The notes below the pieces were generated by a model, which was not told the origin of the DNA, ran no database searches, and saw only the letters and a list, made by a program, of their open reading frames with translations. DNA of 64,000 nt from positions 4,030,001-4,094,000 of the forward strand of contig CATNEN010000025.1 in NCBI GenBank assembly GCA_950097015.1. Reading direction: 5' to 3'. A program made the translations under genes and the position numbers. The stretch is from Macrostomum hystrix. Its lineage: Eukaryota; Animalia; Platyhelminthes. Every line of letters starts with the position of its first letter. Within the stretch, counting starts at the first letter, position 1. This document shows positions 1 to 64,000 of the stretch, piece by piece.

Positions 1-1908
1 CAAGTTCGACTCACTTGACAGATTGCATCTGGCCTTATCCCCTACCCGCTAATCCCTTCTGGCTGAAATCCCTTCAGCGATCATAAGCCTCAAAGCCGAT
101 GATCGCATGTTACCCCTCTGCTCCGTAACCAAAATCCTTCGTTTATCTAAAGATATCTACACTGTGGGTTTAGTACAAAGAACATGAATGCGAACACTAA
201 TATGCGGTATTATAACAGTGAGCAGTTTGATACTAACTCTAGCGTAGGTTAAGAGCCACATGCAGAGCAGATTTAGGAAAACCCACAAGAAAATAATGTT
301 TGGAGGCCACAAATTTGGAACGTATTTGGGTAGAGTGAGAAGTGATGCAAAATTAATCTGGGAATTGGTTCGCTCTGTCGCCTACCCAACAGTGACGCCT
401 ATTTCCTTTCACCGCGGTACGCGGGAACAGGCGTATCTTTGGTTGTTGCCGTTCAACACTAAAAGCTGCCCCCACCATTGCTCAAATTGATCAGGAATAT
501 GTGCTCCTGAGAGAGACGGAAGTGCAGTCCAGCCCAGTCTGTATTTAAAGGCCAATAAAACGGTCATGAAAATGCACTCCGCCGCCGCCGCCGCCGCCGA
601 CAAAGACGCCGTGACCTTCCAAACTCATCGTAAATCTTTTTAGCAGCTGATTTCGTAGACAAGCTAAATGGCATTCAGTTATAACGCACTATTTCTGCTG
701 ACTCAGTCGCCTGGTAAACGATTGAATCGTTTTTCTCTGCCTCTTTGGCGATTGTTCGCTAAAGTTTGCGGCGCGTTCCCTCTGACAACACAGGCAGTAC
801 TGACTGGGACTTAATTATGCTAATTAGTTCAACAAACCCGTCCAGTGCTCCCCCGCGACTGGTTCGGGAATTAGAGAACAGAAAATCACGTTAACCCACC
901 CGGCTTGGGGATTTCTGTTTCCTACAGGGGAGTTTTTTTCAGCCCTCAGTCCAACGATAGCGATGATCTTTCTGGCCATGGCAGTGCTGCCGTGAGAGCG
1001 ACTTGGCGATTGTATTGCCTTGGATTCAACTTTTCCTTCAAGGCAGATTCAATTTCGAGAGTCAGTAATACGCTGGCTGGTAGAAAGCAGCAAATGTATT
1101 GAAAAATGCTACTAAATTTCTGCGCCACTGCTTGTTTTCATTTTGGTGTTCTGCCCTGTCTATGAAAAACTTAAATAGATATTTTCAATAGATATTTTTC
1201 GATCAGCCATAATAGAATTTGAAAGTTTTATACTTCAACTTCAATTCTGCGAATCAACGGCATTTGGACGAAAAATGTTTGCAATGATATATTTCTGCTA
1301 ATAAAATCCATCTAAAAACACTTCTAGGCTGCGTAAGTGCTCTTAAAATCATAGGCTCTCGTAAAAAATTAGACTGATTCTGGACACAACACACTTGGAC
1401 AACAATAATTGACTATGTTCACCTATACCTGAAAACGATTTGGCCATAGACAAGAAGTGTCACCAGAAGACATGGCTTCGTTCTTTAACAGTAGAAAGAC
1501 AAAAGGGGATTTCAAGCATCCACAGGTTTATTTTTTCCTGTATCTTCCAGATATTCAATCAATCGTTTTGAAAATCTAAAACACAGCGTAACATTTTCCT
1601 CTCGATGAAACAACTTCCTGAATCACAAAACATCGGCATCGTCGAGATATTCAACGGTTTTTGTCGGGGTGTCTGGTGGCAAAGACCACCAATATAGACA
1701 AAAACTTCCCGCTCACAAAATTTCATCATGTAACCATGTCGGCTGCTATTGTTGACTTTGTTGTATTGATTATATTGTTAATTATTGCATTGGTGCACCA
1801 ATATGGATTTGCCATAGAGGTACTAACATACAGAGCGATGTTAGTTGTCCTTGTCGTCATGGTCTTCGACAAGAATCGTTTGATATCTCAACAATGCTTT
1901 TCAATGCA

Positions 1909-4650
1909 TCAAAACACGTAGCTGCCGTCGTCTCCGCCATGCGCAGCAAAGTCAGCCTGCCAGAATTTGATGGCGATACTGACTTCTTTTCCTAAATTCT
2001 TCGAGAGTACGTCCCTCGCGCTCGTATAGACTAAAAAACCCAAACTTTCAAGGAAAAGGTCTCTTTGAATACACGCAAAATGCCACAACGCTGCGAGGGA
2101 AGTTGAGTTTTTTTCAACTGTCGCAATACGAAGCCTTTATGGCGAATAAGAGTTTGCTGTTGGCTATAGGAAACCTGTAGGAATTAGAGAAAATGTGTGT
2201 CTACTTCCTGAAAAATTATTCGGTTAAAAACGCGACTATCTGCTGCGCAAAATTTATTAGACAGGGCGCTCTCTGTTTTTGTAGTAACCAGAAAAATGGT
2301 TCCAATGAAACAAACGTATCTACGAGTGCGCGCGCGCTTCAGCTTCCTAATTGAACGGCCCGCCAGTTGGTACTTTTAATTAAGTACTTTACAAACAGCT
2401 ATACTGGTTCCAGTATGCTGTAGACAGCGTTGTTTGTCATTGAATAGGAACAGCTATAGAGCCGGTTGACTGCACTACATCGAGACGGGAATAATAACAC
2501 CAAGGATTCAAAATGACTTGGCATCCATGCTAAGGAACGAACGAAAATTAATAATCTTCCTAACTGAATTGTCGTAAAATTATTGAACTTGGTGCCAGAC
2601 TGTGTAAAAGTTTCGTTGACAACTTATTCGAAAACAGTCTATAAATACGAGTATGCCGAACTTTAGAAACAACTAAGGAACAAATCGTTTCCTAAAAATA
2701 CAGAGCTATGAAGCGTTTTCCACGCCAAAAATGCACAGGTTCGCTAGACACTACTGTGAAGCATATATGCTAAAATGACGCAGGAAAAAACACAATCACC
2801 GTTTATATAAATCTATCAGTTTGTAATTTCTAAAACAAAATATGCTTAGGCCCGTTCGACAGTTATTTGTATTTGGAAATATTCATTTTTCTGTTTTCTG
2901 CTTCCGCAATCAAACAAATCAAGAAAAAATACAGCCAATGCTTCTTTGGCAATCATAAATAATAATCTACAGAGGAAATTTAAGTTAAAAAATCTATTAC
3001 AATCAAATAATTTAGGAAATTTATCATGCAAGCCTATACTGCCCGGAGCCACTGCAGTACGCCCTCCTGTAAAATCCACAGGGACCGAGCAGATGCGGAC
3101 AGGGGTCGCTCGGTGCGTTTCAGCGACAACGTTACCGATGACGCGACAGCTCGCAGCCCGGCAGCCGGCGTCAGGCACGTTCGGGAACGGGAATTCGCAC
3201 TCAAGTGCGCGACTTATCACCCCTCCTCCTTGGCCACTTGTTTTATTACTATTTGTTATTAATAATATTATTAGCTGGTCTAAAGTGCATAAGCTGGGGT
3301 AGAAATATCGCTGCACAATAGCTGCTGTTGTGCCACCGGCCGTTCACGATTCTCTCTATTAACAACGTCTAAAATTTTCCAAGCCTTCTAAATCAATAAC
3401 TGTATACATATACGGGACAACAGTCACGATCGCGAAATTCAACCGAAATTCGCAAATAATTTTTTGTGTGTCAGATTAACAAATCGGCTTTTCTATCGGC
3501 AGATAGCAATTCTCGTTAAGCGTTAGGCGAGATTAAAAAATTCTACGGAAGCCAAAACGTTTAGTACCAAAAGCCTTTAGGTACTAAACGTTTTCCTCTC
3601 ACCCATGGCCATTACTAATCTCCACAGCCGTCAGCCGACACCTGACAGTCCAGCTCCGGCAAGACCCGATGGGGTCTAGCTGGAGTCTGGAACCATGCTC
3701 GGAGATCAACCGGAAGTCGGGCTGCTGTTGCTGCTGCTGCTGCTGCTTATTGCGCTGACGCCGAGGCTTTCTGGACACCTGAGTAGAATTCAGCGACTGC
3801 CATAACTGTTGCAGTGATCAACTCACGTTGGCCTTGAATGATACACAAATCTATTGTGGGAACAGTGCACGCAGAATTGCACTCTGGAAGAAGCGAAAGT
3901 GATATAAATTTTAGCCAAAAATCACTTGTCACCTAGCATATCATAGTCCATTTTTGTTGTAGTATTTGAAGGAGAATGACTGGAATTAATCAAGATTTGG
4001 TCAAGATAAGTAAATAGTCATATGTAACACAGTCGCAAGAACATCGTCAGTCGACTTTAAACCGGAGCATGTATACTAGCTCTAAATTGTTAACAACTAA
4101 GAGTGAGAATTAGTGGCCATGCATTACTTGAAAATTCCATAACGACTTCAAAGATTATTAAAAACTAACTCTTCAACTAAAGTCAATGCAGGTAGAAACA
4201 TAGACAATACTAGTGTACAAACTTCTTACAATTGTTCCATCATCGTGTAGTGCACGTAGGGTTATATTTTTTATCACAATTATCTGAAATTTTCGTGACC
4301 CAACAAGGATCTCAAATTTGAGACTACCTCCACGACGTCCTTGAACTCTCGTAATATGCTATTTTAATTTATTGCGTTGATCTTAATTGAAATTTTAGAA
4401 AATCAAACAGTTATTGTGTCGATTTGAGGCACACAAAACGATCACTAAAGGACCCTTTCACAAGCCATGTCTAGCCAGGCTCTGTGCATTGGAACCTGTA
4501 TGCACTTGTCGCGTCTTTAAAGCTTAAGGTCGCCAACTAACCCATTTATTCCGACACAGCTAACAGGGACTACTACTAAGAGTATTTTGTAGTCCCTGAC
4601 AGCTAACCCTCAATTTGAGGATAAATGCGTGAGTATCCTTACCTGTACAT
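1909..4650 (-). CDS. Putative micro-exon gene, unknown protein (~175 aa in the simplest model)
   Basis: Phase-consistent chain of GT-AG exons: 4650-4643 (ATG TAC AG), 4358-4328, 4283-4230, 3850-3827, 3778-3603, 3248-3136, 2030-1909 (TGA). Gives [61 protein letters not shown]...KFWQADFAAHGGDDGSYVF. The middle exons (3.8-4.2 kb) have alternative solutions. No family recognised. Confidence 0.4.
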
Positions 4651-7600
4651 TTTAGCTGTAAAAATATGTTTAATTGATTTACTTATCAGTGCTTGCAAAA
4701 GTTTTCATTAATTAAATCATATCGCTCAGAATGCGTTCACTTCACTTTCCAACACCGCAGAGCTTTTTGTCTTCTGGTACTCGTATATTCGTCCATAATT
4801 CCACACTTGGAGCATTTTTATGTCAGTATTTTAGGCAATGATGTCCAATATTTCAATTTTATGCGTGTTTTTTTAATAATAATGGTTTTTACTTCGCGTC
4901 GCGTTTTGTTTATCTACTCATTTCTATTTCGTTTTTTCGAATGCACTGTGAAATTAGAAACCGCGCGAAAAATCCACGTTCCTAGAAGACAAACAGGCAT
5001 AGCTAGAGTTAGGCTATCACAATGCTATCCATCACGATAATTGATAGGCATACGTTGTCTTTTACTGTAATTTTCGCTTTTGTTTCATGAATCTAAACTA
5101 AGGAATTTAGTGTCTAACTATGCGTAATAAAAATACTGTTAATCTCTAAGCAAGTTGCATGCCTGCATTGTCTTTGCCTATATTTGCCTATTTCCTTTAC
5201 CTAGAACTATATTTGCCTAGTTCTCCAAATATATCATTTTAGTAATAATATTTATCACATAGCATTCAAAAGATATTTAAAAAACAATTTGTGTGATTGT
5301 AATAAGGATTATAAAATAAACTTTTATCAGATGATTAATCAGTGGATTATTGAGTTTCTTTGCATAATTATTGGCTAATTGGATAAAAGATACTTATTTT
5401 AATATACGAAGGGGTTTACTCGCTTACTTTTATTGAGTAGGTCTACCTTAATGTATTGCCTATGTCATCTATGTAGTAAAATTTCAATTTTTAATTGATT
5501 AAAATTAACTTGATATTTAATAAAAGTATTTTATGTTGTCTTTCATTTATGATTTACATTTTTGTAAGTTTTGCTAAAAAAGTTTTTAAATATAATTTAA
5601 TCGGGTTGAACCACTTTTCTAATTTTTTTCAAGAAAATCACCATTGTTTGACTTGGCAATCAAAAAATTGCTGTCTTATAGCAATATAATTCTGTAAACA
5701 AATAAAGCTGCATGCCTGCTCACAATATTTTTGCTTGGCTTAGCTAGTCACTTAGCTATCAATTATAAATCTTGCTAGTATAAACCAATAATTTGATTAT
5801 GACCTCAGTTGTACGCCGAACCCAGCAAGACATGCTGAGGATGAGGCAATCTGTTTGCTGCTATGAACTTCTCATTGTAATTTTCTTGCTAGCTAATATC
5901 CTGTACAACTGGTCCCCAATTGAAAATGTTTGCTGCCTTATTGTGTTAATATGCATATTGGTGGAGCTTGCATGTATAAGTCAACCTTAGCATCTGGCTA
6001 GTCACCCAGCCCCTGTGTGTCAGGGCATTGTCCAGCTGCAAGATGGTGCCAACAGTAAGATTTTTCTGTGGTTGCACAAAGTGGTTGTATCAAGTTTAAT
6101 AAATATCATCTTGACAGGGCCTTCTAGCAGCACCAATTACTATTCCAAATTGCTATACATGAGCTAAGGTGCAGCCTTAGTTGGTGGACTTCCCATAAAA
6201 ATGCTCCTGTAGCCATTTGCAACTTGCCTGACCAACTCAGGATGGAGATTGGGTTAGGAAAGTGAAGTAAGTAGTGCAAATTGTCTGACAAAGGTTTGAT
6301 CAAGATAATTGCTGCTAGCTGCCTATGATTCACCAACCCCCTGCCTTTGGACTCTGGAGCAAAGCAAGAGCAAACTTGTACACAGAAACACCATTAATTG
6401 CTAACAGAGTAATCCATGGGTTGAAAGACAGTGCAAAATAAAAACTATTTTTGTCCTAAACTAAAAAACCTCATGAACATACACATGTAAAACATTCATA
6501 AATGTTATAAAATTAATAAATCGCTTTAATGTTTCCCAGATTACAACACTACTTTTAGTACTGTTGTACGAGTGCAACTACTTTTTTCTTTTTGCTACTT
6601 TTTACAACTACTTCACTATACTTTTCTCGTAAGTGCATGTAGACTATTTTTTAATTTCAACAGAGTTTAACATTCTTTTTTGTTGTCTGGATTAGAGATT
6701 GTATGGAAGTTTCTTCTAAACGATATGCCATCCGACGATTTGCAGTTGTTTAGCGTGCCACTGCTCAGTAGATTTTGAGATGGGCTTTGATGCAGAAGGT
6801 GTAGCATTTCACACTAGCTTAACTGGCAATGAGGGGCAGTCTATTTGATTAGATAATTTATTAATGCGCTCATGAAATGGAATAGGAAGAGGGCCTGGCT
6901 GCCCTGATGCACAGACAGCTGGGCCGTCGGCTAGGCTGTGCCTATTAAAGCAAGGTGAGAGAAAGGTGGAAGAATTAGCGCCCCTTTCTCTCCTCCCCTT
7001 CATTGCCACTGCTAGAGCCCATCAATGCCGATGCACTTGAAAGCTGGTAGAATTGAGAGAACCAGCATCGCATTGTCACACTTTCCCTCTCTTTCCCTCA
7101 TCAATGCCTACAAATTATATAGAGCTCATATAGTGTGTGTGCGTTGAAAACCAATTTTAACATAGCGAATTGGCAGGCATAGAGTTCCAGACTGCAACAT
7201 GTGCGATTGATGATGACATTGCTGGCAGGGCTAGCTACCCCTTTGTGTTGGTGAATTCTGCATTGCTAGATATACGTAGCTACCATGGGCCTCTATTAAA
7301 CTGCTAAACTACGAGTATACTCCTGGCTTGATGACTTGACTCTGCAAGAAAAAACTTTCTGTTATATAAAACAGTTTGAGCTGTTGGAAAACCATGCGGG
7401 CGATTGCTTTCACACCTCTCAGTGTGGAATGCTTTTTTAGCAATAATATTTTGCATTCTAAATTTATTTGACATTATATGATTGTCAAGGTCAAGGTCCC
7501 TGAGCTCGATTCCGCGGCGAGGCCACATTAGATTTGGGTGCAGCCGCGGAGAGAAGGCTTGGGGGTTTGTGCAATTTGCGCCCTTAAGGGCAAACCTCAA

Positions 7601-8244
7601 AGGCCTCAAAAGCAGAGTGTACACTGCTTGACGATGAGAAAGTCAGGGCAGATGTACACACCTGTGTGAGCGTATGCCTGCGTACTGTGTCCAGGTGTGC
7701 GTGTGTGCTCAGAAGTCAGCAAATTGTGGTTCGATATAGAATTGACTCCTCGCTGTCTGCGGGTATAGAGTCATCGAATGATGTGCCATTGCCCGCAGCC
7801 CTCCTGCAGTTAAAAACTCTTATTATTATCATTATTATTTGGCTACATTCCAAGCGGAATGTTTCGTAGCTTCATAGATTAAGCATTGCCTCACCGCTTG
7901 CAGCTGGAGCCAGAGCATCAATGCCAACCCGGCAGCACCGGCTGGCCGCTGCTAGGCTAGACCTGCTGGCTTGCATTGAACGCTACTGCGACAATGGTGA
8001 GTTTCTAAATCTAAACACTGAACACGCTCTATCAGTAGCTGTTCTTATTTCTTTATAAGAGTCATAGATAGTCTTATGATTTTACATTTTCGATTATTTC
8101 GATAACCAGCAATTGACTATTGTCAATATTTTTTGTCTTTTTTAATCATTTAAAACTACGAATTGATTGGATCAATAGTCAAAGCTACGAAGTGTTTTAA
8201 TATTCTCTATTTGAAATTAGTTTTGTACACTCACCAAAATTTTT

Positions 8245-8340
8245 GCCCCAGCTAATACTGGTGCGCATGTAAGAGCTCGGGCTGGGATTTGAACTCCCGA
8301 CCTCTGAGACAGAGGTCCTAGGCTTTAACGCCAAGGGTAC
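8245..8340 (-). mobile_element. Truncated/internally deleted tRNA-derived SINE copy
   Basis: Shares ccccagctaat(a/g)ctggt with the copies at 50891 and 59535; B-box-like AGTTCAAATCC on the minus strand. Confidence 0.6.
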
Positions 8341-10942
8341 AAGCTCACAGTTGTTTCATCCCTCTATGGTTCTAAAGGAGGTCTAATATCTTTCATGCCG
8401 AGTCTATGACGTGTCGGGTTGTCTGTACCATAAGCTTACGCATAAATAGCGCCATGGCGTTTCTATGTGTAAAGATTGAAAAGAAAAGGTTTGCAGCTCT
8501 ATAGTTGACGATTAAGGCGGTGAGGAGCACCGGTTGGCGGTCCAACAGCGGAAGCGTGTCGTGTATTTGGCTCATATTTAACGGACACATACACGCAGCA
8601 ACACAAATGCAAACGCGCAAACTATGCAGAGATGCTTTGCTGGATTCCATTCCATTCATTCACTGGCTTGATGGACTGGTCGACTAAGGCAGTCAGACTG
8701 TCAGAGCGAAGCTTTGGCGGCGGCGGAGGCCCCGGCAGTCGGCTTGATGCCGGAACTTTGGTGGGGGGAGGAGTGGAGCTTCTATAGCGGTGCATTGTCA
8801 ATGGAAGCATTTTTTACCCGGTGCGCGACGATGGTGTTGGCCATGATTCGTTTCTGTTAAAGTGAGGATGATCGTGTTGTATGCATAAGAGAAGACCTGT
8901 ACCCACCCGGCTAATGGGCGGTGCTGATAGCTCGGCAGGCAAATATAGCTTGCTTGCTGACAGTGTTTGGCATACAGTCACGAGCCGATCATCCCTGTTC
9001 GTCCCCAATGACTGTCATTTCACCTGTATTTGGAGATTAGGAGCTTGCCAGTTTTTTCTGAAATAAATTCCATCACGGCAACCTTTCAGTATAGGAATGT
9101 CCGAAAAACATATCACATAATATCCGCATGCGTTTGTGTGTATGCACGGAAACAAACAACATGGAGCCTCATTCTCTCCGTGCTCTTGTCCGTTCTCTTG
9201 GCATTGGTGCCGAGATTCCTTTGTTTAAGTTGCCTCCATTCTAACTGTTGCTTCTCGCTATACCGCCCTCTGTGTCGTTGACTATAGGCTTGTCGTCTAT
9301 CTTTCTACCTCCGGCCTACCCAAGAAATTCGCCTTCTTCTCTACAAGCTATTCTTCTGCTTGGCCACGGCCTAAAACTCCCCCCTCTCTGGCCCGGCCAC
9401 TAATTTGCAGCCCCCAGTTTTGGTGGTACAATGCCGCCTGCTGCCTCCTCATTGGTTAAATTGCGGTTGGCAGAGTGCACGCAACTGGGCGGCGCATTGG
9501 TCTGGTCCTGGGTACTGGTACAAGGCTGAGCTCTAATAAGAATACAACAGGAGTTCCTGGCTGTCTGGCTTAGCCAACCATCTGCTTTTGTGTAGCCGGC
9601 CTAGGTGTTCCATTCATTGACTGCTTGTTTCAGCGTTCTCGGCTTTGTCGGAGCCTAGATTCAGCGCTAGTCGACGGAGTCTGCGAATTTAGGCATTGAA
9701 AATAGAATTCAACGAGCTAGTTAAATTAGTTTGTTGCCTTTCATCAATGATAAAGGAGGGAAATAGAGCTACGATACGCTTAAGACTGACAAGTTTGATC
9801 GATTAATTGCGGGCTTGTTTCTTTAATCCGTCGATTCTTGCTGGATTAACTGTTGCAGCGATACTCGTTAACAAACTGTTATATTTCTGCGTCATCAAAG
9901 ATTTTCTGGTAAGGTATCTTCTAGATTTCTAATAGTCGCCTACAGTTTATTTTCATAAGAAACTTTATTTGTGAAATTAAGCTGTTTAACAATTGTATCC
10001 AGATTTTTTACGCCTCCAAGCGGCTTTTCAATCGGGCTTCATCATTCTGCTTTGAGCATTCAAAAGCAGAAGCATGAATCTCATCTCCACCCCAAAGTCA
10101 TCCGGAAGTGTCTCCCCCCAATCTACCCTTGGCCCTTCCAGTAAGCGCCGGTACTCAAGAGCCGGCTATGGCTATAGTAGCAATTTCTGCCGCTTGAGGT
10201 TATCACATTAAAGCATGCAGAGACGGGGTAGTGTGCGATCAGTTTCTGGCTAGACTTGGCGCTGGACCGAGCGTATTATATTGCCTCGGATTGGATAAGA
10301 TAAAAAGGCAAAGTTTTTCCTCCGCCCCAGCCTTCTTCCCCGTTTTTTTCAACCCTCGGCCGCACTTCAACAGTGGCTAGCCTGCACCTCCAGCCTTTGC
10401 GGCATCGGTTTAATCTTTCGGCCCCCGAATAGCAGGGAACAGAACAGAACAGAACAGGAGAGGGAGAAATGTAAGCATGATCGTTGAGGCTCCCAAGGAT
10501 AGTGTGTCGGCAACATCACTCTAAGCTCGTATTCATGTGTATGCAGATTTTGTGGCCCTTGTGTGTGCGTTTCCACATCGAGCAAACAGCAAAGTGGCCG
10601 CCTTACACCGTCATTCCTAGTCTCTTTCTCCTACTTTTTTACACCGCTGGCTACGAAAAATCCTCTTCCTGATCTTCTTCTCGTCGAATGCCAGTTTCCA
10701 GCCGATCAACTGCTATAACAACCAGTTGCTTTCCTACGAGTGTAGATGGCCTTTTGTCTTAGCTGCAATACATTGAATACGTTGCCTGGTACAGTTTTTA
10801 TGACTAGCAGGAGTATGTGAAGCAGTAATATGACGCGCCAATGCTAAGTTTCATGGAGTTGTTGAAAACAACGAAATAAAGGACAGTGTACGTATTGTGA
10901 TCTTTCTACCACTTATTTAGTTAGGATTATTACTGTCACTTC

Positions 10943-11120
10943 AGCACCCAAGCTTCACCTCGTCAGCATGTCTTGAGCACCCAAGCTACACCTCCTCGCA
11001 ATGTCTTCAGCACTGAAGCTACACCTCCTCGCAATGTCTTCAGCACTGAAGCTACACCTCCTCACAATGTCTTCAGCACTGAAGCTACATCTGCTCACAA
11101 TGTAAATTGAGCACTGAAGC
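10943..11120. repeat. 33-bp minisatellite, ~5 copies
   Basis: Unit cagcactgaagctacacctcctcgcaatgtctt. Confidence 0.85.
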
Positions 11121-12409
11121 GACGCCACCAATCTTACTTGCTATCACCATCACCTCATCACTTCAACTATGTGTGTTTTACTACCTGAGACTGCTACTTA
11201 TTTTTCCCAGTACTCTCGAATTACTCGCCAAGGCAACAGTGTATATTTGATGTCATTTTTTTCTCGTCGTCGGTTATCGAACTATTTTCGAATCTGATCT
11301 GCCGTTTTAACACGCACGCACGTCAGCGCGAGCCACTGCAGTCCGCTATGCATTCTACCCACACTCTGACTGTGCCATCGTGTGTATTTGTGTTCTGGAT
11401 CGCTAGCTCAAACTGGGCTTGCTTCCCTTGCATAGTCCCCCTCTTTTGTTTTTTCTTTGTTGCTCAAGTTCCCACAAGCTGTTGCTGAGCTTAGTTTTCG
11501 GTCGGGGGCGTTTGAGTTGTTGGCCGATGGTGTCTGAGTCGACACGGACCGAGGTCGTGTGCCCCCCAGGGGGAGCAGCCGTTCTGGGCTGGAAGCTGCG
11601 GGACCTTGGCGGTGGAAGAATAGGTTTAGGAGGCGGAGAAGGAGAAAAAAGGCGACTCTCCGCGCTTTTCATCCAATATTTCATTTTCTCGCCAGCCCTC
11701 CCCCCAAGCCGACCCGCTTCGCTCAGTTGGGGGGCGGTTGGCTGCGAGCAGCGCCGATCCATTGAACCGCTTCCTGACTGACAGTTGGGACTACAAAAGC
11801 GAATCTAGCTGTTGGGCTACTGAGTGTCGGGTAAGCGGACTGAAACAATGGCACGAAGGGAGCCGGTGGGAGGGGCTGTTTTTGGTGTGTATGAGGCGTG
11901 GCGACAGGCTTGGAAAGGGGATACACGCTTTTTTGAAGAATCAAAAACAACAAAGCGAAACTCAGTTATGAGTGATTCTTTTGCGGGTTCTAAAGCTTTC
12001 GGATTTGAGGGAGTATTAGGGACCTCTACTAGGGTATTGACTGTCAAACTCCCACTGTGTTTTGCTGGCACTAAGCACACGCAGAGAAAAAACTGGCCAA
12101 CTATGCTCAGAATCTTCTCAGTCAGCTTAGCACCATGCTCAAACTGGCACATTCCAGTCCGTTCTCTAGATCTCATTTTTCGATTCTATATCCTGAAGAA
12201 TCTTGATAGATGCCTCTTGTTTAATAGAAATATTTTACCCTAGTGATATCTAGATTTTTTCGTTCGGTTATTTATCTTTTAGTGTCTAGTTTAAACTTTA
12301 AAACTTTAAACTAGTTTAAACACTCTAGATTTAACATATTAAGTCTGTAGATCAACCTAACTGTTTTCTAGATTGCGACTCACATTTTCTTGAGGTTTTC
12401 CATTCATTT

Positions 12410-15400
12410 TTTCTCTAGATTTTAGTCTCTGTAGTCTATAATCCATTTAGTCTCTAGATTTTAGTCTCTAGATTTTAGTCTCTAGATTTTAGTCTCTAGA
12501 TTTTAGTCTCTAGATTTTAGTCTCTGTAGTCTATAATCCATTTAGTCTCTAGATTTTAGTCTCTGTAGTCTATAATCCATTTAGTCTCTAGATTTTAGTC
12601 TCTGTAGTCTATAATCCATTTAGTCTCTAGATTTTAGTCTCTGTAATCTATAATCCATTTAGTCTCTAGATTTTAGTCTCTAGATTTTAGTCTCTAGATT
12701 TTAGTTTCTGTAGTCTATAATCCATTTAGTCTCTAGATTTTAGTCTCTGTAGTCTATAATCCATTTAGTCTCTAGATTTTAGTCTCTGTAATCTATAATC
12801 CATTTAGTCTCTAGATTTTAGTCTCTAGATTTTAGTCTCTAGATTTTAGTCTCTAGATTTTAGTTTCTGTAGTCTATAATCCATTTAGTCTCTAGATTTT
12901 AGTCTCTGTAGTCTATAATCCATTTAGACTCTAGATTTTAGTCTCTGTAGTCTATAATCCATTTAGTCTCTAGTTTTTAGTCTCTGTAGTCTATAATCCA
13001 TTTAGTCTCTAGATTTTAGTCTCTGTAGTCTATAATCCATTTAGTCTCTAGTTTTTAGTCTCTGTAGTCTATAATCCATTTAGTCTCTAGATTTTAGTCT
13101 CTGTAGTCTATAATCCATTTAGTCTCTAGATTTTAGTCTCTGTAGTCTATAATCCATTTAGTCTCTAGATTTTAGTCTCTGTAGTCTATAATCCATTTAG
13201 TCTCTAGATTTTAGTCTCTGTAGTCTATAATCCATTTAGTCTCTAGATTTTAGTCTCTGTAGTCTATAATCCATTTAGTCTCTAGATTTTAGTCTCTATA
13301 GTCTATAATCCATTTAGTCTCTAGATTTTAGTTTCTGTAGTCTATAATCCATTTAGTCTCTAGATTTTAGTCTCTATAGTCTATAATCCATTTAGTCTCT
13401 AGATTTTAGTCTCTGTAGTCTATAATCCATTTAGTCTAGATTTTAGTCTCTGTAGTCTATAATCCATTTAGTCTCTAGATTTTAGTCTCTGTAGTCTATA
13501 ATCCATTTAGTCTCTAGATTTTAGTCTCTGTAGTCTATAATCCATTTAGTCTCTAGATTTTAGTCTCTGTAGTCTATAATCCATTTAGTCTCTAGATTTT
13601 AGTCTCTGTAGTCTATAATCCATTTAGTCTCTAGATTTTAGTCTCTGTAGTCTATAATCCATTTAGTCTCTAGATTTTAGTTTCTGTAGTCTATAATCCA
13701 TTTAGTCTCTAGATTTTAGTTTCTGTAGTCTATAATCCATTTAGTCTCTAGATTTTAGTCTCTATAGTCTATAATCAATTTAGTCTCTAGATTTTAGTCT
13801 CTGTAGTCTATAATCCATTTAGTCTCTAGATTTTAGTTTCTGTAGTCTATAATCCATTTAGTCTCTAGATTTTAGTCTCTGTAGTCTATAATCCATTTAG
13901 TCTCTAGATTTTAGTCTCTGTAGTCTATAATTCATTTAGTCTCTAGATTTTAGTCTCTGTAGTCTATAATCCATTTAGTCTCTAGATTTTAGTTTCTGTA
14001 GTCTATAATCCATTTAGTCTCTAGATTTTAGTCTCTGTAGTCTATAATCCATTTAGTCTCTAGTTTTTAGTCTCTGTATAGTCTATAATCCATTTAGTCT
14101 CTAGATTTTAGTCTCTGTAGTCTATAATCCATTTAGTCTCTAGATTTTAGTTTCTGTAGTCTATAATCCATTTAGTCTCTAGATTTTAGTCTCTGTAGTC
14201 TATAATCCATTTAGTCTCTAGATTTTAGTCTCTGTAGTCTATAATCCATTTAGTCTCTAGATTTTAGTCTCTGTAGTCTATAATCCATTTAGTCTCTAGA
14301 TTTTAGTCTCTGTAGTCTATAATCCATTTAGTCTCTAGATTTTAGTTTCTGTAGTCTATAATCCATTTAGTCTCTAGATTTTAGTTTCTGTAGTCTATAA
14401 TCCATTTAGTCTCTAGATTTTAGTCTCTATAGTCTATAATCAATTTAGTCTCTAGATTTTAGTCTCTGTAGTCTATAATCCATTTAGTCTCTAGATTTTA
14501 GTCTCTATAGTCTATAATCCATTTAGTCTCTAGATTTTAGTCTCTGTAGTCTATAATCCATTTAGTCTCTAGATTTTAGTCTCTGTAGTCTATAATTCAT
14601 TTAGTCTCTAGATTTTAGTCTCTGTAGTCTATAATCCATTTAGTCTCTAGATTTTAGTCTCTGTAGTCTATAATCCATTTAGTCTCTAGATTTTAGTCTC
14701 TGTAGTCTATAATCCATTTAGTCTCTAGATTTTAGTCTCTGTAGTCTATAATCCATTTAGTCTCTAGATTTTAGTTTCTGTAGTCTATAATCCATTTAGT
14801 CTCTAGATTTTAGTTTCTGTAGTCTATAATCCATTTAGTCTCTAGATTTTAGTCTCTGTAGTCTATAATCCATTTAGTCTCTAGATTTTAGTCTCTGTAG
14901 TCTATAATCCATTTAGTCTCTAGATTTTAGTCTCTGTAGTCTATAATCCATTTAGTCTCTAGATTTTAGTCTCTGTAGTCTATAATCCATTTAGTCTCTA
15001 GATTTTAGTCTCTATAGTCTATAATCCATTTAGTCTCTAGATTTTAGTCTCTGTAGTCTATAATCCATTTAGTCTCTAGATTTTAGTCCCTGTAGTCTAT
15101 AATTCATTTAGTCTCTAGATTTTAGTTTCTGTAGTCTATAATCCATTTAGTCTCTAGATTTTAGTTTCTGTAGTCTATAATCCATTTAGTCTCTAGATTT
15201 TAGTCTCTGTAGTCTATAATCCATTTAGTCTCTAGTTTTTAGTCTCTGTATAGTCTATAATCCATTTAGTCTCTAGATTTTAGTCTCTGTAGTCTATAAT
15301 CCATTTAGTCTCTAGATTTTAGTCTCTGTAGTCTATAATCAATTTAGTCTCTAGATTTTAGTTTCTGTAGTCTATAATCCATTTAGTCTCTAGATTTTAG

Positions 15401-15500
15401 TTTCTGTAGTCTATAATCCATTTAGTCTCTAGTTTTTAGTCTCTGTATAGTCTATAATCCATTTAGTCTCTATATTTTAGTTTCTGTAGTCTATAATCTA
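12410..15500. repeat. 39-bp satellite array (~78 copies) built from TAGTCT subunits
   Basis: Unit tagtctctagattt-tagtctctg-tagtctataatccatt; runs of the pure 14-mer at the left end. Confidence 0.97.
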
Positions 15501-17299
15501 TTATAATCCATCTCTAGATTTCGACTCCTTTGGTCTAATGATGTCGGCTCATCTGTTCTTTAGATTCCGTCCTGTTCGGTCAGATTTTTACTAACAAAAT
15601 GCGAAGTGATAAAAAAAGCTGCGAAACAAGCACGGAGAAAGAAATGAGTCGCAAGAATGGTGCAAATGGATACAACACGGAGGGGTTCTGAGTAGCAGCT
15701 TATAAACTTGTCTCTAGAAGCGATGTTGCTGCCGTGTTGGGGGTGGAGGCAGTTAAGACAGAGGAGGAGGTGGCAGGGGGAGCGAGCCTTTGTGAAAAGC
15801 TGTCAGAGGAGTGTCGCTCTACTCAGACTCAGTGCCGACTGCAGACTTTCAGCCCATAAAGCCAACAACTATATAATAGACGCCTCTTTCTTCATTTTAG
15901 CTTTACCAGTTTTTTTTCTTTCTCCTGCTCAGTTCACCTGAACCAATCCTTTCTTTTTCTCCTACTTGCTCCTCCTGCAACCTGCCTGTCTGTTTCTTTC
16001 TTAACGCACTCCCGCCTCTTGTGGCGGCGTTTAGTCGCTACAGGCAAATGCAATGCGATGCTGCTGCTGCTGCTGCTGCTGCTTCTGCTAAAGAGAGAAG
16101 GAGAGTGGCCCGGTAGTAGTTAGGTCTCTCAAAAAACCAGCAGCCAGGCACACGAATGGGATAACTGGGTAAAGGTTGGAGAGTGCTGCTGCTGCTTCTA
16201 AAAGAGGGAGAGTGGAGGTGTCGCTCTGGAAATTGAGGCGCGGGCATTGTTTTCAGTTCTTTAGCAATTGGTAGTGGAACTGCCGCTGGCGCCGGCCCCA
16301 CTTTGCACCTGCATCGCGGTGTCGCTCTTCTCCTCCCACTTTCTCTCCCCCTCACTTCTCTCTCTTTCACACCCCGTCAGAGTTTTGGGCGCAGATGCTG
16401 CAGAAGCATTGCTTTGCTATTCCACTGGGGTATTGGTGATTGCGAAAGGGGAGTGGGCGGGTAACTCAACGAGTGGCGCATTAACTGCCTACCTAGCTAC
16501 TAGCTCCCTCCGCGTGAGCCTCACTCTCACTTTCTCTAATTTCTCTTTCTCTCTCTTTTCAGCACTTGAGAATCTCGTCTTCCCCACATAGTTTGTGTGC
16601 TTCTAGTTTAGTGTGTCGTCACTTTCTCGCGCATGTACCTTTACCCAGCAAACCAGGTGCGTGCTTGATTGCAGAGCAGTGCGTACATTGTCGACGGCGC
16701 GTGTGTGCTATACGTGTAGGTGGAAATGGCAGTTTTTTGTTTGTTTTTTGCCGCTTCCGCCAACTGGTACAGTCGGGTCGGTGTTCGTCCGTAGGCCGGA
16801 GGTCGGGTCAAGCTGGCAGACAGGCACGCAGGGAGACAGACAGAGTTATGAGTATGAGAACAAGTTGGAAGTAAGTCAGCAAGAAAGGTGAGAAACATAG
16901 CTATTACTAGCCCATGCCGGTGGTTGACAGGGATTTGCTTTCCGTTTTCTCCTATTTCTCCTAAAGCTTACCACTTGTGTAAAAGGCAAATCCACTAACT
17001 TCGATCCGAACCGCTGCATGAAGGAAGCGGAAAGAGAAGTCAGCAGGAAGACAGACGGTCAGACAGACATAGGTAGACAATGAATAAACAAAAAAGGCGC
17101 GGTGGTGACACAGCTAGAAAATTCCTGTGATTTTTCCAGTGTTCTCACACCGAATCTCTCTCTCTCTAGTGCAATTGATACAGCTGGTCATATACTATTT
17201 AGCCGCTTTTTGAAGCGTTAAAATAATCTTTTTATCGCACACTTTTTCGTGTGCTCACTAAATAGAGATGTACGAAATAGAATTCGAGTCTACTGTCAA

Positions 17300-18433
17300 T
17301 GGTATATAGAAGGACACCTCTGTCTCTGGAGTCTACAAGCAATTGTATCTGGTAGGACACCTGTCTCTTGAGTCTACAAGCAATTGTATCTGGTAGGACA
17401 CCTGTGTCTCTCGAGTCTACAAGCAATTGTATCTGGAAGGACACCTGTGTCTCTTGAGTCTACAAACAATTGTATCTGGAAGGACACCTCTGTCTCTTGA
17501 GTCTACAAGCAATTGTATCTGGAAGGACACCTGTGTCTCTTGAGTCTACAAGCAATTGTATCTGGAAGGACACCTCTGTCTCTTGAGTCTACAAGCAATT
17601 GTATCTGGAAGGACACCTGTGTCTCTTGAGTCTACAAGCAATTGTATCTGGAAGGACACCTGTGTCTCTTGAGTCTACAAGCAATTGTATCTGGAAGGAC
17701 ACCTGTGTCTCTTGAGTCTACAAGCAATTGTATCTGGAAGGACACCTCTGTCTCTTGAGTCTACAAGCAATTGTATCTGGAAGGACACCTGTGTCTCTTG
17801 AGTCTACAAGCAATTGTATCTGGAAGGACACCTCTGTCTCTTGAGTCTACAAGCAATTGTATCTGGAAGGACACCTGTGTCTCTTGAGTCTACAAGCAAT
17901 TGTATCTGGAAGGACACCTCTGTCTCTTGAGTCTACAAGCAATTGTATCTGGTAGGACACCTCTGTCTCTTGAGTCTACAAGCAATTGTATCTGGAAGGA
18001 CACCTGTGTCTCTTGAGTCTACAAACAATTGTATCTGGAAGGACACCTCTGTCTCTTGAGTCTACAAGCAATTGTATCTGGAAGGACACCTGTGTCTCTT
18101 GAGTCTACAAGCAATTGTATCTGGAAGGACACCTCTGTCTCTTGAGTCTACAAGCAATTGTATCTGGAAGGACACCTGTGTCTCTTGAGTCTACAAGCAA
18201 TTGTATCTGGAAGGACACCTGTGTCTCTTGAGTCTACAAGCAATTGTATCTGGAAGGACACCTGTGTCTCTTGAGTCTACAAGCAATTGTATCTGGAAGG
18301 ACACCTCTGTCTCTTGAGTCTACAAGCAATTGTATCTGGAAGGACACCTGTGTCTCTTGAGTCTACAAGCAATTGTATCTGGAAGGACACCTCTGTCTCT
18401 TGAGTCTACAAGCAATTGTATCTGGTAGGACAC
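17300..18433. repeat. 43-bp minisatellite (~26 copies)
   Basis: Unit gaaggacacctgtgtctcttgagtctacaagcaattgtatctg; period 43 measured at 17581/17624. Confidence 0.97.
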
Positions 18434-18473
18434 TTAAAATGATTCACGTATTGAGTCGACAGTTATAGCTACA

Positions 18474-18965
18474 TTATGAAATGACACACCTCTTGAAGCT
18501 ACAGTTAGAGCTAAATGATGAGACACCTCTTGAGTCCACAATTAGAGCTACGTGATGAAACGACACACCTCTTGAATCTACAGTTAGTGCTGCATGATGA
18601 AATGACACACCTCTTGAATCTACAGTTAGTGCTGCATGATGAAATGACACACCTCTTGAATCCACAATTAGAGCTACGTGATGAAATGGCACACCTCTTG
18701 AATATTTAGTTAGAGCTACGTGATGAAATGACACACCTCTTGAGTCCACAATTAGAGCTACGTGATGAAATGACACACCACTTGAATATATAGTTAGAGC
18801 TGCATGATGAAATGACACACCTCTTGAGTCCACAGTTAGAGCTGCATGATGAAATGACAGACCTCTTGAGTCCACAAATAGAGCTACGTGATAAAATGGC
18901 AGACCTCTTGAGTCCACAATTAGAGCTACGTGATGAAATGACACACCTCTTGAGTATACAGTTAA
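18474..18965. repeat. 42-bp minisatellite (~11 copies)
   Basis: Unit gtgatgaaatgacacacctcttgagtccacaattagagctac; period 42 at 18721/18763. Confidence 0.95.
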
Positions 18966-21783
18966 GAGGTACTTCGAGTCCACTCATTTGGATGTACCTC
19001 ACACGCCTTGATCGCGATCCAAATGATTTTTAATGTGTTTAACGTACAACTATCTAACAAATAAATAACCAGAAGCTTTCGGTGTTAACTGTCTATGTAG
19101 TGAGAATCAAACACTTTACTGTCCATCTTTAGTGCTTTAGAGCACGGTAATATTGGTCATTCGTGTTTTTTCTACTTTTTTGCCATGCCGTATGCTATTG
19201 TATTACAAGTGTATATTGCAGCAACAGTTGTCGCTGGCTCAGTTGATGGGCATCTTTCAGGCGTGTATAGAGTCTGCACTTGAAAAAAACTAGTTTTTCG
19301 GTAGTCTATTAACTGAAGATGCAACTTAAAATTACCCCTAGGTAACTTTCTGTAAACCATTGGACCTATTGTATTTGTAAAACATCACTTCTAAACTTAG
19401 AGCCTGGTTTAAAGTCATATTTCTTTAATAATGTCACGCATAGCATAAGAGCAACATGAAATTGTCAATTCATTTGAATTTATTTTCAGTAGAATGCACT
19501 AGGAGTCTAGAACGCAAGTAGAAAATTGCCATATCTTCCATTGCAATAGTTGTCAATCATATCGACAGCCTTATTGGCCGGATCTTTGCAGAACAGGCTC
19601 ATTCTTATAGTTGATTATTTATTGTAAACTAAACTTGAGCACACTGCTCAGTCATACTACCCAACTGCTGGCTGACAATTTCAAATGAGTCAATTTTTCG
19701 AAATTAAAAATTGGCAATGTGTCTCGCTGCCCCAACAAAGGGCACCACTCAGTTCGTTAAGATCCCAATAACATTCCATTTCTTCTCGTTTCCTTCTCCG
19801 AATAATCTCTTTAATAAAAAAATTTAATTTAATTTAATTTTAATCGCTTGGATTCTAGTTCAGAAAGTTGGTATATCCTTCACTTTTGTTATCATTTTAC
19901 CTTGCCATCCTTTTCTCGCTACTCACAGTAATATTGTAAGAACGTTGGTTTGAAGCGCATGTATCCTAGATGAAATCCGGTGACAACTGTAGGATTTTGG
20001 GATTTTGCCTCGACTTGCTTTCTCTTCCCCTCTCCGTCTCTCTCTCATTTGGTCGACGCACCAGGGGGAGGAGCTACTTTCCGAGTCTGTATCGCCTCAG
20101 CTTCAACCTGATTGGCTGCGCTAGCAGTTTCTCTTACCGTCTTAGCCCCCCGCGGACCCTTCGCCGACTGCGCCTGTGCTCCCGTCAGCTTCTGTATGCC
20201 TTCCCCAGTTCCTCATGCCTCCTCCACACCGTTGATCGGCAATATTTTTTGCCCCATCTATTTACGCATCTCAGCTCTCACTGACTCTAATCAACTTCTG
20301 GAGCATCGAAATTCAAACGAAGGAACCGACAGCAGCTAAAGCAGCTAAAACACTCCGTGCTATTACAAGTGAAACGGATTTCGCACTGTAAAGGTAACTT
20401 TCTCTCTCTCATTTTATATCTTAATCATAGCTGCTTCCCGCAGCTTGGATCCCTGTTGCGTTGCGCCCCCTGACCCTCTTGATATTTAGCATTCTCTCTA
20501 CAGAGTTCTCTACAGGCGGTCATAAGATGAGAAATTAATTAATTAACTACGTAACGATTTGTTAGAGTTTGTGCTCTATATCTATCTATCAATATGGTCC
20601 ACCTTTTCCCTCTGTCTCTCTTTTGAGAATTTGACGCTCGTAGTATAGGTATAGAAGGCAGATGCGTACCGCTCTCAATGTCTAATTTGTGTGCCAGTTC
20701 TGTTTTGTGTGTTCAGTGTTCGGTATTAGGCATGCTCTGTACTGTTCGAAAGTTAAAGAAATCGCTTTCAGGTTTTGGGGCATACGTCACTCACACCCTT
20801 TGCCAGCGGTGTAAGTTTACTTACCCCCCTCCCTCCCTCTCCCTCGTGTGTTGTGTGCGCCAGCTTGTAAAGCTTGATGCTTTGCACGCGTGGCGCAATT
20901 CAGTTTGCAGTTGATTAACTGAGTAGGGCCGAGGCCCCGATTGCTTCAACGGCTCGATTGTGTTTAAGTGGCGGCGCTGCAGGAAATTGAGAATAGAAGA
21001 ACTCGGGGTGGGGGGTTCCATTCTCACTTAAAAAGTTCTCTGTGTTTGTGGGGGGGCCCCACTTCATCATCTTCATCTTATTATCTAGCCAGCCTCTCCC
21101 ACCTGAGCTACCTGCGGCTCTGTTGTGCCAACCGCCCAGCTGGCCGCTTTCGCTTTCTCACTTTTTTCTTTATCTTCTTCTTCTTCTTTTCTTAGCCTAT
21201 TTAATTCTCGGAATTCTTTTCGCTACTTACTCGCGCATTCAGTCCTGAGCGCTCCTCCCCCCTTTGCCCGTGTGTGTCATCTGTCATTTATATTCATAGC
21301 CATTTAAGTGTTGACCAAACTCTGCTTTCTGCTCCCTCTCTCGCTCTGTAAATAAAGAATCGTTTCCCACTGTCTTTATTTTTATCATTCTCTGTTCTAG
21401 CCTGAATGTTCGTTCATGTTCAACAAATTAGTTCTCATTGGTTAAGCCACTGTTCCTTAGAACCCACCCGAATATTCTATCAAATATCGGCCTGCTCTCT
21501 TGTCAGTTTTTTGTCTTTGCTGTGTCCTGCCAATCCATCCTTAAAGTGCTGCGAGCGTAAAAATAGCTCTTAGAGGCTATCAATATCACTGGCACTCCAC
21601 TATTAGCCCTAATCGTCCAGGAAGTTTGTCTCTGTCCAGAGGAAGTTAACGAGACGCCTAGACTACAACTAATCCAATACAGAAGGAGAAGTATTTTAAC
21701 GCACATTCTGTCTGTGCGCCTCGTGTGTCTCAATTCATCAAATCGCTTTTTGTCTATCTTGTCAATTGCGATTTTTCGCGTAG

Positions 21784-21837
21784 CTTGGATTCTTCAGCTA
21801 TTGTTGTATTTGACCCGACCAAATAAATTTCAGTGAG
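21784..21837 (+). other. Probable non-coding 5' UTR exon of the TCF gene
   Basis: Acceptor tttttcgcgtag| and donor gag|gtaagc; the next strong acceptor ttttccctttcag| at 22322 opens the ATG-containing exon. Further upstream donors at 20393 (aag|gtaact) and near 16887 (aag|gtgaga). Confidence 0.45.
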
Positions 21838-22523
21838 GTAAGCGTTGTGAAGAAATACTCATTTTGCGTCTGTATTTTCTAGTTGCCTATGCTTTATTGA
21901 AGACTGAAGGAAAGCGCACACGAAAACTCATTCGAAGGCCTGCAGGAATTAAGCCTTCTGAGATGACGGAGGCTGGCCCACCCGCCCTCATCTCCGACTA
22001 ATTAATTGTTTGTTCTCCTTTCTCTGTCTGACGGCCGCTTTTGTCTTTGACGGCTTCTTCTTCTAATCCCTATATGCCTGGGCAAAGGTATTCAATTGCG
22101 TTCTATTCTCTACCCTCCCCCCTTTGTCTCACATCGAGTTTCTTTTGTCTAAAAAAACGCCGCCGCTTTCATTTAATCCGGCCCCGGACCAGATTATCAG
22201 TCAATAATTTGATTTTCGGCCCCTATAATTTGCGAATGAAATTTAACAAGAGAAGTCACTATTTTTCGTTATAAAAATGCGTCAGGAAATTAAATTGTCT
22301 TTTTTATAATTTTCCCTTTCAGACGCTGTGAGCCAGTCATCTTCTATCAAGGTGGCCCAGTCAAGCCTGTCAATGACCGCTCTGCAGTCTGCGCTCTAAG
22401 CGGCTAATAATTCTTCAATAAACCAGCGACAGCTTCCGTTTGAAATCTTTACACTAGCCATTGTTGATCTTTGCCAGCGAACACGCCGACCAGGAAGTAC
22501 AAAAGTACAAAAACAGTCCCACA

Positions 22524-25500
22524 ATGGCATCGGCGGCATCAATGAGCGGCCACAGATCAAATGGCAATAAGCGTGACTTGGCGGCGGCCGCAGCTCTGGC
22601 CTCCGGCGAAGATTTGGCCGCGTCAGACGAAGTGAAGAATTATAATCAGGAAGACGAGGAGGACAGCGCGGCTGCTCCGCCATTCTCAGCTGCCGAGAAT
22701 CTCCGTCAGGACAAAAGCGAACTAGTTGAGGAGGGCGAGAAGGCACTCTGGAGGCCGTACGCTTCCACTGGAGCGGTCAGCAGTGGCGGCGGGGGTCACT
22801 CCGGATCGGCTTCGATAAGTGGCGGCCGGCATCACCATCCACTCTGCCAGCCGCCTGCTCCACCGCTTATTCGTCCTCCGCCTCCACCTCAGTCGCAGTT
22901 GCCGCATCAATCGTCGCCGTCTTCCTCTACATCGTCCTCTGCTGCGGCGGTGGCAGCGGCGGCGGCTGCGGCGGCCGCGGCTAGATTTCCCGGCGCGTCG
23001 CATCCGCTGTTTGGCGGCGCCGCTGCCGCGGCTGCTGCTGCTGCTGCGGCTGCGGCTGCGGGTTCGCCGCTGTACGGACCCGGCGGCCCGGTGCCGCTGC
23101 ACCAGTTCCTCAGCCAATGCGCCGCACTGTCATTTCACCCGTCATTTCATCATCATCATCATCCTGGCTGGATGACAACAACTCCTGCTGCTTCTGGCAG
23201 CCGCGGCGGCGGCGGTGGCGGCGGTAATGGTAGCGGAGTCCGCCTCCCAGCGCCCTTTCCATCGACTGTGTCGTCTGCGGCCTACCTGGAGCGTATGTGC
23301 TCTCCCACCGCGACTGCCTCCTCAACTGGTGTCTGCGGCGGTGGCGGTGGCGGTGGCGGTGGAGGTAAGTGTCTATTGCTTGAATTAATTAACTGGGGAT
23401 CATAGAGACAGCTGATCATAGAGACAGGTCATTATCGAGACAGCTGATCATGGAGACAGGTGATCATAGAGTCAGGGATCATAGAGTCAGGTGATCATAG
23501 AGTCAGGTGATCATAGAGTCAGGTGATCATAGAGTCAGGTGATCATAGAGTCAGGTGATCATATAGACAGGTGATCATAGAGTCAGGTGATCATGGAGAC
23601 AGGTGATCATGGAGTCAGGTGATCATAGAGACAGGTGATCATAGAGTCAGGTGATCATGGAGACAGGTGATCATAGAGTCAGGTGATCATATAGACAGTG
23701 ATTATAAAGTAATGTATCCCTGATCATAGGTCTATTGAGTGCAGTATTCATTCTTCTCTCTTCCATCCCCTACTATATACTCTGCGGCATTGTCATTTCG
23801 CATTGAATATCTCCTTCCTCCTTTCCATCCTGACTCCTCGCAACTCTCGCCTGCTTGCAACCGCGTGACCGCCGTGGCGCTTCGCTCCTCGCCTGTCAAT
23901 CATGCCCTCGAATGGCCCACTTCAGGCCCCGGCCCTGACACCTCTCTCCTTTAAGTCCTAGCCCCTACTCAACCGATTCGGCGGTTCGCCCCCCGACCCT
24001 GCGGTGGTTGACATCTTCATTTGCGATCAGCCTTCTCACCCGTGGCCCAATGGCTCTTGAAACTGATGCTCTACTGGCCGTCTTTGTCTCCAGCTCTGTT
24101 GCTCTCTCACCACCTCACCTACCTCGGCGTGTCTCGCTGGCTCCTAATTCCCAATTCTGTCCTGTATTGAAAGACGCACCCCATAGGTCGGTGCGGTGGG
24201 CCCCTTCAAATTCTCTGGACGCTTCGTTGGAGCAAAAAAAATTCTAAGAAAAAGTGTCGAGAAGAGCAATACAATTTCTTTGCTGCTGCTGCTGCTGCTG
24301 CTGCCGCTAGTTTTTCTTAGCGTTTTTGTTAGCTTTTTTGTTATTAGGATCATCTTGAAACGTCTTCCAATTTTTCGTATCTTCATCACTTACTTCTATT
24401 GCCTGTATAGAGATCTTGAATTAATCTTTTCTACTCTTTTCCGCAACCAAGCGTGCCTGCAGCTTGCGTGACAGTTGATCACACCCGCAGTGTGTTAACC
24501 TGTTGACACCTGCAGACAATGCGCCATTTTCACATCAACTGGTGCCAATACGCACTCGATCACTATTGGGCTGCATTCTTTAGGCCGAGATTTAGATCGG
24601 TAAAAAATCTGATGCCGTGGCGTCGCCATCCACTCAACCCTCTCTCTCCTTTCTCCTTCCTCTTGTCATTCAGCTCATTATTTGTGACTATTATTTGATT
24701 AATTAACCAAAAAAGCAACGGTTTTCCTCTCTTTTTTTCTATTATTTATAGAAGCAGTTTCCGGAATCTGGCTTTTTTCTTTGCTTTCTGGCCAAGTTCC
24801 GTTAGATTTCAAGATTGTGAATATTTGTGATTTCTCTAGTTTGTTGTGCTAGTTTTTTTCTCTCTCCTACTAAAACTATGCATTTTTGTTATAATCAGTC
24901 GTGTTCTTGTGTCATTGTTCTGGCGTGTTGTGTTGCATTGTCTCTCTTATATTTGTCTATTTTTTTATAGTTGACCCGAGCCTTTGCAGGATGACAGATG
25001 AAGGATGAAGAATAAAATATGAAGAATGAACAATGAATAATGAACAATGAGGAGTGAAGAGTGAAGAATGAAAAATGTACGATGAAGAATAGAAGATAAA
25101 TGATGAAGAATGAACAATGAATGATGAAGAATGAAGGATGAATAATACGATATAAATGATGAAGAATGGAGGGTGGGAATGAATGAAGTCATAGATAGTT
25201 GCTTTCGAACGAGCTATGAATGATGAAGATGTAGAACTTTAAATTGTCAGTCTTAAGTTAAAACTGTTTAATAAATGAAACCGCATTTCATAATCTATTA
25301 TCTATCTTTCAGTCTTGGTTTTTTCTCTACTAGAGTTGTAACATTGATTTTATTTAGAGTTTATATTAGGCAGAAGTTGGTATTTAGTATTTTTTGTATT
25401 AGATAATAAAACTGTAAAGTCACCATTCGACAGGCCTAGTTAACGGATTGTTCAGGCAGGCTGGCCAATAAAACTATTTCGGGTTGAACCAAAGTGTTTA

Positions 25501-28220
25501 TAGTTTGTTTGGGCCAAGCTCTAGTTCAGAAGCAGCAGTAGCAGCAATATTCGCTGTATCAAATTGCGAAATAAAACAAACTGATAAACTCGAGCAGGAC
25601 TGGGTCTTGGGGCTGAAAAGTGTAGGCCGGCTGAATGCATTTTTTGTATCCATGCAAGTCAGCTACCTTCCCACCAATCTTTTAAGCCATTCGAACTGCA
25701 TTAGTTATTATTTTTATTTTTATAGATTCGCTTTTTTTCGCGTCAGCTCGAGGCAATAACAATGACTGAAGTGGCAATATATGTGTAGCCTGTGTTCTTT
25801 TTTTTGGTTGTTTTTCAATGATTTTCTACAGTTTTGCTGCATCTGTCTCACGCACGCGACCCTCGGTTGTGTGTTTTTGGAAAGCCAATATCGACTGTAA
25901 AATTAGAATATTGCTGTTTTATTAGCTTCTTGTGGCCGTGTCGCATCCAATTCGCACAAAATTAATTCGAATGCCTAACAAACTCGTCAGTAGATTTGAG
26001 GCATCAATCACACCTATGCAGCAGCAGCAGCATGACTATCATCCCATTTTTATGTATATATTAAACATTCCCGACTTAGTTAAAAGCAGAGAGAAAAAGA
26101 GACAGGGTTAAGGTTGAGACTTCCGACACTGGTTTGAGACTGCAACTCCTCACCTAGCAGCTGTCTGTTAGCCGCGTGATTGACAGCTTTGGTTAGCCAT
26201 TCTCAACTGGCTGTGACGAGGTTTCTGTCCAGCAAACTATCAACTTCCCCTCTTGCATTTGTTCTTCTACGGTGAAATTCTGAGTTTTGTTTTACTAGCC
26301 AGCTTTTCATATAATGATGATGGGCGCCAACTAGGCAAAAAACTAGTAGCCTGAGTAGGAAGACTTCGAATCCTCACGAGGGGCCACTTTCTCCTCTCCC
26401 TAAGCTTTTTTCACGGGAAGAAAACATAAAATATATATACTAGTATATGAGATCCCATCCTCACACAAAGGGGACACACACTGAGTGAGTGAGTGAGGGG
26501 CGGAGACCGGAAGCCGCATAGCAACAACAATAGGAAGTTGAAAGAGGCCAAGTCAGGAGAGAATTGAGTAACAGAAGTGGACAAATTCGTGTTAAGATGA
26601 CGGAAAGTGAGAAATAGAGAGAGAGAGAGGATGTAAGACATTGCGTGGAGCCTCGTTTTGGCGTCGCTTCTGCTACTCATTTTTCATCACCTCATTTTTT
26701 CTATATAACTCGGAGCTCTGGAAAACTCCAAATAGAGACCATTTTGCCAGCCTGTTTGACTGACAAGTCGCTGAGGGGGCGGGCGGCGGCGGCGGTGGCG
26801 GCTGGATGGTGGGGTAGCGTGACGTATTTTCTCTTCCTTTCTGTCAGTCTCGCTCCCCTCTACGTGTTTTTAATTTCTCATATGGTTCCCCTACCAACGA
26901 CGATTTTTTTAATAATCAAGAAGAGAGCATCTGGCGAGCATTGAGATTCGAATGCTCTCTATTATCATTTTACGGTTCTAAATCAATAATAAAAATCTTT
27001 CAGCTAACGGACGCGCCTATCAGGAACATTTGACCGCTCAACGGCACCAGCACCAGCGCCAGCACCAGCGCCAGCATCAGCATCAGCAGCACGTGAAGAA
27101 GCCACTAAACGCATTCATGATCTTCATGAAAGAACAGCGGCCAAAAGTGGTGTCCGAATGCACTCTGAAAGAGTCGGCGGCCATCAACCAGATCCTTGGC
27201 CGGCGCTGGCATTCGCTAAGCCGCGAGGAGCAGGCCCGCTATTACGAGCTAGCCCGCCAGGAGAAAGAGCATCACGCCAAGCTTTATCCCAACTGGTCGG
27301 CTAGGGATAACTACGGAGGAATTGCGCGCAAGAGAAAAAAACAGAAACTGCGACTCCTGACACCTGCGGCCAACGGGTCCAGCAGTCTTGTTGGCGGAGG
27401 CGGCGGCGGCGGCTGTCCACCTGATGTTGCTATGGCAACCTGCGGAGTGAGCAGCGCCTCATCTGTTGCTGCTGTTGCTGCTGCTGCTGTTGCTGCGGCA
27501 GCCAATCCCCGCAGCGTCCTGCCCGCCTCGATGATGGGCGCCGTGTCCACGCCTACTTCTGGCGTTTCCGCTGCCGCCGCCGCCCACGCGGCCGCCGCCG
27601 CAGCCGCCGCCGCAGCCGCGGCCGCCTCCGCCGCGAAGAAGTGCCGCGCCGTGTTCGGCCTGGAGCGCCAGGACCTGTGGTGCAAGCCGTGCAAGCGAAA
27701 GAAGAAGTGCGTCAAATTTGCCTCCACCGACGGCTGTGATGCGCAGTCGCAGCTGCTGCCGCCGCGGCATTCGCTGCTTCCGCCGGGACAGGCGTCCCTG
27801 CCTCTGTCGCAGCAGCAGCAGCCGACGCTGCAGCCACCAATAAAGCGGTCGCGTCCGTCAACTCCGTGCAATAGTCACCATCACCATTTAGCCGCAACTA
27901 GCGCCTGCTCTACTAATAGTAGTACAATTCTCAACTGCAACTTTTTCTGCTCGCCCAATGCCGCCGGCTTCGGAGTCGGCGACGATGGCGACGATGGCGA
28001 CGATGAAGAAGACGAAGTTGATGGCGAAGACTATGACGAAGAGGACTACGATGAGGATGGCGAGGGCGAGTGCGACGCCAGCCACGTTCCTGACGGCGAG
28101 GCCGATGCGGCCTTCTCAGACGTCAAGATCAAAGCCTCGCCGGGTTCGCCGAATCCCGCTGAGGACTATTCGCCTTCGCAATGTGCAGCCCTGGAGTCGC
28201 AGGGCACCCCAGCTTGTTGA
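22524..28220 (+). CDS. TCF: TCF/LEF (pangolin-like) HMG-box Wnt effector with C-clamp; exons 22524-23364 and 27004-28220
   Basis: N-terminal beta-catenin-binding motif [18 protein letters not shown] (cf. GDDLGANDELISFKDEGE); HMG box [75 protein letters not shown] plus basic tail RKRKKQK; C-clamp [25 protein letters not shown] (27636-27710). Donor gag|gtaagt at 23365 (phase 1) matches acceptor tttcag|ct at 27003. Extra small exons within the 3.6-kb intron cannot be excluded. Confidence 0.95.
23398..23700. repeat. 16-bp minisatellite in TCF intron
   Basis: Unit tgatcatagagtcagg; starts ~34 nt after the donor. Confidence 0.92.
24975..25230. repeat. GAA/TGA-rich low-complexity repeat in TCF intron
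   Basis: Degenerate gatgaagaatgaa units. Confidence 0.75.
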
Positions 28221-29137
28221 GGAAGATCCGTGTCAAGCTGGTCCGCTCCACTACTGTCTGTCCCATCTTTCATCTTTCATCTCCTCAGTCCGAGTGCGCG
28301 CATGCAAGCTTTGTGGCTCCGCTGTTTCAAAGTGCATTGTTTTAAAAACTATATTAAATCTTCAATAAATTCGATTTCCAAATGTTAGTTGTCCTGTGTA
28401 CACATCGAGACACCTGCGCTTAATCGCCGATTTTTTTCTGCCGATTTTCCTGTGGTCAGCCCTTATTCCACTGTCTGCCTGTCTTTGCTGCCCGGGTCTC
28501 CTCTCATGCCGTAAATGTTTTCATTCTTTGTCTCTCGCCCCTGCGAGCTGTCCTATTCGTGTCGCACTACTTGTGAGTAGGTTTTTAGGCCGCTACTACT
28601 TAAAAAAAGAGTCTCGGACAGAGGAGTTGCTATGCCGAATTTTTTAATGCCGAGCTTCTCATCCACAATGAGCTTCAATCAATTTTGTTGTTTAAAACCC
28701 TGTACAGTTGCCCAACTCTTTAATTGGACCACAATTTGAAATTGTTGTGATTTGAAAAATGTTCGTACAAATTTATTATTGATTAGGAATTGTGTTTTAA
28801 ATCAAATCAGAGCTTTTCGTCAATTTCAGAACCATTCTTACTGTCCTGAATTATTAAAACTAAATTAGTTTTATTTATTATATGCTTGTGTTTATGTACA
28901 TTGATAATTAAACTGTTACAGCACTGATAAGTGACGCAGTTAGACACCTCGCACACACAAACACACTGAAAATCATCTAATTCTGGCTGTGCTTTTGTGT
29001 GTGCTAAGCGTGTTTAATTCAAATCTTTACTATGCGAAAATCTGGTTTTTCATTTGTTCCGTGACTTGAAGACTTGAAGTTTCGTGAACGACCTAGAAGA
29101 TAATAAATAGTACAATATCAATGCACTGTACTTTTAG

Positions 29138-29405
29138 GACAGGCAGTTAGACACCTATTTGACAGGCAGTTAGACACCTATTTGACAGGCAGTTAGACAC
29201 CTATTTGACAGGCAGTTAGACACCTATTTGACAGGCAGTTAGACACCTATTTGACAGGCAGTTAGACACCTATTTGACAGGCAGTTAGACACCTATTTGA
29301 CAGGCAGTTAGACACCTATTTGACAGGCAGTTAGACACCTATTTAACAGGCAGTTAGACACCTATTTGACAGGCAGTTAGACACCTATTTGACCGGTAGT
29401 TAGAC
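29138..29405. repeat. 23-bp minisatellite (~11 copies)
   Basis: Unit gacaggcagttagacacctattt. Confidence 0.95.
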
Positions 29406-29459
29406 ACATGTTGCAAATCCTGTTGCATAAGTAGTTAAGAAATCTAATGTACAGGCATA

Positions 29460-29905
29460 CTTAGACACCCTGCAGAATAGGTTAGATTTCAGTTAGACAC
29501 CTGCACGACAGGTTAGATTCCAGTTAGACATATGTAGGACAGGTTAGATTCCAGCTAGATACCTGCAGAACAGGTTAGATTCCAGTTAGACAGGTTAGAT
29601 TCCAGTTAGACAGGTTAGATTCCAGTTAGACAGGTTAGATTCCAGCTAGATACCTGCAGAACAGGTTAGATTCCAGTTAGACAGGTTAGATTCCAGTTAG
29701 ACAGGTTAGATTCCAGTTAGACAGGTTAGATTCCAGTTAGACAGGTTAGATTCCAGTTAGACAGGTTAGATTCCAGTTAGACAGGTTAGATTCCAGTTAG
29801 ACAGGTTAGATTCCAGTTAGACAGGTTAGATTCCAGTTAGACAGGTTAGATTCCAGTTAGACAGGTTAGATTCCAGTTAGACAGGTTAGATTACAGTTAG
29901 ACAGT
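29460..29905. repeat. 20-bp minisatellite
   Basis: Unit acaggttagattccagttag. Confidence 0.95.
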
Positions 29906-29937
29906 TAGTTAGATACCAATTAAACGGGAGGTAAGAA

Positions 29938-30080
29938 ACCTGTTGGATGGAGTGTATACACCTGTTGGATGGAGTTTATACACCTGTTGGATGGAGTTTA
30001 TACACCTGTTGGATGGAGTTTATACACCTGTTGGATGGAGTTTATACACCTGTTGGATGGAGTTTATACACCTGTTGGGG
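29938..30080. repeat. 22-bp minisatellite (~6 copies)
   Basis: Unit cctgttggatggagtttataca. Confidence 0.93.
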
Positions 30081-30544
30081 CAGTTACATGGACACCTGTA
30101 GTACTAACAGCGACTTGCGAGTCAGAAATTAGCTTAAATACTGCTTGTTATCTGGTGTTAGTGTTTTTAATGAAGAAATCTTAGTTTATCGTTAAATTGT
30201 ACATTGCAGAATTGTAAATATTTTACTGTTCGTACTTATTGCTAGTTTAAAAAAAAACGTTAGTGCCTTTTTACCATTGTCAGTAACAAAACTTAATTTC
30301 AATATCTGAGCCAGAAAAGAACTGTGCCACGAGTTTATTTATTGCCAATATAATCCAAGTATTTTCTATTTCATGGCTGTAATATAACATCTGCCTTTAC
30401 TGCTGTGCCGATTGCGAATAACTCGTGTGCTTCTTTTACGTTTTACAGTCTCAGGAACTGTAAACACCTATTTACTGTAAACACCGATCTTTTATTTACT
30501 GGTTTAGCCTGCTTCTGATTTTGTATTCCTTGAAAAGTCTACTT

Positions 30545-31307
30545 CCCATGAAGATTCTACTCCCCTGAAGATTCTATTTCCCTGAAGATTCTACTCCCCT
30601 GAAGATTCTATTTCCCTGAAGATTCTACTCCCCTGAAGATTCTATTCCCCTGAAGATTCTATTCCCCTGAATATTCTATTCCCCTGAAGATTCTATTCCC
30701 CTGAAGATTCTATTCCCCTGAAGGTTCTATTCCCCTGAAGATTCTATTCCTCTGAAGATTATATTATCCTGAAGATTCTATTCCCCTGAAGATTCTATTC
30801 CGCTGATGATTCTATTCCCCTGAAGATTCTATTCCTCTGAAGATTATATTATCCTGAAGATTCTATTCCCCTGAAGATTCTATTCCCCTGAAGATTCTAT
30901 TCCCCTAAAGATTCTATTCCCCTGAAGATTCTTACTTTCCCTGAAGATTCTATTATCCTGAAGATTCTATTCTCCTAAAGATTCTATTCCCCTAAAGATT
31001 CTACTCCCCTGAAGATTGTATTTCCCTGAAGATTCTATTCCCCTGAAGATTCTACTCCCCTGAAGATTGTATTTCCCTGAGGATTCTACTCCCCTGAAGA
31101 TTGTATTTCCCTGAAGATTCTACTCCCCTGAAGATTCTATTCCCCTGAAGATTCTACTCCCCTGAAGATTCTACTTCCCTGAAGATTCTATTCCCCTGAA
31201 GATTCTACTCCCCTGAAGATTCTATTCCCCTGAAGATTCTACTCCCCTGAAGATTCTACTTTCCCCTGAAGATTCTACTTTCCCCTGAGGATTCCAGTTC
31301 CCCTGAG
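30545..31307. repeat. 17-bp minisatellite, array 1
   Basis: Unit cctgaagattcta(t/c)tcc. Confidence 0.95.
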
Positions 31308-31779
31308 GTGTGTATCGACCCCTAGGAATGTTTTAGGCACCGTTTAGTTATTGTCTCGGATTAAGCAATGTACTTTAAGGGGCATATAAATATTTTATTT
31401 TTATGGTGAATTTTGTATTGTAAAAGTAAGTTTCTATCTGAATTACCTCTACTATCTCATGTTTCTGACCGATATTGCTAGCCAATTTTCAATGTTTTAA
31501 GTTTTTGCTTCTAATTACGAGTGCATACTTTTTGCTTGCTTGCCTCTTCTAGGACCTTGTCTTACTGCTCTGCGTTCACATCTGGCCTTTGCAATTTGAT
31601 TTTATTGAGATTAATAAATAAATACATAGAAAAATAAAGTTTTCTTAGTTTAAAAGGCATTGCTTTCAAGCTCTTTGTATGCTATTTCTACTGTTAGATT
31701 CAGTTTTTCAGTTTTTAGTTGGTGTCAGGTATCAGCTCGTACGTTAAATTCAAATACGAAGTAAAATATAAATTTACCT

Positions 31780-32305
31780 GCTGAAGATTCTACCCTGAAG
31801 ATTCGAACCTGAAGATTTAAACCTGAGGATTCTACTTCCCTGAAGATTCTACTCCCCTGAAGATTCTACTCCCCTGAAGATTCTACTTCCCTGAAGATTC
31901 TACTCCCCTGAAGATTCTACTCCCCTGAGGATTCTACTTCCCTGAAGATTCTACTCCCCTGAAGATTCTACTTCCCGGAAAGTTCTACTTCCCTGAAGAT
32001 TCTACTCCCCTGAAGATTCTACTCCCCTGAAGATTCTACTCCCCTGAAGATTCTACTCCCTAAAGATTCTACTCCCCTAAAGATTCTACTCCCCTAAAGA
32101 TTCTACTCCCCTGAAGATTCTACTCCCCTGAAGATTCTACTTCCCTGAAGATTCTACTCCCCTGAAGATTCTACTTCCCTGAAGATTCTACTCCCCAGAA
32201 GATTCTACTTCCCTGAAGATTCTACTCCCCTGAAGATTCTACTTCCCTGAATATTCTATTCTTCTGACGATTCTACTCCCCTGAAGATTGTATTCCCCTG
32301 AATAC
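31780..32305. repeat. 17-bp minisatellite, array 2 (same family as 30545-31307)
   Basis: Unit cctgaagattctactcc. Confidence 0.95.
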
Positions 32306-32458
32306 TATTTTTCTCCTGTTGGGGATTTAGTTCGAAAGGTTTTCAATCAAAACGAATGACCATAACCTACACATTGCAGTCCAGCCGAGCTGTTTAAGTC
32401 GAATTCCATCCAATAATATAAATCAGTGACAAGCAAGTGGAGCTGGTTGACTGAGGCT

Positions 32459-35400
32459 ATGTCAGACTCCAGTGGTGGCGGCGCCTCTTCCGCCGCCGCC
32501 AGATACGGCTTCGATGACATTATCAACGAGGACGGTAAGTTGGGATTTTGACTCAATTCATACGGGTAAACTTTTCGTCTATTATTTGATCTCACGAAGC
32601 GAAAACATAATATCGTTTTTTGCAGCTTCAGAATCGCCATTTCAGCAACAGATTCTACCGAGTGTTGAAATAGTTCAATCCAGTTAGTATTTTTGTTTGC
32701 GTGCTGACTGCATTACTAACTGTTTAATTGTTAGGTTAAGGTTTCTGTTGTGTATTGGTTAGGCTAAGGGTTCTGTTGTGTAATGGTTAGGCTAAGGGTT
32801 CTGTTCAAGGACCACTAGTAGATAGTCTACTTGAGTAGTCCGTGGTTCTGTTGTGTAATGGTTAGGCTAAGGGTTCTGTTGTGTAATGGTTAGGCTAAGG
32901 GTTCTGTTGTGTAATGTTTAGGCTAAGGGTTCTGTTGTGTAATGGTTAGGCTAAGGGTTCTGTTGTGTAATGGTTAGGCTAAGGGTTCTGTTGTGTAATG
33001 GTTAGGCTAAGGGTTCTGTTGTGTAATGGTTAGGCTAAGGGTTCTGTTGTGTAATGGTTAGGCTAAGGGTTCTGTTGTGTAATGGTTAGGCTAAGGGTTC
33101 TGTTGTGTAATGGTTAGGCTAAGGGTTCTGTTGTGTAATGGTTAGGCTAAGGGTTCTGTTGTGTAATGGTTAGGCTAAGGGTTCTCTTGTGTAATGGTTA
33201 GGCTAAGGGTTCTCTTGTGTAATGGTTAGGCTAAGGGTTCTCTTGTGTAATGGTTAGGCTAAGCGTTCTGTTGTGTAATGGTTAGGCTAAGGGTTCTGTT
33301 GTGTAATGGTTAGGCTAAGGATTCTGTTGTGTAATGGTTAGGCTAAGGGTTCTGTTGTGTAATGGTTAGGCTAAGGGTTCTGTTGTGTAATGGTTAGGCT
33401 AAGGATTCTGTTGTGTAATGGTTAGGCTAAGGGTTCTCTTGTGTAATGGTTAGGCTAAGCGTTCTGTTGTGTAATGGTTAGGCTAAGGGTTCTGTTGTGT
33501 AATGGTTAGGCTAAGGATTCTGTTGTGTAATGGTTAGGCTAAGGGTTCTGTTGTGTAATGGTTAGGCTAAGGGTTCTCTTGTGTAATGGTTAGGCTAAGC
33601 GTTCTGTTGTGTAATGGTTAGGCTAAGGATTCTGTTGTGTAATGGTTAGGCTAAGCGTTCTGTTGTGTAATGGTTAGGCTAAGCGTTCTGTTGTGTAATG
33701 GTTAGGCTAAGGGTTCTCTTGTGTAATGGTTAGGCTAAGCGTTCTGTTGTGTAATGGTTAGGCTAAGGATTCTGTTGTGTAATGGTTAGGCTAAGCGTTC
33801 TGTTGTGTAATGGTTAGGCTAAGCGTTCTGTTGTGTAATGGTTAGGCTAAGCGTTCTGTTGTTTCTGAGTTAGTTTATGGTGTGAGTTTTTGGTTAATAG
33901 TTCTGGTGTAAAGGCTTTTTTAGGGTTTTGTTGCAATGGTTTATTTATTTGATGTTTTAATAGTTTCTTACTGCAATGTTGCATTCTCTATTTTAAGTAG
34001 GATAATACGAGTTATGTTTGCCGGTTTTTAATGAAACATAGTTTCTTCCGTATTATCTAATATATTCCCCCTAAATGAATAGTGTTATATATGGCAGTAC
34101 AGTCGTACAGACAAGTGTATGAATTCCCGTGTATCAAGAATACTTCACCTTGCAGTTGCTCCGCCAGCTGTTCAATCTCGTTTGCCACCCCCGCATTGAA
34201 TCCCACCGTTTCCTCTCAGCGGTCATATTTAATCTGCCTATTTTTGCAGCGGTGAAGCTTCTTGAAAGCAGGTGCGTCAAATATATTCAATCTACTTCTT
34301 TTAGATCGCGTGCATAAATTCCACCTGAAACGGGTAGAATATGCACTGCCTAGAAATTGTTCTGCCTATTGGTGGCTGACCTTCTTCTGTGGAGTGGAGT
34401 AATAATTTAACTTCTGGGCGATTATTATCAACTGTCCTAGAACTGTCTATACTTTGATGTACTCTCATCTCACTGCCTCTCATCTCACTGTCTCTCATCT
34501 CACTGTCTCTCATCTCACTGTCTCTCATCTCACTGTCTTCCATCTCACTGTCTCTCATCTCACTGTCTCTCATCTCACTGTCTCTCATCTCACTGTCTTC
34601 ATCTCACTGCCTCTTATCTCTCTGCCTCTCATCTCACTGTCTCTCATCTCACTGTCTCTAATCTCACTGCCTCTCATCTCACTGTCTCTCATCTCACTGT
34701 CTCTCATCTCACTGTCTCTCATCTCACTGTCTCTCATCTCACTGTCTCTCATCTCACTGTCTCTCATCTCACTGTCTCTCATCTCACTGCCTCTCATCTC
34801 ACTGTCTCTCATCTCACTGTCTCTCATCTCACTGTCTCTCATCTCACTGTCTCTCATCTCACTGTCTCTCATCTCACTGTCTCTCATCTCACTGTCTCTC
34901 ATCTCACTGTCTCTCATCTCACTGTCTCTCATCTCACTGTCTTCATCTCACTGCCTCTTATCTCTCTGCCTCTCATCTCACTGTCTCTCATCTCACTGCC
35001 TCTGTCACTGCCTCTCATCTCACTGTCCCTCATCTCTCTGCCTCTCATCTCACTGTCTCTCATCTCACTGTCTCTCATCTCACTGCCTCTCATCTCACTG
35101 TCTTCATCTCACTGCCTCTCATCTCACTGTCTCTCATCTCTCTGCCTCTCATCTCACTGTCTCTCATCTCTCTGCCTCTCATCTCACTGCCTCTCATCTC
35201 ACTGTCTCTCATCTCACTGTCTCTCATCTCACTGTCTCTCATCTCACTGCCTCTGTCACTGCCTCTCATCTCACTGTCCCTCATCTCTCTGCCTCTCATC
35301 TCACTGCCTCTCATCTCACTGTCTCTCATCTCACTGTCTCTCATCTCACTGTCTCTCATCTCACTGTCTCTCATCTCTCTGCCTCTCATCTCACTGTCTC

Positions 35401-38400
35401 TCATCTCACTGTCTCTCATCTCTCTGCCTCTCATCTCACTGTCTCTCATCTCACTGTCTCTCATCTCACTGTCTCTCATCTCACTGTCTCTCATCTCACT
35501 GTCTCTCATCTCTCTGCCTCTCATCTCACTGCCTCTCATCTCACTGTCTCTCATCTCACTGTCTCTCATCTCACTGTCTCTCATCTCACTGCCTCTGTCA
35601 CTGCCTCTCATCTCACTGTCCCTCATCTCTCTGCCTCTCATCTCACTGCCTCTCATCTCACTGTCTCTCATCTCACTGTCTCTCATCTCACTGTCTCTCA
35701 TCTCACTGTCTCTCATCTCTCTGCCTCTCATCTCACTGTCTCTCATCTCACTGCCTCTGTCACTGCCTCTCATCTCACTGTCCCTCATCTCTCTGCCTCT
35801 CATCTCACTGTCTCTCATCTCACTGTCTCTCATCTCACTGTCTCTCATCTCACTGCCTCTCATCTCTCTGCCTCTCATCTCTCTGCCTCTCATCTCACTG
35901 CCTCTCATCTCACTGTCCCTCATCTCTCTGCCTCTCATCTCACTGCCTCTCATCTCACTGTCTCTCATCTCACTGTCTCTCATCTCACTGTCTCTCATCT
36001 CACTGTCTCTCATCTCACTGTCTCTCATCTCACTGTCTCTCATCTCACTGTCTCTCATCTCTCTGCCTCTCATCTCACTGTCTCTCATCTCACTGCCTCT
36101 GTCACTGCCTCTCATCTCACTGTCCCTCATCTCTCTGCCTCTCATCTCACTGTCTCTCATCTCACTGTCTCTCATCTCACTGTCTCTCATCTCACTGCCT
36201 CTCATCTCTCTGCCTCTCATCTCTCTGCCTCTCATCTCACTGCCTCTCATCTCACTGCCTCTCATCTCACTGCCTCTCATCTCACTGTCTCTCATCTCAC
36301 TGTCTCTCATCTCACTGTCTCTCATCTCACTGCCTCTCATCTCACTGCCTCTCATCTCACTGTCTCTCATCTCACTGTCTCTCATCTCACTGTCTCTCAT
36401 CTCACTGTCTCTCATCTCACTGCCTCTCATCTCACTGCCTCTCATCTCACTGTCTCTCATCTCACTGTCTCTCATCTCACTGTCTCTCATCTCACTGCCT
36501 CTCATCTCACTGTCTCTCATCTCACTGTCTCTCATCTCACTGTCTCTCATCTCACTGTCTCTCATCTCACTATCTCTCATCTCACTGTCTCTCATCTCAT
36601 TGTCTCTCATCTCACTGTCTCTCATCTCACTGTCTCTCATCTCACTGCCTCTCATCTCTGCCTCTCATCTCTCTGTCCTTATATTCCTCTATCTCCTATC
36701 TCGCAAGTACTAATTGACTTCCTCCGAAGTTGTCTTGACTTTAACCTTCCGTGTCGCTTTGCTTCATAAGAATTCACAATGCTTCAAACAAACTCTCTCT
36801 CTTCACAATTCCTACATTTTCCTACCTTCAATGAATTGGACAAACCTACTCACTTGTACAGACTGAGATCCTACTCCACTGCACTATTTCTATTGGCTTG
36901 CTTGGCTCTCGCCAGCCAGTTATATTGCGCTAGAGCGAACTAAAACTGCATTTATATTTGGATTTTTCACACTGTTCCGTCAGTCAGTAGATTCTCAGTT
37001 AGTAGAAGCTAGACAGGAAGAAATCCTAAAAAAACTAATATACGATACAAAACTGTGACAGCAATGTCAGCTCAGAAGCCTAGCAACTATCGATCTATGG
37101 AGAACTCCGAGATACCACCAAACATAGGACTGCACCAGAGGCTGAGAAATTGTGAATCACCTATCCAACTGTTTAACTACCATAAGTTGCAACTGGTACT
37201 GTAGCTAGAATCTAATCAGGTACTGTAGCTAGAATCTATTCAGGTACTGTAGCTATAATCTAATCAGGTACTGTAGCTAGAATCTATTCAGGTACTGTAG
37301 CTAGAATCTAATCAGGTACTGTAGCTATAATCTAATCAGGTACTGTAGCTAGAATCTAATCAGGTACTGTAGCTAGAATCTAACCAGGTACTGTAGCTAG
37401 AATCTAATCAGGTACTGTAGCTAGAATCTAATCAGGTACTGTAGCTAGAATCTAATCAGGTACTGTAGCTAGAATCAAATCAGGTACTGTAGCTAGAATC
37501 TAATCAGGTACTGTAGCTAGAATCTAATCAGGTACTGTAGCTAGAATCAAATCAGGTACTGTAGCTAGAATCTAATCAGGTACTGTAGCTAGAATCTAAT
37601 CAGGTACTGTAGCTAGAATCTAATCAGGTACTGTAGCTAGAATCTAATCAGGTACTGTAGCTAGAATCTAATCAGGTACTGTAGCTAGAATCTAATCAGG
37701 TACTGTAGCTAGAATCTAATCAGGTACTGTAGCTAGAATCTAATCAGGTACTGTAGCTAGCATAGAAGCTGGTACTATGGCTAGTAGGTACCGCAGGTAG
37801 AATCACTATAGTGTCGAATCTTTTTCAGTGCCCCATTGTCTCATTCTCGTAGCTCACACAAGTCTAGTTTCTGGTTTTGTTACTGGTGTTGGATTATCTT
37901 TTTTGGTTTGGTCTTTGTTGGCTTGAACTGGTGTCTTATTGCCTGGCTCTATTGCCATATATGCCCAATTTTCACTTAATTCCCAACTCACTAGCTACCT
38001 ACAAGAAACCCACATCACAACCTAAACCAAACCAACCTTTCTCCCCGCCCCACCTCACTTATGTGCCCCCACCTCACTCCCTGATCCCACTTCACTCCCA
38101 GCCCCCACCACACTCACTGTTCCCACTTCACTCCCAGCCCCCACCACACTCACTGTTCCCACTTCACTCCCAGCCCCCACGACACTCACTGTTCCCACTT
38201 CACTCCCAGCCCCCACGACCTCACTGTTCCCACTTCACTCCCAGCCCCCACTACACTCACTGTTCCCACTTCACTCCCAGCCCCCACCACACTCACTGTT
38301 CCCACTTCACTCCCAGCCCCACCACACTCACTGTTCCCACTTCACTCCCAGCCCCCACCACACTCACTGTTCCCACTTCACTCCCTGTCCCCAATCGACT

Positions 38401-41400
38401 TCCTGCCTCGATCCCTCTCTGCCCAACTTTAATCCTTGCCCCCGCCTCACTCCCCGCCCCCGCCTCACTCCCCGCCCCCGCCTCACTCCCCGCCCCCGCC
38501 TCACTCCCCACCCCGCCTCACTCCCCGCCCCCGCCTCACTCCCCGCCCCGCCATACTCCCTGCGCCCGCCTCACTCCCCGCCCCCGCCATACTCCCTGCG
38601 CCCGCCATACTCCCTTCCCCAATCTCACTCCAAGCCCCCCACTTCACTCACCTAACTTATCAACTCCCGACTGGCGTCTGCAGATGCTCGCGGACTGCTG
38701 AGCGATGATTTCGATCTTTCTGACGACAGAGGCGCGGGCAGAAAGTCTACCGATTCAACCGCTGACGCCGACGATGACGGCGACGGCGAGACCTACACTG
38801 TGGAGCAGGCTGTGGAGAAGCTGGGCTTTGGTCGATTCCAATTGCGCATTCTCTTTATCTGCGGAATCATGACTGTGAGTGCATTGTACCAAAGCTGGAC
38901 TTCACAATTTCGATTCCTAGTAATTGGATATAGGACAGAAAAATTGCAACCCTAACTTAGGGTTTCCACTCTTTCCAGAATGGACATTCCACTCTTATTG
39001 TCATAGCTCTCCCTCCGTTTTTCTTATTCTTGAATTGAAACAAAAGAAAGCATGAGTTTTTCACTTTGGCTTCTCCTGGTCAAAAAGCTTTATTGTTTGC
39101 TAGCTGTTTTACTGTGACAGCTGTTCCCGATTGTGTGCTAACAAACAATTCTGAGCTTCTAAGCTGCTCAAGTTCCTGCTCTGAAACTCTCGTGTATACC
39201 AATAGTCTATAGTTTGTTTCTAGCCCGAGCCACATTTGCAGTATAGTTAACTGATGGTTTACTAAATCGGTTACTAAGAAGGAGAGAGAGCGATAGAGAG
39301 AAGTAGAGTGAGGAATAGAAGGAGAGGCAGAGAAGTAGAGTGAGGAATAGAAGGAGAGGCAGAGAAGTAGAGTGAGGAATAGAAGGAGAGGCAGAGAAGT
39401 AGAGTGAGGAATAGAAGGAGAGGCAGAGAAGTAGAGTGAGGAATAGAAGGAGAGGCAGAGAAGTAGAGTGAGGAATAGAAGTAGAGGCAGAGAAGTAGAG
39501 TGAGGAATAGAAGGAGAGGCAGAGAAGTAGAGTGAGGAATAGAAGGAGAGGCAGAGAAGTAGAGTGAGGAATAGAAGTAGAGGCAGAGAAGTAGAGTGAG
39601 GAATAGAAGGAGAGCCAGAGAAGTAGAGTGAGGAATAGAAGGAGAGGCAGAGAAGTAAAGTGAGGAATAGAAGGAGAGGCAGAGAAGCAGAGTGAGGAAT
39701 AGAAGGAGAGGCAGAGAAGTAGAGTGAGGAATAGGAGAGGCAGAGAAGTAAAGTGAGGAATAGAAGGAGAGGCAGAGAAGCAGAGTGAGGAATAGAAGGA
39801 GAGGCAGAGAAGTAGAGTGAGGAATAGAAGGAGAGGCAGAGAAGTAAAGTGAGGAATAGAAGGAGAGGCAGAGAAGTAGAGTGAGGAATAGAAGGAGAGG
39901 CAGAGAAGTAAAGTGAGGAATAGAAGGAGAGGCAGAGAAGTAGAGTGAGGAATAGAAGGAGAGGCAGAGAAGTAAAGTGAGGAATAGAAGGAGAGGCAGA
40001 GAAGTAAAGTGAGGAATAGAAGGAGAGGCAGAGAAGCAGAGTGAGGAATAGAAGATTCGCAGAGTCTGGTGGTAGGCAAAGCTGCAGCTGATGGTTGTGC
40101 TAATCAGCCAAGTGCTGTGTGAAGCAAGAATCTGCCGTACCAGGCACTCCAAAGTGCTACTTACACTAGTAGTAACTAGAAGCCGAAACTAACAAACCAA
40201 AAACAGGCAGCAGATGCCATGGAGATGCTGCTTCTGTCAGTGCTGGGTCCGGCTCTGCGCTGCGATTGGCGACTCACCTCCGCCCAGGTGGCTGTCATCA
40301 CCACCGTGGTCTTCGCCGGCATGTTCGTCGGCGCGCCGTCCTGGGGCGCCGTATCCGACAAGCACGGCAGGAGGGGCGTGTTCGGTCTCAGCCTATGCCT
40401 GATTGCCTATTTCGGCCTGCTGTGTTCATTTTCGCCCAGTTTCACCTGGCTAGTGACCCTGCGCGGCCTTGTTGGCTTCTGCATCAGCGGGGCGGCTTCG
40501 TCTTTCACGCTGCTATCCGAGTACCTGCCCCAGGCCTACAGAGCCAAAGTACTCATCATCTACAATGTGTTCTGGGGCATTGGCAGCTCGTTTGAGGTGC
40601 TGCTGGCTTATCTGGTACTGCCAACCTTGGGCTGGCGTTACCTCACCGCCTTTTCAGCTCTGCCACTGTTCCTCTTCACCCTGGCACTGGGGGTGAGTGC
40701 GGCTTGGGGTGTGACTGCAGATTTGGGTGTGACTGCAGATTTGGGTGTGACTGCTGATTTGGGTGTGACTGCTGATTTGGGTGTGACTGCAGATTTGGGT
40801 GTGACTGCAGATTTGGGTGTGACTTGTAATTGGCTTGTAATTGGTAGTTGGGGTGTGAATTGGGAATCAGAATTGAGTAGGGATCAGGATGTGAGTAGGG
40901 ATCAGGGTGTGAGTGTGAATCATGATGAGTAGGGATCAGGGTGTGAGTAGGAATCAGGATGTGAGTAGGAATCAGGATGTGAGTAGGAATCAGGGTGTGA
41001 GTGTGAATCACGATGAGTAGGGATCAAGGTGTGAGTGAGGATCAGGGTTTGAGTAGGGATCAGGGTGTGAGTAGGAATCAGGATGTGAGTAGGAATCAGG
41101 ATGTGAGTAGGGATCAGGGTGTGAGTGTGAATCACGATGAGTAGGGATCAGGGTGTGAGTGTGAATCACGATGCGTAGGGATTAGGGTGTGAGTTGAGAC
41201 AGTGGGGCTTGGTAAGGTTTTTGATTGAATTACATCAGCAGAATCTCTCTGAGAATCCAACTCACTCGCAGTTTCTGCCAGAGTCGGCGAGGTATCTGCT
41301 GGCGTCGGGCCAGACTCGAAAAGCGGCCGCCATCATCGACCAGATCGCCCGTGACAACCGGAAGCCGCCGATGACCGGCCGGCCAGTGGCTGCCGATGTC

Positions 41401-44400
41401 ACAGAGGCAAGTGACCTTTTTTGTCATTTTAAAACTATCTCAACTCAACTGAACTTATCTTCCGTTGCAGTCGGACCGGGGCACCATCTGGTCTTTGTTC
41501 CATCACAGCTATCGTCGCACCACCCTGACGCTATTCTTCATGTGGTTCGGTGTAGCCTTCCTTTACTATGGCATTGTGCTGATTAGCACCGAGATCTTCC
41601 ACTTCCACAGCGACTGCTATGGCACCTCGCAGGTCACGGTAAGGCCGGTGAAGGATCAGGGGATTAGTGACAGCACTCTGAAGGACTAGGGGATTAGAGA
41701 CAGCACTCTGAAGGATTAGGGGATTAGTGACAGCACTCTGAAGGATCAGGGGATTAGTGTCAGCACTCTGAAGGATCAGGGGATTAGTGACAGCACTCTG
41801 AAGGATCAGGGGATTAGTGACAGCACTCTGAAGGATCAGGGGATTAGTTACAGCACTCTGAAGGACTAGGGGATTAGTGTCAGCACTCTGAAGGACTAGG
41901 GGATTAGTGACAGCACTCTGAAGGACTAGGGGATTAGTGACAGCACTCTGAAGGATCAGGGGATTAGTGACAGCACTCTGAAGGACTAGGGGATTAGTGT
42001 CAGCACTCTGAAGGACTAGGGGATTAGTGACAGCACTCTGAAGGATCAGGGGATTAGTGACAGCACTCTGAAGGATCAGGGGATTAGTGACAGCACTCTG
42101 AAGGATCAGGGGATTAGTTACAGCACTCTGAAGGACTAGGGGATTAGTGACAGCACTCTGAAGGACTAGGGGATTAGTAACAGCACTCTGAAGGATCAGG
42201 GGATTAGTTACAGCACTCTGAAGGACTAGGGGATTAGTGTCAGCACTCTGAAGGACTAGGGGATTAGTGACAGCACTCTGAAGGACTAGGGGATTAGTGA
42301 CAGCACTCTGAAGGACTAGGGGATTAGTGTCAGCCCTCTGAAGGACTAGGGGATTAGTGACAGCACTCTGAAGGATCAGGGGATTAGTGACAGCACTCTG
42401 AAGGATCAGGGGATTAGTGACAGCACTCTGAAGGATCAGGGGATTAGTGACAGCACTCTGAAGGACTAGGGGATTAGTGTCAGCACTCTGAAGGACTAGG
42501 GGATTAGTGTCAGCACTCTGAAGGATCAGGGGATTAGTGTCAGCACTCTGAAGGACTAGGGGATTAGTGTCAGCACTCTGAAGGATCAGGGGATTAGTGA
42601 CAGCACTCTGAAGGATCAGGGGATTAGTGACAGCACTCTGAAGGATCAGGGGATTAGTTACAGCACTCTGAAGGACTAGGGGATTAGTGTCAGCACTCTG
42701 AAGGACTAGGGGATTAGTGTCAGCACTCTGAAGGACTAGGGGATTAGTGTCAGCACTCTGAAGGACTAGGGGATTAGTGACAGCACTCTGAAGGACTAGG
42801 GGATTAGTGACAGCACTCTGAAGGACTAGGGGATTAGTGACAGCACTCTGAAGGATCAGGGGATTAGTGACAGCACTCTGAAGGACTAGGGGATTAGTGT
42901 CAGCACTCTGAAGGACTAGGGGATTAGTGACAGCACTCTGAAGGACTAGGGGATTAGTGACAGCACTCTGAAGGACTAGGGGATTAGTGACAGCACTCTG
43001 AAGGATCAGGGGATTAGTGACAGCACTCTGAAGGACTAGGGGATTAGTGTCAGCACTCTGAAGGACTAGGGGATTAGTGTCAGCACTCTGAAGGACTAGG
43101 GGATTAGTGACAGCACTCTGAAGGACTAGGGGATTAGTGACAGCACTCTGAAGGATCAGGGGATTAGTGACAGCACTCTGAAGGACTAGGGGATTAGTGA
43201 CAGCACTCTGAAGGATCAGGGGATTAGTGACAGCACTCTGAAGGACTAGGGAGTTAGTGTCAGCACTCTGAAGGACTAGGGGATTAGTGACAGCACTCTG
43301 AAGGATCAGGGGATTAGTGACAGCACTCTGAAGGACTAGGGGATTAGTGACAGCACTCTGAAGGATCAGGGGATTAGTGACAGCACTCTGAAGGATCAGG
43401 GGATTAGTGACAGCACTCTGAAGGATCAGGGGATTAGTGACAGCACTCTGAAGGACTAGGGGATTAGTGACAGCACTCTGAAGGACTAGGGGATTAGTGT
43501 CAGCACTCTGAAGGACTAGGGGATTAGTGTCAGCACTCTGAAGGATCAGGGGATTAGTGTCAGCACTCTGAAGGATCAGGGGATTAGTGTCAGCACTCTG
43601 AAGGATCAGGGGATTAGTGTCAGCACTCTGAAGGATCAGGGGATTAGTGTCAGCACTCTGAAGGATCAGGGGATTAGTGTCAGCACTCTGAAGGATCAGG
43701 GGATTAGTGACAGCACTCTGAAGGATCAGGGGATTAGTGACAGCACTCTGAAGGATCAGGGGATTAGTGACAGCACTCTGAAGGACTAGGGGATTAGTGA
43801 CAGCACTCTGAAGGACTAGGGGATTAGTGCCAGCACTCTGAAGGACTAGGGGATTAGTGCCAGCACTCTGAAGGACTAGGGGATTAGTGTCAGCACTCTG
43901 AAGGACTAGGGGATTATTGTCAGCACTCTGAAGGACTAGGGGATTAGTGTCAGCACTCTGAAGGACTAGGGGATTAGTGCCAGCACTCTGAAAAATCAGG
44001 AGATTAATTTCCGTGCTGTTAAGGATCATGGGATTAGTGACAGCGCTGTAAAGGATCAGTGGTCAAGGATCAAGGATCAGGGATTAGTAACAGCACTGTG
44101 AAGTATCAGGGGGATATTTCAGCAGTATTGGAGGTTTTTTATCCCCAAAAACGCCTTCAAGGTGGGTCACAACGCCACAGAGATTGTCTCGGATGATTCC
44201 TGCTGCCGCAGTCTGCAGCCGGACGACTACAAGGCGATGCTGATTTCTTCATTCGGCGAATTCGTCATCATTCCATTTAACCTCATCACAATTGACGCCC
44301 TGGGCCGTCGCTGGACAATGGCTATTAACTACGGCCTCACCGGCTTATTCTTCGGCCTGACCTACCTGTGCGTGCCAAAGGCGGCCACAACAGCCTTCTT

Positions 44401-45831
44401 GTTCATGATCAGGGCGCATGCGTCAGGCATATTTAACACCATCTACATCTATACTGTGGAGGTGGGCTGCTGGTGTCATGGAGCCTGATACCAATAATAC
44501 ATTTGTTACTAGCTAGGCCACATGAAAAATCTGTTTAGTTTCTTAGAATGCTTTTGAAAAGTGAAAAATCGACATAATCCAATCAGAATCTACCCAAATC
44601 TACCAAAATCTACTGAATCGAATCAGAATCTACCCAAATCTACCAAAATCTACTGAATCGAATCAGAATCTGCCAAAACCTACTAAAATCTACTAAATCG
44701 AATCAGAATCTACCCAAATCTACCAAAATCTACTGAATCGAATCAGAATCTACCAAAACCTACCAAAATCTACTGAATTGAATCATAATCTACCAAAACC
44801 TACCAAAATCTACTGAATCGAATCAGAATCTACCCAAATCTACCAAAATCTACTGAATCGAATCAAAATCTACCCAAATCTATCAAAATCTACTGAATCG
44901 AATCAGAATCTACCAAAACCTACCAAAATCTACTGAATCGAATCAGAATCTACCAAAACCTACCAAAATCTACTGAATCGAATCAGAATCTACCAAAACC
45001 TACCAAAATCTACTAAATCGAATCAGAATCTACCAAAACCTACTAAAATCTACTGAATCGAATCAGAATCTGCCAAAACCTACTAAAATCTACTAAATCG
45101 AATCAGAATCTACCAAAACCTACTAAAATCTACTAAATCGAATCAGAATCTACCAAAACCTACTAAAATCTACTAAATCGAATCAGAATCTACCAAAACC
45201 TACCAATATGTACTAAATCGAATCAGGATCTACCCAAATCTACCAAAATCTACTGAATCCAATCAGAATCTAATAAAAATCTAATAAAATCTACCAAAAC
45301 CAACAGAATCTACCAAAATCTACAAAATCCAATCAGAATCTACCAAAATCTACAAAATCCAATCAGAATCTACCTGAATCTACAAAATGCAATCAGAATC
45401 TACCAAAATCTACAAAATGCAATCAGAATCTACCAAAATCTACAAAATCCAATCTGAATCTACCCGAATCTACCTCCCATTTGCAGGTCTACCCAACTGT
45501 AGTGCGCAGCATCGGTCTCGGCATCTGTTCGTCTATGGCCCGACTCGGCTCCATGTCAACGCCATTCGTAGCCCAGGTGCTCATGCCTGACGTCAGCGTG
45601 TTTCTAGCCTTCTGCATCTACGTTGTCGTTGCCCTACTTTGTACCGGACTGTCGCTGCTTCTGCCGATTGAAACTCGCGGCCGGGCGATGCCGCAGAGTC
45701 TGACCGAGGCGGCCGAAGCTGCGGCCAAGGCCGATCCGGACGTTGTCGCCTACAGGACCGGTAGCGAGGCTGGCGAAGGTCGAGGCGCCACAGCTGAGAT
45801 TCGCATGCAGAGTCGCTCGGGTGATGGCTAG
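32459..45831 (+). CDS. SVOP: Synaptic vesicle 2-related (SVOP/SVOPL-like) MFS transporter, 7 exons, 566 aa
   Basis: Exons 32459-32534, 38684-38874, 40207-40692, 41272-41406, 41471-41638, 44162-44461, 45487-45831 total 1701 nt with all phases matching. Motifs: YTVEQAVEKLGFGRFQ, ADAMEM, WGAVSDKHGRR (MFS loop motif), LSEYLP, PESARY, YYGIVLISTEIF, EVYPTVVRSIGLG, LPIETRGRAM. Intron 4 is GC-AG. Confidence 0.93.
32735..33862. repeat. 28-bp minisatellite (~40 copies), SVOP intron 1
   Basis: Unit gttctgttgtgtaatggttaggctaagg; period 28 at 33001/33029. Confidence 0.97.
34462..36675. repeat. 15-bp satellite (~145 copies), SVOP intron 1
   Basis: Unit tctcatctcactgtc; source of the SHLTV and MRDSE pseudo-ORFs. 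Confidence 0.97.
37192..37762. repeat. 24-bp minisatellite (~23 copies), SVOP intron 1
   Basis: Unit caggtactgtagctagaatctaat. Confidence 0.96.
38085..38640. repeat. C-rich 36-bp then 18-bp minisatellites, end of SVOP intron 1
   Basis: Units cactcactgttcccacttcactcccagcccccacca (38085-38390) and cccccgcctcactccccg (38440-38640). Confidence 0.9.
39290..40055. repeat. 32-bp purine-rich minisatellite (~24 copies), SVOP intron 2
   Basis: Unit gaggaatagaaggagaggcagagaagtagagt. Confidence 0.96.
40705..41195. repeat. Two 18-bp minisatellites filling SVOP intron 3
   Basis: gggtgtgactgcagattt (40705-40825) and gtgagtagggatcagggt (40870-41195). Confidence 0.92.
41648..44105. repeat. 30-bp satellite (~80 copies) filling SVOP intron 5
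   Basis: Unit aaggactaggggattagtgacagcactctg; source of the QSAVTNPLIL pseudo-ORF. Confidence 0.98.
44575..45475. repeat. 40-bp (grading into 30-bp) repeat of aatctac-based 10-mers, SVOP intron 6
   Basis: Unit aatcagaatctacccaaatctaccaaaatctactgaatcg; 30-mer after ~45300. Confidence 0.94.
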
Positions 45832-45879
45832 TGGCTTTTTTCACTGACTAGCCAGTCAATGAAGATGCTGAACAAATAA

Positions 45880-46290
45880 AATTGGCCAGCCAATGAGAAT
45901 ATTTGATCAACTCGGTTACAGCCTTTAAAAAATGTGGGTCTGTAAGATTTAACAGAGCCAATAAAAACTTTCGACTGATAAGATTAGCCAGCAAATGAAA
46001 ACTTTCGGCAAATTTTATTGGCCAGCTAATTAAAACCTTCGGCCAATTTAATTAGCCAGCCAATAAAAACCTTCGGCCAATTTTATTGGCCAGCCAATTA
46101 AAACATTCGGCCAATTTGATTAGCCAGCCAATAAAAACTTTCGGCCAATTTTATTGGCCAGCCAATTAAAACCTAGGGCCAATTTGATTGGCCAGCCAAT
46201 AAAAACTTTCGGCCAATTTTATTGGCCAGCCAATGAAAACGTTCGTCAAAAAGTATATCAGCCAATGTCCAATGAAAACGTTCGATCAAT
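45880..46290. repeat. ~34-bp CCAAT/poly(A)-signal-containing repeat just 3' of the SVOP stop
   Basis: Unit attggccagccaataaaaactttcggccaatttt with alternating AATAAA/ATTAAA. Confidence 0.85.
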
Positions 46291-47129
46291 TAGATTGAAT
46301 CAATTCGATAATAGCCTAATCAAACTCTGACTAACCAGGGTGGCAATATTTTTAACCAAATAGCTTGAACAGTACTATAAATTAGTTCTAATTTTATATC
46401 AATATTGGTTGCGGCTTGCTCTATATTGTATTGAAAATGGCTTGTAGCAACTGGAGCTTCGTTTTTTTCCGGAATTGTGATACAAAGATTGCTGCTTGCT
46501 TTTTTAGTCTTTCTTAGAATTCCAATTAATAAAATGTACTTTTGTTGTGTTTGTATTTATTCGCGAATTCCGATATTAACGCTATTACTTGTTGTCCTTT
46601 CTAAGCATTTCTTATTTGTTTATTGAAGTAGACCTTTGCATAACTTCATTCGTTATTTGTCAATAGTAGCAGTGATTTTTTTGTTTAAATCGAGTCTTGA
46701 TTGTTTTATCTTACTTCAAAGAGTCTTCATGACCAGCTGTACTGAGATTTTTATTCTATGAATTCTATGATTTGTTTACTCAATAAAACTTTCCAGATCA
46801 TGTTCTGTATTGATGGTATTCGGTGTGACTTTCCCTATGTGTGTGTGTCGTGCATATCAGCCTATCTTAGTGATGGCAAATCCTTTATTTCCAGCGTAGA
46901 TCCACTATTTACAATATACCGCAGTTTTTGTAGTTAGCTTAGATCAGTTTCTTTTAAAGTGTGCCTCAGCCGAAATGTCTGTGTTTAGTTTTATTAACCT
47001 ATTTTTCTTTTCCTACTCGTACATTTCTGTATTTCTGTTTCTGAGCCCGAGCCTGAGCTGCAAGAAGAAGATTGGTGGAGAAAGAGGGACAGGAAACGGG
47101 CGGGGTAGAGTGAGAGTGTAGTGGAGTCA

Positions 47130-47700
47130 AGAGGGAGGGTGGAGTGAAGTAAAGTGAGAGTGAGAGTGGAGTAGAGAGAAAGGATGGAGTAGAGAGAGGG
47201 CGGAGAGAGAGGGTGGAGAGAGAGGGTGGAGTAGAGAGAAGGTGGAGAGAGAGGGTGGAGAGAGAGGGTGGAGAGAGAGGGTGGAAAGAGAGGGTGGAGA
47301 GAGAGGGTGGAGTAGAGAGAGGGTGGAGAGAGAGGGTGGAGAGAGAGGGTGGAGAGAGAGGGTGGAGAGAGAGGGTGGAGAGAGAGGGTGGAGAGAGAGG
47401 GTTGAGTAGAGAGAGGGTGGAGTAGAGAGAGGGTGGAGTAGAGAGAGGGCGGAGAGAGAGGGTGGAGAGAGAGGGTGGAGAGAGAGGGTGGAGAGAGAGG
47501 GTGGAGAGAGAGGGTGGAGAGAGAGGGTGGAGAGAGAGGGTTGAGTAGAGAGAGGGTGGAGTAGAGAGAGGGCGGAGAGAGAGGGTGGAGAGAGAGAGTG
47601 GAGAGAGAGGGTGGAGAGAGAGGGTGGAGTAGAGAAAGGATGGAGTAGAGAGAGGCCGTACAGGGAGAGGGCAGAGTGCAGGAGAGAATGAGAGGGAGAG
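47130..47700. repeat. GA-rich simple repeat
   Basis: (gagagagagggtg)n variants. Confidence 0.92.
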
Positions 47701-47836
47701 AGCAGAAATCCGTAGTAGATTATTAAATTTCCGTTTCACGTGAAACAGTCAGCAGCTTACAACCCGTGTCAGCCTATGTATTCAGTTTCAGTGTCCAACA
47801 AACAGCCAGTGCGCTAATCTCTCCTAGTAGCAGACA

Positions 47837-48082
47837 ATGCAAATGCGCTGGTCCCGCATAGCCAGCAACCTGCTGGTGTTCGGCTTCGGCTTCGCCTGCG
47901 GCTACGCGGCGTACGCCGGCAGGCTGAAATTCCTGCGCTGGCGGCAGGACCGGCTGGCCAGGAAGCTGGGCTCCGTGCGCGACCAGCTGCGGCGGGCCAC
48001 GGGCGAGACAACGGCTGCTGCGGCTGCGGCAGCGGCGGCGATTCGTCGAGCCGGCGATCCATCAGACGGGTTTCCGCTCTGA
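47837..48082 (+). CDS. MTLN: Mitoregulin (MTLN/MOXI/MPM)-like microprotein, 81 aa
   Basis: LLVFGFGFACGYAAYAGRLKFLRWRQDRLARKLGSVRDQL aligns without gaps to human MTLN as I recall it (VLVAFASGVLLGWQANRLRRRYLDWRKRRLQDKLAATQKKL): F-x2-G-x3-G-[WY] TM motif and [YF]-L-x-W-R-x2-R-L-x2-K-L. GC-rich coding island; acceptor tagcag| 3 nt before the ATG. Confidence 0.75.
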   Translation: MQMRWSRIASNLLVFGFGFACGYAAYAGRLKFLRWRQDRLARKLGSVRDQLRRATGETTAAAAAAAAAIRRAGDPSDGFPL

Positions 48083-48149
48083 TTGCGCTGCGACTTGTTG
48101 ATGACTGAATGGAGGCTGGAGAAAGAGGGCAAAGTTTTTAGAGAATGGC

Positions 48150-48345
48150 GAGGGAGTACATGGCAAAGAAGTACACGGGTAGGATTAGGGAGTACAGGGG
48201 AGGATTTAATGTACACGGGTAGGATCAGGGAGTACACGGGGAGGATTAGGGAGTACACGGGGAGGATTAGGGAGTACACGGGGAGGATTAGGGAGTACAC
48301 GGGGAGGATTAGGGAGTACACTGTGAGTATTAGGGAGTACCCGGT
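48150..48345. repeat. 21-bp minisatellite
   Basis: Unit gggagtacacggggaggatta. Confidence 0.9.
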
Positions 48346-48660
48346 GTGGAACTGGGAGCATTCGGTTGCGAGGACTGTAAACTAAGTGGCTATAAAAAAA
48401 TATTCGAATAGCTGTTGACCTTCGATTTTTTCAATGTGTTAATGTACTGTTCCACTTAGTTTTTTACTTTGTTTGTGTATGTTTTTATTTGTTTTCTTAA
48501 ATCCTCATGCCCTATATAAAAATATACAGTTTTTTGTTCGAAGATGCTTTTTTAAGTGTTTTTGCACAAAATCGACTTATTGTTGTCGTTTGTTAGGCAC
48601 ACAATTTTAGATGAAAAAAGCGTTTTACACTGCTTATACTCGTAATTAAAACGCTTTAAG

Positions 48661-49632
48661 GCTGCCGACTCAACATCAAAGCATCAGCAGCAGCCGCAGC
48701 CGCCGCTCAGTCCAGCGGACCAGCAGCGTCTGCGCCAGCTCACCGCCTACATCGACGATGCAGTCGGCGCACCGCCAGCCTCGGGCAAGAACCGAGGAAA
48801 ACCCGGTTCCAGCGCCACCGCCAAGTCTTCGGCGATTTCTTCTACGGCCGCCGCGGCAGCCGAGCGCGCCGTCCAGCTGGCCTCACAGCTGAGCCGCGCC
48901 GGCCACTCGGGCCGCCTTCGTCAGCTGGCCGACACCGCCCTGGCCGGCGCTAGGCGACGCGCCTGCGCCTACCTGGTCGGCGCTCTAAGCGGCGACTTTC
49001 TGCGCGCTGTTGTGATGGCCTGTCGGCGGCATCGCCAGTCGGTGGGCGTTCTGGAAGCCGCGCTGGAGCTGTCGCTAATCGATACGGCGAATGCCGAATT
49101 TCGCAACGAGGTGCTCGGCTTCCGTCCGTTGGCCGACGCCCTGCGACAGCTCTTGGCCGACATAGTGGCCGCTGAGCACGCTGCCAGCGCTGCCGAGGCC
49201 AACCGGCTGCGCGCTCTCTGCGACTCGCTCGCCTCGATTGACGCCTTCGACTCGCTGGTGCTGGAGCCGCATCTCCGGCCACGGCTAGTCGCCGAATTCG
49301 CCGCTTTGGCCGAGTCGCTGCTCGCCACCTCAGCAAACGCCGCCGCCTACTTAAGCGCCGTACGGGACGCCGTCGAGCGAGTCGCCGAGAGGGTCGGCCG
49401 GTGCTATCGACCGGAGGCGGCGAGGTCTGTATTCGCAATGGCCGCCGATGCAATGGTGCGAGCCCACTGGACCACATGCGTTCAGCTGCTGGCTGGCGAC
49501 TTGCGCGACTCTGACACTGCCGACACCCTTCTGGGCGTCTGCCGCTCGCTGCCTGGCGAGTTCGGAGCTCCTCAGCTGCTGGCGGAGGCGGCCTTGTCGG
49601 CTGGGGTTCCGCTCCCCTCCAACCTGGGCTGA
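48661..49632 (+). CDS. Divergent cullin-3-like protein, N-terminal cullin repeats only (323 codons, no genomic ATG at exon start)
   Basis: Frame open from acceptor ctttaag|GCT GCC GAC to TGA at 49630. Collinear similarity to CUL3 helical repeats as recalled: [29 protein letters not shown] / [56 protein letters not shown] / [50 protein letters not shown] / [23 protein letters not shown]. Confidence 0.75.
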   Translation, partial: [323 protein letters not shown]

Positions 49633-49965
49633 AGTGGGGTTGCCGCTGTTGGTAGGGCCTGGGCTGAGGTGGGGTTGCCGCTGTTTGTAGGGCCTGGGCT
49701 GAGGTGGGGTTGCCGCTGATTATGGGGCCTGGGCTGAGGTGGGGTTGCCGCTGTTTGTAGGGCATGGGCTGAGGTGGGGTTGCCGCTGATTATGGGGCCT
49801 GGGCTGAGGTGGGGTTGCCGCTGTTTGTAGGGCCTGGGCTGAGGTGGGGTTGCCGCTGTTTGTAGGGCCTGGGCTGAGGTGGGGTTGCCGCTGATTATGG
49901 GGCCTGGGCTGAGGTGGTGTGGCCGCTGTTTATGAGGCCTGGGCTGAAGTGGGCTTGCCGCTGCT
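49623..49965. repeat. 35-bp minisatellite overlapping the stop codon of the cullin-like ORF
   Basis: Unit gggctgaggtggggttgccgctgtttgtagggcct. Confidence 0.93.
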
Positions 49966-50647
49966 GTAGGTCGACTTTGCGCAAGATAACTTTACTTTAT
50001 TGACAATTTTACTGTTTGTGTCGTATCTCCAATAACCAGAGCTTCAATTTAGATTTTTTCAGTTACCAAACGATGCACTGTTTTTCATGACAGTACTGAT
50101 GTACGTTAGTTATCAGTGGTTACATAAGCACTGTTTTAGTCCAGTTTTTTAGGAGAACGGATTAACCTTGTTCCTTTAATAACAAGAATTGAATCATTTG
50201 TATTGACATGTGCCTTTTATTTTATAGTACTAGTTTTGGCTTTTAGTCAGTAGCATGCGGTTTTTTTTAATCGACGTGCTTCATTCCAATTTTGTTCAAA
50301 TTTGCTCAATTGTCCTTTAAGAATTTAACAGCTCAAGTTTGGCTTATAATTCCTGTTTACAAACAGTTAATTTGAGTATATTTGTGATGTATTGTTAATT
50401 ATACAAAGTGACGTAATTAAATAGCTTGTGTTTAGATGTTGAAAAAACCGGATATAAAAATGGCAATATCGTTTCGTGTTCATTTCTGTGTGTGCGCGGG
50501 TTGTAAATCAAGAAATGTCGCTTATAAAAATAAGTTTGCACATAAAACAACCGCACAAAAAATTCAGAGATTTCAATGCGCATTTTATGCTACTGCGAGT
50601 AGAAAATATAGAATCTTAGGTCTTCGCAAATCTGAATCATCAGGCGC

Positions 50648-53600
50648 CTAAATTTCAATCTCTAATTCTTCTTCGAATTTGGTAAACTTTACTGCTGGCA
50701 CTGCTGGCGGGTTTGGTTGACTTCGACTATTGTTTACATTGACAACGCCAGCTTGTTGGTTAGCAACCGACGCGACGCTCTGGACTGTTGCGGTCGATTT
50801 CGCAGCTGATTGTTGTCTAAAATGGTAGTGAGATTTTCCATTTCTTTACTCTACTTACATTAGTAGTATAATTGAGCATTAGCTCAATTGCCCCAGCTAA
50901 TGCTGGTACCCATTTAACAGCTGGGTTAACTGAAGCAATGCAGAGTTATGTGTCTTGCTCGAAGGACAAAAAATGTTACTTCGAAGTGAAGAATCGAACC
51001 CCTGACCTTCAAGTTGTAATTCCGATGCTCCAACCGCATGACAATTATCCTTTTATGTTAACATGACAGTAAAATGAGTTACAACTCAATATTATTGAAC
51101 GCAAAGACCCGCCCAGGGCGCGTGCAGTCCTAGCGGGGTAATATCTAGATGTCACGGGACACGCCCTTTATAAATAGTAGGAAGGGGGGAAATCTATTTC
51201 CACTGCAGTGGACCGGTTTGAAGAAGCGCTTTGGCTTTGAGAAGCCTTCGGGAGCTATTTGTCTCTCGTATTTTCGATCCCATCCCTAAGGCCTCTAATT
51301 CGGGCGTTAATTGCGTCAATTTCTGAGCCGGGATTCATCGATACACTTGTTGGCTGTTATTAACGCAACATTTATTTAGTGCTTTGTCTCACCTGTTGTC
51401 TGATGGCACACAACAGCTTTTAATGGCTGTGCCTCGATTACAGCAACGGTGGCAGCAGTTGCTGTCTATGGCCGCCTCCTGAAGCTTGCTGGCCGCCAGT
51501 CTGAGGTTGGCGTCCACCGCAGATTCGCTGACGCTGTCGCGGGTGGAGCGGCCACTACGGATGTTTTATTCGAATACTGTGCTTGGTCCGGTTGAAACAC
51601 AAACTGTTCTTCATCTTCTGGCAGCGTCTGTTCTGCTCTGCTTTCCTGTCCTCTCCTCTCCCCCATCTCACCCCTCTCGTCTCATCTCCTCTCCTCTACT
51701 CTCCTCTCCTCTTCTCTCCTCTCCTCATCTCTCCACTCCGATACTCTGCACTTTCTTCTCCTCCTCTCGAATATATCCAGGATATCAGATCCCAGATCCC
51801 AGTTAGGTCCCTGATCCCAAATCTCAGGTCGCAGATCCTAAATATCAGGCCCCAGATCTCAGATCTCAGGTTCCAGGTCCCAGATCCCAGATCTCAGGTC
51901 CCATATCTTAGGTCCTAGATCCTAGATTCCAAGATCCCATATCCGAGATCCCAGATTTCAGATCTCAGGTCCCAGATCCCAAATCCCAGATCCCAGATCC
52001 CAGATCTCAGATCCCAGATCCCACGCAGCCTCACCCGGTCCTGGCGGGCATGTCGGCCGAGTTCTCCTTAGTCTGGTAGGCGGAGTCGCCCAGACGCGCC
52101 TTCACGGATGCCGGACGACCGCCCTTCTGGCTTGAGCAACAGCTGTCGAGACGGTCGACCCGCGGCTCCTGCCGTCCACCAAGAGTCGCCTCGACAGCAG
52201 ACAGCTGCACCTGGCGGACAACGCCTCTTTCGGCGGGGTCAGGCGTCGAGATCTCGTCAGAAGTCAGAGTCTGACGAGTCGATCCAGTCACCACCGTATC
52301 GCCGCCGCTGCCACGTTCCACCTCGTAGTCTTCGTCCTCGTCGTCGTCATCCAATGCGCGTCGGCGCAGGCGAAGTAGGTGGCGCCGACGAAGCTGCCTT
52401 CCGACAGCGGGCAGGATGGCCGAGTGTGACTCGGTTGCGCGACGGCTCCAGTCCTCCACATAGATGAATGTGTCGCCGGCCACAATTGGTGATCGACATC
52501 CGCCAACAATGTCCTCAAGCGACGGCGTCGGAGAAGCCAGCCGCGGCGCCGTCAGCTCCGTGGCCGAACCAGTCGTCCTAGTCATCGAATTCGTCGCTGT
52601 TGTTGTCGAAGTCGCCAGCGGTGCAGTCGACGAGACCGGCGGCACCGTCAACAGTTTCGGCGGTGGCGGCCTCGGCAGCGACGTCTCGCAGAGTCGCTGG
52701 AGCTCCGCTTGGAAGCGCTCCAGGCGTCGGCTGGCCAGCTCTTCGACGCGCCCGCCGCGGCCACCGAGTCCGACGCCGCCGCTCACCGCGGAGGCCGATC
52801 TCCGGCGACGGCGCTCTCGACCAGGACGAGCCTTCGATCGGCTCGAATGGCGCCGGTCCTGAGCTCCCACATTGCTCGCCTCTGACTCTTCCTCAGCCTC
52901 TTCTTCCTCTTCCTCGTCAGCAGCCGCCACGGCGGCGGCGGCCGCCTTAGCAGCAGCGCAGCTCATGTCCTCGATGGAGTTGCACTTGCCCGCCGTGACC
53001 ACTTTGGCGCGGGCCTCCGCCGCGGTCGGCTGCTGCGCCAAAAGCCACGAGGCCACTCCGCTGTCGCCGTTGCTACCGCAGCTGCAGGATGACTTTCTTG
53101 TAGGGAGCGGCTCCGCTCGTTCCTCCAACCGGCAGCTTCGTCGACTGCTCTTCCGACGACGCGACCGGCAGCAGCTGTCGCCGTCACGCACACACTCGCC
53201 TTCTGCCTCGCCCTCGCCTTCGCCGTGAAATTTCGCCCTGAGCGCTTGCACCTCGGCCTGGAAGCGGCGCCAGCAGCGGCGGCAGGTGCAGCCGGCCGAG
53301 GCCTGCCTGACCAGACGGTCCAGCAGGCGGCGCCGATTTTCGACGACGTCTCCTTCCGGCTGAGCTCTGGCTGGCTGGTGCGGCCGATGTTGCGCATCAG
53401 CCTCAGCCTCCTCCCGACAACATCGACGGCAGCGACGCTGGAGCCTTCGACGTCGACTACCGACGTTCCAGTCGACCTCGTCGCCGCCTCGGCCACTGCT
53501 GACAAGCTGTCGCTCTTTGCCGTCAGTTGTCATCGCAGCGGCAAAATCAACGCAGCTTCGACTGCCGCCGCATACGCTTCTGTCTTGGCTTCGACGATGC

Positions 53601-56208
53601 CGACGATGCCGCCGACGACCGGAGGTGTCGACGGCGGTTGCCGCAGTCGCCGCCGATTCGCTGGTCCCAGCGCTGGCCATCGTTGTTGTCCGGTTGCGTG
53701 CGAATGCTCGACGCCGGCTGGAGCACCGACGGTCGCCGCTGTGGCAATCGTCGGCTTCAGCCCGGTGGTCGTCTTCGCCAACAATGGAGTTCACGTTGAA
53801 CAGGACGCTGCCGTCGGCTCCAGCCCTGCGGGCCAGCCGGGTGGCGACCTCCTCGGCGAGGGCGCGGATCGCCGCTTCCGCCTCGGCAGCTTCAGCTGCT
53901 TCAACGGCGGCTGCTGCTTCAGCTGACCTCTGCGCTGTCGGGCTCGCGTTGGTCAGTCCAAAAGTGGGCGGCTGCCCGAAGGCTGTGGCTTCGTGGTTGT
54001 CACGGAGTTCTTCCGGTGTGAGCTAAATTGGGTGGGAGGATTTTGAAGTTGGGATTTAAAAGGCTGAAGACTGGCAAGATGGAGAGCAATGACCACAGGA
54101 AGAAGAAGGATGGGACGTTTCGTTTCTTGGAAAATTTATTAAAGGCAGATTTTCACGGAAAGGAAATTTCCATGTTTTTGACTTTAAAGTGTTGATAACT
54201 TTTTATTGAAAGCCGACCAATGCTGTTCTGTTCTTTTATTACTTCTTGCAAAAGATATTGCTTCAATGAACTTTAGAAAGCTTCATTCATGAATTATTCA
54301 TTTTCTTTTTGTTAATTTAACAGGAAGTACAATAACAACCAATCAGGCACTTAATTCTCGTATTAGGAAAATATGAATAGTTGGATGCCTGTCTGACAGG
54401 CAGGACTTTTTGCATCCGTCCCGATTGGTGACTCAAGCCGAGAATTCAGGGGCTGAAAATATGAATTATAAGGTCAGCATTTTCGTATTAGTACCCAGTT
54501 CATATTCTGTAGCTCGCGGAAACGTTAAAAGGTTGCAGTTGCATTCTCTGTGTCAAAACCTTGTTTCTTATCCAGTTGCAGAGAAATAGCGTAATTAATA
54601 AGAGCTGTACTCGCAGACCAGTGAGCAGGGCGTCGACTACCTTTGCCAAATGAACGCCGGCTTACTGATTTCAAGACATGTTCGAATTCAGAACTACTTT
54701 CATGTCGGCAGAACTATGTAAATTATTCTACATCTCAATCTACAGCTCATTATCTACCTTATCTACCTCTCCTCGTCTACCCTATCTACCTCTCCTCATC
54801 TACCTAATCTACCGCTCCTCATCTACCCTATCTACCTCTCATCATCTACCCAATCTACCTCTCCTCATCTACCTTATCTACTTCTCTCTATCGATCCTAT
54901 CTACCTCTCCTCATCTACCTAATCTACCGCTCCTCATCTACCCTATCTACCTCTCATCATCTACCCAATCTACCTCTCCTCATCTACCTAATTTACTTCT
55001 CTCTATCGATCCTATCTACCTCTCATCATCTACCTAATCTACCGCTCCTCATTTACCCTATCTACCTCTCCTCATCTACCCTATCTACCTCTCCTCATCT
55101 ACCTAATCTACCTCTCATCATCTACCCTATCTACCTCTCCTCATCTACCTTATCTACTTCTCACTATCGATCCTATCTACCTCTCCTCATCTCCCTTATC
55201 TACTGAAGTACCTCTCCTCGGAAGAATTTCACCTTTGTCGCCTAATTATCTAGTAGATTTTAGTCTCATAGTTTCGCGCCAAAAACAAGTGTTAGAGACC
55301 AGTGGCTTACCTCGCCAGCTTCCAGATCGCATTCGAATATTGTCAGGCCTGCCTGTCTGCCTCGATAGCCTGCGGATAATTATGGTAAGTCCAATGGTGC
55401 CTATTCGACCTTGCGAAAGCAGCATTTTCAATAGTACAAGCAGACCGTGGCGCTGCGTTAAGGTAACAGTTTCTAGGAAAATTGAGGGAAAAGCCAATTG
55501 ACAAATGAAAAAGTACTCGTACCACAACAACAGACAGAGAAAAAAGTGTACCAGGGAGCCACAGTGATATTTTGACAGAGGGGCAAATTTGACAAAATGA
55601 TAGGCAGCCGGCAGACGGACATAGTGGCATTGTGAGAAGACTGTGACAGATTGACAGGGGGACAGACTGACAGGGTGACAGATTGACAGGGTGACAGATT
55701 GACAGGGTGACAGATTGACAGGGTGACAGATTGACAGGGTGACAGATTGACAGGGTGACAGATTGACAGGGTGACAGATTGACAGGGTGACAGATTGACA
55801 GGGTTACATAAGCGCAGTGTCAAAGAGTCATCCCTAATTTCTCCAGTCACACAGCCCCTAAATTTGCCTACCTGCGACGCCGACCGCATTTTCAGCCGCC
55901 GCCGAAGCGGCCGCCGCTGCATCAGCAGCCGAGCCGGGCTTCCAGCGGCACAGCCGGCAGCGCGACAAGTCGTCCTCGTACTGTCGCTTCAGGCAGGTCG
56001 CCAAGGCCAGCAGGAGTAACAGGCCGACCAGGGCGATCGCCCCGATCCAAAACGGCCCGTCGAGCAGGCTTTGCGGCGTCGGCTGCGCCATCGGCGACGT
56101 CGCCATTGTGGCCGCTGCTCCGGCTGTCGCGGCGACTTCCGTCATCAGAATCGCATGGTCGGCGAAGCTTGGCAACGTCGATGGTGCAGGCGACGACGTT
56201 GTTGCCAT
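50648..56208 (-). CDS. Orphan single-pass membrane protein with a long low-complexity cytoplasmic tail, 6 exons, ~920 aa
   Basis: Exons 56208-55872, 55369-55311, 54713-54666, 54022-52035, 51554-51393, 50816-50648 total 2763 nt; phases 1,0,0,2,2 all match at GT-AG sites. S/T/A-rich N-terminus, TM FWIGAIALVGLLLLLALATCL, C-terminus KFTKFEEELEIEI. No family recognised. Confidence 0.7.
50891..51042 (-). mobile_element. tRNA-derived CORE-like SINE (in the last intron of the minus-strand gene)
   Basis: Near-identical to 59535-59620; B-box GGTTCGATTC on the minus strand. Confidence 0.8.
51780..52022. repeat. 7-bp (cccagat/ctcagat) microsatellite, with a CT-rich tract at 51630-51760
   Basis: Direct inspection. 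Confidence 0.85.
54725..55205. repeat. ctacct/ctcatct-based intronic minisatellite
   Basis: Degenerate units such as ctacctctcctcatctacctaat. Confidence 0.88.
55645..55805. repeat. 16-bp intronic minisatellite
   Basis: Unit gacagattgacagggt. Confidence 0.92.
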
Positions 56209-56254
56209 GGAAACTAAGCGAATCGAAAACGCCGAACGTCGAAGATGACTGATG

Positions 56255-56495
56255 ACTGTGTGACTGAGGGACTGTGTGACTGAGGAACTGTGTGACTGAG
56301 GGACTGTGTGACTGAGGGACTGTGTGACTGAGGGACTGTGTGACTGAGGGACTGTGTGACTGAAGGACTGTGTGACTGAGGGACTGTGTGACTGAGGAAC
56401 TGTGTGACTGAGGGACTGTGTGACTGAGGGACTGTGTGACTGAGGGACTGTGTGACTGAGGGACTGTGTGACTGAGGGACTGTGTGACTGAGGGA
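56255..56495. repeat. 16-bp minisatellite
   Basis: Unit gactgtgtgactgagg. Confidence 0.93.
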
Positions 56496-56914
56496 ATGCT
56501 GGAATGAGGTAGTGCTGGAATGAGAGAATGAGGAGGGAATGATGGAATGAGGGAATGATGGAATGAGGGAATGATGGAATGATGAAAGATAAAATATAAG
56601 AATAGCTTTTTATGTTTGAATGCAGCATTATCTGGTAAATTGATTTGCTACTGATCAAAAATCTGTTTATTACTTTGTAATTAACCCGAGTTTTCGTCTT
56701 AATGCAGAAAAATGCTACTTTTTGCATCAAGAAATGCGGAAAAAATCCTTTAGTGCGCAGGTCTTGTGCTATTATATTTTCAGCCCATGAAATCTTCGGT
56801 GTCAGAAAGTCAGAAATGCAAACACTTATTGATTTGGGTTGATGCCAGAAAAAAAGTTGACTCGAGAACACTCATGGAGACACCGTTTACAAAGCTATTA
56901 GTCATTATCGATAA

Positions 56915-57125
56915 TAACTGACTGACTGACTGACTGACTGACTGACTGACTGACTGACTGACTGACTGACTGACTGACTGACTGACTGACTGACTGACTG
57001 ACTGACTGACTGACTGACTGACTGACTGACTGACTGACTGACTGACTGACTGACTGACTGACTGACTGACTGACTGACTGACTGACTGACTGACTGACTG
57101 ACTGACTGACTGACTGACTGACTGA
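56915..57125. repeat. (ACTG)n microsatellite, ~50 units
   Basis: Perfect tetranucleotide run. Confidence 0.98.
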
Positions 57126-57994
57126 GCAAATATACTGAAGAGCAATATACTATTATTAAACTTACACACAAATCCAGGTCGGTTGGAATCGAGCAGCCAG
57201 GCAACCAGATTGGCGAATTGGGGCAATGTTTGTCTCGAATTTATAATCCTAGGCGAAGTGTCGAGCCCTGTCCAATGGCCAGGCGAAGTCCCATCTCTGT
57301 CCTATCCTACGCGTGGCTGCAGGCCTGTGTGAGGAGGTTCCCATCGATGGGAATGGGATAAGCGGTCTTGGAGGGTTTGAGGTCGCGCCAAGTCGAACAA
57401 AATCCATTTGCATAAAATTGTGCATACGGTTATTTTTCTACTCCAATGCTGGCTCAGGCCCATTAAATAAAAGCACTTTGGCCGTATCTGGTACATGGGG
57501 GGTGGGCACAGTGCAATATGAGCATGGTTCGCAATACACGAGCCAGCTAATGCGTGACGATTGAATGGATAAAATCCCAGAGTTACAAAAAATGTAAAAG
57601 TATACATGTGTAAAAAGCATGTCAAAAACCTTGGGACTGCCATAGATTTTAAACGATAGGAGATGAGCTTAGCAATTTACATCTGTCTGTGTACATCTAG
57701 TCTAATCTGATTGGATAGATGCATTAGCCAATCACAGCGAATAGTCGCCATACATCTAAAGACAGCCAAGAGAAAATGATTTCAATGTACATTTGCGCAC
57801 GTACATATCATAGGGATGTGACATGTCTAGGCCTCCGCGGCGAGGCCACATTCATTTGAATGAATAGTCTCCGTGATTTCAGAGATAAGAGGCTATTAAT
57901 TAATTAACCCAAGTTATCGTCTTACTAATTCAGAAAAACTCGACTCATTTGCTGAAAAGTATGGAAAACTTATTTACTCTACATGTATTACCTC

Positions 57995-59290
57995 ATTTAC
58001 TCATTCCATCATTCCATCATTCCATCGTTCCATCATTCCATCATTCCCTCATTCTCTCATTCCACCATTCTCTCATTCCCTCATTCCACCATTCCCTCAT
58101 TCTCTCATTCCATCATTTCCTCATTCCATCATTTCCTCATTCCATCAATCCCTCATTCCCTCATTCTCTCATTCCATCATTCCCTCATTCCACCATTCCC
58201 TCATTCTCTCATTCCATCATTCCCTCATTCTATCATTCCATCATTCTATCATTCCATCATTCCCACATTCTCTCATTCCATCATTCCCTCATTCTATCAT
58301 TCCATCATTCTATCATTCCATCATTCCCTCATTCTCTCATTCCATCATTCCCTCATTCTATCATTCCATCATTCCCTCATTCTATCATTCCCTCATTCTC
58401 TCATTCCCTCATTCCATCATTCTCTCATTCCCTCATTCCACCATTCCCTCATTCCATCATTCCCTCATTCTATCATTCCCTTATTCCACCATTCCCTCAT
58501 TCTCTCATTCCATCATTCCCTCATTCCCTCATTCTCTCATTCCATCATTCCCTCATTCTATCATTCCCTCATTCTCTCATTCCCTCATTCCATCATTCTC
58601 TCATTCCATCATTCCATCATTCTCTCATTCCATCATTCCCTCATTCTATCATTCCCTCATTCTCTCATTCCCTCATTCCACCATTCCCTCATTCTCTCAT
58701 TCCACCATTCCCTCATTCTCTCATTCCATCATTCCCTCATTCCCTCATTCTCTCATTCCATCATTCCCTCATTCTATCATTCCCTCATTCTCTCATTCCC
58801 TCATTCCCTCATTCCATCATTCCCTCATTCTATCATTCCCTCATTCCCTCATTCCCTCATTCCCTCATTCTCTCATTCCATCATTCCCTCATTCTCTCAT
58901 TCCCTCATTCCATCATTCTCTCATTCCCTCATTCCCTCATTCTCTCATTCTATCATTCCCTCATTCCACCATTCCCTCATTCTCTCAATCCACCATTCTC
59001 TCATTCCCTCATTCCATCATTTCCTCATTCCATCATTCTCTCATTCCCTCATTCCACCATTCCCTCATTCCATCATTTCCTCATTCCATCATTTCCTCAT
59101 TCCATCATTCCCTCATTCCACCATTCCCTCATTCTCTCATTCCATCATTCTCTCATTCCATCATTCCCTCATTCCCTCATTCTCTCATTCCATCATTCCC
59201 TCATTCTCTCATTCCCTCATTCCATCATTCCCTCATTCTATCATTCCCTCATTCCATCATTCCATCATTCCCTCATTCCATCATTTCCCT
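57995..59290. repeat. cattc-based G-free satellite
   Basis: tcattccc/tcattcca/tcattctc units; source of the HSLIPSF pseudo-ORFs. Confidence 0.96.
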
Positions 59291-59376
59291 CATTTACTCC
59301 TACATTTGAGGCGAAACTCCACCCCAAGGCGCAGGAGCATACATACCGCCTGATGATGAGAAGTCACATGTACTAA

Positions 59377-59687
59377 TTAATAATAATAATAATAATAATT
59401 GATTACACCTGCCGCAATTGGGTCAGATGTGCAGCCGACAGCACAGCCGCAGCTAATGCGCGGCGCATCTGAAGGCTGCGTACAGCTGTTCAGTCCACAC
59501 GGACTGGGGGGACGCCACACCCACCTTCAATTATCCCAGCTAATGCTGGTACCCATTTAACAGCTGGGTGAACTGAAGCAATGCAGAGTTAAGTGTCTTG
59601 CTAAAGGACGCAAATGGTTCGAGTGGAGTCGGGAATCGAACCCCCGACCTTCAAGTCGTGAGTCCGACGCCCTAACCACTAGGCTAC
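59377..59687 (-). mobile_element. Apparently full-length tRNA-derived CORE-like SINE with (ATT)n tail
   Basis: Minus strand: A box TAGCCTAGTGG, B box GGTTCGATTCC, then gtcctttagcaagacacttaactctgcattgcttcagttcacccagctgttaaatggg (resembles the MIR/CORE domain), a unique 3' part, and an (att)n tail at 59377-59400. Confidence 0.82.
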
Positions 59688-60329
59688 AACCTCTGCGCAC
59701 ATGTACGCATAATTATTAAAGACAGCCACCCCAAAGTTGATGAATAAATTTGCCAATCAGCGTGATTATTTGAAAATTGGAAAGCACCGATTAAAAAAAC
59801 AAAAAGCAGGTCACAGCCTTATTCCTAGAGTAAATAGATTTTTAATCTAAATGTGGTTTTCAATTTTACTACTAAGAAAGCACTGTTGCTACCTTTGGGT
59901 GGATACCGTCGCTTATCGCAGTATAATTAAAACCATAAAGAGAAGTGTCTTTTCGCAATGCTTTTTCAACTATTTCTAAACCGGGTTGCAAAGCCAGGGA
60001 CCAGACCAGGGGCACCCGATCGTATTACCTTTGCCTCAGTTTATAACGTTGCCAAATGCGCCCAGAAACGGCACTGTACATCAAAGTGTACAATCCGAGG
60101 TACAGACCATTGCCAGCCAAATTTGCCGCATAGATCAAATACGGTCGTAAATAAATTCTCAAGATTGAAAGCACACTAATATTTATAGGCAGAGAGCTTC
60201 GAACACAGCCACATTTTCACCCAAGCTGGACCAACTAATTGCAAGGCTTCTGCTCGGTAAACAGTGTAGAAGGTAATTGCTGGAAACTGTTTATCGTATG
60301 GCAAAGCATTCAATTCTTATTGACAATAA

Positions 60330-61050
60330 ACACACACACACACACGCATTGTAGATTAACAACAAACACACACACATTGTAGATTAACAACACACACACG
60401 CATTGTAGATTAACAACACACACACGCATTGTAGATTAACAACACACACACACACATTGTAGATTAACAACACACACACACACATTGTAGATTAACAACA
60501 AACACACAAGCATTGTAGATTAACAACAAACACACACGCATTGTAGATTAACAACAAACACACACGCATTGTAGATTAACAACAAACACACACACATTGT
60601 AGATTAACAACAAACACACAAGCATTGTAGATTAACAACAAACACACACACATTGTAGATTAACAACAAACACACAAGCATTGCAGATTAACAACAAACA
60701 CACACACATTGTAGATTAACAACAAACACACACGCATTGCAGATTAACAACAAACACACACACATTGTAGATTAACAACAAACACACAAGCATTGCAGAT
60801 TAACAACAAACACACACACATTGTAGATTAACAACAAACACACACACATTGTAGATTAACAACAAACACACACGCATTGTAGATTAACAACAAACACACA
60901 CGCATTGTAGATTAACAACAAACACACAAGCATTGCAGATTAACAACAAACACACACACATTGTAGATTAACAACAAACACACACACATTGTAGATTAGC
61001 AACAAACACACACGCATTGCAGATTAACAACAAACACACACGCATTGCAG
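60330..61050. repeat. 28-bp minisatellite (~25 copies)
   Basis: Unit aacaacaaacacacacgcattgtagatt. Confidence 0.95.
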
Positions 61051-61499
61051 ATTAACAACAAACACACAGCTTTTGGTTTACCACTAGCACTACAGCAGCG
61101 ATGTACGATTGGCGGCGAAACATTAAAAAACTATTTTAGCCAGTAAATTTCGTGGCTCCATCGAGTGGTGTGAAAATGCCAGACTAGTGTACTACCATAG
61201 CTATTTATAATGCTATAGGGTTGAGTGCTTCAGGCCTTCAATTGCGAAGGCTAAATCGATCGTATTGACTGTAGCGATTTTATCAATGACATGGAATGAA
61301 TTTTCCACTCTATCATCGTGGACTTTATTGCTGTTTGTCAATTTATTTATAGATTTCAGCCTCCCTATTGACACGTTTTTGTAACTGCAGCTCCTATTAT
61401 ACTAGTGCTGCATTTTTGAATAGCTTGTCAAAATGTTGCACAGATCAAGGCAAATTAGAAATGCTCGAGATAGATTAAGGATGTGAGAATGGATTTAGA

Positions 61500-62575
61500 A
61501 GATAGGAAAGAGATTAACAAGATAGGAGAGAGATTAGTTAAGCGGGTGGGAAAGAGATTAAAGAGGTGGGAAAAGATTAAGGAGGTGGGAAAGAGATAAT
61601 TGAGGTGGGAAAGAGATTAAGGAGGTGGGAAAGAGATAATTGAGGTGGGAAAGAGATTAAGGGGGTGGGAAAGAGATAATTGAGGTGGGAAAGAGATTAA
61701 GGGGGTGGGAAAGAGATTAAGGGGGTGGGAAAAAGATTAAAGAGGTGGGAAAGAGATTAATGAGGTGGGAAAGAGATTAATGAGGTGGGAAAGAAATTAA
61801 GGGGTGTGAAAGTGATTAAGGGGGCGGGAAAGAGATTTATGAGGTGGGAAAGAGATTACTGAGGTGGGAAAGAGATTAATGAGTTGGGAAAGAGATTAAT
61901 GAGGTGGGAAAGAAATTAAGGGGTGGGAAAGTGATTAAGGGGGCGGGAAAGAGATTTATGAGGTGGGAAAGAGATTACTGAGGTGGGAAAGAGATTAATG
62001 AGGTGGGAAAGAAATTAAGGGGTGGGAAAGTGATTAAGGGGGCGGGAAAGAGATTACTGAGGTGGGAAAGAGATTAATGAGGTGGGAAAGAGATTAATGA
62101 GGTGGGAAAGAGATTCATGAGTTGGGAAAGAGATTAAGGGGTGGGAAAGAGATTCATGAGGTGGAAAAGAGATTCATGAGTTGGGAAAGAGAATGAGGGG
62201 GTTGGAAAGAAATTAAGGGGTGGGAAAGGGATTAAGGGGGCGGGAAAGAGATTTATGAGGTGGGAAAGAGATTAATGAGGTGGGAAAGAAATTAAGGGGT
62301 GGGAAAGTGATTAAGGGGGCGGGAAAGAGATTTATGAGGTGGGAAAGAGATTACTGAGGTGGGAAAGAGATTAATGAGGTGGGAAAGAGATTAATGAGGT
62401 GGGAAAGAGATTCATGAGTTGGGAAAGAGATTAAGGGGTGGGAAAGAGATTCATGAGGTGGAAAAGAGATTCATGAGTTGGGAAAGAGAATGAGGGGGTT
62501 GGAAAGAAATTAAGGGGTGGGAAAGGGATTAAGGGGGTGGGAAAGAGATTAAGGGGGTGGGAAAGGGATTAAGAA
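61500..62575. repeat. 20-bp purine-rich minisatellite (~50 copies)
   Basis: Unit gaggtgggaaagagattaat. Confidence 0.95.
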
Positions 62576-62869
62576 GTTCGGAGACAGATTAAAAAAGTGG
62601 GATAAAAATGTCCCCCTTTTTCAGTGCAAGTGTGGCATGATAAAAAAGCGCGGTGAAATTCAAGAGAATAAGGTCGTGATGGTGTGATGCATTAATTTAT
62701 TCTCTAAATTGTGACCTTTAACGATAATTAGTACCTATCTAATAAAATGCTGTATCATTAGTTTAGTCATACTCCTAATATATTCTTAATAGGGGTAAAG
62801 ACGGTAAGATAAGGTCTCAAATACTTTGGCATTGTTGATAGTAATTGTTCATAAGAAATGGGGCAAACA

Positions 62870-63420
62870 CGAAATATCTCACAAAAAATCCATACACCAC
62901 ACATAAGATATCATCAGATACCACACACCGATTGCCCCACATTAAATATCCCAAACCAAATATCCCAAACCAAATATCGCACACAAAATATCCTACACCA
63001 GATATCCCACACCAAATATCCCACACAAAATATCCCACACCAAATATCCCACACCAAAAATCCCAGACCAAATATCCCACACCAGATATCCAACACCAAA
63101 TATCCCACACAAAATATCCCACACCAAATATCCCACACCAAAAATCCCAGACCAAATATCCCACAACAAATATCCCACACAAAATACAATACACAAAATA
63201 AACCACACAAAATATCCCACACTAGGTATCCCACACTAGGTATCCCACACTAAATATCCCACACCAGATATCCCACACTAAATATCCCACGATAAGTATC
63301 CCACACTAAATACCCCATACGAATTATCCCTCACAAAATATCCCACATCCAATATCCCACATTCAATATCCCACACTAAATATCCCACACTGAATATTCA
63401 CACCAAATACCCACCACCAA
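62870..63420. repeat. 14-bp minisatellite in the presumed 5' UTR intron of the 63482 gene
   Basis: Unit aaatatcccacacc; flanked by donor acg|gtaaga (62804) and acceptor cttag| (63459). Confidence 0.92.
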
Positions 63421-63481
63421 ATACCTCAGAATTCGGCTGTTCCACGCACACAGACTTAGTTGAAGCAAAGCACTGGTCACA

Positions 63482-63703
63482 ATGTCAGCCGCCGGCCTAT
63501 GCAATGCCATCCTGTGGCTGCTGATCCTGCTATTCCTGGCCTGGCCTCTGGGCTTCCTGATGGTGTGGCTGTACATGCTACTGCTGCCATTCTCCGGCTG
63601 CATCGAGGCGCTGAGAGCACTCACCGATCCGCTGCTGCACGTGGCCCAGCTGCCGCTGCGCTGCGCCGAGAACATGGTGCAGATGAAGCCTCTCTTCTCC
63701 TAG
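63482..63703 (+). CDS. 73-aa hydrophobic membrane microprotein, uncharacterised
   Basis: ATG-to-TAG single coding exon with GC3-rich codons; long hydrophobic segment ILWLLILLFLAWPLGFLMVWLYMLLLPF, then an amphipathic helix ending QLPLRCAENMVQMKPLFS; acceptor 22 nt upstream of the ATG. Confidence 0.8.
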   Translation: MSAAGLCNAILWLLILLFLAWPLGFLMVWLYMLLLPFSGCIEALRALTDPLLHVAQLPLRCAENMVQMKPLFS

Positions 63704-63799
63704 GAGAACTGGGCCAGAACTCTGAGGTTGAGTTACTCATTCGCTATCCAGATATCACGTGTTGCAGTTTTTGAGTTCGTTATCATTCAAGATCTCCCC

Positions 63800-64000
63800 T
63801 GTCTGTAACTGTCTGTAACTGTCACTCCCACTGTCTGTAATTCTGTCACTCCGACTGTCTGTAACTGCCACTCCTACTGTCTGTAACTGTCACTCCCACT
63901 GTCTGTAACTGTCACTCCTACGGTCTGTAACTGTCACTCCCAACCACTGTCTGTAACTGTCACTCCCACTGTCTGTAACTGCCACTCCTACTGTCTGTAA
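63800..64000. repeat. 22-bp minisatellite running off the window end
   Basis: Unit ctgtctgtaactgtcactccca. Confidence 0.9.

What the first reader, a model, noticed from the sequence alone, without database searches (positions are those of the whole stretch)
47837..48082. Mitoregulin-like mitochondrial microprotein in an invertebrate (probable flatworm) genome
Seen: an 81-codon GC-rich ORF between two repeat blocks, with one glycine-rich TM helix followed by a basic amphipathic helix. Recalled knowledge: mitoregulin (LINC00116/MTLN, 56 aa; regulates respiration and fatty-acid oxidation) is usually described as a vertebrate/chordate microprotein. My hand alignment is gap-free over ~45 aa with ~15 identities, including F-x2-G-x3-G-[WY] and [YF]L-x-WR-x2-RL-x2-KL. 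Inference: a deeply conserved orthologue that annotation would probably miss because of its size, here with an Ala-rich C-terminal extension.
Basis: partly seen in the sequence, partly recalled or inferred. Interest (0 to 1): 0.8.

Follow-up and report, generated by a model that had tools for sequence, protein, structure and literature searches.

The report
Flatworm mitoregulin microprotein gene
This small unannotated gene in a Macrostomum-like flatworm encodes a true relative of mitoregulin, a mitochondrial microprotein that reviews describe as vertebrate-only, although public protein databases already hold insect, mollusc and Macrostomum lignano members.

Summary
An 81-codon ORF at 47837-48082 (+) has 69.5% GC and lies between two tandem-repeat blocks. 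It encodes one transmembrane helix followed by a basic helix.

- The ORF passes Pfam MTLN (PF22002) above its curated cut-off (30.9 bits against 27).
- A profile of the two flatworm sequences, run against 1.84 billion proteins, returned PF22002 members as its three best outside hits.
- An HMM built only from 17 non-flatworm members scores the ORF at 50-51 bits. The best of 10,000 shuffles scores 17.8, and the next-best of 1,287 six-frame segments of the window scores 5.
- BLASTP against a shark mitoregulin-like protein gives 15/40 identities with no gaps. hhalign against seven shark sequences gives 94.8% probability.
- The gene sits in conserved order with Macrostomum lignano: sugar transporter, MTLN, then a 311-aa gene. 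DNA conservation is confined to the ORF, and dN/dS is about 0.35.
- About 385-nt contigs covering the whole ORF occur in four public runs, but their library type is not on record.

Novelty is modest. Reviews say invertebrates lack the gene, yet UniProt already names an insect protein Mitoregulin. The M. lignano homologue carries a precomputed PF22002 hit, and the ESM Atlas holds a mollusc-labelled cluster. Mitochondrial location and function are inferred, not shown.

The parts
47837..48082 (+). Intronless ORF of 81 codons plus stop, encoding the mitoregulin-family microprotein.
   Evidence: Searches give the coordinates. Pfam PF22002 scores 30.9 bits against a cut-off of 27. The non-flatworm MTLN HMM scores 50-51 bits, and this is the only hit among 1,287 six-frame segments of the window.
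47843..47845 (+). Second in-frame ATG (Met3), the position that aligns with the start codon of the M. lignano homologue. It is an alternative initiation site that would give 79 aa.
   Evidence: Alignment. DNA conservation with L003/L004 begins exactly here. The first ATG has A at -3, read.
47858..47914 (+). Transmembrane helix, residues 8-26, carrying the family-invariant F15-x2-G18-F19-x2-G22-Y23 face.
   Evidence: Hydropathy. Invariant columns. Helix in the AF2 model, with block-mean pLDDT 79-89 over residues 1-30.
47915..47998 (+). Basic juxtamembrane helix, residues 27-54 (net charge +8), with the conserved R29, FL-x-WR, R39-L40 and K43-L44 positions.
48002..48079 (+). Flatworm-specific C-terminal extension, residues 56-81, with a run of nine alanines followed by IRR. 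It is partly conserved in M. lignano and absent from the shark and insect sequences compared and from the 59-aa (mollusc-labelled) group.
   Evidence: Alignments. DNA conservation runs to 48039. Model confidence is lower here, pLDDT 51-72.
47843..48039 (+). The only block around the ORF that aligns with the M. lignano loci at the DNA level (82% identity). Both flanks are unalignable.
   Evidence: blastn. Flanks compared.
47702..48168 (.). Extent of the 383-394-nt contigs found in four public runs of one study: 47785-48168 in three runs and 47702-48085 in one. They are co-linear with the genome, have no joints and show 0-1 differences.
   Evidence: The library type is not on record, so this is only consistent with a short unspliced transcript.
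47191..47635 (.). Upstream flanking tandem repeat (13-bp unit, 32.5 copies). This is context, not part of the gene.
48170..48344 (.). Downstream flanking tandem repeat (21-bp unit, 8.4 copies), 88 nt after the stop. It may lie in the 3' UTR.
   Evidence: Three of the four contigs end at its edge.
41270..45820 (+). Syntenic upstream neighbour: exons of an MFS sugar-transporter gene.
   Evidence: blastn and tblastx against L003/L004 give 74-91% amino-acid identity. The Pfam families Sugar_tr and MFS_1 hit the M. lignano gene model.
48646..49632 (+). Syntenic downstream neighbour: homologue of an M. lignano 311-aa gene with no Pfam family.
   Evidence: tblastn gives 65% identity over 311 aa in one frame, 48706-49629.

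Best explanation
The ORF is a real, intronless protein-coding gene for a mitoregulin-family (Pfam PF22002) microprotein in a Macrostomum-like flatworm. It is homologous to vertebrate MTLN. By inference from the vertebrate protein, the N-terminal moderately hydrophobic helix anchors it in a mitochondrial membrane. Recent work places vertebrate MTLN in the outer membrane with a cytosolic tail, while earlier work placed it in the inner membrane. The strongly basic helix that follows would lie at the membrane surface. There it would bind anionic lipid such as cardiolipin, or partner enzymes of fatty-acid metabolism and respiration. The residues conserved from flatworm to shark are the F-x2-G-x3-G-[YW] face of the membrane helix and the R...[FY]L-x-W[RK]-x2-RL-x2-KL pattern of the basic helix. 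I therefore take helix-helix packing in the membrane and the interfacial basic helix to be the functional core. The Ala-rich tail is a flatworm addition of unknown role. Homology, conservation and gene order are shown. Translation, location and function are inferred.
For: Pfam MTLN scores E 2.6e-7 and 30.9 bits, above the cut-off of 27, with ORF residues 12-51 matching profile positions 14-53 of 56. A profile of the two flatworm sequences searched against 1.84 billion representatives gave P0002, P0003 and P0004 as the best non-self hits (E 3e-6 to 5e-5). All three are strong PF22002 members at 50-55 bits. An HMM built from 17 non-flatworm members scores the ORF at 50.2-51.2 bits. The next-best of 1,287 six-frame segments of the window scores 5 bits. 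The maximum of 5,000 global shuffles is 14.3 bits, and of 5,000 shuffles kept within the N-terminal, TM and basic segments 17.8 bits. BLASTP against shark mitoregulin-like P0070 gives 15/40 identities, no gaps, E 1e-6. hhalign of the flatworm pair against seven shark sequences gives 94.8% probability and E 4.9e-8 over 41 ungapped columns. Gene order matches M. lignano. DNA conservation is limited to 47843-48039, inside the ORF. dN/dS is 0.33-0.37, with differences by codon position of 6/6/13-14. The TM hydropathy (1.38) and the +8 tail charge match the shark protein (1.43, +8). Contigs covering the whole ORF occur in four runs. Functional background comes from PMC11920140, PMC10469944 and PMC13019689.
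Against: The aligned core is only about 40 residues and has a simple architecture (a TM helix plus a basic helix). The Pfam score clears the cut-off by only 4 bits. The dN/dS estimate rests on 53 codons and about 25 differences. There is no evidence of translation or localisation. The four runs holding the sequence have no recorded library type. The protein is 25 residues longer than the vertebrate form. In vertebrates the function and even the sub-mitochondrial location are themselves contested, so functional transfer is weak.
Confidence: 0.88

Rival explanations
1. It is a chance ORF in GC-rich DNA whose resemblance to mitoregulin comes only from composition: any hydrophobic stretch followed by an Arg/Lys-rich stretch.
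For: GC-rich DNA yields long ORFs easily. Overlapping ORFs of 82 and 139 aa lie on the opposite strand. The ORF and other family members also hit the bacterial LapA domain weakly, which has a similar layout. The flatworm profile also picked up two unrelated ankyrin-repeat proteins at E 1e-4.
Against: Segment-preserving shuffles reach at most 17.8 bits against 51.2 for the real sequence. The ORF is conserved at the syntenic site in M. lignano while its flanks are not. There is an excess of third-position differences. The invariant positions F15, G18, G22, L40 and L44 hold across 38 sequences without gaps.
Confidence: 0.03
2. It is a genuine conserved flatworm membrane microprotein and a PF22002 homologue, but it has diverged in function. 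It may not be mitochondrial, or may not act on respiration or fatty-acid oxidation, with the Ala-rich tail giving a lineage-specific role.
For: Identity to the shark protein is only 38% over 40 residues. There is a 25-residue extension absent from vertebrate, insect and mollusc-type members. The N-terminal flank is positively charged (+2) where the shark, insect and P0003 forms are negative. The function is disputed even in mammals.
Against: The features thought to govern targeting are retained: a low-hydrophobicity N-terminal TM helix and a strongly basic flank (PMC10469944). The conserved residues are the same as in vertebrates.
Confidence: 0.08
3. The ORF is not an independent gene but an upstream reading frame or first cistron of the transcript of the downstream 311-aa gene, which lies on the same strand and starts about 620 nt further on.
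For: The two are on the same strand and close together. The downstream gene has no ATG of its own near its conserved start. Flatworms use spliced-leader trans-splicing and operons (general knowledge).
Against: The M. lignano annotation calls them as separate genes. An AATAAA lies about 100 nt after the M. lignano stop codon (sequence printed). The contigs in the runs end at 48085-48170 rather than running on, although the repeat at 48170 could explain that. Even if they are co-transcribed, the ORF would still encode the conserved protein.
Confidence: 0.1

Closest known systems
Vertebrate mitoregulin (MTLN / LINC00116 / MOXI / MPM / SMIM37), 56 aa; compared here with shark sequences P0070-P0076
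   Same: Both have an N-terminal single-pass helix with F-x2-G-x3-G-[YW]. The following basic helix carries [FY]L-x-WR-x2-RL-x2-KL. The tail charge is +8 in both, and the TM hydropathy is similarly low. The alignment is gap-free with 15/40 identities.
   Different: The flatworm protein is 81 aa rather than 56, with an Ala-rich C-terminal extension. Its N-terminal flank is basic rather than acidic. It comes from a flatworm. Location and function are untested.
Macrostomum lignano hypothetical protein BOX15_Mlig017727g1 / Mlig028526g1 (UniProt A0A267EAQ4), 89 aa
   Same: It is the nearest relative, with 83% identity over the core. It lies in the same gene order and has the same Ala-rich extension and a precomputed PF22002 hit.
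   Different: It starts at the position of Met3 of the window ORF and has a longer, different C-terminal end. Non-coding flanks are not alignable, so the window comes from another species or an old duplicate region.
Invertebrate PF22002 members: Rhynocoris fuscipes (assassin bug) A0AAW1CQJ0, named Mitoregulin in UniProt; a 59-aa ESM Atlas cluster labelled Mollusca; a 77-aa group from run assemblies of unknown taxa
   Same: They share the same invariant core columns and score 78-117 bits against the profile that includes the flatworm sequences.
   Different: Identity to the window ORF is only 28-45%. The 59-61-aa forms have no extension. The 77-aa group has a different extension ending in RRLLREAL.
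Bacterial LapA domain (PF06305)
   Same: It has a similar layout of a membrane helix followed by a basic helix. Hits are weak and sub-threshold (E 0.21 for the ORF, about 1e-3 for other family members).
   Different: Scores of 12-19 bits fall well below the cut-off of 28. This is not a membership claim and is probably a shared simple architecture.

Membership tests
Mitoregulin (MTLN, Pfam PF22002) | Match to the family profile above the curated gathering score | tested here: met
   30.9 bits against a cut-off of 27, E 2.6e-7, covering profile positions 14-53 of 56.
Mitoregulin (MTLN, Pfam PF22002) | In an unbiased search, the nearest relatives outside its own lineage are family members | tested here: met
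   The flatworm-only profile searched against 1.84 billion proteins gave three best outside hits that score 50-55 bits on PF22002. All 46 hits of the wider profile carry PF22002.
Mitoregulin (MTLN, Pfam PF22002) | Direct significant similarity to proteins named mitoregulin in vertebrates | tested here: met
   BLASTP against a shark protein gives E 1e-6 and 15/40 identities with no gaps. hhalign gives 94.8% probability and E 4.9e-8.
Mitoregulin (MTLN, Pfam PF22002) | The similarity is not explained by composition or by the TM-plus-basic layout | tested here: met
   51.2 bits against maxima of 14.3 and 17.8 in 2 x 5,000 shuffles. The ORF is the only hit in the window.
Mitoregulin (MTLN, Pfam PF22002) | Architecture: a microprotein with one N-terminal membrane helix (small-x3-small motif) and a C-terminal basic helix | tested here: met
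   The TM helix is residues 8-26 and the tail carries +8. AF2 models a single helix over residues 3-72. At 81 aa it is longer than the 56-aa vertebrate form, but the family members found here range from 56 to 95 aa.
Mitoregulin (MTLN, Pfam PF22002) | The reading frame is maintained by selection | tested here: met
   There is a syntenic intact ORF in M. lignano. Conservation is confined to the ORF, dN/dS is 0.33-0.37 and the third-position excess is 6/6/13-14. The sample is small (53 codons).
Mitoregulin (MTLN, Pfam PF22002) | Transcribed and translated | tested here: inconclusive
   Contigs of 383-394 nt covering the ORF occur in four runs of one study, but the library type is not on record and contigs cannot show strand or translation.
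Mitoregulin (MTLN, Pfam PF22002) | Localisation to a mitochondrial membrane | not testable with these tools
   This needs a tagged protein or fractionation. Only the targeting-like features (a low-hydrophobicity TM helix and a basic flank) are seen.
Mitoregulin (MTLN, Pfam PF22002) | Role in respiration or fatty-acid metabolism, and binding of cardiolipin, CPT1B, CYB5B or CYB5R3 | not testable with these tools
   Known only for mammals (PMC10469944, PMC11920140, PMC13019689).
Mitoregulin (MTLN, Pfam PF22002) | One-to-one orthology with the vertebrate gene (phylogeny or shared gene order with vertebrates) | not tested
   The core is too short for a reliable tree, and no eukaryotic genome collection was available for synteny with vertebrates.
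LapA domain (PF06305) | Match above the curated gathering score | tested here: not met
   12 bits against a cut-off of 28, E 0.21.

The most novel reading that the evidence does not exclude
Mitoregulin is not a vertebrate or chordate invention. It is an ancient bilaterian microprotein, present in flatworms, molluscs, insects and vertebrates, with the same membrane-helix face and basic helix kept throughout. This contradicts the current review literature.
Probability: 0.8. Interest if true: 0.5.

Novelty: new member of a known kind. Interest (0 to 1): 0.4.

Why it matters
[quoted passage not shown] This locus, its M. lignano counterpart and the insect and mollusc members found here show that the family predates the split between protostomes and deuterostomes. 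The residues kept across that distance are a small-x3-small face of the membrane helix and a fixed pattern in the basic helix. They point to which parts of this contested protein matter. A flatworm model could offer a simple setting in which to test localisation and function. The significance is limited because automatic annotation (Pfam/UniProt) already labels several invertebrate proteins as mitoregulin.

Tried and rejected
- **Single-sequence word search:** it found only the M. lignano protein and could not reach further.
- **PDB sequence search:** it found nothing meaningful. The best hit had E 0.27 and was an unrelated aminotransferase. No solved mitoregulin chain was matched.
- **ESM Atlas search with the ORF itself:** scores of 0.79-0.81 are too low to count as more than a lead.
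- **Ankyrin-repeat hits:** two proteins (P0005, P0006) matched the flatworm profile at E about 1e-4. I rejected them as repeat-driven matches to an LKWLRDP-like motif.
- **Organisms of the metagenome and run-assembly members:** I tried contig look-ups (P0026, P0011) and three cluster look-ups. They gave only sample or assembly accessions (ERZ27257293, SRR5248864, GCA_015689235.1), no organism names and no informative neighbours.
- **One broad literature query:** it was uninformative.
- **Mentions of insects in mitoregulin papers:** these concern freezing injury, not homologues.
- **Fold search:** I ran none, because a single long helix cannot discriminate between families.
- **Family tree:** I built none, because 40 alignable residues cannot resolve orthology.

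Full report
**What is there**

The window holds an ATG-to-TGA reading frame of 81 codons at 47837-48082 on the + strand. An in-frame TAG lies two codons upstream, so the frame cannot be extended at its 5' end without splicing. The ORF has 69.5% GC and 80.5% GC at third positions. The window as a whole has 44.8% and the immediate flanks about 48%.

The ORF sits between a 13-bp tandem array (47191-47635) and a 21-bp array (48170-48344). The most hydrophobic 19-residue window is residues 8-26, with mean Kyte-Doolittle 1.38, and residues 8-27 hold three glycines. The next 28 residues carry a net charge of +8. AlphaFold2, given a 38-sequence alignment, models one continuous helix over residues 3-72, with mean pLDDT 77 that is highest over residues 11-50. 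The last 26 residues are Ala-rich.

ORF length by itself means little here. Overlapping ORFs of 82 and 139 aa lie on the other strand of the same GC-rich stretch.

**Is it a mitoregulin relative?**

Five independent lines say yes.

1. Pfam's MTLN model (PF22002) matches at E 2.6e-7 and 30.9 bits, above the curated cut-off of 27. ORF residues 12-51 align to profile positions 14-53 of 56.
2. I built a profile from only the window ORF and its nearest relative and ran it against 1.84 billion representative proteins with no word filter. The three best outside hits had E 3e-6 to 5e-5 for the whole library. Each is a strong PF22002 member at 50-55 bits. The two remaining hits are ankyrin-repeat proteins, which I treat as spurious.
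3. I built an HMM from 17 family members that excludes both flatworm sequences.
   - It scores the ORF at 50.2-51.2 bits.
   - The next-best of all 1,287 stop-to-stop segments of the window scores 5 bits.
   - 5,000 global shuffles reach at most 14.3 bits.
   - 5,000 shuffles that keep the N-terminal, membrane and basic segments in place reach at most 17.8 bits.
   - Composition and layout therefore do not explain the match.
4. A wider profile search returned 46 proteins, all carrying PF22002. They include an assassin-bug protein that UniProt names Mitoregulin (A0AAW1CQJ0). They also include a shark protein whose 90% cluster holds RefSeq entries named mitoregulin or mitoregulin-like from eight shark species.
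5. BLASTP of the ORF against the shark protein gives 15/40 identities, no gaps and E 1e-6. hhalign of the flatworm pair against seven shark sequences gives 94.8% probability and E 4.9e-8 over 41 ungapped columns.

F15, G18, G22, L40 and L44 are invariant across 38 aligned sequences. F19, Y23 and R29 are nearly so, as is an Arg in the W-R-x-D-R stretch.

**Is it a gene under selection?**

The nearest relative is an 89-aa hypothetical protein of Macrostomum lignano, encoded at two near-identical loci of assembly GCA_002269645.1. Comparing those loci with the window shows the same gene order on the same strand:

- exons of an MFS sugar transporter (window 41270-45820, 74-91% amino-acid identity);
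- the mitoregulin ORF;
- a gene for a 311-aa protein without a Pfam family (48706-49629, 65% identity).

Around the ORF, the only alignable DNA is 47843-48039. That block starts at the codon matching the M. lignano start and ends within the tail. Upstream and downstream sequences are unrelated. Over the 53 gap-free codons there are 25-26 differences, distributed 6/6/13-14 by codon position. dN/dS is 0.33-0.37. The sample is small but points to selection on the + frame.

The window differs from both M. lignano copies far more than they differ from each other (93-95% identical, including intergenic DNA). It therefore comes from another Macrostomum-like species or from an old duplicated region. 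The exact 81-aa sequence is not in the 15-billion-protein collection, so it has not been called as a gene there.

**Expression**

Four public runs from one study hold the stretch. Each has a single contig of 383-394 nt that is co-linear with the genome and shows 0-1 differences. Three cover 47785-48168 or a few bases more or less at the right end. One covers 47702-48085 and is preceded by eight letters, TCCGATCT, that I recognise as the end of an Illumina adapter (my own knowledge, not a tool result).

Three of the contigs stop on the right at the edge of the 21-bp repeat. On the left, all four stop in unique sequence 50-135 nt before the ATG. Each run totals only about 40-48 million letters of contigs. 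That would fit a transcriptome better than a genome, but the library type is not on record. I count this only as consistent with a short unspliced transcript.

**How it most likely works (inferred)**

In mammals, mitoregulin is a mitochondrial membrane microprotein with an N-terminal membrane helix and a basic C-terminal part.

- Its location is disputed. Early work placed it in the inner membrane. A 2023 study using several methods placed it in the outer membrane, with the tail in the cytosol and insertion depending on MTCH2 (PMC10469944; PMC11920140).
- It is reported to bind cardiolipin and to interact with CPT1B, CYB5B, CYB5R3 and others.
- It affects fatty-acid metabolism and respiration.

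The flatworm protein keeps what the 2023 study links to mitochondrial targeting: a membrane helix of low hydrophobicity (1.38, against 1.43 in shark). It also has the same +8 tail charge as the shark protein. What is conserved from flatworm to shark is one face of the membrane helix with two small residues four apart, plus a fixed pattern in the basic helix. I therefore propose that it anchors in a mitochondrial membrane and packs against another helix, either its own or a partner's. The basic helix would be presented at the membrane surface. None of this is shown for the flatworm protein. The Ala-rich tail is shared with M. lignano, absent from the other groups, and has no assigned role.

**Comparison with what is known, and novelty**

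[quoted passage not shown] A 2019 paper calls it conserved in chordates. I found no paper that combines mitoregulin with Bilateria. The papers that mention insects or Drosophila do so for other reasons, as far as I checked.

Databases tell a different story:

- the M. lignano protein has a precomputed PF22002 hit;
- an insect protein is named Mitoregulin in UniProt;
- the ESM Atlas has a 54-member cluster of 59-aa proteins named as the mitoregulin family, whose two members of known phylum are labelled Mollusca.

I classify the locus as a new member of a known kind.

**Limits**

- The alignable core is about 40 residues, so orthology in the strict sense cannot be shown.
- Most invertebrate-type relatives come from metagenomes or run assemblies without organism names. 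The taxonomic range rests on one insect, one flatworm genus and an Atlas cluster label.

Noticed in passing
window 48646-49632 (+): The downstream syntenic gene is one open frame of 328 codons. Its first Met is at residue 124 (49015), yet similarity to the M. lignano 311-aa gene starts at about residue 21 (48706). The M. lignano gene model also begins without Met. The start codon must therefore come from an upstream exon or a spliced leader, as another first-stage note (s1-402530) suggested.
   Followed up: partly
window 41270-45820 (+): These are exons of an MFS sugar-transporter gene, conserved with M. lignano at 74-91% amino-acid identity. The 832-aa ORF on the opposite strand (41531-44029) lies almost wholly in the gap between two of the conserved exon blocks (41641 to 44162). 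It gives only low-complexity Pfam hits (Extensin-like and others), so it looks like translated repeat DNA.
   Followed up: partly
window 27030-28220 (+): An ORF of 396 aa has a clear HMG-box domain (Pfam PF00505, E 4e-21), probably an exon of a transcription-factor gene.
   Followed up: no
window 34454-36769 (+): A 771-aa ORF hits decapeptide and pentapeptide repeat models and lies in a region of extreme GC skew (-0.59). This is most likely a translated tandem repeat, not a gene.
   Followed up: no
window 48009-48042: In each of the four runs, a second and longer contig (1.1-1.4 kb) matches only the GCN run that encodes the alanine stretch, with three mismatches. This is an unrelated sequence sharing an Ala-coding repeat, and it inflates apparent depth there.
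   Followed up: no
window 47702: In run X3 the contig starts at 47702 and is preceded by the letters TCCGATCT, which I recognise as the end of an Illumina adapter. Fragments may begin at this position, which would make it a possible transcript 5' end 135 nt before the ATG.
   Followed up: no
proteins P0002, P0003 (relatives from other sources): Mitoregulin-family members repeatedly give weak sub-threshold hits (E about 1e-3, 18-19 bits) to the bacterial LapA domain PF06305. That domain has the same layout of a membrane helix followed by a basic helix. This is probably convergence of a simple layout.
   Followed up: no
L003 and L004 (M. lignano NIVC01000240.1 and NIVC01002444.1): The two M. lignano loci are 93-95% identical including intergenic DNA, and they encode identical mitoregulin-like proteins. 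L004 also carries a roughly 1-kb unit repeated many times downstream (about 88% identity between copies).
   Followed up: no
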